38,731 nt of DNA from Gemmatimonadales bacterium (GTDB lineage: Bacteria; Gemmatimonadota; Gemmatimonadetes; Gemmatimonadales; JACORV01), in assembly GCA_050012655.1 (NCBI GenBank), contig JBEKGT010000001.1, forward strand, positions 1 to 38,731, written 5' to 3'. Numbering within the stretch: position 1 is the stretch's first letter; the number at the start of each line of letters is the position of its first letter. Position numbers and translations under genes: made by a program. Shown here piece after piece: positions 1-38,731 of this stretch. Under the pieces are notes generated by a model that saw nothing but the letters and a program-made list of their open reading frames with translations, did not search any database and was not told the origin of the DNA.

Positions 1-242
1 AGGGGATCCTCGGATGGGGGCGGCGCGCGACGTCTTTGCCCCTAGCCCGGGACGTCCGGCACCGCCACGCTCCCGCCCCGGTGAGGGAACGGACAGGATG
101 GAGGCGGGCGGGAATCCTCTCGGCACCCTACTGACGCACGTGGGATCGTGCTGCCGCGACCCGGCCGTCCGCACCGACAGGCAGGCCACTGCATCAACGG
201 GGGTCGTGGCGAGGGTGGATCCCCCGCTCTGGCGTCGCGCCC

Positions 243-2693
243 CTACCTCCCCCGCACCGCCTCCAGCGCCGACATCCGGTGCGGGCCGGGGTAGGGCACG
301 CCCTCGCCCTTCACCGCCATCCAGATCACCCGGCTGAAGACGTCGTCGTCGATGGCGTCGGCCCGCGAGAGGTCGAACCGCCGCGACTCGAGCGCCGCGC
401 GCGTGCGCGGCGCGTTCACCTCGTCGAGGGACTGCCGCGGCGTGATGGCGTCGAAGGGCCGCGTATCGGCGACGTCCGACCAGATCTCCCGCAGCGGCCG
501 CCCAAAGTTGTCGAAGTGCGACAGCGACGCGAGGCCGAGGATCTCCTCCATCGTCCGGAGGACGTCCGTGGTGTTCGCGAACCGGTGCGAGACGCCACCC
601 CGGTTCCACGCCGAGATCACGAGGAGGGGCGAGCGGTGGCTGTCCACGTGGTCGGGGCCGTTCTGGGCGTCGTCCTCGAGCACGAACACCACGGTGTTCC
701 GCCAGAACGGGCTGCGGGAGAGCGCGGCGACCATCCGGCCCAGGGCGAGGTCGTTGTCGGCCACCATCGCCTTGGGTGTGTTCCAGCCGGCGGCGCCCCC
801 CGAGGTATGATCCCGAGGGAGGTGGATCGTCTGCAGGGCCGGCATCTCGCCCGCGGCGGCCCAACGCTGGAGCTGCGCCAGCCAGATGTCGGCGCGGTGC
901 TGGTCGCGGATCGCCAGGTCGAACCACGGGAACGTCGTGTCGGTGTTCGCCGCGAGGAACGGCTTCGTGCCGCGGTAGACGCTCGGGGCGCCGTTCCGCC
1001 CGCGCTCCTCCAGCGTGAACTCGCCGAAGTTGCGGAAGGTGATGTGGGCGCGCTGGGCGAGGTCCCAGAGGTAGCCATTCGCCGGCGAGGCGACGTCGTC
1101 GTCGGGGATGCGCCCCTTCTGCGAGCCCTCGTAGTCGTAAGAGCGCCCGCGGCCGGAGTACTGCGTCGGCACCGTCTTCTGGGTGTAGTCGGTGGCGTAC
1201 GCCGCCGTGGACCAGTTGTGCCCATCGGCGCTCACCTCGGCGTTCACGAAGAAGCGGTCGAAGGTCCCGAACCGCTCGGCGATCGCGTGCGCGTTGGGTG
1301 TCACCGCGCGGCCGAAGAGAGTGAGCGCCGTGTCGCCGTCGGCCTGCGGGAGGTCGCCAAGCACCTGATCGTAGGTGCGGTTCTCGCGGATGATGTAGAT
1401 GACATGGGTGAAAGCCGGGTACCGCTTACCGCGCACCGTGGACCTGGTCCAGCCGTTGGCGCGCGCCACGCGCGCCGAGTACCCGGCCAGCTCGGCGCGG
1501 CCGGCGCGGGCGGCGGGGATGATGCTCAGCGAGCCGGTCACTTGGCCCAGTGTGTAGGTGGTCGGGACGGTCCGCCGGCCGGGGAACGGGCCGTCGGGGT
1601 TCGGACCCGCGCCGCGTCCCTTGCCGTTCACCACCATCAGCGTGTCGCCCAGCGCGGCGAGCGCCGTCGGGAACCACTCCGTGGGCACGCGCCCGGCGAG
1701 CTTGTCATCGCCGCGGGCCGCGGTCACGCCGGAGAGGCTCGCCGAGAGGTCGAAGACCGCCACGGCGTTCGCGTCGGACTCCGCGACGAACAGCCGCGTG
1801 TCGTCGCCGGAGAGGGCGAGGGCGTTCGGTGTGGCCCCCTCGTCGGGGCCGGCCGGGGGCGGATCGCGCAGCTCGCCGATGACCCGGCGCGCACGGGTGT
1901 CCACCACGGCGATGCGGTCGGTGCTGCCGGAGGCGACGAAGAGCCGCCGGCCATCAGCCGTCAGCAGGAGCGCGGACGGGTGGCGCCCCGCGGCGATCGC
2001 GCTCGCCGACGCGAGGCGGCCGTCGGCGGAGCGCTGGTAGACGGAGAGCGTGTTCGCGCCCCAGTTGGATACGAAGACCGTCCCGTCGGGCGTGATCGCG
2101 ACGGCGTAGGGATACGGTCCGGTCGGAAGGCGCTGGACGACGCGGCGGCTCGCCACGTCCACCACCGCCAGCGAGTCGGCGAGGTTCTCGGCGACGTACA
2201 GCTGCCGGCCGTCGGCGCTCAAGGCGAATCCCGCCGGGTAGCTGGTGCCGTCGCTGTCGGGTGCCGTCGCGCGTAGCGGGATGCTGTCGGCGAGCGCGGC
2301 GGAGTCCGCCGCCCATCGGTACGCGTAGACCAGGTCGCGGTTCCCGCCGGAGGCGTAGAGCGTCCGCCCGTCGGGGGAGAAGGCAAGGCCGATGAACGCG
2401 GCGGGCTGGATCAGCCTCTGCCGCACCACGCCGTCGCGATCCACCACCTGGATCCCCTGCTCGAGGTAGCCGTTCATCAGCAGGACGAGGCGGCGCGCGC
2501 CGGGGGCGGTGGCCAGCGCGAGCGGCATCGAGCCGATGTTCCGCACCGCGCCCGCCGGGTCGAGGTACTGGCCGGTGGGGAGGCGCGGCAGGAGCGTCGA
2601 GCTGGTCGTGCCGACGCGATCGCCCTGTGGAGTGGAAGCGTGGCACGCCGCGAGGGCGAGTAGGGAAGCGATGAAAAGCGGGCCGGTGCGCAC
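243..2693 (-). CDS. Secreted lipoprotein with an N-terminal YncE/lactonase-like beta-propeller fused to a C-terminal phosphoesterase-family domain (phospholipase C / AcpA acid phosphatase type)
   Basis: I trimmed ORF 243..2915 to the GTG at 2693, which has GGAGG about 9 nt upstream. This start gives a lipoprotein-like signal, VRTGPLFIASLLALAAC. The N-terminal half has repeated propeller blades (LYVAENLADSLAVVD, LFVASGSTDRIAVVD, LFVAESDANAVAVFD). The C-terminal half has phosphoesterase motifs IIRENRTYDQVLGD and EDDAQNGPDHVDSHRSP. Confidence 0.8.
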   Translation of the reverse strand: MRTGPLFIASLLALAACHASTPQGDRVGTTSSTLLPRLPTGQYLDPAGAVRNIGSMPLALATAPGARRLVLLMNGYLEQGIQVVDRDGVVRQRLIQPAAFIGLAFSPDGRTLYASGGNRDLVYAYRWAADSAALADSIPLRATAPDSDGTSYPAGFALSADGRQLYVAENLADSLAVVDVASRRVVQRLPTGPYPYAVAITPDGTVFVSNWGANTLSVYQRSADGRLASASAIAAGRHPSALLLTADGRRLFVASGSTDRIAVVDTRARRVIGELRDPPPAGPDEGATPNALALSGDDTRLFVAESDANAVAVFDLSASLSGVTAARGDDKLAGRVPTEWFPTALAALGDTLMVVNGKGRGAGPNPDGPFPGRRTVPTTYTLGQVTGSLSIIPAARAGRAELAGYSARVARANGWTRSTVRGKRYPAFTHVIYIIRENRTYDQVLGDLPQADGDTALTLFGRAVTPNAHAIAERFGTFDRFFVNAEVSADGHNWSTAAYATDYTQKTVPTQYSGRGRSYDYEGSQKGRIPDDDVASPANGYLWDLAQRAHITFRNFGEFTLEERGRNGAPSVYRGTKPFLAANTDTTFPWFDLAIRDQHRADIWLAQLQRWAAAGEMPALQTIHLPRDHTSGGAAGWNTPKAMVADNDLALGRMVAALSRSPFWRNTVVFVLEDDAQNGPDHVDSHRSPLLVISAWNRGGVSHRFANTTDVLRTMEEILGLASLSHFDNFGRPLREIWSDVADTRPFDAITPRQSLDEVNAPRTRAALESRRFDLSRADAIDDDVFSRVIWMAVKGEGVPYPGPHRMSALEAVRGR

Positions 2694-2843
2694 GGGGAGG
2701 ACCTCCGTCGGGTGCTCGAATATACCGCGGCCGCCCGCTCTGGCGCGCGGCGCCGCCGAGGAGGCATCTTCGGGAGGCCTACCGACGCACCGATGCGCGG
2801 CGGACGGGCGGATAGACGCGAGGACCACCACGGAGGGCAGTTC

Positions 2844-3488
2844 ATGCGAGTCGGCATCCTCGGGACGGGCGACGTGGGGCGTGCGCTGGGCAAGGGCTTC
2901 GCGACCAGGGGGCACGAGGTGAAGATGGGCTCCCGCGACGGAAGGAACCCGAAGCTCGCGGAGTTCGTGAAGCAGGCGGGGCCGAAGGCGTCAGGGGGCA
3001 CCTTCGCCGAGGCCGCCGCGTTCGGCGAGGTGGTCGTCCTCGCCACGCTATGGAGCGGCACCGAGAGCGCACTGAAGTTCGCCGGCGCGAAGAACCTCGC
3101 CGGCAAGGTGGTGATGGACGCCACCAACCCTCTCGTCTTCGCCCCGGGTGCGCCCCCGGCGCTCGAGCGCGGCTGGAACGACTCCGCCGGCGAGCAGGTG
3201 CAGCGCTGGCTCCCCGACGCGAAGGTCGTGAAGGTCTACAACACTGTCGGCAATGCCCACATGGTGGATCCGCAGTTCCCCGGCGGCCCCCCCGACATGT
3301 TCATCTGCGGGAACGACGCCGGTGCCAAGGCCACCGTGACGAAGATCTGCGCCGACTTCGGCTGGCCCACGGTGGACATCGGCGGGATCGAGGGGAGCCG
3401 CCTGTTGGAGCCGCTCTGCGTCCTGTGGGTGCTCTACGGCATCCGCACGGGCGGGTGGAACCACGCCTACAAAATGCTCCACAGGTAG
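2844..3488 (+). CDS. NAD(P)-binding oxidoreductase (NADPH-dependent F420 reductase / pyrroline-5-carboxylate reductase-like family)
   Basis: ATG at 2844 is preceded by GGAGGG. The N-terminus has a Rossmann motif, MRVGILGTGDVGRALGKGFATRGHEV. The region upstream of 2844 in the track ORF is Arg-rich junk. Confidence 0.75.
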   Translation: MRVGILGTGDVGRALGKGFATRGHEVKMGSRDGRNPKLAEFVKQAGPKASGGTFAEAAAFGEVVVLATLWSGTESALKFAGAKNLAGKVVMDATNPLVFAPGAPPALERGWNDSAGEQVQRWLPDAKVVKVYNTVGNAHMVDPQFPGGPPDMFICGNDAGAKATVTKICADFGWPTVDIGGIEGSRLLEPLCVLWVLYGIRTGGWNHAYKMLHR

Positions 3489-3489
3489 T

Positions 3490-4641
3490 GTGCCGGTGGA
3501 GAGACCGCGCGTGACACCCGTGCTCCTCCTCGCCGCGGTGGCGGGGGCGGCGCTCCTCGCAGCGCTTGCGATCACGCCCCTCGCGTACGCGCAGCGCCCG
3601 GGAGCAGCCACAGGGGCCGGCGGCGCGCGTCCCGTGCGCGCCACCGAAGCGCGGCGCCTCGTGGACTCCCTCCTCGCCGACTACGCCAAGCCCGGCGCGC
3701 CCGGCGCGAGCGTCGTCGTGGTGAGCGGAGGCCGCGTCCTCTTCGAGCGCGCCTATGGCCTCGCCGATGTGGAGTCGAAAGTCCGCGCCACGACGCGCAC
3801 CGGTTACCGCCTCGCTTCCCTCTCCAAGGAGTTCACTGCGACGGCGGTGATGATCCTCGCCGAGGAGGGGAAGCTCTCCTTCGACGACCCCGTCTCGCAC
3901 TGGCTGCCGCAGCTGCCGGCCTACGCGCGCGGCATCACGATCCGCCACCTCCTGAACCACACTTCCGGCGTGTGGGCGTACGAGGACTTCGTCCCCGACA
4001 GCCAGACATATCAGGTGAAGGACCGCGACGTCCTCCAGCTCATCTCCCGCGCCGACTCGCTCTACTTCCCGCCCGGCACGGCGTACCGCTACAGCAACAC
4101 CGGCTATGCGCTGCTCGCGCTCGTCGTCGAGGCGGCGTCGGGGATGCCCTTCGCGCGATTCATGAGAGAAAGGGTCTTCATTCCCGCAGGGATGCGGAAC
4201 ACGGTCGCCTACGAGGCGGGCGTCTCCACCGTGCCGCGGCGCGCGTACGGCCACGCGGCCGAGGGTGCGCGTTGGGTGAGAGCCGACCAGAGCAACACCA
4301 GCGCGGTCCTCGGCGACGGCGGCATCTACACCTCAGTGGACGACCTGGTGCGGTGGAGCCGCACCATCTTCGGGAACCGCCTCGTTCGCGCCGCCACCCA
4401 TCAGCTCGCCTGGACCTCCGCCACCCTCGCCAACGGCCAGAGCGCCGGCTACGGATTCGGGTGGTTCGTGGAGCGCGACGCGCACGGTCTCAGGCTCTGG
4501 CATCACGGCGAGACGCGAGGGTTCACCAACGGCATCGTGCTCTATCCCGAGCAACGCCTGATGGTCGTGGTCCTCACCAACCGGCTCGGCGGGATGCCGT
4601 GGGACGTCGCGCAGCGCATCGCGGAGCTGTACCTGCCGTGA
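3490..4641 (+). CDS. Secreted serine hydrolase, class C beta-lactamase / penicillin-binding-protein-like family
   Basis: It has a hydrophobic signal peptide ending AYAQ, the SxxK motif SLSKEF and the YxN motif YRYSNTGY. The start could be GTG 3490 or GTG 3511. Confidence 0.85.
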   Translation: MPVERPRVTPVLLLAAVAGAALLAALAITPLAYAQRPGAATGAGGARPVRATEARRLVDSLLADYAKPGAPGASVVVVSGGRVLFERAYGLADVESKVRATTRTGYRLASLSKEFTATAVMILAEEGKLSFDDPVSHWLPQLPAYARGITIRHLLNHTSGVWAYEDFVPDSQTYQVKDRDVLQLISRADSLYFPPGTAYRYSNTGYALLALVVEAASGMPFARFMRERVFIPAGMRNTVAYEAGVSTVPRRAYGHAAEGARWVRADQSNTSAVLGDGGIYTSVDDLVRWSRTIFGNRLVRAATHQLAWTSATLANGQSAGYGFGWFVERDAHGLRLWHHGETRGFTNGIVLYPEQRLMVVVLTNRLGGMPWDVAQRIAELYLP

Positions 4642-4668
4642 GGGTCCGTGTCGGATCGTGGCGGGCGC

Positions 4669-4697
4669 GGCGTCGCGGGGCCGGCCGGCGCGACGCC
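4669..4697 (+). terminator. GC-rich hairpin downstream of the serine hydrolase gene (candidate intrinsic terminator, no U-tract)
   Basis: GGCGTCGCG (4669-4677) pairs perfectly with CGCGACGCC (4689-4697) around an 11-nt loop. It begins 28 nt after the stop at 4639-4641. Confidence 0.4.
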
Positions 4698-4803
4698 CTC
4701 CGGCTGCCCGCTGCGCTCGCAGAGTCGGGCATCGCGCCGGCCAACCCCGCTCCTGGCGCCCGCCGCATCGCCAGGCCTCGCGCGTCTGCCCTGGAGCGGT
4801 GAC

Positions 4804-6963
4804 GTGCCGCCCCGCCGTTTCGCTTCTGTTCTCGCCGCCATCGCCCTCGCGCGCTTCGGTCCGATGACCTCCGCCCAGAATCCCCCCGCCGTCGCGTCCG
4901 CGCCCGCACGGGCCGCCGTGGCCGCCTTCGCGCCGACGCACCACCTGATGCCGGTGCCCGCGTCGGTCCGGTGGGGCGAGGGCCGCCTGCGGCTCGACAG
5001 CACGTTCGGGGTCGCCGTGCTTGGATACCGGGACGCGCGGCTCACGGGAGCGGTGTACCGGATGATCCGCCGCCTCGAAGCGCGGGTGGGCGTGACGCTC
5101 ACGCACCAGCCCGCGGGGGCTGCTCCGCGAGGTCGGGGAGGTGCGACGGAGCACCCCACTGCCGCACTCGTATTCGTGGCTGACACCTCCCGCGCGGCGC
5201 TCGTGGTCGAGGCGCAGAGCCCTGGCCAGGCGGTGCAGACGGAGACGGAGGACGAGTCGTACTCTCTCGACGTCTCGCCCACGCGGGCGACAATCCGTGC
5301 GTCGACGGTCGTGGGCGTGATCCGCGGCCTCGAGACGTTCCTCCAGTTGCTGGAGGGGGACCGCTCGGGCTTCTCCCTGCCCGTCGTGGCGATCCAGGAC
5401 CGCCCGCGCTTCCCGTGGCGGGGCATCTTGATAGACGTGGGCCGCCACTTCGAGCCCGTGGAGGTCATTGAGCGCAACCTCGACGCGATGGCTGCGGTGA
5501 AGCTCAACGTCCTCCACTGGCACCTCTCGGATGACCAGGGCTTCCGCGTCGAGAGCCGCCGCTTCCCCAAGCTCCAAGAGCTGGCCTCCGACGGCCTCTT
5601 CTACACCCAGGCCGAGGTCCGCGCAGTCGTCGCCTATGCGCGGGACCGCGGCATCCGCGTGGTGCCGGAGTTCGATGTGCCGGGACACTCGACCTCGTGG
5701 TTCGTGGCCTACCCGGAGTACGCGAGCGCGCCGGGTCCCTTCGCGATTGAGCGGCAGTTCGGCGTCTTCGACCCGACTTTCGACCCCACCAACGAGCGGG
5801 TGTACCGCTTCCTCGACCGCTTCATCGGCGAGATGGCGGCCCTCTTCCCCGACCCGTACTGGCACGTGGGCGGCGACGAGAACAGCGGCGTCGAGTGGAG
5901 CGCCAACCCGCGCATCCAGGCGTTCAAGGCGGCGCACGGCTTCGCGAAGAACGAGGCGCTCCAGACCTACTTCAACCAGCGCCTCCTCCCCATCCTCGCG
6001 AGGCACGGCAAGCGGATGGTCGGATGGGACGAGATCCTGGAGCCGGGGCTCCCCACCACGTCGCTGATCCAGTCGTGGCGCGGCCGCGCCTCCCTCGACA
6101 CCGCCGCGCACCGCGGCTACGCCGCCATCCTCTCCTCGGGCTACTACCTCGATCATCAGCGCACCGCCGAGTACCACTACGCGGTGGATCCCCTCCCGGC
6201 GAACAGCACCCTGGGCCCCGAGGAAGCGGCGCGCATCCTTGGCGGCGAGGCGTGCATGTGGGGGGAGCACGTCGGCCCGGAGACCATTGACTCGCGCATC
6301 TGGCCGCGGGCGGCGGCGATCGCCGAGCGGCTCTGGTCGCCGAAGGAAGTGACGGACGTGGGCGATATGTACCGCCGGCTCGCGGTGGTGAGCGACGCGC
6401 TGGAGGAGGTCGGCGTCACGCACGCGTCGCACACCGGCCGGATGCTGCGGCGCCTCGCGGGCAGCGTGGACATTACGCCCCTCGCAGAGTTTCTGGAGTA
6501 CGCGCAGCCGGCGTATTTCGGCGAGCGGAGCCAGCTCCAGCAGACGACCCAGCTCACGCCGCTCACCCACCTGGTGGACGCCGCGCGCCCCGACCCCCTC
6601 TCGCGCTGGCGCATCGGTGCGCTGGTGGATTCCTTCCTCGCCGACCCACGGCAAGCGGCGGGCCGCACGGTGCTCGCGGGGATGTTCGAGGAGTGGGGGA
6701 GCATCCTCCCGCGGCTCCAGGCCGCGGCCGACTCGTCACCGTTGGCGGCGGAGGCGTTCCCCGCGGCCGTTGTGCTGGCGGACCTGGGGAGCGCCGGGCT
6801 CGAGGCCCTCACCTTCCTCGGCGGCGGCGCCGCGTCTCCGGACGGCTGGCTGGCGCGGGTCACGCCCGTCCTCGACCGCGCCGAAGGGCCCCTCGGCCTG
6901 CTGCGGCTCCCCTTCGCGCCGGCACTGCGGCGGCTGATCGCCGCGGCTGGCCAGCAGCACTAG
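4804..6963 (+). CDS. Glycoside hydrolase family 20 beta-N-acetylhexosaminidase (secreted)
   Basis: GH20 motifs are present: RFPWRGILIDVGRHF, LNVLHWHLSDDQGFR, VPEFDVPGHS and HVGGDE (catalytic D-E pair). I set the start at GTG 4804, which has GGAG 7 nt upstream and gives the signal-like sequence PPRRFASVLAAIALARF. The longer track ORF (4648..) would contain the hairpin at 4669-4697. The start is uncertain between 4648 and 4864. Confidence 0.85.
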   Translation: MPPRRFASVLAAIALARFGPMTSAQNPPAVASAPARAAVAAFAPTHHLMPVPASVRWGEGRLRLDSTFGVAVLGYRDARLTGAVYRMIRRLEARVGVTLTHQPAGAAPRGRGGATEHPTAALVFVADTSRAALVVEAQSPGQAVQTETEDESYSLDVSPTRATIRASTVVGVIRGLETFLQLLEGDRSGFSLPVVAIQDRPRFPWRGILIDVGRHFEPVEVIERNLDAMAAVKLNVLHWHLSDDQGFRVESRRFPKLQELASDGLFYTQAEVRAVVAYARDRGIRVVPEFDVPGHSTSWFVAYPEYASAPGPFAIERQFGVFDPTFDPTNERVYRFLDRFIGEMAALFPDPYWHVGGDENSGVEWSANPRIQAFKAAHGFAKNEALQTYFNQRLLPILARHGKRMVGWDEILEPGLPTTSLIQSWRGRASLDTAAHRGYAAILSSGYYLDHQRTAEYHYAVDPLPANSTLGPEEAARILGGEACMWGEHVGPETIDSRIWPRAAAIAERLWSPKEVTDVGDMYRRLAVVSDALEEVGVTHASHTGRMLRRLAGSVDITPLAEFLEYAQPAYFGERSQLQQTTQLTPLTHLVDAARPDPLSRWRIGALVDSFLADPRQAAGRTVLAGMFEEWGSILPRLQAAADSSPLAAEAFPAAVVLADLGSAGLEALTFLGGGAASPDGWLARVTPVLDRAEGPLGLLRLPFAPALRRLIAAAGQQH

Positions 6964-6972
6964 GAGGCGACC

Positions 6973-8121
6973 ATGCGTCAGCGTCTCGCCGCGGTCCTCG
7001 CTCTCGCCCTCGCCGTTTCGGCGGTGGGGACCACCTGCAGGCTGGCGCCGCGGCACGCCGCGCATCTGCCGGGTCAGTCGGCGGAGTTCGTGCCCCCCGA
7101 GCCGATCATCCCCTGGGCACCGCGGCACTACATCGCCTACCGCGCCGACAAGCCCATCACGGTGGACGGCCGTCTCGACGAGGCCGCCTGGCAGGCCGTC
7201 CCTTGGACCGACGACTTCGTGGACATCGAGGGCCCCTCGAAGCCGGTGCCGAGGTTCCGGACCCGCGCCAAGATGCTGTGGGACTCCACGAACCTCTACA
7301 TCGGCGCTGAGCTGACGGACCCCGACGTCTGGGCGACGATCACCGAACGCGACGCCGTCATCTTCCGCGACAACGACTTCGAGATCTTCATCGATCCCAA
7401 CGGCGACACGGAGTCGTACTACGAACTCGAGGTCAACGCCCTCGGCACCGCCTGGGACCTGTTCCTCCCCAAGGCGTACCGCGACGAGGGCCACGCGATG
7501 AACGGCTGGGACATCCACGGCCTGCGGGTCGGCGTGCGGGTGGATGGCACCCTGAATCACCCCGGCGACGTGGACCGCGGCTGGACGGTGGAGCTGGCCC
7601 TCCCCTGGGCCGCGCTCCGCGACGCGGCGAACACCGCCTCGCCCCCGAAGCCCGGTGACCAGTGGCGGATGAACTTCTCGCGTGTGGAGTGGAAGACGCG
7701 CGTGGATCGCGGCCGCTACGCCAAGCTCACCGACCCCGCGACCGGGAAGCCCCTCCCCGAGGACAACTGGCTGTGGACGCCGCAGGGGGTCGTGAACGTC
7801 CACTACCCCGAGATGTGGGGCTTCGTGCAGTTCTCCTCGCGTGTCGCCGGGCAAGGCACCGACCTCTTCGCCGCCCATCCGGAGGACGCGCTCAAGTGGA
7901 TGCTCCGCGTCCTCTACTACCGCGAGCGCGCCTTCCACGCCGCCCACGGCTTCTGGACCGACGACCTCGCCAAGCTCCGCCTCGCGGCGCCGCCCCTCCC
8001 CGGCCGGCCGTGGCCGCCCCTCATCGCCGTGACGCCGTCGCTCTACGAGGCGTCGCTCGCGGTCCCCGGCGGCGGGCGCGTCATCCTCACTTCCGATGGG
8101 GCCGTCGAGGCCTTCCGGTGA
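6973..8121 (+). CDS. Secreted carbohydrate-binding family 9 (CBM9/DOMON)-like protein
   Basis: ATG at 6973 has AGGAGG 6 nt upstream and is followed by a signal peptide. The stretch WTDDFVDIEG...RTRAKMLWDSTNLYIGAEL...RDNDFEIFIDPNGDTESYYELEVNALGTAWDLFL is typical of CBM9-like domains. The last ~110 aa have no recognisable family. Confidence 0.65.
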   Translation: MRQRLAAVLALALAVSAVGTTCRLAPRHAAHLPGQSAEFVPPEPIIPWAPRHYIAYRADKPITVDGRLDEAAWQAVPWTDDFVDIEGPSKPVPRFRTRAKMLWDSTNLYIGAELTDPDVWATITERDAVIFRDNDFEIFIDPNGDTESYYELEVNALGTAWDLFLPKAYRDEGHAMNGWDIHGLRVGVRVDGTLNHPGDVDRGWTVELALPWAALRDAANTASPPKPGDQWRMNFSRVEWKTRVDRGRYAKLTDPATGKPLPEDNWLWTPQGVVNVHYPEMWGFVQFSSRVAGQGTDLFAAHPEDALKWMLRVLYYRERAFHAAHGFWTDDLAKLRLAAPPLPGRPWPPLIAVTPSLYEASLAVPGGGRVILTSDGAVEAFR

Positions 8122-10049
8122 ACCTCGGCGCGCTCGATTGGCTGATCATCGCCGCCTTCTTCGTCTTCGTCGCGGGGACCGCCATCGTCTCGCGCCCCCT
8201 GGTGCGGAGCGTGGCCGACTTCCTTGCCGCCGGCCGCACCGCCGGCCGCTACGTCCTCTCCGTCTCACAGGGGGCCGCCGCCGTCGGCGCCATCACCATC
8301 GTCGGCACGCTGGAGATGAACTACATCGCCGGCTTTCAGCAGGCGTGGTGGGCCCTGACGACGGCCGTCGTGGTGATCGTCATCGCCGTCACCGGCTGGG
8401 TCGCCTACCGCTTCCGGGAGACCCGCTGCCTCACGATGGCGGAGTTCTTCGAGCGCCGGTACAGCCGCCGCTTCCGCATCTTCGCCGGCTCCATCGCGTA
8501 CCTCTCCGGCATCGTGAACTTCGGCATCTTCCCCGCCGTGGAGGCGCGGTTCTTCATCTACTTCGTCGGCCTCCCGCACCGCTTCGCATTGCTCGGTGTG
8601 GACGTTGCGGCCTTCCCGGTGATGGTGGCGTTCCTCCTCGTGCTCTCGCTCGTCCTGGTCTTCGTCGGCGGGCAGGTGGCCGTCATCCTCACCGACTTCC
8701 TCCAAGGCCTGTTCATCAACGCCCTCTTCCTCGTGATGAGCGCGTACCTCCTGGTGCGCGTGCGCTGGAGCCAGGTCGTCGCAGGCCTCCTCACCGCGCC
8801 GCACGGCGCCTCGCTCGTGGACCCGTACCATGCGAGCCAGGTGGCCGACTTCAACTTCTGGTACTTCCTCATCGGCGTCATCGGCGTCGTCTACACCTGG
8901 ATGTCGTGGCAGGGGACGCAGGGATACAACGCCTCCGCGAAGTCGGCGCACGAGGCGCGGATGGCCTGGGTCCTCTACGCCTGGAGGATGATCCCGCAGA
9001 CGCTCGTGCTTCTGGTCATCGCCGTCGTCGCCTATGCGGTCCTCCACAACGCCGACTTCGCCGGCGAGGCGGCGCGGGCCAACGCCGTCATCCGCGGCGC
9101 CGGGGCGCCGATGATCCAGAGCCAGCTCCGCGTGCCGGTCGTCCTCAGCCAGCTCCTCCCGCCGGGGCTGATGGGCGCCTTCACCGCGGTGATGCTCGCG
9201 ACCGCGCTCACCTGCAAGTCGGCGTACATGCACTCCTGGGGCAGCATCTTCGTGCAGGACGTCTTCATCCCGCTGCGCGGGAAGCCGCTGGAGCCGCGTG
9301 AGCACCTCCGGGTGCTGCGCTGGTCCATCCTCTTCGTGGCGGCGTTCACCTTCGCCTTCAGCATCCTCTTCCAGCAGAGCCAGGCGATCTTCCTCTTCTT
9401 CGCCATCACCGGCGCCATCTTCGCCGGCGGCTCGGGGGCGGTGATCATCGGCGGCCTCTACTGGAAGCGGGGCACCACCGCGGCGGCATACACGGCGATG
9501 ATCCTCGGCGCCGGGATCTCGGTGGGCGGGATCGTCCTCCTCCAGCTCGACCCGAAGTTCCCCGTGAACGGCCAGTGGTTCTGGGGGATCGCGATGGCGG
9601 CGGCGAGCGTGGGGTACGTCATGGTGTCGCTGGTGGGCAAGCGCGGCGCCGCGGACCTGGGGCGGCTCCTGCACCGCGGCGTGCATGCGCTGTCGCAGGA
9701 CCAGGTGGCCGTGACCGACCTCCCCCCCGTGGGCTGGCGCGCGCTCGGCCTCGACCGCGAGGCGAGCCGCGGCGACCGCGCCACGGTGCTGGCGACCTAC
9801 GGCTGGATCTCGCTCTGGGCGGTGGCGTTCGTGATCGGCACGGTGCTCAGCGCCGCCGGCACGGTGAGCGAGGCGGCGTGGGCATCCTTCTGGCACGCGT
9901 TCCTCTTGATCAACCTGGTGGCCGGGGTCGTGGTGTTGTTCTGGTTCGGTACGTTCGGCATCAGGGACCTCGGGCGGATGCTGCGCGCGCTCCGCGGGCG
10001 GGAGCGCGACGCGACCGATGACGGCTTCGTTCGGAGGGTTGTGCCGTGA
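8118..10049 (+). CDS. Sodium:solute symporter family (SSS) transporter
   Basis: GTG at 8118 overlaps the upstream stop (GTGA). The ~643-aa product is highly hydrophobic with more than 12 predicted TM segments and resembles SSS/SLC5-type symporters. The part of the track ORF before 8118 is Arg/Pro-rich and overlaps the previous gene. Confidence 0.85.
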   Translation: MNLGALDWLIIAAFFVFVAGTAIVSRPLVRSVADFLAAGRTAGRYVLSVSQGAAAVGAITIVGTLEMNYIAGFQQAWWALTTAVVVIVIAVTGWVAYRFRETRCLTMAEFFERRYSRRFRIFAGSIAYLSGIVNFGIFPAVEARFFIYFVGLPHRFALLGVDVAAFPVMVAFLLVLSLVLVFVGGQVAVILTDFLQGLFINALFLVMSAYLLVRVRWSQVVAGLLTAPHGASLVDPYHASQVADFNFWYFLIGVIGVVYTWMSWQGTQGYNASAKSAHEARMAWVLYAWRMIPQTLVLLVIAVVAYAVLHNADFAGEAARANAVIRGAGAPMIQSQLRVPVVLSQLLPPGLMGAFTAVMLATALTCKSAYMHSWGSIFVQDVFIPLRGKPLEPREHLRVLRWSILFVAAFTFAFSILFQQSQAIFLFFAITGAIFAGGSGAVIIGGLYWKRGTTAAAYTAMILGAGISVGGIVLLQLDPKFPVNGQWFWGIAMAAASVGYVMVSLVGKRGAADLGRLLHRGVHALSQDQVAVTDLPPVGWRALGLDREASRGDRATVLATYGWISLWAVAFVIGTVLSAAGTVSEAAWASFWHAFLLINLVAGVVVLFWFGTFGIRDLGRMLRALRGRERDATDDGFVRRVVP

Positions 10050-11017
10050 CGCTCCTGCGCAGTCCCCGGAACCCGATCCTCACCCGGGCGGACATCCCGC
10101 CCGTGCTCCCGGACTTCACCGACGTCACCTCGGTCTTCAACCCCGGCGCCATCCACGACGGCGGCCGCACGCTGCTGATGCTCCGCGTGCAGAGTCGGGG
10201 CCGCCGCACGGCCCTCGTGATGGCCGAAAGTGATGACGGTGAGCGGTTCACGGTACACGGTTCGCCGGTGGTCTTCCGGGGGGTGGAACGGGCCGGTGAG
10301 AAGCTCCACCACCTCTACGACCCGCGCCTCACCCGCATCGGCGACACGGTCTACGTGCTCTTCGCCGCCGACACGGAGACCGGATGCAAGCTCGGCGTCG
10401 GCTCCACCCAGGACTTCGAGACCTTCGACTTCATCGGAGTCGGCAGCCACCCCGACATCCGCAACGGCGTCCTCTTCCCTGAGAAGATGGGCGGCCGCTT
10501 CGTGCGGCTCGACCGCCCCAACCGCTCGGCGCTCGAGGGGGGCGTCACGTCGGGGGACGAGATCTGGCTTTCCACCTCCGACGACCTGGTCGAGTGGAAG
10601 CCGGAGAGAGCGGTGATGGGTGGACGCTGGCACTATTGGGATGAGCGCATCGGCTCGGGCCCGCCGCCGGTGAAGACGCGCCAGGGGTGGCTGCATCTCT
10701 ACCACGGCATCGCGACCCACTTCGCGAGCGTGAGCATCTACCAGGTCGGCGCCGTCCTCCTCGACCTCGCCGACCCGTCGAAGGTGCTGGCGCGGAGCTG
10801 GAACAACATCCTCGAACCGCGGGAACTGTACGAGCTGGTGGGCCAGGTGCCGAACGTCGTCTTCCCTGGCGGGATGGTCGTCGAGTTGCACGACGAGGAC
10901 GGCTTCGCCCTCCCCGAGTCCCGGGTGCAGGTGTACTACGGGGCGGCCGACACCTGCGTGGGGCTCGCGACGACGACGATCAGGGAGCTTCTCGGAGCGT
11001 GCGATGGCCCGGCGTAA
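10046..11017 (+). CDS. Glycoside hydrolase family 130 beta-mannoside phosphorylase (cytoplasmic)
   Basis: GTG at 10046 overlaps the symporter stop (GTGA). There is no signal peptide. GH130-type motifs are present: RNPILT, VFNPGAI, YDPRLT, IRNGVLFPEK, LDRPN, WDERIGSGPPPVKT, GWLHLYHG and YYGAADT. Confidence 0.8.
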   Translation: MTLLRSPRNPILTRADIPPVLPDFTDVTSVFNPGAIHDGGRTLLMLRVQSRGRRTALVMAESDDGERFTVHGSPVVFRGVERAGEKLHHLYDPRLTRIGDTVYVLFAADTETGCKLGVGSTQDFETFDFIGVGSHPDIRNGVLFPEKMGGRFVRLDRPNRSALEGGVTSGDEIWLSTSDDLVEWKPERAVMGGRWHYWDERIGSGPPPVKTRQGWLHLYHGIATHFASVSIYQVGAVLLDLADPSKVLARSWNNILEPRELYELVGQVPNVVFPGGMVVELHDEDGFALPESRVQVYYGAADTCVGLATTTIRELLGACDGPA

Positions 11018-13862
11018 GCCGAGCACGCCCGCGGCGTCGCCCTGGCCCGCCCCCGCTTCGGGCGATGCGCCACGGGCCTCGGACGCGCCGCCCGCCGACC
11101 CGCGTCTCGTGTTCATCGTCTCGCACACCCACTGGGACCGCGAGTGGTACCTGCCGTTCCGGCGGTTCCGCGTCCACCTCGTCGAGGTGGTGCGGCAGGT
11201 GCTCGACGCGCTGGAGCGGGGCGGGGAGTTCCGCCACTTCCTCCTCGATGGCCAGGCCATCGTCCTCGAGGACCACCTCGCTATCCGGCCCGAGGATGAG
11301 GAGCGCATCCGGTCGCTCGTGCGGGCGGGGAAGCTCTCCATCGGTCCGTGGTACGTCCTCCCCGACTGGTTCCTCGTGAGTGGCGAGGCGATCGTCCGCA
11401 ACCTCCTCATCGGCCACCAGGCGTGTGGCCGGTTCGGGCCGGTGCAGAAGGTCGGCTACATGCCCGACTCCTTCGGGCACGTCGCGCAGATCCCGCAGAT
11501 CCTTCGCCGAGCGGGGATCGAGTCGTTCATCTACACGCGGGGCAACGACGATGCGGCCGACGCGTGCGGTGGCGAGTACCGCTGGGAGGCCCCGGACGGC
11601 AGCGACGTCCTCGCCGTGAACCAGTACCGCGGCTACGACGCCGCCGCAGGGCTCGGCTTCGACAGCTACTGGGCGGCGCACACGCGGCGCGCGGTGGATC
11701 CGGCGCTGGCGGTGGAGAAGGTGCGCGCACTCTTCGAGGGGATGGCGGCGCGGTCGAAGGGCGACGTTCGCCTCCTCGGCAACGGCGGCGACCACCTCCC
11801 GCCCCAGCAGGACTTCGGCGCCGTGATCGGCGCGCTGCGTTCCGCCTTCCCGCGCACTGAGTTCCGGCACACCGGCCTGGCGGACTTCGTCGAGGCGGTT
11901 CGGGAGGCCGGCACCGCCACGGCGCGCTACCGCGGTGAGCTGCGCGGGGGGAAGGACCAGTTCATCCTCCCCGGCGTCTGGTCGGCGCGGACCTACCTCA
12001 AGCAGATGAACGACGAGGCGGAGAACCTCCTCGAACGCTTCGCTGAGCCGGTGTCTTCGTATCTCCACTTCCGGCGCGGGAAGCCGTATCCCGCGGGCGC
12101 CCTCGCCGACGCGTGGCGGCTCCTCCTCCAGAACCACCCGCACGACTCGCTCTGCGGCTGCTCGACCGACGAGGTGCACCGGGAGATGGTGCCGCGGTTC
12201 GCCGGCGTCGTGGACACGGCGGAGCAGGTCCTCACCGACCAGATGGTGGGCCTCGCACCCACCTTCGCCGCCGACCCCGCGGAGGATGCGGCCATCGTGC
12301 TCGCGGTGATGAACCCGCTCCCCGCGGTCCGCAGCGAGGTAGTCGAGCGGCTCGTCGTCGTCGGGCCGCCGGGCGTGGATCCGGAGCGGCTCGAACTCGT
12401 GGACGCGGCCGGCCGGCCCGCCCCCTTCGCGGTGACGCGGGCGTGGTGGGTGGAGCGCTTCTGGGGGATAGACTACCGGAGCGCGCCCTGGGGGGAGCGG
12501 CAGGGCGCCCTCTTCGCGTCGTACCGCGAGGAGTTCGCGCAGCGCATCCTGCGGCGCGGGCCGGGCGGCGGGAAGAACGACCAGTTCCTCGAGATCCGGT
12601 TCCTCGCGCGCGACCTCCCGGCCCTCGGCCACGCGATCTACCATCTGCGGCAGCGCGCGGTGGCCGCCACGCCGCCGGCCGCTGCCGTCGGCACGGTGGT
12701 GGCCTCGGGCGACACCCTCGAGAACGACCTCGTGCGCGTGCGCCTCCACGGCGACGGCACCCTCGACCTCACGCACAAGCCGTCCAGCCGCACCTACGCG
12801 GCCCTCAATCTCCTCACCGACACCGAGGACGTGGGGGACGAGTACGACTACGCTCCCGCGTCCGAGTCGGAGTCGGTGACGGCGGCCGGCTCGCCTGGCG
12901 AGGTCCGGGTGGTGGAGGCCGGCGGCCTGCTCGGCCGGCTCGAGGCGTCGTTCGCGTTCCGGCTTCCCGAGTCCATCGGGAGGGGCCGCAAGCGGCGCGC
13001 GCGGCGGAAGGTGGCATGCCCCGTGACAGTCCGCCTCACCCTGTGCGATGGCAGCCCACTGGTCGATATCGAGACTGTTCTCGAGAACCGGGCCAGGGAC
13101 CACCGTCTCCGTGCGCTCTTTGCCGCCGGCGCGGCGACGGACACGGTCATCTCCGACGGCCACTTCTACGTCAACCGCCGGCCCGTGGACATCCCGGCGC
13201 ATCCCGACTGGCTCCAGCCCCCCGCGGACACCCACCCGCAGCGGGAGTTCTCGCTGGTGGAGGACGCGCGCGGCGGCGTGGCGGTGCTCGCGCGCGGCCT
13301 GCCGGAGATCGCGCCGGTCCGTGACCCCGCAGGACACGCCGGCTTCGCGCTCACCCTGCTGCGCGCCGTGGGATGGCTCTCGCGCGACGACCTCCCCACC
13401 CGCCGCATGCGCAACGCCGGCCCCACCCTCGCCACGCCCGGTGCGCAGTGCCTCGGCACGCAGCGCTTCCGGTATGCCCTCCTGCCGTACGCCGGGGACT
13501 TGCTGGCGGCGGGCGTGAAGACGTGGAGCGAGCGCTGGCGCACGCCGCCGCTGGTGGTGCAGGGCGTGGACGACGGCCACGTGCCCGGCGGCACGGGGCT
13601 GTTCGTGCTCCGGGGGGAAGGCGTGCACGTGAGCGCGGTGAAGAAGCACGAGGCGCGCGACACGCTCGTGGTGCGGCTCTGTAATCTCGCCGACGCGCGC
13701 CGCGAGGCGGCGCTGCGCTTCGGGCCTCCGGTGGCCGGGGCGTGGCGCGCCGACCTCCTCGAAGAGCGGCTGTGCGCCTTGATGATGGCAGGCGGGCACG
13801 ACGTCGTGGTGGAACTCGGTCCGCACGAGATCGCGACGCTGGAGGTCGAGTTCGGCAGCTGA
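11004..13862 (+). CDS. Glycoside hydrolase family 38 alpha-mannosidase (cytoplasmic)
   Basis: It has the N-terminal GH38 signature FIVSHTHWDREWYLPF, a length of ~950 aa typical for bacterial GH38 enzymes, and no signal peptide. It overlaps the GH130 gene by 14 nt. Confidence 0.85.
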   Translation: MARRKPSTPAASPWPAPASGDAPRASDAPPADPRLVFIVSHTHWDREWYLPFRRFRVHLVEVVRQVLDALERGGEFRHFLLDGQAIVLEDHLAIRPEDEERIRSLVRAGKLSIGPWYVLPDWFLVSGEAIVRNLLIGHQACGRFGPVQKVGYMPDSFGHVAQIPQILRRAGIESFIYTRGNDDAADACGGEYRWEAPDGSDVLAVNQYRGYDAAAGLGFDSYWAAHTRRAVDPALAVEKVRALFEGMAARSKGDVRLLGNGGDHLPPQQDFGAVIGALRSAFPRTEFRHTGLADFVEAVREAGTATARYRGELRGGKDQFILPGVWSARTYLKQMNDEAENLLERFAEPVSSYLHFRRGKPYPAGALADAWRLLLQNHPHDSLCGCSTDEVHREMVPRFAGVVDTAEQVLTDQMVGLAPTFAADPAEDAAIVLAVMNPLPAVRSEVVERLVVVGPPGVDPERLELVDAAGRPAPFAVTRAWWVERFWGIDYRSAPWGERQGALFASYREEFAQRILRRGPGGGKNDQFLEIRFLARDLPALGHAIYHLRQRAVAATPPAAAVGTVVASGDTLENDLVRVRLHGDGTLDLTHKPSSRTYAALNLLTDTEDVGDEYDYAPASESESVTAAGSPGEVRVVEAGGLLGRLEASFAFRLPESIGRGRKRRARRKVACPVTVRLTLCDGSPLVDIETVLENRARDHRLRALFAAGAATDTVISDGHFYVNRRPVDIPAHPDWLQPPADTHPQREFSLVEDARGGVAVLARGLPEIAPVRDPAGHAGFALTLLRAVGWLSRDDLPTRRMRNAGPTLATPGAQCLGTQRFRYALLPYAGDLLAAGVKTWSERWRTPPLVVQGVDDGHVPGGTGLFVLRGEGVHVSAVKKHEARDTLVVRLCNLADARREAALRFGPPVAGAWRADLLEERLCALMMAGGHDVVVELGPHEIATLEVEFGS

Positions 13863-13869
13863 CCGCCTC

Positions 13870-13933
13870 CGGTGTGCGGTACGCGGTATGCGGTATGCGA
13901 TGCGTGGTCCACGGTGCGTCGGTAAACGGTGCG
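13870..13933 (+). repeat. Degenerate heptanucleotide tandem array, about 9 units, consensus CGGTRYG
   Basis: The units read CGGTGTG CGGTACG CGGTATG CGGTATG CGATGCG TGGTCCA CGGTGCG (TCGGTAAA) CGGTGCG. The array starts 8 nt after the GH38 stop and ends 32 nt before the PEBP start. Confidence 0.6.
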
Positions 13934-13964
13934 CCCGGCAGGGTGGCCGGGCAGGGAGGCAGCC

Positions 13965-14441
13965 ATGGCCCTCAACATCAGCTCCACCGCGTTCCCGGGT
14001 GGCGGCGAGATCCCCAGCCGCTACACCTGTGAGGACCGCAACGTCTCCCCGCCCCTCGTCTTCTCGGGCGTGCCGCACGCCGCGGAGAGCCTCGTCCTCA
14101 TCGTGGACGACCCCGACGCCCCCGATCCCCGCGCGCCGAAGATGACGTGGGTGCACTGGGTGCTCTACGACATCCCACCGACGTGCGCCGGACTCTCCGA
14201 GGGGGTGCGGCCCGCCGACCTCCCGCGCGGCACGCGCGAGGGGACGAGCGACTTCAAGCGCACCGGTTACGGCGGGCCCTGTCCCCCGGTCGGGCGGCAC
14301 CGGTACTTCCACAAGCTGTACGCCCTCGACATCGTTCTGCCTGACCTCGGACGGCCGACCAAGGCCCAACTCGAGACGGCGATGCGGGGCCACGTCCTGG
14401 AGCACGCGGTGCTGATGGGGACCTACCAGAAGGGGCGATAG
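13965..14441 (+). CDS. YbhB/YbcL family Raf-kinase-inhibitor-like (PEBP) protein
   Basis: ATG at 13965 has GGGAGG upstream. PEBP motifs are present: IVDDPDAP, VHWVLYDIP and GYGGPCPPVGRHRYFHKLYALD. Confidence 0.85.
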   Translation: MALNISSTAFPGGGEIPSRYTCEDRNVSPPLVFSGVPHAAESLVLIVDDPDAPDPRAPKMTWVHWVLYDIPPTCAGLSEGVRPADLPRGTREGTSDFKRTGYGGPCPPVGRHRYFHKLYALDIVLPDLGRPTKAQLETAMRGHVLEHAVLMGTYQKGR

Positions 14442-14449
14442 GAGCGGAG

Positions 14450-14845
14450 ATGTCGTCTGCGGGGGCACGGCTGGCGCGGGAGCGCCGGACCATCAAGGCG
14501 ATGATCGCGATCTACTGCCACGACCATCACCACCACGGCCGGGGGCTCTGCGACGGGTGCGCGACGCTCGGCGCCTACGCCGACCGGCGGCTCGACCTCT
14601 GCCCCTACGGCCCCGACAAGCCGACGTGCGTCAACTGTCCCGCGCACTGTTACCAGCCGCGGATGCGCGAGTCGGTGAAGGACGTGATGCGCTACGCCGG
14701 CCCGCGGATGATGAGGCGCCACCCGATCCTCGCTCTGCGGCACCTCCTCGACGGCTGGCGGCCGGCGCCGGAGCGCCCCGGCCGGCTCGCGCGCCGCGAG
14801 CCCCTCTCCGACCAGAAGGCCCCGGCGGGCGGCCACACCGCCTGA
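14450..14845 (+). CDS. Nitrous-oxide-stimulated-promoter (YgbA_NO) family Cys/His-rich protein
   Basis: It carries the Cys/His pattern CHDHHHHGRGLCDGC...CPYGPDKPTCVNCPAHCY followed by MRYAGPRMMRRHP, as in YgbA-like proteins. Confidence 0.75.
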   Translation: MSSAGARLARERRTIKAMIAIYCHDHHHHGRGLCDGCATLGAYADRRLDLCPYGPDKPTCVNCPAHCYQPRMRESVKDVMRYAGPRMMRRHPILALRHLLDGWRPAPERPGRLARREPLSDQKAPAGGHTA

Positions 14846-15032
14846 CCGGCGGGCGCCCGAGCGCCCCCTCAGCTTCTCTCGCCCCTCCGCATCGCGCCCC
14901 GGCGCGAAGATTGCGGGATTCCCCTCAGGTCAATTGCAGGTCGAAGGCGCCAACGCCATTCCCTACAAATGACATCGGGTATCCGCGCACCAAGGGACCC
15001 CAGGGCCCTGTGACGAAAGGGGACGCACACCG

Positions 15033-16157
15033 ATGGCCGACAAGAAGGCAGATCTGGCTGGACCCGGCATCAGCACGTACCCGGAGGTGGAGAAGGTCCT
15101 CCCCGCCGGCTACAGCTCGATCCTTGACCCGAAGGAGACGCAGCACGCGATCACCGCGGTCAAGCGCTACATCGAGGACGGTCTCTGCAAGGAACTGAAT
15201 CTCTTCCGCGTCGAAGTGCCCCTGATCGTCAGCAAGGACAGCGGGGTCAACGACTACCTCGACCGCGACGGCTCGCGCACGCCGATCGAGTTCCCGTGCG
15301 GGCTCGGCCTCGAGAAGCGGATCGAGGCGCAGGTCGTGCAGGCGGCGACAAAGTGGAAGCGCCTCGCGCTCCCGCAGTTCGGCTGCAAGGTCGGCGAGGG
15401 GATCGTCACCGACATGCGCGCGGTCCGGAAGGACTACTTCCTCGACCACGACCACTCGGCCTACGTGGACCAGTGGGACTGGGAACGGGTGATGACCGCC
15501 GACCAGCGCAATCTGGACTTCCTGAAGGACGTGGTCCGGAAGATCTGGAAGGTCCTCGCCGGCGCGCAGAAGCAGGCGTACGACATGTTCCCGAAGCTGA
15601 AGGGGAAGCATCCGGAGATCGCCGACGAGCTGAAGTTCCTGCACGCCGAAGAGATCCTGGAGATGTTCCCCGACCTGCCGCGCAAGCAGCGGGAGACCGA
15701 GATCCTGAAGAAGTATCCGGCCGTCTTCATCATCGGCATCGGCTGGGTGCTGGCCGACGGGTACCCGCACGAGATGCGCGCCGCCGACTACGACGACTGG
15801 GTGACCGACACGTCGAAGATGACGGGAAAGAACACCCACGGCCTCAACGGCGACATCCTGGTGTGGAACCCGGTGACGAAGCGGCGCCACGAGCTGACCT
15901 CGATGGGCATCCGCGTCACCAAGGAGACGCTGAAGCAGCAGCTCGAAATCACCAAGCAGCTCGACTTCCTGAAGCTGCCCTATCACCAGGCGATCCTGAA
16001 CGACAAGATCCCGCTCTCGATCGGCGGCGGCATCGGGCAGTCGCGCACGCTGATGTGGATCCTCAAGAAGGCGCACCTCGGCGAGGTGAGCGTCACCGTC
16101 TGGCCGAAGCAGCTGAAGGACATCTGCGAGAAGAAGAACATCCACGTGCTGGAGTAG
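15033..16157 (+). CDS. asnA: Aspartate--ammonia ligase (asparagine synthetase A)
   Basis: It is collinear with AsnA throughout: SAYVDQWDWERV, AVFIIGIG, RAADYDDW, GLNGDILVWNPV, ELTSMGIRV, LSIGGGIGQSR and GEVSVTVWP. It has an N-terminal extension like the Bacteroidetes-type AsnA. Confidence 0.9.
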   Translation: MADKKADLAGPGISTYPEVEKVLPAGYSSILDPKETQHAITAVKRYIEDGLCKELNLFRVEVPLIVSKDSGVNDYLDRDGSRTPIEFPCGLGLEKRIEAQVVQAATKWKRLALPQFGCKVGEGIVTDMRAVRKDYFLDHDHSAYVDQWDWERVMTADQRNLDFLKDVVRKIWKVLAGAQKQAYDMFPKLKGKHPEIADELKFLHAEEILEMFPDLPRKQRETEILKKYPAVFIIGIGWVLADGYPHEMRAADYDDWVTDTSKMTGKNTHGLNGDILVWNPVTKRRHELTSMGIRVTKETLKQQLEITKQLDFLKLPYHQAILNDKIPLSIGGGIGQSRTLMWILKKAHLGEVSVTVWPKQLKDICEKKNIHVLE

Positions 16158-16170
16158 CGGCGACGCGGCC

Positions 16171-16195
16171 GGGGAGCGGGCCCTCCCGCTCTCCC
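16171..16195 (+). terminator. Hairpin downstream of asnA (candidate terminator)
   Basis: GGGGAGCGGG, a CCCT loop, then CCCGCTC(T)CCC give a 10-bp stem with one bulged T. It starts 14 nt after the asnA stop. Confidence 0.5.
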
Positions 16196-16229
16196 GCCGC
16201 TGTGGAACGGTGTAGATTGAACGACCCGC

Positions 16230-16252
16230 GCGCCCCGGTCCCGCCGGGGCGC
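16230..16252 (+). other. Second perfect GC hairpin in the asnA / membrane-protein spacer
   Basis: GCGCCCCGG (16230-16238) pairs perfectly with CCGGGGCGC (16244-16252) around a 5-nt loop. Its role is undetermined; it could be a terminator or a 5' UTR structure. Confidence 0.35.
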
Positions 16253-16308
16253 CGGCGTCTGGAGGCGTTCGACACGGTGTCGTCCTTCGGCTCGGGGGAG
16301 ATCCCGCG

Positions 16309-16689
16309 ATGCATCCGTACCTCGCCCTCAAGGCCATCCATCTCGCCGGCGTGTTCCTCGTCCTCATCGGCGTCGCCGGGATCGCGGCCGACGCCGCCAG
16401 TGGGCGGCCCAAGGGGGAGAACCCCGCCTCCGGCCTCCTCGCCGCGCTGCACGGCCTCGGCCTCCTGATCGTCCTCCTGGCGGGGTTCGGGATGCTGGCC
16501 AAGGTGATGCGCACGCCGGGCATGCCGAGTCCGGCGTGGGCGACCACGAAGCTGGTGATCTGGGCGCTCTTCGCGGTGGTGGCGGTGGTGCCGCGCCGCT
16601 GGCCGCGAACGGCACGCTGGGTGCTCGTCCTCGGCCTGCCGCTCCTCGGCGCCGCGGCCGCCGTCGTGGCGATCCTCAAGCCCTACTGA
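16309..16689 (+). CDS. Small integral membrane protein (about 4 TM helices), function unknown
   Basis: ATG at 16309. Hydrophobic segments include AIHLAGVFLVLIGVAGIA, LLAALHGLGLLIVLLAGFGML, LVIWALFAVVAVV and VLVLGLPLLGAAAAVVAIL. Confidence 0.5.
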   Translation: MHPYLALKAIHLAGVFLVLIGVAGIAADAASGRPKGENPASGLLAALHGLGLLIVLLAGFGMLAKVMRTPGMPSPAWATTKLVIWALFAVVAVVPRRWPRTARWVLVLGLPLLGAAAAVVAILKPY

Positions 16690-16697
16690 GACGGGCG

Positions 16698-17732
16698 ATG
16701 GCCACCACCGCATCGAAGCCCGCCGGCGCCCCGACCGTGCTCGCGCCCCCGCGCATCATCGGGCTCGACGAGATCCGTGCCGCGCTCCGGGACGTGGATC
16801 TCCTCCCCGGCATCGAGGCGGCGTTCGTCGCCTACTCTTCCGGCCGAGCCGTGGTGCCGCCGGTTGGGGAGCTGCTCCTCCCCGACGTCCAGGCCGACGT
16901 CCACATCAAGTACGGCTACATCGCCGGCGAACCGTACTACGTCATCAAGATCGCGTCGGGCTTCTACCAGAACCCCGAGAAGGGCCTCCCCTCGAGCAAC
17001 GGGCTGATGCTGGTCTTCCGCCGCGCCACGGGGGAGCTGGCCGCCATCCTCCTCGACGAGGGGCTCCTCACCGACCTGCGGACCGGCGCCGCGGGCGCGG
17101 TGGCCGCGAAGCACCTCGCGCCGAAGACGGTGCGCCGCATCGGCATCGTGGGATCGGGGACCCAGGCGCGCCACCAGCTCCGGATGCTCAAGGCCGTCAC
17201 GCCCTGCCGCGACGTCGTCGCCTGGGGCCGCCACCCCGACCGGCTGGCCCGCTACCGTGACGAGATGGCTGCCGAGGGATTCACGGTCGCGATCACCACG
17301 GACGTCGGTGACGTGATGGCCTCGTGCGACCTCGTCGTGACGGCCACGGCCGCGCGCGCGCCCCTCCTCCTGCGCGACCAGCTGCGCCCCGGGATGCACA
17401 TCACCGCCCTCGGCGCCGACTCGCCGGGGAAGCAGGAGCTCGATCCGCTGATCCTCCGCCGGGCGGACGTCGTCGTGGCGGACAGCATCAGCCAGTGCCT
17501 CGAGCGCGGTGAGATCGCCCACGCCGTACGCTCGCGCTGCCTGCGCCCCGACGACGTGGTGGAGCTGGGCGCCGTCATCGCCGGGACGGTCCCCGGGCGC
17601 ACGAGTGAGGACGACATCACCGTCGCCGACCTCACCGGGGTGGCGGTGCAAGACATCGAGATCGCGCGCACGGTGCTGGAGGCCGTGGAGGCCCGAGAGC
17701 CCACCCCGGAGAGGGCGGGAGACGGACCGTGA
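16698..17732 (+). CDS. Ornithine cyclodeaminase / mu-crystallin family protein
   Basis: I trimmed the ORF to ATG 16698, 9 nt after the upstream stop. It has the Rossmann segment RIGIVGSGTQARHQL and overall similarity to the OCD/mu-crystallin family (DLRTGAAGAVAAKHLA, ITALGADSPGKQELD). Confidence 0.85.
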   Translation: MATTASKPAGAPTVLAPPRIIGLDEIRAALRDVDLLPGIEAAFVAYSSGRAVVPPVGELLLPDVQADVHIKYGYIAGEPYYVIKIASGFYQNPEKGLPSSNGLMLVFRRATGELAAILLDEGLLTDLRTGAAGAVAAKHLAPKTVRRIGIVGSGTQARHQLRMLKAVTPCRDVVAWGRHPDRLARYRDEMAAEGFTVAITTDVGDVMASCDLVVTATAARAPLLLRDQLRPGMHITALGADSPGKQELDPLILRRADVVVADSISQCLERGEIAHAVRSRCLRPDDVVELGAVIAGTVPGRTSEDDITVADLTGVAVQDIEIARTVLEAVEAREPTPERAGDGP

Positions 17733-18157
17733 ACCGGCGCGAGCGGCTGGCGGTGGCGGTGGTGGCGGTGGGGGTCGCGACGGTGGTGGTCGCGCGGCGC
17801 GCCGCGCCGCCGCGGGAGATTCACTGGCAGCGAGCCGACACCGGTGCGGCCGCGCTCCCGCCACCGCCGCTCGGCGCAGCTGGCTCCGCTGCGGCGCCCG
17901 CCGGAGCGGCCCCGCGCGTCCTCCGCGTGGACAGCTCGGGATGCGCCCCCGTCGCGGAAACGCCATTCGCCGGAGTGATGTCCCTCGACTCCGTGGCGCT
18001 CACCGGCGGCATCCCGGTCGAGAACCTGATTCGGGGTCTCCATCTCCCCGATGACGTCCCGCGCTCCCGCCCGCTGAGCGAGATGATGAAGGCCTACCGC
18101 TTCACGCTTCAGGATGTGCAGCGGGTGGTCGAGGACTACCTGAAGCACTGCGAGTAG
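17729..18157 (+). CDS. Hypothetical membrane-anchored protein
   Basis: GTG at 17729 overlaps the OCD stop (GTGA). It has an N-terminal TM segment (LAVAVVAVGVATVVV), an Ala/Pro-rich linker and a C-terminal helical segment, GIPVENLIRGLHLPDDVPRSRPLSEMMKAYRFTLQDVQRVVEDYL. I could not assign a family. Confidence 0.45.
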   Translation: MNRRERLAVAVVAVGVATVVVARRAAPPREIHWQRADTGAAALPPPPLGAAGSAAAPAGAAPRVLRVDSSGCAPVAETPFAGVMSLDSVALTGGIPVENLIRGLHLPDDVPRSRPLSEMMKAYRFTLQDVQRVVEDYLKHCE

Positions 18158-18163
18158 GGCTGC

Positions 18164-19273
18164 TCAGCGCTGCACGTGCATCGGAGAGAAGCCGAGTCCG
18201 TCGGGCTCGTGCCCGACCACGAAGCGCTGCACCACAGCACGGCTCCCGAGATCGATCTCCACCACCTCCCCCAGCGCCGACAGCGCCACGTAAGCCACCG
18301 CGTTGCCGGGCGCGGCGAGGACGCCGACGGGCACCGCGCTCCGCGCGAACTGCTCGCCGAGGAGGGTCGGCACGGCCCGCGTCGTGTCGAGCGGGAAGCT
18401 CACCGTCCCGGCCGAGAGCCGCGTCGCCGCGACGAAGATGTGCAGGTCGCTCGAACGCGCCGCGATCACCAGCACGTGCCGTCCGTCGGGGGTGAACTTC
18501 ACGCGGATCGGGAAGTCGGCGCAGGGGAGCGTGGCGAGGGTGTCGAGCGACCGCGCGTCGAGGACGCTCACGGTGTTCGCCGAGCGGTTCACGGCCCATA
18601 CCTCGCGGCCGTCGGGGGAGATGGCGACGCCTTCCGTGCCCCGGCCGGTCTGGGTGATGCGCGGTGCGCCGGGGTTCCGCAGGTCGAGCTCGGAGACACT
18701 GCCGCTCCCGATGTTCCCGACGTACGCCCGCCGGCCGTCCGGGGACACCGCCACCATGTGCGACGTCTCCTGGCCGGTGGAGAGCGCCGTCCCCACCGTC
18801 CAGTGACTGACGTCCACCGGGAGCACCGCGTGCGCCGTCTCGACGGTGACCAGGACCGTCCGCCCGTCGGGCGTCCACGCGAGGCCGTGGGGCCGCTGCA
18901 CGCCCAGCTCCACCGTGCGCACGACGGCGCCGCGCAGCACGTCGATCAGCGTGAGGGTGTGCCCGGGCGTCTGCGGGTCCCCGTAGTTCGACACCACCGC
19001 CCAGCGGCCCCCCGGCGCCACCGCGACCTCGTGCGGCCCCGTCCCAGTGGGGAGCGTCGCCACCACGTGCCCCTCCGGGAGGGCGAGGAGCATGGCGGTG
19101 TTGTCGCTCTTATTGAGGACGATGAGGGTGCCGGACGGGGCCTGCGCGGCCGGCGGCGCCGCAGCCGCGAGCGTGACAAGCAGCGACAGTACCAACAAGT
19201 AGTGGGCAGACGCGCAGACGCGCAGTGGTGCGGAGTGCGTAGGAAGCCGGGACTTCTCACTCGTTCCGCGCAT
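18164..19273 (-). CDS. Secreted YncE/lactonase-like beta-propeller repeat protein
   Basis: I trimmed the ORF to ATG 19273, which gives the hydrophobic signal HYLLVLSLLVTLAAAAPPAAQA. Repeated blades are present: GPHEVAVAPGGRWAVVSN, PHGLAWTPDGRTVLVT, SHMVAVSPDGRRAYVGN, TEGVAISPDGREVWAVN, PIRVKFTPDGRHVLV and PDGLGFSP. Confidence 0.75.
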   Translation of the reverse strand: MRGTSEKSRLPTHSAPLRVCASAHYLLVLSLLVTLAAAAPPAAQAPSGTLIVLNKSDNTAMLLALPEGHVVATLPTGTGPHEVAVAPGGRWAVVSNYGDPQTPGHTLTLIDVLRGAVVRTVELGVQRPHGLAWTPDGRTVLVTVETAHAVLPVDVSHWTVGTALSTGQETSHMVAVSPDGRRAYVGNIGSGSVSELDLRNPGAPRITQTGRGTEGVAISPDGREVWAVNRSANTVSVLDARSLDTLATLPCADFPIRVKFTPDGRHVLVIAARSSDLHIFVAATRLSAGTVSFPLDTTRAVPTLLGEQFARSAVPVGVLAAPGNAVAYVALSALGEVVEIDLGSRAVVQRFVVGHEPDGLGFSPMHVQR

Positions 19274-19370
19274 CACGATGGCATCCCCATCGTCGAGGAG
19301 ACGGCCACTGACCGTTGCGGGGGCACCGTGTAGTTTGGAGCACGCGCGGGTTCTTCGGAAGGGAGCCGGC

Positions 19371-19895
19371 ATGATCTGGCCGTTCGCCCACCTCTGGGAC
19401 GGAGCGCCGACGTTCGAGGCGTTCGTGGCGGCGTCGAAGGCGCACGGTGAGCTGTGGGCCTCGGTGCGCCGGACGGCCCGCGTCCCCGACACGCTCGTCG
19501 CCGAGGCCGCTGCCCTTCGCGGAGGGTTCCGCCTCGTCGCCATCGTCGAGGACTGGTGCGGCGACGCCGGCAACACCGTCCCCGTCATCGCCGCCCTGGC
19601 GGAGCGTCTGAGCGGCACCGAACTCCGCCTCGTGTGCCGCGACGAGCACCCCGAGTTGATGGACCGCTACCTCACCGGCACGTCGCGCTCCATCCCCATC
19701 GTCGTCGTCCTCACCGACGCACTGGAGGAGCTGGGCCACTGGGGCCCGCGGCCGGCCGTGCTCCAGGCGTGGGTGATGGAGAAGAAGCGCGCCGGTGCGG
19801 GGAAGGAGCTCTACCCCGAGATCCGTCGGTGGTACGCGCAGGACAAGGGAGAGAGCACCCTGCGCGAGATCATCCAGATCATGGCAGGGGCCTAG
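19371..19895 (+). CDS. Thioredoxin-fold family protein (Thioredoxin_9-like, single-Cys WCGD motif), cytoplasmic
   Basis: ATG at 19371 has GGAAGGGAG upstream. The motif is LVAIVEDWCGDAGNTVPVIAAL. There is no signal peptide. Confidence 0.75.
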   Translation: MIWPFAHLWDGAPTFEAFVAASKAHGELWASVRRTARVPDTLVAEAAALRGGFRLVAIVEDWCGDAGNTVPVIAALAERLSGTELRLVCRDEHPELMDRYLTGTSRSIPIVVVLTDALEELGHWGPRPAVLQAWVMEKKRAGAGKELYPEIRRWYAQDKGESTLREIIQIMAGA

Positions 19896-19969
19896 CGAGC
19901 GCCTCCGCCGCGGCGATATACTCTAGAGAATCACTCATCATTCCGTCCCCATTGCAGGAGGGTGTTTCG

Positions 19970-20572
19970 ATGCGGATGCTCCCCGCCGCCGCCGTCCTGG
20001 CCGCCACGGCCCTGGTCGCGCCGGCGACGCGCGCCCATGCCCAGGCCGCTTCGGCGCCGCAGCCCCCGCTCGAAGTCGGGGCCGTCGCCCCGGACATCGT
20101 GCTGCCGGGCGCCACGCGCTTCGGCGTGCTCCAGCAGCCGGTCCGACTGACCGACTACCGCGGGAAGACGGTGGTCCTCGCGTTCTTCTTCCGCGCACGG
20201 ACGCGTGGCTGAACGATCCAACTGAACGCGTACCGTGATCAGTACGCGCAGATCTTCAGGAGCGGCCGGAACGTGGTGCTGATCGCCATCAGCGCGGATC
20301 CGGACACGATGCAGGCGGCGTGGGCGCGGGAGTCGGAGTTCCCGTTCCTCTTCGCCAGCGACACCGGCTCGGTGGTGGGGCGGCAGTACGGCGCTTTCCT
20401 CCAGCGGCCGAACCTGGTCCTCGACAACCGCAACCTCTTCGTCGTAGGGCCGGATGGCCGCATCGCCTACCGCGCGGTGCCCTTCCGCGAGGTCGACCCG
20501 ACGGCGTACACGGAACTCGGCGCCGCTATCGCGCGCCTCCTGCCGGCGGATTCGACACGGGGCGGGAACTAG
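19970..20572 (+). CDS. Secreted peroxiredoxin (AhpC/TSA-redoxin family) with an in-frame UGA (codon 81, 20210-20212) at the peroxidatic position; probable selenocysteine peroxiredoxin
   Basis: ATG at 19970 has AGGAGGG upstream. The signal peptide is MRMLPAAAVLAATALVAPATRAHAQ. Track ORFs ending at 20212 and starting at 20273 are in the same frame (20273-19454=819=3x273). The joined reading is GKTVVLAFFFRARTRG-[UGA]-TIQLNAYRDQYAQIFRSGRNVVLIAISADP. This fits the Prx PxxxTxxC spacing with UGA in place of Cys. A SECIS-like hairpin starts 10 nt downstream. Confidence 0.7.
20222..20259 (+). promoter_or_regulatory. SECIS-like RNA hairpin directly 3' of the in-frame UGA
   Basis: The structure is CUGAA-CGCGUAC-[CGUGAUCA]-GUACGCG-(CAGAUC bulge)-UUCAG. 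It has a perfect 7-bp upper stem, a 5-bp lower stem and a G-containing 8-nt apical loop. It begins 10 nt after UGA 20210-20212. Confidence 0.6.
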
Positions 20573-20649
20573 GGCATTCCCTCTTCGGGGACCCCCTTGA
20601 TCGAAGGGCCGTCCTTCCGTCCGGACACCCACAAGCGCTGAAAGACCAT

Positions 20650-20676
20650 CCCTGCCGGGAACCCGACCCGGCAGGG
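20650..20676 (+). terminator. Perfect 10-bp hairpin downstream of the peroxiredoxin gene (candidate terminator, no U-tract)
   Basis: CCCTGCCGGG (20650-20659) pairs with CCCGGCAGGG (20667-20676) around a 7-nt loop. It lies about 78 nt after the stop at 20570-20572. Confidence 0.4.
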
Positions 20677-20722
20677 AGTGTATGGTGGGTATATCCGACA
20701 TAATCGGTCCCCTTTGAGATAG

Positions 20723-20911
20723 TCAGACTCCATCTGCGACAGCGGCCAGCTCGCCTCGCTCAGCTCCGGGGGCACGGATTCCTACGGCTACGGCGGTGGT
20801 GGCATGACGGTGGGCGGGACCTTCCAGCGCGCCTTCGCCAGCCCAGGGACACACACCTATCACTGCGCCAACCACCCGGGCATGACGGGGACGATCGTCG
20901 TGACGCCCTGA
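20723..20911 (+). pseudogene. C-terminal remnant of a cupredoxin (plastocyanin/azurin-like type-1 copper protein)
   Basis: The frame ending at TGA 20909-20911 reads ...GGGGMTVGGTFQRAFASPGTHTYHCANHPGMTGTIVVTP*. It carries the C-terminal Cys-x2-His-x3-Met copper-ligand loop. It is closed upstream by TAG at 20720-20722. It lacks the N-terminal His ligand region, a signal peptide and a plausible start. Confidence 0.45.
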
Positions 20912-20953
20912 GAGTTCCCGCCTGTGAGCGAAGCGGGGCAGTGATGGATGCAC

Positions 20954-20982
20954 GACGGGCCCGGCGCGATGCCGGGCCCGTC
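20954..20982. terminator. Perfect 12-bp hairpin between convergent units (candidate bidirectional terminator)
   Basis: GACGGGCCCGGC (20954-20965) pairs with GCCGGGCCCGTC (20971-20982) around a 5-nt loop. It lies between the cupredoxin remnant end (20911) and the tlpA-like 3' end (21008). Confidence 0.5.
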
Positions 20983-21007
20983 ACGCGTCAGGCGGCGCGG
21001 GACAGCG

Positions 21008-21583
21008 TCAGCGCAGCGCGCGCGCGATCGCCGCTTCGAGGTCCTGGTCGGGGACGATGCCGGTGTACGCCACCTTTCCCTGCCGGTCGAGGAGGACGAC
21101 GTAGCTCGTGGCCGGCGTATCGAACGCGCGCACGGCGCTGCCGTTCCCGTCCCAGAGCACCCGGCCTGCCGGCAACGGATGCGCGTCCACGTGCCGCTTC
21201 ACCGACGCCCTGGTCTGGTTCACCCCCACGGCGACGACCACGAAGTCCACCTGGCTTCCGTGGCGCTGGAACGCCGCCCTCATCCGCGGCTCGAGGGCCG
21301 CGCAGTTGGTGCACCAGGTGGCCCAGAACTCGAAGAGCACCGACTTGTGCCCCCCCCCGACGAACGGCGCGAGGTCCGCGGGCCGGCCGTCGAGGTCCTC
21401 GATCGTGACCGGGTGCACGGCGGCGCCGGCGGCGAGGCCGACCTGCTCGTCCTGCGCGCGTGCCGCCCCCGGCAGCACCGTCGCCGCGAAGCACAGTGCC
21501 ACCGTGAGCAAGAGGATGCGCCCGGAGTCGCCTCTGACCTCTGACCTCTGACGACTGACGGCTGCCGGCCGCAGGCGTGTCAC
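21008..21583 (-). CDS. TlpA/ResA-like periplasmic thiol:disulfide oxidoreductase (thioredoxin fold, CxxC)
   Basis: It has the WATWCTNC active site and the hydrophobic anchor ILLLTVALCFAATVLPGAA. The proposed start is GTG 21583, which overlaps the ccdA stop (GTGA). An internal TTG or GTG near 21510 is also possible. The rest of the 406-aa track ORF overlaps ccdA out of frame. Confidence 0.8.
   Translation of the reverse strand: MTRLRPAAVSRQRSEVRGDSGRILLLTVALCFAATVLPGAARAQDEQVGLAAGAAVHPVTIEDLDGRPADLAPFVGGGHKSVLFEFWATWCTNCAALEPRMRAAFQRHGSQVDFVVVAVGVNQTRASVKRHVDAHPLPAGRVLWDGNGSAVRAFDTPATSYVVLLDRQGKVAYTGIVPDQDLEAAIARALR
21531..21558 (-). repeat. Heptanucleotide tandem repeat: (TCAGAGG)x3 perfect plus one degenerate unit (minus-strand reading)
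   Basis: The plus strand reads CCTCTGA CCTCTGA CCTCTGA CGACTGA. The repeat lies in the 5' end or leader of the tlpA-like gene. Confidence 0.6.
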
Positions 21584-22344
21584 ATCACCCTCCCCATCTG
21601 CACGAAGTAGTACTCCGCCATCCCGAGCAGGACGACGCCCGCGAGCCGCTTCACCCACACCATCCACCGCCCCGCCCGCGGCAGCGCCGCCACCGTCCCC
21701 GAGAAGAGACCGACCACCACCAGCAGCGCGGTCATACCGAGCGAGAAGACGAACAGATACGCGAACCCCAGCGCCGCGCTCCGCGTCGTCCCCACCCACG
21801 TCAGCACCGCCGCGAACGCTGGCGCGCCGCACGGCGCCGCGACGAGGCCGGAGGTGGCCCCCATCGCGAACACCCCCGCATACGATCCGCCGGCGAACCG
21901 CCCCGCCCACGCCATGAGCCGCTGCGGCGCCTCGACGGGGAAGACGTCGAGGAGTGCTAGCCCGAACACCAGCAGCAGGTTCCCGATGGCGAAGCGCGCC
22001 CACGGGTTGGCGCTCACCGTGCCGAAGAGCGAGCCCGTCATCCCCGCGAGGAGGCCGAGGGTGGCGTAGAGGAGCGCGAGACCGAGGACGTAGGTCAGCG
22101 TGAGCGCCACCCGGCGGCGCCAGGCCACCCCGCTGTCCGCCGCCTGGTCGCTCGGTGCGTCCGTGCGTCCGTGCGTCTGTGCGCCTGCGAGGATCCCGGC
22201 CGTGATCGGGATCATCGGGTAGATGCACGGCGTGAGGCTCGTCGCGAGGCCCGCGAGGAAGAGTGCGCCGAAGGCCGCGACCGGGTGGCCGGAGAGGCTC
22301 GCCGAGACCTGCGCGAGGAGGACGGTGGGTATGGCGAGGGTCAC
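21580..22344 (-). CDS. ccdA: Cytochrome c biogenesis / thiol-disulfide electron transporter CcdA (DsbD transmembrane-domain family)
   Basis: GTG start at 22344. It has about 6 TM helices and the two conserved Cys motifs, LTPCIYPMIPI and VAAPCGAPAF. Confidence 0.85.
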   Translation of the reverse strand: MTLAIPTVLLAQVSASLSGHPVAAFGALFLAGLATSLTPCIYPMIPITAGILAGAQTHGRTDAPSDQAADSGVAWRRRVALTLTYVLGLALLYATLGLLAGMTGSLFGTVSANPWARFAIGNLLLVFGLALLDVFPVEAPQRLMAWAGRFAGGSYAGVFAMGATSGLVAAPCGAPAFAAVLTWVGTTRSAALGFAYLFVFSLGMTALLVVVGLFSGTVAALPRAGRWMVWVKRLAGVVLLGMAEYYFVQMGRVM

Positions 22345-22441
22345 GCGGGCAAGCTAGCCGGGCGCGTCGCCCCGGGCCAGCGGACGCGCACGCTACGGCC
22401 GGGCCGTCGGCGCGCGGCCGGAAGCAGCGGCGTCCGCCCGC

Positions 22442-23668
22442 TCAGTATGCCAGGCTCAGCGCGGTCGTGAAGGAGACGTGCGCGTCGGGGCTCCAGCCGA
22501 CGTCGAAGCCGAAGAACGTCCCGCGTCCGATCTGGAGCAGGGCCCCGACGCCGCCGCCGGCGTGCAGGTGGTCGCTCGCGAACGTCTCGCCGCTGATCCA
22601 TACGCGCCCCACGTCGGCGAAGACGAGGAACCAGAGGCGCACCGGCGTCGTCGGCGTGACCAAGAAGTCCCAATTGCGGTAGCGCAGGTCCGCGCTGAGC
22701 AGCGCCTTGTTCGGAGCTGAGAAGCGCCCCGGCAGGGACGCGCGCAGCGTCGTCACTCCGCCGAAGCCGTCCTCCGGGCGCCAGCTGGTCATCCGCTCGT
22801 CCGCCACGTAGAAGGGGATGGCGCCGCGCGAGATCTCCACGTTCTGCCGGAACGCCAGCGACGTGAACTCGGTGATGGGGACGAACTCCCGCATGCCGAG
22901 GGCGTAGCGCGTGTAGTCGAGCCTCCCGAGTCCGCCCTTGAGCCCGCGTGCCACCAGCGCCTCGACGAAGACCCCCTTGGATGGGGACGACTCCTCGTCG
23001 CGCGTGTCGAAGAGCAGGCCGCCGCGCACCTCGAGGCCGTCCGTGGCGCCGGTGTCGAGCGGCACGCCGGCGGCGAGGTCGTCGGCCAGCTTCGAGCGGC
23101 GGCCCGCGAGCGGCAGCGCCCGATAATGCCGGAATTGCGCACCCACCAGGAGATGCAGCGGGCCCGCCAGCTGGCGGCGCACCGCGACGAGGCCCGTGGT
23201 ACGCAGGAGGGAGTAGGTCGAGTACGCCTTGCCGTACCGGCTGTCGAGCGAGTCGGCCACCGCGCTGCGGTTGCCGAGGCCGAAGTACGGCGCCCGCTGC
23301 TCGCGCACGGAGCCGGCCATCAGCAGCAGCCGCCACCCGTGCCAGCGCCCCTCCTCGTCGAAGACCAGTTGGGCGCCCCGCGTGCCGCTGGTGGAGATGA
23401 TGGCATTAGGCTCGATCGAGATGCCGACGGGGACCGGGCCCGGCGGCGACGCCTTGCGCCACCCGCCCGACAGGGACGCGCCGAGTCCTTCGAGGGCGTT
23501 GTACGAGGGGAAGGGGATGAGGTAGAAGCTCCAGTAGTCGCTGCTCGGCGCCGCCTGCGCGCGACTGGCGGCGGGGGCCGCAGTGGCAGCGAGCACGAGC
23601 GCCGCGAGTCCGAGCAGGGTCCGCGGCGCCCGGTCCATCCATCGGCTCAGGGCTTCAGCCGTCGCCAT
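22442..23668 (-). CDS. Omp85/BamA-TamA family outer-membrane beta-barrel protein (no POTRA region)
   Basis: I trimmed the ORF to ATG 23668 (alternative ATG 23638), giving the signal peptide RTLLGLAALVLAATAAPAASRAQA. The C-terminal barrel resembles the bacterial surface antigen family (LRYRNWDFL..., GGGVGALLQIGRGTFFGFDVGW) and ends in an aromatic residue (..SLAY). The longer track ORF runs into the upstream gene. Confidence 0.7.
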   Translation of the reverse strand: MATAEALSRWMDRAPRTLLGLAALVLAATAAPAASRAQAAPSSDYWSFYLIPFPSYNALEGLGASLSGGWRKASPPGPVPVGISIEPNAIISTSGTRGAQLVFDEEGRWHGWRLLLMAGSVREQRAPYFGLGNRSAVADSLDSRYGKAYSTYSLLRTTGLVAVRRQLAGPLHLLVGAQFRHYRALPLAGRRSKLADDLAAGVPLDTGATDGLEVRGGLLFDTRDEESSPSKGVFVEALVARGLKGGLGRLDYTRYALGMREFVPITEFTSLAFRQNVEISRGAIPFYVADERMTSWRPEDGFGGVTTLRASLPGRFSAPNKALLSADLRYRNWDFLVTPTTPVRLWFLVFADVGRVWISGETFASDHLHAGGGVGALLQIGRGTFFGFDVGWSPDAHVSFTTALSLAY

Positions 23669-23715
23669 GGCGAAGGCGGTGTACGGTCCGTGGGTGCGCG
23701 GTGCGCCGGTTCCCC

Positions 23716-24798
23716 CTACCGCCGTGGCGGCCGCTCGAACAGGTACGCGGCGTCCACCAACCGCGCCTCGGTGCCGTCGCAGACGGCGAACTTGGTGCCG
23801 GAGTACAGCCCCGCGCCCCCGAACTGCCCGCGCTTGTTGATGGCGTAGAAGTTGAGGTCGAACTTGGGCTTCCCGTCGGGGCCGATGAGGCGGGGTTCCG
23901 ACGTCGCCATCACGCGACGCAGCGTCTCGAGGCAGGCGTCGGTCGGAGCGAGCCCGCGCCGCATCCCCTCCACCGTCATGAAGCCGCCGCACACCTTGAT
24001 GTTCGACTCGCCGCGGCCGGTTGAGCCCGCCGCGCCGATGTCGTTGTCGGTGTACTCCCCTGCACCGACGATCGCGGAGTCGCCGACCCGCCCGGGGATC
24101 TTCCACGCCAGTCCGCTGGTGGTCGTAACCGACGAGATCTCGCCGCGCGCGTTGATCGCGTCACAGTTGATCGTCCCCGTCGGCCGGCTCGCCGCGGTCC
24201 AGATCTGCTTCCCCGCCGGCACGTCGAGGTAGTCGTCGTCGGGGTTCAGGTTCGCACGCCAGCGGAGCCACGCCTGCCGCGAGGCCTCCGTCAGCAGGTT
24301 CTCGATCTGGAAGCCGTACGAGAGGGCGAAGCGCTGCGCCCCCTCGCCGACCAGCATGATGTTGTTGGTGTACTTGAGGACCAGCTTCGCCACCTCGCTC
24401 GGCGTCTTGATCCCCTCGAGGCAGCCGACCGCGCCGGCCCGCTTGGTGGGGCCGTGCATGCACGACGCGTCGAGCTGCACGACGCCGTCGGCGTTCGGCA
24501 GCCCGCCGTAGCCGACCGACTGGTCGTTCGGGTCGAGTTCCTGGATCTTCACCCCCTCCACCACCGCGTCGAGGGTGTCCATCCCCTGCTGGATCAGATC
24601 GTAGGCGCGCTGCACGGCGCGCATCCCATTGGCCGATGCGACGACGCACGGGCGCGCGTCCTGGGAACGGCGGACGTGCGGCGCCGGGAAGCCGGAGGCC
24701 TCTGCGGGCCGCGCGGGCGCGGCGGCGAGCGCCCCGACGATCGGCACGGCGGCGGCGCTGCTCTTCACGAAGTCCCGGCGGGTCAGCTGTTCGCTCAC
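23716..24798 (-). CDS. N4-(beta-N-acetylglucosaminyl)-L-asparaginase (glycosylasparaginase, Ntn-hydrolase asparaginase_2 family), Tat-exported
   Basis: It has a twin-arginine signal, MSEQLTRRDFVKSSAAAVPIVGALAAA. Family motifs are present: PTGTINCDAINARGE (autoprocessing Thr region), GRVGDSAIVGAG and GAAGSTGRGE. Confidence 0.85.
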   Translation of the reverse strand: MSEQLTRRDFVKSSAAAVPIVGALAAAPARPAEASGFPAPHVRRSQDARPCVVASANGMRAVQRAYDLIQQGMDTLDAVVEGVKIQELDPNDQSVGYGGLPNADGVVQLDASCMHGPTKRAGAVGCLEGIKTPSEVAKLVLKYTNNIMLVGEGAQRFALSYGFQIENLLTEASRQAWLRWRANLNPDDDYLDVPAGKQIWTAASRPTGTINCDAINARGEISSVTTTSGLAWKIPGRVGDSAIVGAGEYTDNDIGAAGSTGRGESNIKVCGGFMTVEGMRRGLAPTDACLETLRRVMATSEPRLIGPDGKPKFDLNFYAINKRGQFGGAGLYSGTKFAVCDGTEARLVDAAYLFERPPRR

Positions 24799-24832
24799 GG
24801 ATGCCCCTGGGTCGAAGGCCAGTGCCGAGAAG

Positions 24833-25786
24833 CTACCGCGCGGGGACCGCGACGGAAAGCGCGCCGAATCGGGCGTCGGGATCGAGGGTGTAGCGGGCGT
24901 CCACCATGCGCACCATGGCGCCCGCGCGGCCGCGCTCCACCAGGAAGAAGGGGAAGCGGGCCCACTGCACGAAGGCCCGGCCCTGCGGAGTCCGCTCCGC
25001 CTCGGAGACTTCGGCCGCGGCGTCCCCCTTCGCGACGAGGCTTCCGTCCGGGACGAAGAGGGGCCGGCGGAGCCAGTCCACGGTCCCGAGCACGTACCCT
25101 GGGCCGATATCGGCGACGATCTGGCGGCGGAACGGCGTCAGCGGCTCGGGGCCCGCCATCACGCGCGCCTGCGCGTAGCCGCGCGCCGCGAGGGCGTCCC
25201 GCGCCACCGTGCGCGCGGCAACCCCCGACATGCCCATCAGCAGCACGTACGTCGCCGCCACGACCAGGCCCCAGCGGGCGGGGCGCGCGGCGCCGGGGGC
25301 GGCGCGGGCCGAGCGCCGCCGCGAGGCCCACCATCCGAGGCCCAGGGCCAGCCAGACCCATGGGTCCACGATGAAGAGCACGTCGCCGTAGTACCAGCGG
25401 CGGCTGAACGGCATCAGGAAGCGCACCCCGTAAGTGTTGAACCAGTCGAGGAGGGGGTGGGTGCACACTGCCAGCAGCGCCAGCCAGAGGAGCGTCCCTC
25501 CGAGCGCAGGCGGCTCGTCCGGGTGGCGCCGCCGGCGCACCCAGCGGTCCCAGGCAAGCATCATGGCCGTGAGGACGAACGGCCAAACGGCGAGGGCGAG
25601 GACGCCGTGCGTCCAGCCCCGGCGGAAGCCGTAGGCTGAGTCGGGGCGGGCCACCCAGTAGAGGATCCCGTCCACGTCCGGGAGATTGGTGCCGATGAGG
25701 AGCGTGGCGGTGGCCAGGGGGGTCTTCCGCCGCAGTCCCGCCTCCGCCAGCGCGGCACCCAGAAGCGTGTGAGTGAGGTTGTCCAT
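24833..25786 (-). CDS. Membrane-bound metal-dependent hydrolase (YdjM/DUF457 family)
   Basis: The N-terminus MDNLTHTLLGAALAEAGL is typical of YdjM-like proteins, and there are several TM helices. Confidence 0.7.
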   Translation of the reverse strand: MDNLTHTLLGAALAEAGLRRKTPLATATLLIGTNLPDVDGILYWVARPDSAYGFRRGWTHGVLALAVWPFVLTAMMLAWDRWVRRRRHPDEPPALGGTLLWLALLAVCTHPLLDWFNTYGVRFLMPFSRRWYYGDVLFIVDPWVWLALGLGWWASRRRSARAAPGAARPARWGLVVAATYVLLMGMSGVAARTVARDALAARGYAQARVMAGPEPLTPFRRQIVADIGPGYVLGTVDWLRRPLFVPDGSLVAKGDAAAEVSEAERTPQGRAFVQWARFPFFLVERGRAGAMVRMVDARYTLDPDARFGALSVAVPAR

Positions 25787-25856
25787 CGCTTACAGGCTTG
25801 ACCCCGCCGGTTCCAGGTGCATTGTAGAGGGACTTCCTCCCTCCCCGAGGGCCGCG

Positions 25857-27431
25857 ATGCTGGAGACGCTCGATCTCGACAAGAAGGTAGAGAAGGATGC
25901 CTACGAGAAGGCCTTTCCGGAACTGCGCGACAAGCTCCGGGATCTCCAGCGTCAGGCATTCGAGGCGAAGATCCCCGTCTGCGTGCTCTTCGAGGGCTGG
26001 GACGCCGCCGGCAAGGGCGATTCCATCCAGAAACTCGTCGAGCGCCTCGATCCGCGCGGCGTCAAGGTCCATCCCACCTCGGCGCCGCTCGAAGAGGAGA
26101 AGCTCCGCCCCTTCCTGTGGCGCTTCTGGACCAGGATCCCCGGCCGCGGGGAGATGGCCATCTTCGACCGCTCCTGGTACGGCCGGGTGATGGTGGACCG
26201 GGTGGACCACCTGATCACCCCCAAGGAGTGGCAATCCGCCTACAACGAGATCGTCCAGTTCGAGCGGATGCTGACCGACGACGGCACGGTGATGGTGAAG
26301 TTCTGGCTGCAGATCAGCGAGAAGGAGCAGAAGAAGCGCTTCAAGGACATCGAGAAGAGCAAGTACGACTCCTGGAAGGTCACGAAGGAGGACTGGGAGC
26401 ACCACAAGCAGTACGACGAGTACACTGAGGCCGCCGAGGAGATGCTGGAGCGCACCAGCACCGCCTATGCGCCGTGGACCATCGTCGAGGCGACCGACAG
26501 GCGCTACCGGCTGATCAAGGTCTTCAAGACCATCGTCGACGCGATCCAGACCGCGCTCAACGCGAAGGCGGAGGACGCGAAGCCGCGGCGCGCCGCGCGC
26601 GCCAGCATCTCCATCGACGCGCTCAAGGAGCAGAGGACGGTCCTCGACACCGTGGACCTGTCGAAGAAGCTCGACAAGAAGGAGTACGAGAAGCGCCTCC
26701 TCGACCTGCAGGTCCGGCTCCGGCAGCTGGAGTTCGCTTGCTTCGACGCCCGGCGCGCAGTCATCATCGGCTACGAGGGGTGGGACGCCGCCGGGAAGGG
26801 TGGGAACATCCGACGGGTGACGGAGTGCCTCGACCCCCGCGGCTACAGCGTGATCCCCATCGCCGCGCCGAAGGGGGACGAGGCCACCCACCACTACCTG
26901 TGGCGCTTCTGGCGGCAGCTGCCCAAGGCCGGCCACCTTGCCATCTTCGACCGCACCTGGTACGGGCGCGTCCTGGTGGAGCGGATCGAGGGGTTCTGCA
27001 CCGAGGCGGAGTGGCGGCGGGCCTACCAGGAGATCAAGGAGTTCGAGCTCTCCCTCACCAACTACGGCACCGTCCTCGTCAAGTTCTGGCTGCACATCTC
27101 CAAGGAGGAGCAGCTCCGTCGCTTCGAGGAGCGCAAGGAGATCGACTACAAGCAGTACAAGATCACCGACGAGGACTGGCGGAACCGCGAGAAGTGGGAC
27201 CAGTACCGGCAGGCCGTCGTGGACATGCTGACCAACACCAGCACCACCTACGCTCCGTGGACCATCGTCGAGGCGAACGACAAGCTGTGGGCGCGCATCC
27301 GAACGCTGCAGGCGATCGTGGATGCCATCGAGCTGGGCCTCGACCGCCAGAAGAAGGGGCGCAAGGTCGAGGGCGGTGAGAAGGAGAAGGACAAGAAGCG
27401 GGACAAGAAGGGGAAGAAGAACAAGAAGTGA
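25857..27431 (+). CDS. Two-domain polyphosphate kinase 2 (polyphosphate:AMP phosphotransferase-type PPK2) with a polybasic C-terminal tail
   Basis: I trimmed the ORF to ATG 25857. It has two PPK2 modules, each with a Walker-A-like motif (FEGWDAAGKGDSI; YEGWDAAGKGGNI) and FDRSWYGRV / FDRTWYGRV. The tail is KKGRKVEGGEKEKDKKRDKKGKKNKK. Confidence 0.85.
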   Translation: MLETLDLDKKVEKDAYEKAFPELRDKLRDLQRQAFEAKIPVCVLFEGWDAAGKGDSIQKLVERLDPRGVKVHPTSAPLEEEKLRPFLWRFWTRIPGRGEMAIFDRSWYGRVMVDRVDHLITPKEWQSAYNEIVQFERMLTDDGTVMVKFWLQISEKEQKKRFKDIEKSKYDSWKVTKEDWEHHKQYDEYTEAAEEMLERTSTAYAPWTIVEATDRRYRLIKVFKTIVDAIQTALNAKAEDAKPRRAARASISIDALKEQRTVLDTVDLSKKLDKKEYEKRLLDLQVRLRQLEFACFDARRAVIIGYEGWDAAGKGGNIRRVTECLDPRGYSVIPIAAPKGDEATHHYLWRFWRQLPKAGHLAIFDRTWYGRVLVERIEGFCTEAEWRRAYQEIKEFELSLTNYGTVLVKFWLHISKEEQLRRFEERKEIDYKQYKITDEDWRNREKWDQYRQAVVDMLTNTSTTYAPWTIVEANDKLWARIRTLQAIVDAIELGLDRQKKGRKVEGGEKEKDKKRDKKGKKNKK

Positions 27432-28474
27432 CGGCCGACGCCCCCGCGACCCTCGCGGAGCTGGGCTGGACGGAGGCCCTCGCGCGCCAGTTCGAGCCGT
27501 TGGCGCGCGAGGGCCTCGTCGCGGGCCGGATCGCCGTGGAGCACCGGACCAAGTACGGCGTCTACACGGAAGGGGGCGAGGCCGAGGCGGCCCTCACCGG
27601 CAAGGCCCGCCACGAGGCGGCGGCGCCCGGTGCCCGGCCCGCGGTGGGCGATTGGGTGGCGATGACGGCGCCGCCGCCGGGTGGGGCGGGCGCCATCCAC
27701 GCCGTGCTGCCGCGCGCGTCGGCCTTCACGCGGAAGGTGGCCGGACGCGCGCACGGGGAGCAGGTCGTGGCGGCGAACATCGACGTGGCCTTCCTCGTCA
27801 CGTCGCTCAACGCCGAGCTGAACCCCCGCCGCCTCGAGCGCTACCTCATGCTGGCGTGGAAGAGCGGGGCGCGGCCCGTCGTCGTCCTCACCAAGGCCGA
27901 CCTCGCCGAGGACGCCGCAGCGCTGGTGCGGGAGGTTGAGGCGGTGGCGGTCGGCGTCCTGGTCCTGCTCACCAGTGCGAAGACCGGCCTGGGCATCGAG
28001 GAGCTGCGCGGCCTCCTGGCGGGCCACCGGACCGGGACCGTGCTCGGCTCCTCCGGCGTGGGGAAATCCACGCTGATGAACGCCCTCGTCGGGTGGGAGC
28101 GTCAGGACACGGGCAAGATCCGCGAAGCGGACGACCGCGGCCGCCACACCACCACGCGCCGCGAGCTGGTCCGGATGCCCGGCGGCGGTCTCCTCATCGA
28201 CACGCCGGGGATGCGCGAGCTGCAGCTCGACGAGGCGGGGGACGGGCTCCTCTCCGCCTTCGACGACATCGCGGAGTTGGCCCGGGGCTGCGCGTTCCGC
28301 GACTGCCTCCACGGGCCGGAGCCGGATTGCGCAGTGCGGGACGCGGTTGCCGCGGGGCGGCTCTCCGCCGAGCGGCTGGAGAGCTTCCACAAGCTCGTCC
28401 GAGAGCTGGAGAGGCGCACCGGGTGGGGCGTGAAGCGGATTCACGGCGGCGCGGACCCGAATAGCGGTAGATAG
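27428..28474 (+). CDS. rsgA: Ribosome small-subunit-dependent GTPase A
   Basis: GTG at 27428 overlaps the PPK2 stop (GTGA). It has the circularly permuted GTPase motifs LTKADL, GSSGVGKSTLMNAL, DDRGRHTTT and LIDTPGMRE, and the Zn-finger CAFRDCLHGPEPDCAV. Confidence 0.9.
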   Translation: MTADAPATLAELGWTEALARQFEPLAREGLVAGRIAVEHRTKYGVYTEGGEAEAALTGKARHEAAAPGARPAVGDWVAMTAPPPGGAGAIHAVLPRASAFTRKVAGRAHGEQVVAANIDVAFLVTSLNAELNPRRLERYLMLAWKSGARPVVVLTKADLAEDAAALVREVEAVAVGVLVLLTSAKTGLGIEELRGLLAGHRTGTVLGSSGVGKSTLMNALVGWERQDTGKIREADDRGRHTTTRRELVRMPGGGLLIDTPGMRELQLDEAGDGLLSAFDDIAELARGCAFRDCLHGPEPDCAVRDAVAAGRLSAERLESFHKLVRELERRTGWGVKRIHGGADPNSGR

Positions 28475-28496
28475 CGGCGGTGCGCAGGAAATGCAG

Positions 28497-28528
28497 TAGG
28501 GGCGCCTCGCACGCGCGGGGCGCCCCTA
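28497..28528. terminator. Bidirectional terminator-like hairpin between convergent rsgA and the kinase gene
   Basis: TAGGGGCGCC (28497-28506) pairs perfectly with GGCGCCCCTA (28519-28528) around a 12-nt loop. Confidence 0.55.
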
Positions 28529-28576
28529 TGACCTATCACCCATCACTTCTCACTCATCACCCATCACGCCTCATCT
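28528..28576 (-). repeat. Degenerate heptanucleotide tandem array, 7 units (plus strand ATCACYC; minus strand RRGTGAK)
   Basis: The units read ATGACCT ATCACCC ATCACTT CTCACTC ATCACCC ATCACGC CTCATCT. The array abuts the hairpin at 28497-28528 and overlaps the last 6 codons and stop (28557-28559) of the kinase gene. Confidence 0.6.
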
Positions 28577-30527
28577 CGCCTCGTAGCACGTTCTCCGCTT
28601 CTATCCTGCCAGCCACCTGCGCATCTATCTCCCCGGCGAGCCGGCGGGCCTCCGTCAGGTTCGCCGACAGTTCGTCCAGACTCCCCGCGCCCGCCTTGAG
28701 ACGCAGCAGGTCGAGCCGCAGGTTCTCGAGCGCCGCCACCGCGGACGAGAGCCGCCCGCCCGCGGCGTCGCGGGTCGCCGTGAGATCGGCGCGCGCCTTC
28801 TCGCGCTGGTCCGCCATCGCCGCCTTCGCCTCGTCGCCTCCCTGCGCCAGGGACGCGGAGCGGGCGGTCACGGAGTCCTGCCCGAGGCTCGCTAGCGCCT
28901 CGTTCAACTCGTCCACCCGACGGCGCATCGTCTGCGCGTCCGCCTCGAGGCGCCGCAATACGTCGGGGAGGTCGGCGAGACCCTTCCGCGTCTCCCTGGG
29001 CAGCGACTCGAAGAGCGCCGACGCGGCGAGGCCGATGGCGATCTCCGTCGGGCGGTGCGCCGAAGCGGCGGGAAGGAGCTTCCGCTGCATCCCCAGCATG
29101 GAGAGCTGCGTGAACCACTCTCCCAGCCGGCCGTTCCACACCCGGGACTGGAGGCTCTTGGCCGGGTCGGCCGGCTTGATCCGGCGACCCGGGATGACCA
29201 GCCCGGCCACGGCTCCGACCCCCGTCGCGGTCGCGGCCGTCGCGAAGGTCACCAGCCACTTGAGCGCGCTCGTCCAGTCCATCGGGGGCTGGAGCACGAT
29301 GACCCCCGCCGCGACGGCCGTGACGCCGAGCGCGCCGTACGTCAGGTAGCGGATGATGCGGGCGAACAGCGGCGGCTCGCTCGCGCTCTCGAAGGCGATC
29401 TCCTCGCGCCGCTGGGCGAACCGCTCGCGGAGGGCGAGGCGGATGTCCTCGATCGAGTAGCCGGCCAGCAGCACCTGCCGCGTGTAGTGGAGCCGGTAGA
29501 GCGCGTACGCCCCCACGGGTGCCACCAGGAAGATCACGGCGCCAAGGTCGGGAAGGTGGCCGGTGATCAGCTTGCCGCCGACCACCAGGCCCATCAGCGT
29601 GCTCCAGACCGCGAGTGGTGTCTTGGCCGGCTCGCCGCGCTGCATCCACAGGCGGATGGGCACGGGCACTTCCTTCGCCACCGCCATCGTCAGTGTCACC
29701 GCCTCGGCCAGTGCCTCACCGGTGGGGAAGCGGTCGGCGGGGCTCTTCGCGAGGCACCGGTCGATCGCTTGCGCGAGCCGACCGGGGATGCCGGGCGCCA
29801 CGGTCGCCAGCGGCGGCGCTGGCCTGGTGATGTGCATCGCCAGCAGGGCGGGCGTGTCCGGCGCCTCGAAGGGGTGCTTCGTGCTCAGCGCGTAGAAGCC
29901 CACGACGCCGAGCGAGTAGAGGTCGCTCCGGCCGTCCACCGCCTCACCGCACGCCTGCTCGGGGCTCATGTACTGCGCGGTACCGAGAATCTCCCCCACG
30001 CCCGTCAGCCCGGACGGGGTGCCCGCGAACGCGATGCCGAAGTCGGTCACCAGCGCGCGGCCGGTGTCGCGCTCGAGGAGGATGTTGTCGGGCTTGATGT
30101 CGCGGTGCACGACGCCCCGCAGGTGCGCGTAGGCGAGCGCCCACGCGACCTCCTGGAGCATCCGCGCGGCCGCGGGCGGGGCCAGCGGCCCGCGCCGGCG
30201 GATGCGGTCGCCGAGCGTCTCCCCCTCCACGAAGGCCATCACGAAGAGAACGAAGGCGCCGATCTCCTCGACCGCGAAGATCGGCACGATGTTGGGGTGT
30301 GACAGCTTGGCGGAGGTCCGCGCCTCGCGCAGGAACCGCTCCCGCAGGTCGGGGAGGGCCGCCTGCGCGGGAGGCAGGAGCTTGATCGCGACCAGGCGGT
30401 CGAGCGCCACGTCCCGCGCGAGGAAGACCATCCCCATCCCGCCCCGGCCCAGCTCCCGCTCGAGCGAGTAGCGGCCGGCGAGCGCGCCCTGGAGCGCGAG
30501 GAACTCCGGTCCCGGGGATTCGGCCAT
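28557..30527 (-). CDS. Ser/Thr protein kinase (Hanks type) with a multi-pass membrane region and a C-terminal coiled coil
   Basis: Kinase motifs are present: GRGGMGMVFLARD, VAIKLL, HRDIKPDNILL, DFGIA and YMSPEQ. Several hydrophobic helices follow (e.g. LAVWSTLMGLVVGG, AVIFLVAPVGAYALY, ALGVTAVAAGVIVL, LVTFATAATATGVGAVAGLVI). The tail is Ala/Arg/Glu/Leu-rich and helical. Confidence 0.85.
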   Translation of the reverse strand: MAESPGPEFLALQGALAGRYSLERELGRGGMGMVFLARDVALDRLVAIKLLPPAQAALPDLRERFLREARTSAKLSHPNIVPIFAVEEIGAFVLFVMAFVEGETLGDRIRRRGPLAPPAAARMLQEVAWALAYAHLRGVVHRDIKPDNILLERDTGRALVTDFGIAFAGTPSGLTGVGEILGTAQYMSPEQACGEAVDGRSDLYSLGVVGFYALSTKHPFEAPDTPALLAMHITRPAPPLATVAPGIPGRLAQAIDRCLAKSPADRFPTGEALAEAVTLTMAVAKEVPVPIRLWMQRGEPAKTPLAVWSTLMGLVVGGKLITGHLPDLGAVIFLVAPVGAYALYRLHYTRQVLLAGYSIEDIRLALRERFAQRREEIAFESASEPPLFARIIRYLTYGALGVTAVAAGVIVLQPPMDWTSALKWLVTFATAATATGVGAVAGLVIPGRRIKPADPAKSLQSRVWNGRLGEWFTQLSMLGMQRKLLPAASAHRPTEIAIGLAASALFESLPRETRKGLADLPDVLRRLEADAQTMRRRVDELNEALASLGQDSVTARSASLAQGGDEAKAAMADQREKARADLTATRDAAGGRLSSAVAALENLRLDLLRLKAGAGSLDELSANLTEARRLAGEIDAQVAGRIEAENVLRGEMRRDG

Positions 30528-30669
30528 CCGGCAATCCTACTCTCCGCCGCGCGCTCCGGCTACGGAGGGACGCCGCACCCCTGGGGCGTCACCGCGGGAG
30601 CGGTCCCCCGCGGCGCCCGACGCGCAGGCTTGCCCCGGCTGCGCCGCTCGCGTTTGTTACGAGCCATCC

Positions 30670-31344
30670 ATGGCCGACCGCCCGAAGAAGGCCCCCAGCG
30701 ACGAGCACCTCGGCGGCACGCGAGCCCAGGTGCGGTTCATCCTCTGGCTCGTCGGGCCTCTGGGCGTCCTCGGCCTACTCGTGTGGATGTTCGTGCCGGG
30801 TGTGATGGGGCGGGTCGGGATGGCGTTCGTCATCTCCACGGGTGTCTCCTTGGGGTTCTACTTCGTCTCCCTCGGCGTGCAGGAGGGGATTGGCGGGCCA
30901 GTCGCGAGGGGGGTCGGAAGACTGCTGTGGCCCAGCGGCAGCTCCACGCCGCCCGCGAAGGCGCTCTCCCACATCGAGGCGATGGCGGTCCGCGGCGAAC
31001 ACGCCAGGGCGGTGGAGGCGTACAAGGCGGAGATCGCCACCGACCCCGCCGACGTAACGAGCTGCGAGCGGCTCGGCACCCTCGCGATGCGCGAGCTCGC
31101 CGACTACGACCTCGCCGTGTGGGCGTACCGCGAGGCGGAGCGGCGCGCGGAGGCGCCGGCGCGGAAGTTCGGCTTCGCATTGATCGTCGTGGGGATCTGC
31201 CGCGACCAGCTGAAGGACCGCGGCAAGACGGTGGTGGAGCTGCGGCGGTTGGTGCAGCTCTATCCGAACGCGCCGCGCATCGAGGCGCTGAAGGCCGAGC
31301 TCGACGAACTGAAGGCGGGGCTCTTCGATGACCACGGCGCCTGA
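30670..31344 (+). CDS. Membrane protein with a TPR-like helical C-terminal domain, function unknown
   Basis: ATG at 30670. It has three N-terminal hydrophobic helices (FILWLVGPLGVLGLLVWMFV, MAFVISTGVSLGFYFVSLGV). The C-terminal region has TPR-like helical repeats (AVEAYKAEIATDPADV..., WAYREAERRAEAP...). Confidence 0.5.
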   Translation: MADRPKKAPSDEHLGGTRAQVRFILWLVGPLGVLGLLVWMFVPGVMGRVGMAFVISTGVSLGFYFVSLGVQEGIGGPVARGVGRLLWPSGSSTPPAKALSHIEAMAVRGEHARAVEAYKAEIATDPADVTSCERLGTLAMRELADYDLAVWAYREAERRAEAPARKFGFALIVVGICRDQLKDRGKTVVELRRLVQLYPNAPRIEALKAELDELKAGLFDDHGA

Positions 31345-32050
31345 CGTCTCGGTGGTCGTGCCGGTCTACAACGAGCGGGAGAACCTCGCGCCCCTCCTGG
31401 GCGAGATCGCGGTCGCGCTCGGCGGCCGGGCGTACGAGGTCGTCGCCGTGGACGACGGCTCCACCGATGGGAGCGCCGAGGAGCTGGTGGCGCTCCGTGC
31501 GAGGTACCCAGCGCTGCGGGTGGTGCGGTTCGCGCGGAACGCCGGGCAGAGCGCCGCCTTCGCGGCCGGCTTCCGCTCGGCCAGGGGCGCGGTGCTGGTG
31601 ACGATGGACGCCGACCTCCAGAACGATCCCGCCGACGTCCCGGCCCTCCTCGAGGCGCTGGAGCGCTCCGGCGTGGACGCGGCCGTCGGCTGGCGGATGA
31701 ACCGCCGCGACACCGGCTGGAAGCTGGCGCAGAGCCGCATCGCGAACGGCGTGCGGAACTGGCTCAATCACGAGACGATCCGCGACACCGGCTGCTCGCT
31801 GAAGGCGTTCCGCCGCGAGGCCGTGGCGGACATCCCGTGGTTCACGGGGATGCACCGCTTCCTCCCGACGCTGGTCAAGATGCGCGGCGGGCGGGTGGTG
31901 GAGGTGCCCGTGCACCACCGGCCGCGGCGCTTCGGCTCGACCAAGTACGGGATGTGGAACCGGGTCTTCCGCGCCCTCGCGGACGCCCTCGCGGTGCGCT
32001 GGATGCAGCGGCGCGCCCTCCGCTACGAGATCCGGGAGATCGTCGGATGA
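31328..32050 (+). CDS. Family 2 glycosyltransferase (polyprenyl-phosphate sugar synthase type: Dpm1/ArnC-like)
   Basis: Motifs VSVVVPVYNERENL, VDDGSTDGS and DADLQNDP are present. The ~240-aa size is typical of this type. It overlaps the upstream gene by 17 nt. Confidence 0.85.
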   Translation: MTTAPDVSVVVPVYNERENLAPLLGEIAVALGGRAYEVVAVDDGSTDGSAEELVALRARYPALRVVRFARNAGQSAAFAAGFRSARGAVLVTMDADLQNDPADVPALLEALERSGVDAAVGWRMNRRDTGWKLAQSRIANGVRNWLNHETIRDTGCSLKAFRREAVADIPWFTGMHRFLPTLVKMRGGRVVEVPVHHRPRRFGSTKYGMWNRVFRALADALAVRWMQRRALRYEIREIVG

Positions 32051-33105
32051 CACGCATCAAGCGGCTCGACCCGTCCGTCTTCCACCTCCCCGTCGAGCGG
32101 ATGCGGGAGGGCTACTACAGCGACAAGTACTTCGTCCGCGCCCGCGAGATCCTCGTCGCCGACGGCCACCGGCCGCGGGTGACGATGCAGGTCTTCGCCA
32201 AGACCCATGCCTTCCTCGGCGGGATGGACGAGGCGGTCGCGATCCTGAAGCTCTGCGCGCTGGAGTGGAAGGACCTCGTCGTCCACGCCCTCTTCGACGG
32301 CGACGAGGTGGAGCCGTGGGAGACGGTGATGCTCATCGAGGGGCCGTACGACGCCTTCGCCCACCTCGAGACCCTCTACCTCGGCGTGATCGCCCGCCGC
32401 ACCAAGGTCGGCACCAACACCCGGCGGGTCGTCGAAGCGGCACGGCCCAAGGAAGTGATGTTCTTCCCGGCGCGGCACGACCACTGGCTGGTGCAGACGG
32501 GGGACGGCTGGGCCGCCCACGTCGCCGGCGCCATCGGCGTCTCGACCGATGCGCAGGCCTCGTGGTGGGGGAGCGAAGGGGTGGGCACCGTCCCCCACGC
32601 CTTCATCGCGGCCTACGGCGGCGACACCGTGCTCGCCACACGGAAGTTCGCCGAGCACATGCCCGAGAGCGTGCGGCTCATCACCCTGGTGGACTTCGAG
32701 AACGACTCCGTCGGCACCAGCCTCGCCTGCGCGCGGGCCCTCGGCCCACGGCTCTACGGCGTGCGCCTCGACACCTCCGAGACGATGGTGGATAAGTCGG
32801 TCATCCCGCAGATGGGCTCCGCCAAGCCCACCGGCGTCACCCCGCAGCTCGTCCACAACGTCCGCGACGCCCTCGACCACGAGGGGTTCTCAGGGGTCAA
32901 GATCATCGTCTCCGGCGGCTTCGACGTGGAGAAGATCCGCCGCTTCGAGGAGGCGGGGGTGCCGGTGGACGCCTACGGCGTGGGCTCCTCCCTCTTCACC
33001 GGACGCTACGACTTCACCGCCGACGTGGTGCTGGTGGACGGGAAGCCGTGCGCCAAGGCGGGGCGGAGCTACCGCCCCAACCCGCGTCTGGAGCGGGTGA
33101 GCTAG
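32047..33105 (+). CDS. Type II phosphoribosyltransferase, nicotinate phosphoribosyltransferase-like
   Basis: ATG at 32047 overlaps the GT2 stop (ATGA). It resembles the NAPRTase/QPRTase family: YYSDKYFVRAREIL, the N-terminal alpha/beta domain, and barrel segments GTVPHAFIAAYGGDT and GVRLDTSE. Confidence 0.75.
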   Translation: MTRIKRLDPSVFHLPVERMREGYYSDKYFVRAREILVADGHRPRVTMQVFAKTHAFLGGMDEAVAILKLCALEWKDLVVHALFDGDEVEPWETVMLIEGPYDAFAHLETLYLGVIARRTKVGTNTRRVVEAARPKEVMFFPARHDHWLVQTGDGWAAHVAGAIGVSTDAQASWWGSEGVGTVPHAFIAAYGGDTVLATRKFAEHMPESVRLITLVDFENDSVGTSLACARALGPRLYGVRLDTSETMVDKSVIPQMGSAKPTGVTPQLVHNVRDALDHEGFSGVKIIVSGGFDVEKIRRFEEAGVPVDAYGVGSSLFTGRYDFTADVVLVDGKPCAKAGRSYRPNPRLERVS

Positions 33106-33274
33106 GGGCCGGGGCGGGGTCTTGCGCGGATCCGGAGAGTGCATATTTATTCATCGGCAAGAATGACTATGCAACCCCGAACCTGCCGCCAGGAGCCGCC
33201 GATGACCGCCGCGAAGAAGCCCGCGCCCAAGGACCGGCCCCCCGAGGCGTTCGGGATCTAGGAGCCTGCGGCCG

Positions 33275-33372
33275 TCAGAGGTGAGAAGTCAGGGGTGAGA
33301 GGGGACGGGGGACGGGCGGTTCCGTCTCCCGTCCCCTCTGACCTCTTACCTTCACGCGTCACCTCCCTCACG
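33275..33372 (+). repeat. Heptanucleotide-periodic, internally palindromic array (about 14 units)
   Basis: The left part reads TCAGAGG TGAGAAG TCAGGGG TGAGAGG GGACGGG GGACGGG, followed by CGGTTCC. The right part reads GTCTCCC GTCCCCT CTGACCT CTTACCT TCACGCG TCACCTC CCTCACG. It lies in the 370-nt spacer between the PRTase-like and nicotinamidase-like genes. Confidence 0.6.
33298..33339 (+). terminator. 18-bp (one mismatch) hairpin formed by the centre of the heptamer array; candidate terminator
   Basis: GAGGGGACGGGGGACGG pairs with CCGTCTCCCGTCCCCTC around the 6-nt loop GCGGTT. The sequence after it is T-containing (TGACCTCTTACCTTCAC). Confidence 0.55.
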
Positions 33373-33476
33373 TTCTCTTCTGTAGTAGTCCCCGCTAGGC
33401 TCCTCCTGGCATGCCCATTGCGTTGCCCCCGGCGCGTCGGTGGGCGACATTTCTCCTGCCGCCGGTGGGAGGCAGC

Positions 33477-34124
33477 ATGCAGGCGTCGGTGCTCTTCTGG
33501 GACGTGGATACGCAGGTGGACTTCATGCATGCCGACGGCAAGCTGTACGTGCCGGAGGCGGAGTCCATCATCCCGAACCTGAAACGCCTCACCGACCACG
33601 CCCACGCGCGGGGGATTCGCATCGTCGCCAGCGCCGACGACCACGTCGGCAGCCACCGGGAACTCTCGGCCACCCCCGACTTCCGCGACACGTTCCCCGC
33701 GCACTGTATGCGGGACACGCCGGGCCAGGCCAAGATCCCCGAGACCCGGCTCCGGGAGCCGCTCGTCATCGAGCCCGAGAGCGAGGCCCCGGTCGCCCTG
33801 GCGGACCGGGTCCGCAGCCACCCCGGCGACATCCTCTTCCACAAGCACTGGTTCGACGTCTTCACCAACCCCAACGTCGAGCCCGTGCTCGACGTCCTCG
33901 ACCCCCGGCACATCGTCCTCTACGGCGTCGCGCTGGACGTCTGCGACCGCTACGCCATCGAGGGCCTCCTCGCCCGCCGCCCGTCCGCCCGGCTCTACGC
34001 CGTGCGCGACGCGATGAAGCCGATCGATCCCGGCGCGGGGGAGCGGCTCCTCCGGCAGTGGAGCGATCAGGGGGTCGCCATCGTGGACACGAACGACATC
34101 ATCGCGAAAGGGTTTCCCTCGTGA
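33477..34124 (+). CDS. Isochorismatase-fold hydrolase, nicotinamidase (PncA)-like
   Basis: I trimmed the ORF to ATG 33477, which has GGGAGG 6 nt upstream. It has the catalytic Asp region WDVDTQVDF, the metal-site-like SADDHVGSH and the catalytic Cys region LYGVALDVCDRYA. Confidence 0.75.
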   Translation: MQASVLFWDVDTQVDFMHADGKLYVPEAESIIPNLKRLTDHAHARGIRIVASADDHVGSHRELSATPDFRDTFPAHCMRDTPGQAKIPETRLREPLVIEPESEAPVALADRVRSHPGDILFHKHWFDVFTNPNVEPVLDVLDPRHIVLYGVALDVCDRYAIEGLLARRPSARLYAVRDAMKPIDPGAGERLLRQWSDQGVAIVDTNDIIAKGFPS

Positions 34125-35221
34125 CCGCCCCCTTCGGACGCTTCTTCCTCCCCGGCCCCACGGAAGTCCTCCCCGAGGTCCTCGCCGCGCAGAACCGGCC
34201 CATGATGGGCCACCGCGGCGCCGGCACCGAGGCCCTCCTCGGCGGCATCGACGGCCCGATGAAGGCCATCTTCCGGACCCAGAACCCGGTCCTCATCGCC
34301 GCCGCGTCGGCCACCGGCTTCATGGAGGCCGCCATCCGGAACGGCGTGCGCAGGAAGGTGCTCTGCCTGGTGAACGGCGCCTTCTCCAAGCGCTTCGCCA
34401 CCATCGCGGCCGCGTGCGACAAGCAGGTGCACGTCCACGACATCCCCCTCGGGGAGACCGCCGAAGCCGGCCAGGTCCGCGCGCTGCTCAAGGAGACGGG
34501 CGCGGACGCCGTCACCATCGTGCACTCTGAGAGCGCCACCGGCGCCCTCTCGCCCCTCGCGGACATCGCGAAAGCGGTGCACGAGTTCGAGGACGTGATG
34601 CTCCTCGTGGACGCCGTGACCTCGATGGGCGCCACGCCCGTCGAGACCGACGCCTGGGGCCTCGACTTCGTCCTCACCGGCTCGCAGAAGGCGTTCGCCC
34701 TTCCGCCCGGCCTCACCTTCGGTGTGGCGTCGGCGCGGCTCCTGGAGCGGGCGAAGACGCTCCCTGGGCGCGGCATCTACTTCGACCTCGTCCCCTACGA
34801 CACCGAGATTCGCAAGCGCCAGACGCCGTACACCCCCGCGCTCTCGCTCATCTACGCCCTCGACGCGCAGCTCAAGCGTATCGCGGCGAACGGTGGCATC
34901 GAGGCGCGCTGGGCCCGGCACCAGGCGATGCAGCAGCGGGTGGAGCGGTGGGTCCGGGAGCAGGGCGCCGGGATGGGAGGGCTCGACTTCCTGCCGAAGG
35001 CGGGACGCCGCTCGTGGACCGTGTCGTGCCTCAAGCTCCCCGCCGGCGAGCTGACGGGGGGCGCGGTGGCCAAGAGGATGGAGTCGCGCGGCATCACCAT
35101 CGGCGCCGGCTACAAGGCGCTCAAGGACACCACCTTCCGCATCGGCCACATGGGCGACCACACCGTAGAGGGGTTGGAGTTCGTCCTCGCCAACCTCGAG
35201 GAGATCCTGCGCCGTGACTGA
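34121..35221 (+). CDS. Class V PLP-dependent aminotransferase (serine-pyruvate / alanine-glyoxylate / phosphoserine aminotransferase type)
   Basis: GTG at 34121 overlaps the upstream stop (GTGA). It has the PLP-lysine motif TGSQKAFALPPG and overall AGXT-family architecture (HSESATGA, LLVDAVTSMG). Confidence 0.85.
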   Translation: MTAPFGRFFLPGPTEVLPEVLAAQNRPMMGHRGAGTEALLGGIDGPMKAIFRTQNPVLIAAASATGFMEAAIRNGVRRKVLCLVNGAFSKRFATIAAACDKQVHVHDIPLGETAEAGQVRALLKETGADAVTIVHSESATGALSPLADIAKAVHEFEDVMLLVDAVTSMGATPVETDAWGLDFVLTGSQKAFALPPGLTFGVASARLLERAKTLPGRGIYFDLVPYDTEIRKRQTPYTPALSLIYALDAQLKRIAANGGIEARWARHQAMQQRVERWVREQGAGMGGLDFLPKAGRRSWTVSCLKLPAGELTGGAVAKRMESRGITIGAGYKALKDTTFRIGHMGDHTVEGLEFVLANLEEILRRD

Positions 35222-36179
35222 CCGCATCGTCGTGTCGGACAAGCTGGGCGCGGCGGGCCTCGAGGTGCTGCGCGGTATCCCGGGCTACGAGGTCGCGGAC
35301 GTGGCGGGGAAGGGGCCCGAGGCCCTCGACGCGGCCCTCCCCGACGCCGTCGCGCTGGTGGTTCGCAGTGAGACCAAGGTGACGGCGGCGATGATCGGCA
35401 AGGCGCCGAATCTCAAGGCCATCGGCCGCGCGGGGATGGGCGTGGACACCATCGACGTCGAGGAGGCGTCGCGGCGCAAGATCGCCGTCCTCACCGCCCC
35501 CGGCGCCAACTCGAACAGCGTGGCCGAGTACACCTTCGCCCTCCTCCTCGCCCTCGTGCGGAAGGTGCCGGCGGCGTCGGCGTCGCTCTCGGCCGGGAAG
35601 TGGGACCGCAAGGCGTTCGAGGGAACGGAGCTGCGCGGCAAGACCCTCGGCCTCATCGGCCTCGGCCGCATCGGGAGCATCGTAGCGTCGATCGCGGGCG
35701 GCTTCGGGATGACGGTGATCGGCACCGACCCGGTGTTCACGCCCGACGTCGCGACGGCGCTGCGCGTGGAGCTGGTGAGCCTCGACGAGCTGATCCGGCG
35801 CGCCGATGTCGTGAGCCTGCACGCCAAGCTCACGCCGGAGTCGAAGCACGTCCTCAACGAGCAGCGTCTCCGCGCGATGAAGAAGGGCGTCCTCATCGTG
35901 AACACCGCCCGAGGCGCCCTGATCGACGACGCGGCGCTGGTGCGTGCGCTTCAGGACGGTCACGTGGGCGGCGCGGCGCTGGACGTCTACGACCCCGAGC
36001 CGCTCCCCGCCGATTCGGTGCTCCGCACGGCGCCCAACGTGGTGCTCACGCCGCACCTCGCCGCGTCGGCGAAGGAGGCGCAGACGCGCGTGGCGCTGGA
36101 GATCGGCGAGGCGGTGAAAGCGTTCCTGCTGAGCGGGGACGTGAGCGCCGCGGTGAACCGGAAGCAGATCGGCCGGTAG
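35214..36179 (+). CDS. D-isomer-specific 2-hydroxyacid dehydrogenase, short D-3-phosphoglycerate dehydrogenase-like (no ACT domain)
   Basis: GTG at 35214 overlaps the aminotransferase gene by 8 nt. It has the NAD motif GLIGLGRIGS and the catalytic region NTARGALID...TPHLAAS. Confidence 0.85.
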   Translation: MTDRIVVSDKLGAAGLEVLRGIPGYEVADVAGKGPEALDAALPDAVALVVRSETKVTAAMIGKAPNLKAIGRAGMGVDTIDVEEASRRKIAVLTAPGANSNSVAEYTFALLLALVRKVPAASASLSAGKWDRKAFEGTELRGKTLGLIGLGRIGSIVASIAGGFGMTVIGTDPVFTPDVATALRVELVSLDELIRRADVVSLHAKLTPESKHVLNEQRLRAMKKGVLIVNTARGALIDDAALVRALQDGHVGGAALDVYDPEPLPADSVLRTAPNVVLTPHLAASAKEAQTRVALEIGEAVKAFLLSGDVSAAVNRKQIGR

Positions 36180-36195
36180 CGCTTCCCGGCGGTCG

Positions 36196-36227
36196 CCGCG
36201 CGCCGATGACCGGCGACCGGCGCGCGG
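36196..36227 (+). terminator. Perfect 10-bp GC hairpin downstream of the dehydrogenase gene (candidate terminator)
   Basis: CCGCGCGCCG (36196-36205) pairs with CGGCGCGCGG (36218-36227) around a 12-nt loop. It starts 17 nt after the stop at 36177-36179. Confidence 0.5.
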
Positions 36228-36277
36228 TGGCCTCGGGACGGTGTGCGGTGCCGGGCGCGCCGCTATCTTAACGGCCT

Positions 36278-38731
36278 ATGTCCGACGCACATCCCACCGC
36301 CTACGACCCCCAGGCGGTCGAGCGGAAGTGGCAGGCGCGATGGGAGGAGCGGGGCACGCATCGCGTGGACCTCGCCGGCGCCCGCCGCCCCTTCTACAAC
36401 CTCATGATGTTCCCGTACCCCTCGGCCGAGGGACTGCACGTCGGGAACCTCTACGCCTTCACGGGTGCGGACATCTTCGGGCGCTTCCAGCGCCTGCGGG
36501 GGCACGACGTCTTCGAGCCCCTCGGCTTCGACGCCTTCGGGATCCACTCCGAGAACTACGCCCTCAAGGTGGGGATGCACCCCGCCGAGCTGATCCCGCG
36601 CAACATCGCCACCTTCCGTACCCAGCTCAGGCGTGCCGGGCTGATGGTGGACTGGCGGTACGAGGTGCAGACCACCGACCCCGCGTACTACAAGTGGACG
36701 CAGTGGATCTTCCTGCAGCTCTTCAAGGCGGGGCTCGCGGTGCGCAAGCGGGCCGCGGTGAATTGGTGCCCCGCGTGCAAGACGGTGCTCGCCAACGAGC
36801 AGGTCATCAACGGCTTCTGCGAGCGCCATCCCGATACGAAGGTGGAGCAGCGGACCCTCGACCAGTGGTTCTTCACGATCACCAAGTACGCCGCGCCCCT
36901 CCTCGACCACCTGGCCGGGCTCGACTGGTCGCACTCGACGCGGACCCTCCAGGCCAACTGGATCGGCCGCTCGGAGGGTGCGGAGCTGGTGTTCGTCACT
37001 CCCGGCGGCCAGCGCATCACGGTCTTCACCACGCGGCCCGACACCCTCTTCGGCGCCACCTACGTCGTACTCGCCCCCGAGCACCCGCTGGTGGACGAAC
37101 TCACCACGGCGGAGTGCCGCGCGGACGTGAACGCGTACCGCCGCCGCGCCGCGGCGACGGACATCGTCACGCGCCGGGTCGGCGAGAAGGAGAAGACGGG
37201 GGTGCTCACGGGCTCGTACGCCCGGAACCCCGCGACCGGCGCATCCATCCCCATCTGGATCGCTGACTACGTGCTGATGGAGTACGGCACCGGCGCGATT
37301 ATGGCGGTGCCGGGCCACGACGAACGCGACTTCGAGTTCGCCACGAAGTTCCATCTCCCGATCGTCCGCGTGATCGCGGGGCCGGGGCAGGACGCTGCCT
37401 CACCGCTGCCTAAGGCGGAGCCCGACGTCCCTGAGGGGCGGCTCGTCAACAGCCCCGGCTACGGCGGGCGCCCGTGGGAGGAGGCGAAGCGCGCCATCAC
37501 CCGCTCGCTCGAGGAGAAGGGCCTCGGCAAGGGGGTCGTGAACTACCGCCTGCACGACTGGTGCATCTCGCGGCAGCGCTACTGGGGCCCGCCCATCCCC
37601 ATCATCCACTGCGACGCCTGCGGCCCGGTGCCCGTCCCGGAGCAGGACCTCCCCGTCATCCTTCCGAAGCTCGACGACTACCGGCCCGACGACACCGGCG
37701 TCTCGCCCCTGGCGCGGAACGAGGCGTGGTACCGGGTGCCGTGCCCCACGTGCGGGAAGCCGGCGCGCCGCGAGACCGACGTCTCCGACACGTTCCTCGA
37801 TTCGGCGTGGTACTTCCTCCGGTACCCGTCGGCCGACCGTTCGGACGTGCCGTTCGACCCGGCGATGACGAGGAAGTGGCTCCCGGTGACGACGTACATC
37901 GGCGGCAACGAGCACGCGGTCCTGCACCTGATGTACGCGCGCTTCATCACGATGGCGCTCAAGGACCTCGGCCACGTCGCATTCGAGGAGCCGTTCCCGC
38001 GCTTCCGCGCGCACGGGATGATCGTGAAGGACGGCGCGAAGATGTCGAAGTCGCGCGGCAACGTCGTGGTGCCCGACGCGTACTTCGACCAATGGGGCGC
38101 CGACACCTTCCGGATGTACCTGATGTTCCTGGGGCCGTATCAGGAGGGCGGCGACTTCCGCGACGCAGGGATCGTCGGGATCCGGAGGTTCCTGGACAAG
38201 GTCTGGGCGCTGGTGGACAAGGCAGACGCCAAGACGCCAAGACGCCAAGAGGGACCCGGTGCCGCCGCGGGCGACGAACTGCTCCGGCATCTCCACCACA
38301 CGATCCAGCGCGTCACGGCGGACACGGGGGCGCTGGCGTACAACACTGCGATCGCGGCGATGATGGAGTACGTGAACGCGCTCCAGAAGGGGGAGGCCAC
38401 GCCGGCCCTCCTCGAGCCGCTGATCCTGATGCTCGCCCCCTATGCGCCGCACTTCGCTGAAGAGCTATGGGAGCGGCTCGGGCACACGACGTCGGTGATG
38501 GAGGCGGCGTGGCCGGCCTTCGACCCGGCGCTCGCGGTGGTGGAGCAGGTGGAACTGGTGGTCCAAGTGAACGGGAAGGTCCGCGCGAGGGTCGCGATGC
38601 CGCGCGGCGCCGCCGAGGCCGACGCCGTGGCCGCCGCCCAGGCGGAGCCGGCGGTCGCCAAGTTCACCGAGGGGAAGCCGCCGCGGAAGGTGATCTTCGT
38701 CCCCGACCGGCTGGTGAACATCGTGGTCTGA
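36278..38731 (+). CDS. leuS: Leucine--tRNA ligase
   Basis: The 817-aa product has the class I signatures PYPSAEGLHVGN (HIGH-type) and KMSKSRGN (KMSKS). It also has a CP1 editing domain and Zn-binding Cys pairs (CPACKT, CDACG, CPTCG). The stop is at the window end. Confidence 0.95.
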   Translation: MSDAHPTAYDPQAVERKWQARWEERGTHRVDLAGARRPFYNLMMFPYPSAEGLHVGNLYAFTGADIFGRFQRLRGHDVFEPLGFDAFGIHSENYALKVGMHPAELIPRNIATFRTQLRRAGLMVDWRYEVQTTDPAYYKWTQWIFLQLFKAGLAVRKRAAVNWCPACKTVLANEQVINGFCERHPDTKVEQRTLDQWFFTITKYAAPLLDHLAGLDWSHSTRTLQANWIGRSEGAELVFVTPGGQRITVFTTRPDTLFGATYVVLAPEHPLVDELTTAECRADVNAYRRRAAATDIVTRRVGEKEKTGVLTGSYARNPATGASIPIWIADYVLMEYGTGAIMAVPGHDERDFEFATKFHLPIVRVIAGPGQDAASPLPKAEPDVPEGRLVNSPGYGGRPWEEAKRAITRSLEEKGLGKGVVNYRLHDWCISRQRYWGPPIPIIHCDACGPVPVPEQDLPVILPKLDDYRPDDTGVSPLARNEAWYRVPCPTCGKPARRETDVSDTFLDSAWYFLRYPSADRSDVPFDPAMTRKWLPVTTYIGGNEHAVLHLMYARFITMALKDLGHVAFEEPFPRFRAHGMIVKDGAKMSKSRGNVVVPDAYFDQWGADTFRMYLMFLGPYQEGGDFRDAGIVGIRRFLDKVWALVDKADAKTPRRQEGPGAAAGDELLRHLHHTIQRVTADTGALAYNTAIAAMMEYVNALQKGEATPALLEPLILMLAPYAPHFAEELWERLGHTTSVMEAAWPAFDPALAVVEQVELVVQVNGKVRARVAMPRGAAEADAVAAAQAEPAVAKFTEGKPPRKVIFVPDRLVNIVV

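What the first reader, a model, noticed from the sequence alone, without database searches (positions are those of the whole stretch)
19371..22344. Envelope redox island: CcdA - TlpA-like reductase - exported (Sec) peroxiredoxin - thioredoxin-like protein
**Seen in the sequence.** Within 3 kb there are four elements. One is a cytoplasmic thioredoxin-fold protein (WCGD). One is the signal-peptide peroxiredoxin with UGA. One is a membrane-anchored CxxC thioredoxin (WCTNC, TlpA/ResA type). One is the CcdA membrane electron conduit, with both conserved Cys motifs. The ccdA stop and the tlpA-like start overlap (GTGA), which implies co-translation.

**Established knowledge.** CcdA/DsbD/ScsB-type proteins pass electrons from cytoplasmic thioredoxin to periplasmic TlpA-like proteins. 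In Caulobacter, a TlpA-dependent cell-envelope peroxiredoxin has been described.

**Inference.** A 1-Sec peroxiredoxin has no resolving Cys and needs an external reductant. The neighbouring CcdA-TlpA pair is the obvious candidate. Together they would form a selenium-dependent periplasmic peroxide-detoxification chain.
Basis: partly seen in the sequence, partly recalled or inferred. Interest (0 to 1): 0.6.

Follow-up and report, generated by a model that had tools for sequence, protein, structure and literature searches.

The report
Exported selenocysteine peroxiredoxin with CcdA–TlpA reductase
A soil Gemmatimonadales bacterium encodes a secreted peroxide-destroying enzyme whose catalytic residue is selenocysteine, and across its whole bacterial class this gene usually sits beside a two-gene system that carries electrons across the membrane, which probably recharges it.

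Summary
At 19371-22344 lie four genes:
- a Trx_9 protein (WCGDA);
- a signal-peptide peroxiredoxin with an in-frame UGA (U81);
- a TlpA-like WCTNC thioredoxin;
- a 6-TM CcdA-type DsbD_TM protein, whose stop overlaps the tlpA start (GTGA).

The UGA is a real Sec codon. It is kept in about 140 of the 150 best matches across Gemmatimonadota and aligns with Cys in the few Cys forms. An invariant hairpin follows it (116/116 Sec loci, 0/4 Cys loci; the closing pair covaries). The genome has tRNA-Sec, selD and a selB fragment.

The conserved core is three genes, not four. Prx lies convergent to tlpA-ccdA in 69 of 95 distinct loci (median gap 80 nt) and in 11 of 20 loci from four further families. Cys-type Prx homologues show the same link, twice as a co-directional ccdA-tlpA-prx row. 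Trx_9 is a lineage-specific monothiol neighbour.

No ccm genes lie near the island. A classical CcdA and a better CcmG-like protein sit elsewhere in the genome.

Best reading (about 0.6): a CcdA→TlpA→1-Sec-Prx periplasmic peroxide-reducing chain, a variant of Caulobacter ScsB-TlpA-PprX. Electron transfer is inferred, not shown.

The parts
19371..19895 (+). Trx_9-family thioredoxin-fold protein (174 aa), monothiol WCGDA, with no hydrophobic segment. It is a lineage-specific upstream neighbour and not part of the conserved core.
   Evidence: PF14595 E 6.4e-34. The EDWCGDA[S/T/G] motif is conserved in 13 orthologues. It is adjacent to the Prx in only 5 of 70 loci. No Kyte-Doolittle segment.
19970..20572 (+). 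Exported 1-Sec peroxiredoxin (200 aa) of the BCP/PrxQ-AhpE-like fold. Active site is FFFRARTRG-U81, with conserved R154 and no Cys.
   Evidence: AhpC-TSA E 2e-22. AF2 model has pLDDT 82, with U81 at the start of helix 79-99. Foldseek hits Bcp4, BcpB and AhpE at TMt 0.83-0.85. Orthologue alignment.
19970..20041 (+). Predicted Sec-type signal peptide of the Prx (residues 1-24, cleavage AHA|Q). It has no twin-arginine motif.
   Evidence: Read directly from the sequence. The same n-h-c pattern, ending A-x-A|Q, appears in the orthologues. No predictor was run.
20210..20212 (+). UGA selenocysteine codon (U81) at the peroxidatic position.
   Evidence: The TGA is kept in 36 of 41 matches among relatives and in about 140 of the 150 best phylum-wide matches. 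It aligns with Cys in the Cys forms.
20227..20248 (+). bSECIS-like hairpin starting 14 nt after the UGA. It has a 7-bp stem CGCGUAC/GUACGCG and an 8-nt loop CGUGAUCA.
   Evidence: RNAalifold picks this helix. 99.6% of cells are paired, and the closing pair covaries (CG 23, GC 8, UA 3). The core is present in 116/116 TGA loci and 0/4 TGC loci.
20649..20677 (.). Perfect 11-bp inverted repeat 77 nt after the Prx stop. It may be a terminator for the convergent genes.
   Evidence: It is the only terminator-like site in the region, no more than shuffled sequence gives, so the evidence is weak.
20723..20911 (+). Orphan C-terminal cupredoxin remnant (HTYHCANHPGM copper loop) with no start codon or N-terminal half. 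It is specific to this window.
   Evidence: PF00127 E 0.0025, amicyanin E 2e-5, both below cut-off. Absent from relatives. The same-genus relative has a 1111-aa outer-membrane receptor-like gene at this spot.
21008..21583 (-). Exported TlpA-like thioredoxin (191 aa), active site FWATWCTNC. Proposed direct reductant of the Prx.
   Evidence: Redoxin E 9e-12, Thioredoxin E 1e-8. Nearest solved structures are ResA, pneumococcal Etrx and TlpA. All 88 orthologues keep EFWATWCxxC.
21580..22344 (-). CcdA-type (TM-only, about 6 TM) DsbD-family thiol-disulfide transporter with Cys40 and Cys171. Its stop overlaps the tlpA start (GTGA).
   Evidence: DsbD_TM E 4.8e-43. NCBIfam DsbD and TsoB hits cover the TM core only. 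Hydrophobic segments. Orthologues are always next to tlpA.

Best explanation
This is a periplasmic, selenium-dependent peroxide-reducing module in a Gemmatimonadales bacterium.

Proposed mechanism:
1. The Prx is made with Sec at UGA81, directed by the hairpin 14 nt downstream together with SelB and tRNA-Sec.
2. It is exported unfolded through the Sec translocon and its signal peptide is cleaved.
3. In the periplasm the selenolate reduces H2O2 or an organic hydroperoxide and becomes a selenenic acid.
4. The mature protein has no Cys, so a partner must recycle it. The first Cys of the exported TlpA-like CxxC protein attacks, forming a Se-S mixed bond. The second Cys resolves it, leaving oxidised TlpA.
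5. The CcdA-type membrane protein re-reduces TlpA, using electrons from cytoplasmic thioredoxin.

Shown here: the Sec codon, the SECIS-like hairpin, the Sec machinery, the Prx fold and catalytic T/U/R residues, the absence of a resolving Cys, the export signals, and the conserved gene linkage.

Inferred: every electron-transfer step, the substrate, and the cytoplasmic donor.
For: Sec:
- An in-frame TGA lies at the Cys-aligned position in 36 of 41 relatives' matches and about 140 of the 150 best matches across the phylum.
- Cys stands at the same column in the Cys forms.
- The hairpin is invariant with a covarying closing pair. It is present in 116/116 Sec loci and absent from 4/4 Cys loci that encode nearly the same peptide.
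- tRNA-Sec is found by both Rfam and ARAGORN. selD is present, as is a selB N-terminal fragment. selA is present in 5/5 relatives.

Prx:
- Pfam hit, AF2 model and Foldseek matches.
- T/S78 is kept and R154 is invariant.
- Mature Sec forms are mostly Cys-free, and the Cys forms also have a single Cys.

Linkage:
- The convergent Prx|tlpA-ccdA arrangement occurs in 69 of 95 distinct loci with a median gap of 80 nt, and in 11 of 20 loci from four other families of the class. The outer flanks are not conserved.
- Cys-type homologues show the same link: convergent with a 4-nt overlap, and as a co-directional ccdA-tlpA-prx row in two genomes.

A dedicated pair:
- The genome also has a classical CcdA (C161) and a better CcmG-like protein (C4; WCAPC, GVPESF). 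The classical CcdA is found in 37 of 41 relatives.
- No ccm gene lies in any of about 145 loci.

Precedent: ScsB-TlpA-PprX was shown experimentally in Caulobacter (PMC3322552).
Against: - The Prx and tlpA-ccdA are convergent, so they are not co-transcribed here.
- 26 of the 95 loci lack the convergent arrangement, and several lineages keep the ccdA-tlpA pair elsewhere, next to unrelated genes. Two of those 26 carry the co-directional ccdA-tlpA-prx row, and one has an insertion between Prx and tlpA.
- One 98%-complete genome has Sec-Prx and TlpA but no island-type CcdA.
- The ccm clusters of this genome lack ccmG, and most TlpA orthologues carry WCPxC, the pattern of E. coli CcmG as I recall it. 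A role in cytochrome c maturation or with other clients is therefore not excluded.
- Related genomes are not independent samples.
- There are no expression or biochemical data.
Confidence: 0.6

Rival explanations
1. The CcdA-TlpA pair is a general or differently aimed periplasmic reductant, for example the CcmG-equivalent of the system I cytochrome c maturation pathway, or a donor for Msr- or Dsb-type clients. On this reading the Sec-Prx is only a long-standing neighbour and is reduced by something else.
For: - The ccmABC and ccmEFH clusters of this genome have no ccmG.
- Most TlpA orthologues have WCPxC, like E. coli CcmG (from memory).
- The nearest solved relatives are ResA and the pneumococcal Etrx proteins, which serve cytochrome c maturation and MsrAB.
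- The pair persists away from the Prx in several lineages.
- The orientation is convergent.
Against: - A better DsbE/CcmG-like protein (56 bits against 17.5) and a classical CcdA lie elsewhere in the genome, and the classical CcdA is present in 37 of 41 relatives.
- No ccm gene is near the island in about 145 loci.
- The adjacency is kept across at least seven families while the outer flanks change.
- The adjacency holds for Cys-type Prx homologues too, twice co-directionally.
Confidence: 0.27
2. The TlpA-like protein works in copper-centre assembly, as Bradyrhizobium TlpA does by reducing ScoI and CoxB. The Prx-like protein would then be an accessory of that process.
For: - A cupredoxin remnant lies between the Prx and tlpA in the window.
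- One Cys-type Prx homologue (P0022) lies about 1.5-3 kb from SCO1/SenC and Caa3_CtaG genes, with an MFS gene between.
Against: - The cupredoxin remnant is specific to this window and truncated.
- No Sco or Cox genes were noted in the ORF lists of the loci inspected, but they were not searched for.
- The NCBIfam TlpA equivalog scores 36 bits against a cut-off of 230.
Confidence: 0.05
3. The TGA is a true stop, making the gene a pseudogene or two fragments, or an assembly error. In that case there is no selenoprotein.
For: - Public gene calls split the gene into 113-116-aa fragments, or read the codon as W or L.
- selA was not found in this 85%-complete assembly.
- The local fold energy is unremarkable (z = 0.03).
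- Rfam has no match.
Against: - The same TGA occurs at the same codon in more than 100 independent assemblies, with conserved coding sequence on both sides.
- It pairs with Cys in homologues.
- The hairpin is invariant and covarying, and occurs only in the TGA forms.
- tRNA-Sec, selD and selB are present, and selA is present in relatives.
Confidence: 0.02

Closest known systems
Caulobacter crescentus ScsB-TlpA-PprX cell-envelope peroxide reduction pathway (Cho et al. 2012, mBio, PMC3322552)
   Same: A DsbD-family membrane electron transporter feeds an exported TlpA-like thioredoxin, which reduces a signal-peptide-bearing peroxiredoxin of the BCP/PrxQ type.
   Different: - The transporter here is a TM-only CcdA type, not ScsB with its N-terminal periplasmic domain.
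- The Prx uses selenocysteine and has no resolving residue, whereas the paper discusses the position of PprX's resolving cysteine.
- The canonical Pro of PxxxTxxC is Phe or Tyr in 97% of Sec forms.
- The genes are physically linked here.
- Nothing has been tested biochemically here.
Selenocysteine peroxiredoxins (Prx, TxxU family; PrxU of Eubacterium acidaminophilum, Söhling et al. 2001, cited in PMC13188914)
   Same: An AhpC/TSA-fold peroxidase with Sec at the peroxidatic position in a TxxU motif, decoded through a bacterial SECIS just after the UGA.
   Different: - It scores only 47.6 bits against the PrxU equivalog cut-off of 270.
- It carries a signal peptide.
- It lacks the active-site Pro.
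- It is linked to CcdA-TlpA.
- It occurs in aerobic, high-GC Gemmatimonadota.
Mycobacterium tuberculosis AhpE (1-Cys Prx) and archaeal/bacterial BCP (Bcp4, BcpB)
   Same: These are the closest solved structures by sequence and fold. AhpE is a 1-Cys enzyme (title of PDB entry 1xxu), so from general knowledge of 1-Cys Prxs it needs an external thiol reductant.
   Different: These relatives lack signal sequences (from memory, not checked here), use Cys, and have different reductants.
CcdA-Etrx-MsrAB2 of Streptococcus pneumoniae and CcdA-ResA / CcdA-HCF164 pathways
   Same: A TM-only CcdA passes electrons to an extracytoplasmic TlpA/ResA-like thioredoxin that serves an oxidative-stress or maturation client. 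The Etrx proteins are among the nearest solved relatives of the TlpA here.
   Different: The client there is methionine sulfoxide reductase or apocytochrome c, not a peroxiredoxin, and no selenium is involved.

Membership tests
Peroxiredoxin (AhpC/TSA, PF00578) | Profile match above the curated cut-off, and a thioredoxin fold with the peroxidatic residue at the start of helix alpha2 | tested here: met
   79.8 bits against a cut-off of 26. In the AF2 model U81 lies at the N-terminus of helix 79-99. Foldseek gives TMt 0.83-0.85 to BCP and AhpE.
Peroxiredoxin (AhpC/TSA, PF00578) | Active-site motif PxxxT/SxxC plus a conserved Arg | tested here: inconclusive
   T78 (T or S in orthologues), U81 at the Cys position and invariant R154 are present. 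The Pro at -7 is F74 here. Across Sec forms it is F 85, Y 27, P 2, S 1, I 1, while the Cys forms keep Pro.
Bacterial selenoprotein | In-frame UGA that aligns with Cys in homologues | tested here: met
Bacterial selenoprotein | SECIS hairpin a short distance 3' of the UGA, with G/U in the apical loop | tested here: met
   The stem starts 14 nt after the UGA and the loop is CGUGAUCA. It is invariant in all Sec loci, the closing pair covaries, and it is absent from Cys loci. SelB binding cannot be tested here.
Bacterial selenoprotein | Sec machinery in the genome (selA, selB, selC, selD) | tested here: inconclusive
   tRNA-Sec at 74.7 bits with anticodon TCA. selD at 207 bits, cut by a contig end. 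A selB N-terminal fragment at a contig end. selA was not found in this 85%-complete MAG, but is present in 5/5 relatives, including the same genus.
PrxU equivalog (NF040737) | Score above the NCBIfam equivalog cut-off | tested here: not met
   47.6 bits against 270. This is a different Sec-Prx lineage.
CcdA / DsbD family | DsbD_TM profile match with one conserved Cys in each half of the TM core | tested here: met
   147 bits. The Cys are C40 in TPCIYP and C171 in APCGAP.
CcdA / DsbD family | CcdA architecture: TM core only, without the periplasmic alpha and gamma domains of DsbD or ScsB | tested here: met
   The protein has 254 aa. The DsbD and TsoB profiles match only their TM part, positions 174-391. 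The hydropathy scan returns seven overlapping windows that merge into about five hydrophobic stretches; I read six TM helices from the sequence.
TlpA-like thioredoxins (TlpA/ResA/CcmG superfamily) | Extracytoplasmic thioredoxin fold with WCxxC | tested here: met
   Redoxin, AhpC-TSA and Thioredoxin hits. WCTNC here, and EFWATWCxxC in 88 orthologues. There is one N-terminal hydrophobic segment.
TlpA-like thioredoxins (TlpA/ResA/CcmG superfamily) | Equivalog-level identity with TlpA, ResA or DsbE/CcmG | tested here: not met
   TlpA 36 against 230 bits, ResA 50 against 170, DsbE 17.8 against 123. It belongs to the superfamily only.
ScsB-TlpA-PprX type envelope peroxide pathway | Exported Prx, exported TlpA-like protein and DsbD-family transporter encoded together or co-occurring | tested here: met
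   Adjacent in 69 of 95 loci and in 11 of 20 further loci.
ScsB-TlpA-PprX type envelope peroxide pathway | Transporter is ScsB, with its N-terminal periplasmic domain | tested here: not met
   It is a TM-only protein of 254 aa.
ScsB-TlpA-PprX type envelope peroxide pathway | Demonstrated electron flow from transporter to TlpA to Prx | not testable with these tools
   This needs redox trapping and enzyme assays.
Thioredoxin_9 (PF14595) | Profile match | tested here: met
   117 bits. The motif is CxxA, not CxxC, in all orthologues.

The most novel reading that the evidence does not exclude
Class Gemmatimonadetes widely maintains a selenoenzyme that is exported unfolded through the Sec translocon. 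It would work in the oxidising periplasm as a Cys-free 1-Sec peroxidase with a remodelled active site (Pro replaced by Phe or Tyr). A dedicated CcdA-TlpA relay would recharge it through a selenenylsulfide intermediate. That would be the first selenium-based envelope peroxide defence, and a natural case of CcdA electrons being spent on peroxide removal.
Probability: 0.5. Interest if true: 0.65.

Novelty: new variant of a known kind. Interest (0 to 1): 0.5.

Why it matters
Envelope peroxide defence in bacteria rests on very few characterised cases, and PprX is the paradigm. I know of no described selenoprotein in that role.

This module would extend the known clients of CcdA-type transporters. 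It gives a concrete, widely conserved partner pair for testing how a 1-Sec or 1-Cys peroxiredoxin is recycled outside the cytoplasm. It also offers a natural Sec/Cys/Pro-swap series for asking what Sec buys a peroxiredoxin.

In practical terms, public gene calls truncate this gene or misread it as W or L. Selenoproteome and antioxidant inventories of Gemmatimonadota, an abundant soil phylum, therefore miss it.

Tried and rejected
- **Rfam scan of the region.** No family matched. Nothing in the library matched this hairpin, so this is uninformative.
- **Single-sequence folding of the UGA flank.** Energy was not exceptional (z = 0.03). Support for the hairpin comes from conservation and covariation.
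- **Promoter and terminator scan.** No promoter-like site, and one hairpin, which is no more than chance gives.
- **Trx_9 as the cytoplasmic electron donor.** Rejected as part of the module: it is monothiol and adjacent only in part of one family.
- **Cupredoxin remnant as a functional clue.** It is specific to this window, and the same-genus relative has a large outer-membrane receptor gene there instead.
- **Island TlpA as the missing CcmG.** Weakened by a better DsbE-like gene on C4 and a classical CcdA on C161, and by the absence of ccm genes near any island. Not excluded.
- **Alternative redox partners beside the Sec-Prx where tlpA-ccdA is not adjacent.** None is evident.
- **Whole-genome scan for other in-frame TGA candidates.** Of 41 hits, most are adjacent genes that happen to be in frame. 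One further convincing Sec-Prx turned up on C342, and a WCQU candidate on C10 looks spurious.

Full report
**What is there.**

The window comes from a high-GC Gemmatimonadales MAG of 418 contigs, 85% complete.

- Trx_9-family protein, 19371-19895 (+): PF14595, E 6e-34, motif EDWCGDA.
- AhpC/TSA peroxiredoxin, 19970-20572 (+): interrupted by TGA at 20210-20212.
- TlpA-like thioredoxin, 21008-21583 (-): motif FWATWCTNC.
- DsbD_TM protein of 254 aa, 21580-22344 (-): Cys in TPC40IYP and APC171GAP.

The ccdA stop and the tlpA GTG overlap as GTGA on the minus strand. Between the Prx and tlpA lie a perfect 11-bp inverted repeat (20649-20677) and a start-less C-terminal cupredoxin remnant (20723-20911).

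**The UGA encodes selenocysteine.**

- Read with TGA=U, the Prx is a 200-residue protein with the active site FFFRARTRG-U81-TIQ.
- In 41 related genomes, 36 of 41 matches carry one in-frame TGA. In every aligned orthologue it stands at this codon.
- Across 301 Gemmatimonadota genomes, 244 have the gene. About 140 of the 150 best matches have the TGA.
- The four orthologous loci without a TGA have Cys at exactly this column. So do full-length Cys forms in public protein collections.
- A 7-bp stem with an 8-nt loop (CGCGUAC-CGUGAUCA-GUACGCG) starts fourteen nucleotides after the UGA. RNAalifold selects it on 36 sequences.
- 99.6% of cells in that stem pair, and the closing pair covaries: CG 23, GC 8, UA 3.
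- The core of the hairpin is present in 116 of 116 TGA loci. It is absent from 4 of 4 TGC loci, which encode nearly the same A-Y-R-D-Q-Y peptide with other synonymous codons. The constraint is therefore on the RNA, not the protein.
- The genome has a tRNA-Sec (74.7 bits, anticodon TCA), selD and a SelB N-terminal fragment at a contig end.
- selA is missing from this incomplete assembly. It is present in all five relatives tested, including the same genus.

I take the selenoprotein as established, at about 0.95.

**What kind of Prx.**

- The AF2 model (pLDDT 82) puts U81 at the first turn of helix 79-99.
- The best structural matches are BCP/PrxQ proteins and the 1-Cys AhpE, at TMt 0.83-0.85.
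- T/S78 is kept and R154 is invariant.
- The mature protein has no Cys. This holds for most Sec orthologues, and the Cys forms also have a single Cys. The family is therefore of the 1-Cys/1-Sec type and needs an external reductant.
- The 'universal' Pro of PxxxTxxC is Phe or Tyr in 112 of 116 Sec forms, but Pro in all Cys forms.
- All orthologues start with a short, positively charged, hydrophobic signal ending A-x-A|Q. Most lack a twin-arginine motif. I read this as export through the Sec translocon. It is read from the sequence, because no predictor was run.
- The protein is not an equivalog of the known PrxU (47.6 bits against 270).

**The partner pair.**

- The 254-aa membrane protein is CcdA-like in architecture. 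It is a TM core only, and the DsbD and TsoB profiles match only their TM part.
- The TlpA-like protein belongs to the TlpA/ResA/CcmG superfamily but reaches none of the equivalog cut-offs.
- Its nearest solved relatives are ResA, the pneumococcal Etrx proteins and TlpA.
- Its 88 orthologues all keep EFWATWCxxC, mostly WCPIC or WCPLC. Their N-terminus looks like a cleavable signal ending A-x-A|Q-D/E, so 'membrane-anchored' is uncertain.

**Is the linkage real?**

- I collected 109 distinct Prx loci from related genomes and from one-genome-per-species contigs. Of these, 95 have at least 1.8 kb downstream of the Prx.
- In 69 of those 95, tlpA-ccdA follow immediately in convergent orientation. The median gap is 80 nt, and 60 loci have a gap of 200 nt or less.
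- In the same-genus relative a 1111-aa outer-membrane receptor-like gene has been inserted between them.
- In 20 loci from four further families of the class, 11 have the same arrangement, one of them with a tandem Prx duplicate.
- The outer flanks are not conserved. Trx_9 precedes the Prx in only 5 of 70 loci, and the Omp85-like gene upstream of ccdA is confined to the window's family.
- The link does not depend on selenium. A Cys form (59% identity) is convergent with TlpA and DsbD_TM genes, with a 4-nt overlap.
- In two genomes a more distant exported Cys-Prx (35-40% identity, FYPRDFTKGC) is co-directional, as ccdA-tlpA-prx.

**Counter-examples.**

- Several lineages keep ccdA-tlpA elsewhere, followed by a LigT-like gene, with the Sec-Prx at another locus.
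- One Cys form lies near SCO1/CtaG genes.
- One 98%-complete genome has Sec-Prx and TlpA (after ispG) but no island-type CcdA.
- One 95%-complete genome lacks both the Sec-Prx and the island-type CcdA. It keeps the classical CcdA and the second Sec-Prx described below.

**Is the pair simply the cytochrome c reductant?**

- The genome uses system I: ccmABC on C15 and ccmEFH on C139. No ccmG lies in those clusters.
- It also has a classical CcdA (SPCVLP...TPCIGP) on C161. A membrane-anchored WCAPC/GVPESF protein on C4 scores far better against DsbE, at 56 bits against 17.5.
- The classical CcdA is present in 37 of 41 relatives alongside the island type, which is present in 39 of 41.
- No CcmB, C, E, F or H homologue occurs in any of about 145 loci around the island.

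A second role for the pair cannot be excluded.

**Comparison with what is known.**

- Sec-containing Prx (TxxU) is a recognised selenoprotein family (review PMC13188914).
- An envelope pathway of DsbD-family transporter, TlpA and exported Prx was shown in Caulobacter as ScsB-TlpA-PprX (PMC3322552).
- I found no paper describing an exported Sec-Prx, or one linked to CcdA/TlpA, in four full-text searches. This is absence from that library only.

The module is thus a new variant of a known kind. It differs in having a CcdA-type transporter, a 1-Sec catalytic residue, a remodelled active site and tight gene linkage, and it is widespread in one phylum.

**Verdict.**

It is not supported for the Trx_9 gene.
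- The mechanism remains an inference from gene context and precedent, at about 0.6.

The scan had already noted the Sec-Prx on this same stretch (e1-3313718) and the cupredoxin fragment (e1-3313720). I re-derived both independently.

Noticed in passing
G000:C342:1101-1532 (-), TGA at 1397: A second selenocysteine peroxiredoxin candidate of BCP type, with the canonical motif FYPGNDTPG-U and no evident signal peptide. The in-frame TGA is kept in all 16 relatives that have the gene. One of them is the genome that lacks the exported Sec-Prx.
   Followed up: partly
window 20189-20191 (codon F74, -7 from U81): The 'universally conserved' Pro of the Prx motif PxxxTxxC is Phe or Tyr in 112 of 116 Sec forms. 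It is Pro in every Cys form seen (4 loci plus the 10 database proteins fetched that carry Cys at the site). The swap appears to go together with Sec use.
   Followed up: partly
window 20723-20911: A truncated cupredoxin C-terminus (copper loop HTYHCANHPGM) with no start or N-terminal half, found only in this window. The same-genus relative (L048 328-3663) has a 1111-aa outer-membrane receptor-like gene between the Prx and tlpA, so this spacer is a rearrangement hotspot.
   Followed up: partly
P0005, P0007, P0029 and other hits: Public gene calls of this family are wrong in three ways. Some are 113-116-aa C-terminal fragments that start after the UGA. Others are full-length products with W or L written at the Sec position. 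Annotation pipelines therefore do not recognise the selenoprotein.
   Followed up: partly
L207 4483-5740 (G308:C3): Two tandem copies of the exported Prx lie next to tlpA-ccdA in one closed genome of another family.
   Followed up: no
L066 9073-9761 (G015:C13:92072-92763): The island-type ccdA is split into two overlapping frames. This is either a frameshift or an assembly error.
   Followed up: no
G000:C139:1696-4805 and G000:C15:13489-15306: The system I cytochrome c maturation genes form two clusters, ccmE-F-H and ccmA-B-C, neither with a ccmG. The best CcmG-like gene (WCAPC, GVPESF) sits alone on C4:21429-22007, between a ribulose-phosphate-epimerase-like gene and a tsaD-like gene (named by eye from the ORF translations, not searched).
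   Followed up: partly
window 21531-21558: Heptamer repeats (TCAGAGG on the sense strand of tlpA) lie inside the poorly conserved 5' end of the tlpA frame. The first 20 or so codons after the GTG at 21583 are not conserved in orthologues, so the true start is uncertain.
   Followed up: no
window 22442-24106: The Omp85-like gene just upstream of ccdA on the same strand is syntenic with ccdA throughout the window's own family but not beyond. It may be co-transcribed with ccdA-tlpA in this lineage.
   Followed up: no

Follow-up and report, generated by a model that had tools for sequence, protein, structure and literature searches.

The window analysed here, a stretch of 38,731 nucleotides from a Gemmatimonadales bacterium, carries two open reading frames (ORFs) in the same frame that are interrupted by a single TGA at the position where a peroxiredoxin (Prx) would have its peroxidatic Cys. 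The question raised by this locus is whether the TGA ends a protein, marks a broken gene or is decoded during translation and, in the last case, as which amino acid. The initial annotation had proposed a peroxiredoxin with selenocysteine (Sec) encoded by the UGA and inserted with the help of a downstream hairpin, an interpretation that was upheld for each inference that could be tested by sequence comparison. Support from the window sequence alone was modest, and the comparative evidence for the UGA and the hairpin is, at the level of sequence, decisive. On this evidence the in-frame "stop" almost certainly encodes Sec, at the catalytic position of a secreted enzyme that destroys peroxide. The features of the locus are collected in Table 1.

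Table 1. Features of the probable Sec-peroxiredoxin locus, with positions in the window
Feature	Position	Strand	Basis or remark
Thioredoxin_9-family gene, upstream	19278..19895	+	Pfam PF14595, E 1e-33
Shine-Dalgarno-like GGAGG	19957..19961	+	8 nt upstream of the ATG; read in the sequence
Full predicted selenoprotein coding sequence, 200-aa exported 1-Sec peroxiredoxin	19970..20572	+	Codon 81 = UGA/Sec
Predicted Sec-type signal peptide MRMLPAAAVLAATALVAPATRAHA	19970..20041	+	Predicted cleavage after AHA by the -3/-1 rule
Conserved active-site Thr, T78 of the TxxU motif	20201..20203	+	Alignment with orthologues and 2ywn
In-frame UGA, predicted Sec codon, residue 81, peroxidatic position	20210..20212	+	Conserved TGA; aligns with the peroxidatic Cys
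Lower stem, 5' half, CUGAA	20222..20226	+	Pairs with 20255-20259; partly conserved
Conserved putative SECIS upper stem-loop	20227..20248	+	Pairing, covariation, synonymous constraint, MFE
Putative SECIS 5' arm CGCGUAC	20227-20233		
Putative SECIS loop CGUGAUCA	20234-20241		
Putative SECIS 3' arm GUACGCG	20242-20248		
Lower stem, 3' half, UUCAG	20255..20259	+	Same evidence as the 5' half
Conserved catalytic Arg, R154 (..DNRNLFVV..)	20429..20431	+	Invariant column in alignment A3
G+C-rich palindrome, 11 bp	20649..20677	.	Lies between convergent genes; resembles a terminator of the minus-strand operon
TlpA/ResA-like exported thioredoxin-fold protein, WCTNC motif, candidate reductant	21008..21538	-	Start approximate; Pfam
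CcdA/DsbD-type transmembrane electron transporter	21580..22344	-	Pfam DsbD_TM, E 5e-43

Gene structure and protein product

The ORF called from 20273 was in frame with the ORF ending at the TGA, as first reported, and translation of the joined coding sequence gave 80 amino acids, the TGA, a further 119 amino acids and a true stop (TAG, 20570-20572). The product of 200 residues contained no Cys over its full length and matched the Pfam families AhpC-TSA (PF00578, E 2e-22, 79.8 bits against a gathering cutoff of 26) and Redoxin (E 1.4e-15), which agrees with the redoxin/AhpC-TSA identity originally given to it. The start at 19970 was matched by an 80-aa upstream gene call in an identical public contig (L169), where the gene had been split into pieces of 80 and 99 aa in the manner anticipated for ordinary gene callers. 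Databases also hold many C-terminal fragments of the Sec-form protein of 113-116 aa that are 80-95% identical.

Orthologues of like architecture were present at loci L001-L160. The N-termini of homologues were equivalent to the predicted signal peptide and ended in ..A-x-A-Q, while Cys was absent from 146 of the 147 Sec forms in the stretch examined, which began 45 codons before the UGA and ended at the stop. The N-terminal signal peptide, predicted from the sequence and from homologues, and the Cys-free composition were both claims of the initial annotation that stood, and since the protein combines a signal peptide with no Cys at all it is predicted to be an exported 1-Sec enzyme.

Conservation of the UGA and occurrence of Cys forms

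The comparison set comprised 157 TGA-form loci, representing 147 distinct sequences with 43-99% protein identity, and the 80 named genome loci were nearly all Gemmatimonadota metagenome-assembled genomes (MAGs). Alignment of the joined protein with its homologues, a check put forward with the initial proposal, showed the TGA to be fixed in the related loci (157/157 located TGA-form loci) and replaced by Cys in 83 full-length, more distant homologues, with TGC as the codon in the 8 distinct Cys-form DNAs. By source, TGA occupied the codon in 79 of 80 genome loci and 77 of 80 metagenome loci, and the best 80 metagenome matches included 77 TGA forms although the query was a Cys form. At least seven switches between Sec and Cys were inferred within the one family. 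Both halves of the gene displayed coding-type evolution with a pS of approximately 0.56 and a pN/pS of 0.33 upstream and 0.51 downstream of the UGA.

A conserved stem-loop after the UGA

The hairpin at 20222-20259 was found exactly as first written (CUGAA-CGCGUAC-CGUGAUCA-GUACGCG-(CAGAUC)-UUCAG), and comparison with the orthologues retained its inner stem-loop and not its outer stem. The inner stem-loop, with 7 bp and an 8-nt loop, starts 17 nt after the T of the TGA and had 99.7% of its cells paired. Its closing pair covaried (CG 76, UA 38, GC 6, AU 1) with a score reached in none of 500 shuffles (0/500) and with at least 22 independent state changes on the tree, and one G-U variant in the stem fits RNA pairing and not DNA symmetry. 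The outer stem CUGAA/UUCAG offered no informative covariation, was mismatched at offset 15/46 in 64 of 147 orthologues, had an outermost pair peculiar to the window and does not count as a conserved feature. Judged by this comparison, conservation is confined to the inner 7-bp stem-loop, which is presumably the functional element.

Synonymous variation was nearly absent from the hairpin (pS 0.028 compared with approximately 0.56 in the flanks). Codons +6 to +11 were frozen as GCG TAC CGT GAT CAG TAC, including CGT in 145/147 and GAT in 143/147 sequences, and as the loci were fetched by peptide patterns that included the AYRDQY region the amino-acid invariance there is partly a matter of ascertainment, which does not apply to the synonymous invariance. 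Other invariant Ala, Val and Thr codons had a synonymous diversity of 0.5-0.6 against nearly 0 in the hairpin. Among the 8 distinct Cys-form DNAs the CGT codon did not occur (0/8) and the 3' arm was usually lost.

The constraints on bacterial SECIS (bSECIS) elements as quoted in PMC13188914 are a loop of 3-9 nt, a stem of 4-16 bp, a G in the first two loop positions, a distance of 16-37 nt from the UGA and an MFE of -7.5 or below. The stem-loop agreed with all four bSECIS criteria, having a loop of 8 nt, a stem of 7 bp, a UGA-to-loop distance of 21 nt and an MFE of -10.5 kcal/mol for the 27-nt core (z = -2.85), and the loop has GU at its positions 2-3. The loop length is one above that of the commonest bSECIS loop pattern, a point that was counted against the Sec reading, and lies within the 3-9 nt limit. 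The hairpin has the character of a conserved RNA element that the initial annotation had ascribed to it, with its frozen synonymous sites, covarying closing pair and agreement with the bSECIS constraints.

These data also bear on whether the locus is a pseudogene in which a nonsense mutation turned a Cys codon (TGC or TGT) into TGA next to a coincidental hairpin, an outcome that the initial annotation had set against its own proposal. A step from TGC to TGA is one base change, gene callers break the gene in two and the 71-nt hairpin context was no more stable than its shuffles (z = -0.08), but the same TGA is shared by 157 loci of diverged species, the downstream half has kept its coding-type evolution and is represented by the highly identical protein fragments mentioned above, and the hairpin has frozen synonymous sites with a covarying closing pair. 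A pseudogene is for practical purposes excluded by this conservation of the TGA, the downstream half and the hairpin.

Active site and predicted fold

The TGA aligned with the peroxidatic Cys (Cp) of solved BCP and AhpE structures, which placed the UGA where it had been claimed to lie. Thr at codon -3 from the UGA was present in 141 of 147 orthologues and aligned with the Thr of the PxxxTxxC motif in 2ywn, and R154 aligned with the conserved Arg of 2ywn and 3hjp. The active-site motif test found Thr78, the Cp position (U81) and Arg154 to be present and conserved, with Phe in place of the Pro of PxxxTxxC in the window protein, and the earlier remark that the motif lacks its canonical Pro was correct. 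This position held Phe or Tyr in 145 of 147 Sec forms compared with Pro in 83 of 83 Cys forms. The change from Pro to Phe was listed against the Sec-peroxiredoxin reading.

The fold was tested on P0004, the closest Cys homologue, which is 69% identical by BLASTP and 64% identical in alignment A3. Its AF2 model had a pLDDT of 89.7 and showed C81 where helix 79-90 makes its first turn, and the best PDB matches of the model were without exception peroxiredoxins (3hjp Bcp4; 1xxu AhpE, TM 0.88). The model predicts a Prx fold of thioredoxin-like type whose helix alpha2 carries Cp in its first turn, and in the structure alignment a single thioredoxin-like domain spanned both halves on either side of the UGA.

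It is conceivable that termination at codon 81 is intended, yielding either an 80-aa exported peptide or two polypeptides with a restart at an ATG four codons on, and that the repeat serves regulation at the DNA or RNA level, for instance as an attenuator or as a palindrome bound by a protein. A restart would fit the ATG that 146 of 147 orthologues have at codon +4, yet the window itself has CTG there, and Met at this codon is equally conserved in the Cys forms and is thus a structural residue. As a perfect palindrome the element could be read at the DNA level too; it occurs, however, only with the TGA and at a fixed distance from it, its codon choices are absent from the Cys forms and the G-U variant suits RNA pairing better than DNA symmetry. 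A separate C-terminal piece would have neither signal peptide nor catalytic residue, and the fold is one domain across both halves. Intended termination is on these grounds highly improbable.

Within the 38.7-kb window TGA 20210-20212 was the only in-frame TGA with coding-like sequence on both sides. Candidates for a second selenoprotein were rejected, as the 14 other in-frame TGA cases across the loci were adjacent genes in the same frame, and none occurred elsewhere in the window.

Decoding of the UGA and Sec machinery

No tRNA-Sec was found in the window, in 60 loci or in all 1.63 Mb including the flanks of relatives. Homologues of selA, selB and selD were sought by tblastn against all loci with the E. 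coli proteins SelA, SelB and SelD as probes, and neither the window nor the 1.63 Mb of flanking DNA from relatives yielded any; the flanks span approximately 10 kb on either side of the gene, so that this absence is uninformative on whole genomes. The only matches of the probes, in L061, L062, L065 and L072 to the GTPase domain of SelB, were in reality a CysN-CysC fusion followed by CysD. A 99-nt 'tRNA-???' in L015 had no Rfam match, and Rfam at the gathering threshold returned no family for the window or L015. A literature search gave nothing relevant on Sec use or sel genes in Gemmatimonadota, Gemmatimonadetes or Gemmatimonas.

The lack of sel genes in these stretches would suit a UGA that is recoded as something other than Sec, whether a near-cognate tRNA for Trp or Cys reads through it under stimulation by the hairpin, a SelB-like route inserts Cys or the code has been reassigned to make UGA a sense codon. 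The JGI protein P0003 has W at the UGA position, and P0001 and P0002 have L, which could point the same way, but the W of P0003 is simply TGA at the DNA level (L164). A catalytic Trp would moreover leave a dead enzyme with no other redox residue. TGA is the normal stop of 14 of 27 window ORFs, where it is the commonest stop, and of 49 of 147 Sec-form genes, and since it serves as an ordinary stop in these genomes the code is not reassigned. In spacing, loop G/U and stability the element agrees with the SelB-type SECIS model, and alternation of Cys and UGA among homologues is the classical selenoprotein signature (PMC13188914). Recoding to another amino acid was considered distinctly unlikely.

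A divergent SelB/SECIS pair that uses a recognition code of its own, as the near-invariance of the 22-nt element might suggest, would be one means of decoding the UGA and hairpin outside the canonical Sec pathway, and hairpin-dependent insertion of Cys or another residue would be another. Such decoding is very unlikely in our view. Much more likely than non-canonical decoding is that exported 1-Sec peroxiredoxins with a Pro-to-aromatic switch in the active site form a clade throughout Gemmatimonadota that awaits curation.

Genomic neighbourhood and candidate reductant

The gene for the TlpA-like protein was convergent in 49 of the 87 Sec loci with enough flank, and a CcdA gene lay beside it in 40 of the 87. 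The TlpA-like protein matched Pfam Redoxin, Thioredoxin and AhpC-TSA, and its matches to NCBIfam ResA, TlpA and StoA were all below cutoff. The pair also adjoins 3 Cys forms, and is missing from approximately 40% of loci. An enzyme with no resolving Cys must be regenerated by an external dithiol. The conserved gene neighbourhood suggests that the convergent TlpA-like and CcdA pair is the likely source of reductant, with the TlpA-like protein as the most likely reductant.

The Thioredoxin_9 gene was located upstream in only 3 Sec loci and was present in L169 too. Since only the closest relatives have it next to the Sec-form gene, it probably does not belong to the system.

Proposed mechanism and significance

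The favoured reading, to which we assign a probability of about 0.88, is that 19970-20572 encodes an exported, Cys-free BCP/AhpE-like peroxiredoxin of the 1-Cys type with Sec at codon 81, inserted via the SECIS at 20227-20248, and regenerated by the TlpA-like protein and CcdA. The stem-loop would act as a bacterial SECIS during translation and recruit SelB-GTP-Sec-tRNA(Sec), so that the UGA would be read as Sec and not as a stop. The pre-protein would then be exported via its N-terminal signal peptide and in the periplasm the selenolate, placed by Thr78 and Arg154, may reduce peroxide and become a selenenic acid. Regeneration of the selenenic acid would fall to an external dithiol, for which the convergent TlpA-like CxxC protein is the top candidate, and the conserved neighbourhood suggests that this protein is held reduced by the adjacent CcdA membrane electron shuttle.

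The Sec-form gene is systematically mis-called in public data, and the predicted selenoprotein that is probably missed in this way occurs in many Gemmatimonadota genomes and is abundant in soil metagenomes. If the reading is true, a phylum usually seen as aerobic soil bacteria would make routine use of Sec in an exported antioxidant enzyme, contrary to the general statement that aerobes seldom keep selenoproteins (PMC13188914), which was counted against the Sec reading. The tight association of Sec with loss of the 'universal' active-site Pro would constitute a natural experiment on the adaptation of the Prx pocket to selenium. For studies of recoding, a near-invariant SECIS with a freely covarying closing pair would provide a compact and well-defined element.

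Comparison with known systems

The closest systems by sequence and structure were BCP/PrxQ and the AhpE 1-Cys Prx (S. solfataricus Bcp4, 3hjp; S. tokodaii, 2ywn; M. tuberculosis AhpE, 1xxu). The window protein shares with them the Thr, the Cp position and the Arg, the small Prx of monomer/dimer type and the lack of a C-terminal resolving Cys. BCP and AhpE enzymes use Cys and are cytoplasmic, whereas the window protein has the putative Sec codon and is predicted to be exported. The resolving Cys of atypical 2-Cys BCP at Cp+5 is Asn in the window protein and Asn, His or Asp in orthologues, never Cys, and the score of 46.1 bits against NCBIfam Bcp (NF006960) was below the cutoff of 140 for this equivalog.

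Periplasmic pathways from CcdA/DsbD to TlpA/ResA feed extracytoplasmic thiol peroxidases and methionine sulfoxide reductases. The locus resembles them in that genes for a CcdA-type protein and an exported CxxC thioredoxin-fold protein lie beside the gene of an exported redox enzyme. It differs in that the link here is a proposed one, drawn from gene neighbourhood, and that the TlpA-like protein scored below every NCBIfam cutoff.

The stem-loop fits the bSECISearch model (Zhang and Gladyshev 2005; PMC13188914 Fig. 2A) in its loop, its stem, the G at loop position 2 followed by U, its spacing and its MFE. In the published view bSECIS elements have little sequence in common, whereas 21 of 22 positions here were essentially fixed across the sampled loci.

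Among Sec-containing peroxiredoxins, PrxU of Eubacterium acidaminophilum was reportedly described by Sohling et al. in 2001. PrxU-type proteins and the window protein have in common the AhpC/TSA fold, a T-x-x-U motif with Sec for the peroxidatic Cys, a SECIS within the coding sequence directly after the UGA and Cys-containing homologues. Unlike PrxU, the window protein is BCP/AhpE-like, has no other Cys, carries a predicted signal peptide and belongs to a group with Phe or Tyr in place of Pro in 145 of 147 members, and its Sec form is nearly confined to Gemmatimonadota among the named genome loci, which are largely soil MAGs. It scored 47.6 bits against the NCBIfam model peroxi_PrxU (NF040737, cutoff 270) and is not that equivalog, and because the score lies so far below the only Sec-Prx model of NCBIfam, automated pipelines probably miss the selenoprotein. 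A 'Peroxiredoxin (Prx)' selenoprotein family with TxxU is known from surveys of prokaryotic selenoproteomes (PMC13188914; PMC5029168) and counts 91 genes in 78 organisms (PMC5029168). Peroxiredoxins with Sec in a TxxU motif are thus already known, and the window gene is, as far as these comparisons indicate, a new lineage of a known kind.

Identification of a probable selenocysteine peroxiredoxin gene

The interrupted gene at 19970-20572 is read, at a probability of about 0.88, as an exported 1-selenocysteine (1-Sec) peroxiredoxin (prx) with a SECIS element. In the ORF listing the two halves share a frame but stand apart, the first with its end at 20212 and the second with GTG 20273 as its called start, and the joined translation gave 200 aa with zero Cys, exactly as the initial annotation had described the frame, its single TGA and the two ORFs. 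Among all TGAs in the 38.7-kb window, only the one at codon 81 had coding-like base composition on both sides. With Cys placed at the TGA, the joined product matched Pfam AhpC-TSA (79.8 bits, E 2e-22) and also Redoxin. The proposed position of the UGA at the peroxidatic Cys agreed with phmmer alignments, in which the TGA column corresponded to the peroxidatic Cys of 2ywn, 3hjp and AhpE (5id2/1xvw), the region reading FTQVC in a solved peroxiredoxin versus RTRG[U] in the window, and the distal catalytic Arg was aligned too (AKRAVFVI versus DNRNLFVV).

The remaining window genes were ordinary and included glycoside hydrolases, an SSF transporter, AsnA, PPK2, RsgA, a Ser/Thr kinase and LeuRS, while zero ORFs passed the composition filter in 16690-18160 and 32050-33400.

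Features of the prx gene and its downstream neighbours
Feature	Position	Strand	Remarks
Start ATG	19970	+	GGAGG upstream at 19957-19961
In-frame TGA	20210-20212	+	Sole interruption of the prx frame; sequence reading
True stop TAG of the prx frame	20570-20572	+	Sequence reading
Palindrome between convergent genes	20649-20677		11 bp, G+C-rich; terminator-like, T-rich tail on minus strand
TlpA/ResA-like gene and ccdA pair	21008-22344	-	Convergent beside the prx gene

Conservation of the UGA codon

Relatives in the protein search fell into a class of full-length Cys proteins (n=83, 190-200 aa, approximately 50-70% identity, motif F-P-[RK]-A-R-T-x-G-C) and a class of many C-terminal fragments of 113-116 aa with 80-95% identity, all beginning M[NQ]AYRDQ, which are genes truncated by callers at the same place. 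These fragments bear out the expectation that gene callers would split this gene, as do the public calls for an identical gene in L169 (Logan SRR13021960 contig), which are separate 80-aa and 99-aa products.

Scanning one genome per species yielded 80 loci; MAGs of Gemmatimonadota (Gemmatimonadales and Longimicrobiales) supplied nearly all of them. The codon was located in 79 of these loci and was TGA in all 79. A metagenome scan seeded with the alignment of Cys forms, which carry a Cys codon at this position, returned TGA (Sec) forms as 77 of the best 80 loci. The combined set comprised 157 TGA loci with 147 distinct sequences and pairwise protein identities of 0.43-0.99. These organisms do not use TGA as a sense codon: it is the ordinary stop of 14 of 27 composition-supported window ORFs and of 49 of the 147 Sec-form genes. 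One JGI protein with W at the codon (P0003) was set aside, its DNA (L164) reading TGA. Two further homologues, P0001 and P0002, show L at this position at the protein level.

On either side of the UGA the gene shows coding-type evolution: pS is approximately 0.56 (saturated) in both halves, and pN/pS is 0.33 in the upstream half and 0.51 in the downstream one. A pseudogene, in which the Cys codon had been lost to a nonsense mutation, is excluded because the same TGA occurs in 157 loci with protein identity down to 0.43 and both halves keep this coding-type evolution. The initial annotation had proposed asking of homologues whether the aligned residue is Cys or UGA and whether the hairpin covaries; alignment gave TGA in the 157 loci, Cys in the 83 homologues and covariation of the closing pair.

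A conserved SECIS-like hairpin downstream of the UGA

The hairpin described in the initial annotation was found at 20222-20259, where the inner stem-loop (20227-20248) was conserved and the outer CUGAA/UUCAG stem was only partly conserved, without informative covariation. Its significance in the window sequence alone was modest: the 27-nt core gave -10.5 kcal/mol (z = -2.85) and the 71-nt context folded no better than shuffles (z = -0.08). The stem pairs offsets +17 to +23 with +32 to +38, with a further G25-C30 pair possible; pairing held in 99.7% of cells and six of seven pairs were invariant or varied to G-U only.

Codons +6 to +11 relative to the UGA were frozen as GCG TAC CGT GAT CAG TAC in the 147 sequences (Ala GCG 147/147, Arg CGT 145/147, Asp GAT 143/147), CGT and GAT being non-preferred codons in a genome of 71% G+C. 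By comparison, synonymous diversity was 0.5-0.6 where invariant Ala, Val and Thr residues are encoded elsewhere in the gene, and mean pairwise pS was 0.028 in the hairpin versus 0.55-0.57 in the flanks, approximately 20-fold lower. The closing pair sits at two wobble positions and was CG in 76 cases, UA in 38, GC in 6, AU in 1 and unpaired in 3; its covariation score was reached by 0 of 500 shuffles and every slid control collapsed. This covariation did not arise from one inherited event since at least 22 state changes were placed on a neighbour-joining tree. These results identify the hairpin as an RNA element that is conserved and linked to the UGA.

As the peptide patterns used to retrieve loci covered the AYRDQY region, amino acid invariance there is partly ascertainment, which does not account for the synonymous invariance of the hairpin codons. 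The AYRDQ motif was present in every fragment from the independent protein search.

The published bacterial SECIS model specifies a loop of 3-9 nt with G at either of its two opening positions, an upper stem of 4-16 bp, a UGA-loop distance of 16-37 nt and an MFE of at most -7.5 kcal/mol (PMC13188914 Fig. 2A). The window hairpin lies within all of these constraints, with an 8-nt loop (CGUGAUCA) carrying G at position 2 followed by U, a 7-bp upper stem and a distance of 21 nt; orthologue MFEs ranged from -7.8 to -13.8 kcal/mol.

Biased codons were also seen beside the UGA and may reflect a context effect on recoding. Gly -1 (20207-20209) was GGC in 91% of Sec-form orthologues, Thr +1 was ACG in 80% and Gln +3 (20219-20221) was CAA in 84% of Sec forms and CAG in seven of eight Cys forms.

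Cys forms and Sec/Cys switches

Eight distinct Cys-form DNAs served as hairpin controls. CGT was found in none, being replaced by CGC or CGG, GAC was used by five, and the 3' arm was mostly lost with Ala replaced by Glu, Ser or Pro. The stem was kept only in the closest Cys relative, P0004 (L162:6240), which has the full 7-bp stem (GCG TAC CGC GAT CAG TAC GCG) with one loop change and may be a fossil SECIS of a recent Sec-to-Cys switch. On one MAG contig (L031) a Cys paralogue (TGC, L031:4893) lies directly upstream of a Sec paralogue (TGA, L031:5494), and only the Sec copy carries the frozen hairpin codons. At least seven Sec/Cys switches were required in the family on a rough neighbour-joining tree.

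Active site and predicted export

Cys was absent from 146 of 147 Sec forms between 45 codons upstream of the UGA and the stop, and the peroxidatic Cys was the sole Cys in 81 of 82 Cys forms; the family is therefore of a 1-Cys/1-Sec type. Asn, His or Asp occupies +5, the resolving position of BCP. The AlphaFold model of P0004 (pLDDT 89.7) matched peroxiredoxins only, including Bcp4 3hjp and AhpE 1xxu (TM 0.88, rmsd 2.3), and located the peroxidatic residue where helix 79-90 makes its first turn. The Pro of the PxxxTxxC motif (codon -7, 20189-20191) was retained in 83 of 83 Cys-form homologues and replaced by Phe (100) or Tyr (45) in the Sec forms, Pro and TGA being combined only in L048 and L080. 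The N-terminus (MRMLPAAAVLAATALVAPATRAHA before Q) resembles a Sec-type signal peptide, by which the protein is predicted to be exported, and homologues have equivalent leaders.

Genomic neighbourhood and proposed mechanism

Of the convergent genes directly downstream, one encodes an exported CxxC protein (WCTNC) that resembles TlpA/ResA and the other a membrane protein of the CcdA/DsbD type. Among 87 Sec loci with enough flank, the same arrangement included the TlpA-like gene in 49 and CcdA in 40, and it also occurred beside three Cys forms. The top NCBIfam match of the CcdA protein, to the DsbD portion of the model for selenoprotein TsoB, scored far short of the cutoff. In one subclade (L061, L062, L065 and L072; approximately 10556-13800) the Sec-prx gene is directly followed by a cysN-cysC fusion (sulfate adenylyltransferase GTPase and APS kinase) and cysD.

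Element fit and conservation suggest that SelB-dependent Sec insertion would occur at UGA81, steered by the hairpin. The protein would then be exported to the periplasm, where the selenolate would reduce peroxide and form a selenenic acid; the neighbourhood points to recycling by the TlpA-like dithiol, which CcdA may feed.

Searches of the window and of 1.63 Mb of flanking DNA from relatives found no gene for tRNA-Sec and no selA, selB or selD, so that decoding of the UGA by a non-canonical route in place of Sec insertion keeps a small residual probability. The only selB-probe matches, in the subclade with cysN-cysC, were identified as CysN-CysC. A 99-nt ARAGORN 'tRNA-???' with a four-base anticodon (L015:1836-1934), 1 kb downstream of prx, matched no Rfam family at the gathering threshold and is probably spurious.

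Relationship to known Sec-containing peroxiredoxins

The literature searched contained no report of selenoproteins from Gemmatimonadota. The finding puts right a widespread mis-annotation and points to Sec use being conserved in a soil phylum that is mainly aerobic; further value lies in the active-site exchange of Pro for an aromatic residue and in how unusually invariant the SECIS is. Sec-containing peroxiredoxins are an established family ('Peroxiredoxin (Prx), PF00578, TxxU'), for which Eubacterium acidaminophilum supplied the experimental demonstration and which is counted with the top selenoprotein families of bacteria (PMC13188914, PMC5029168). The window gene carries the TxxU motif of this family and therefore belongs to the same kind, of which it is a new, lineage-specific addition. 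It is not a member of the NCBIfam PrxU equivalog (47.6 bits versus a cutoff of 270) and, unlike PrxU, its product is BCP/AhpE-like, Cys-free and predicted to be exported, in a family where 145 of 147 Sec forms have Phe or Tyr in place of the motif Pro.
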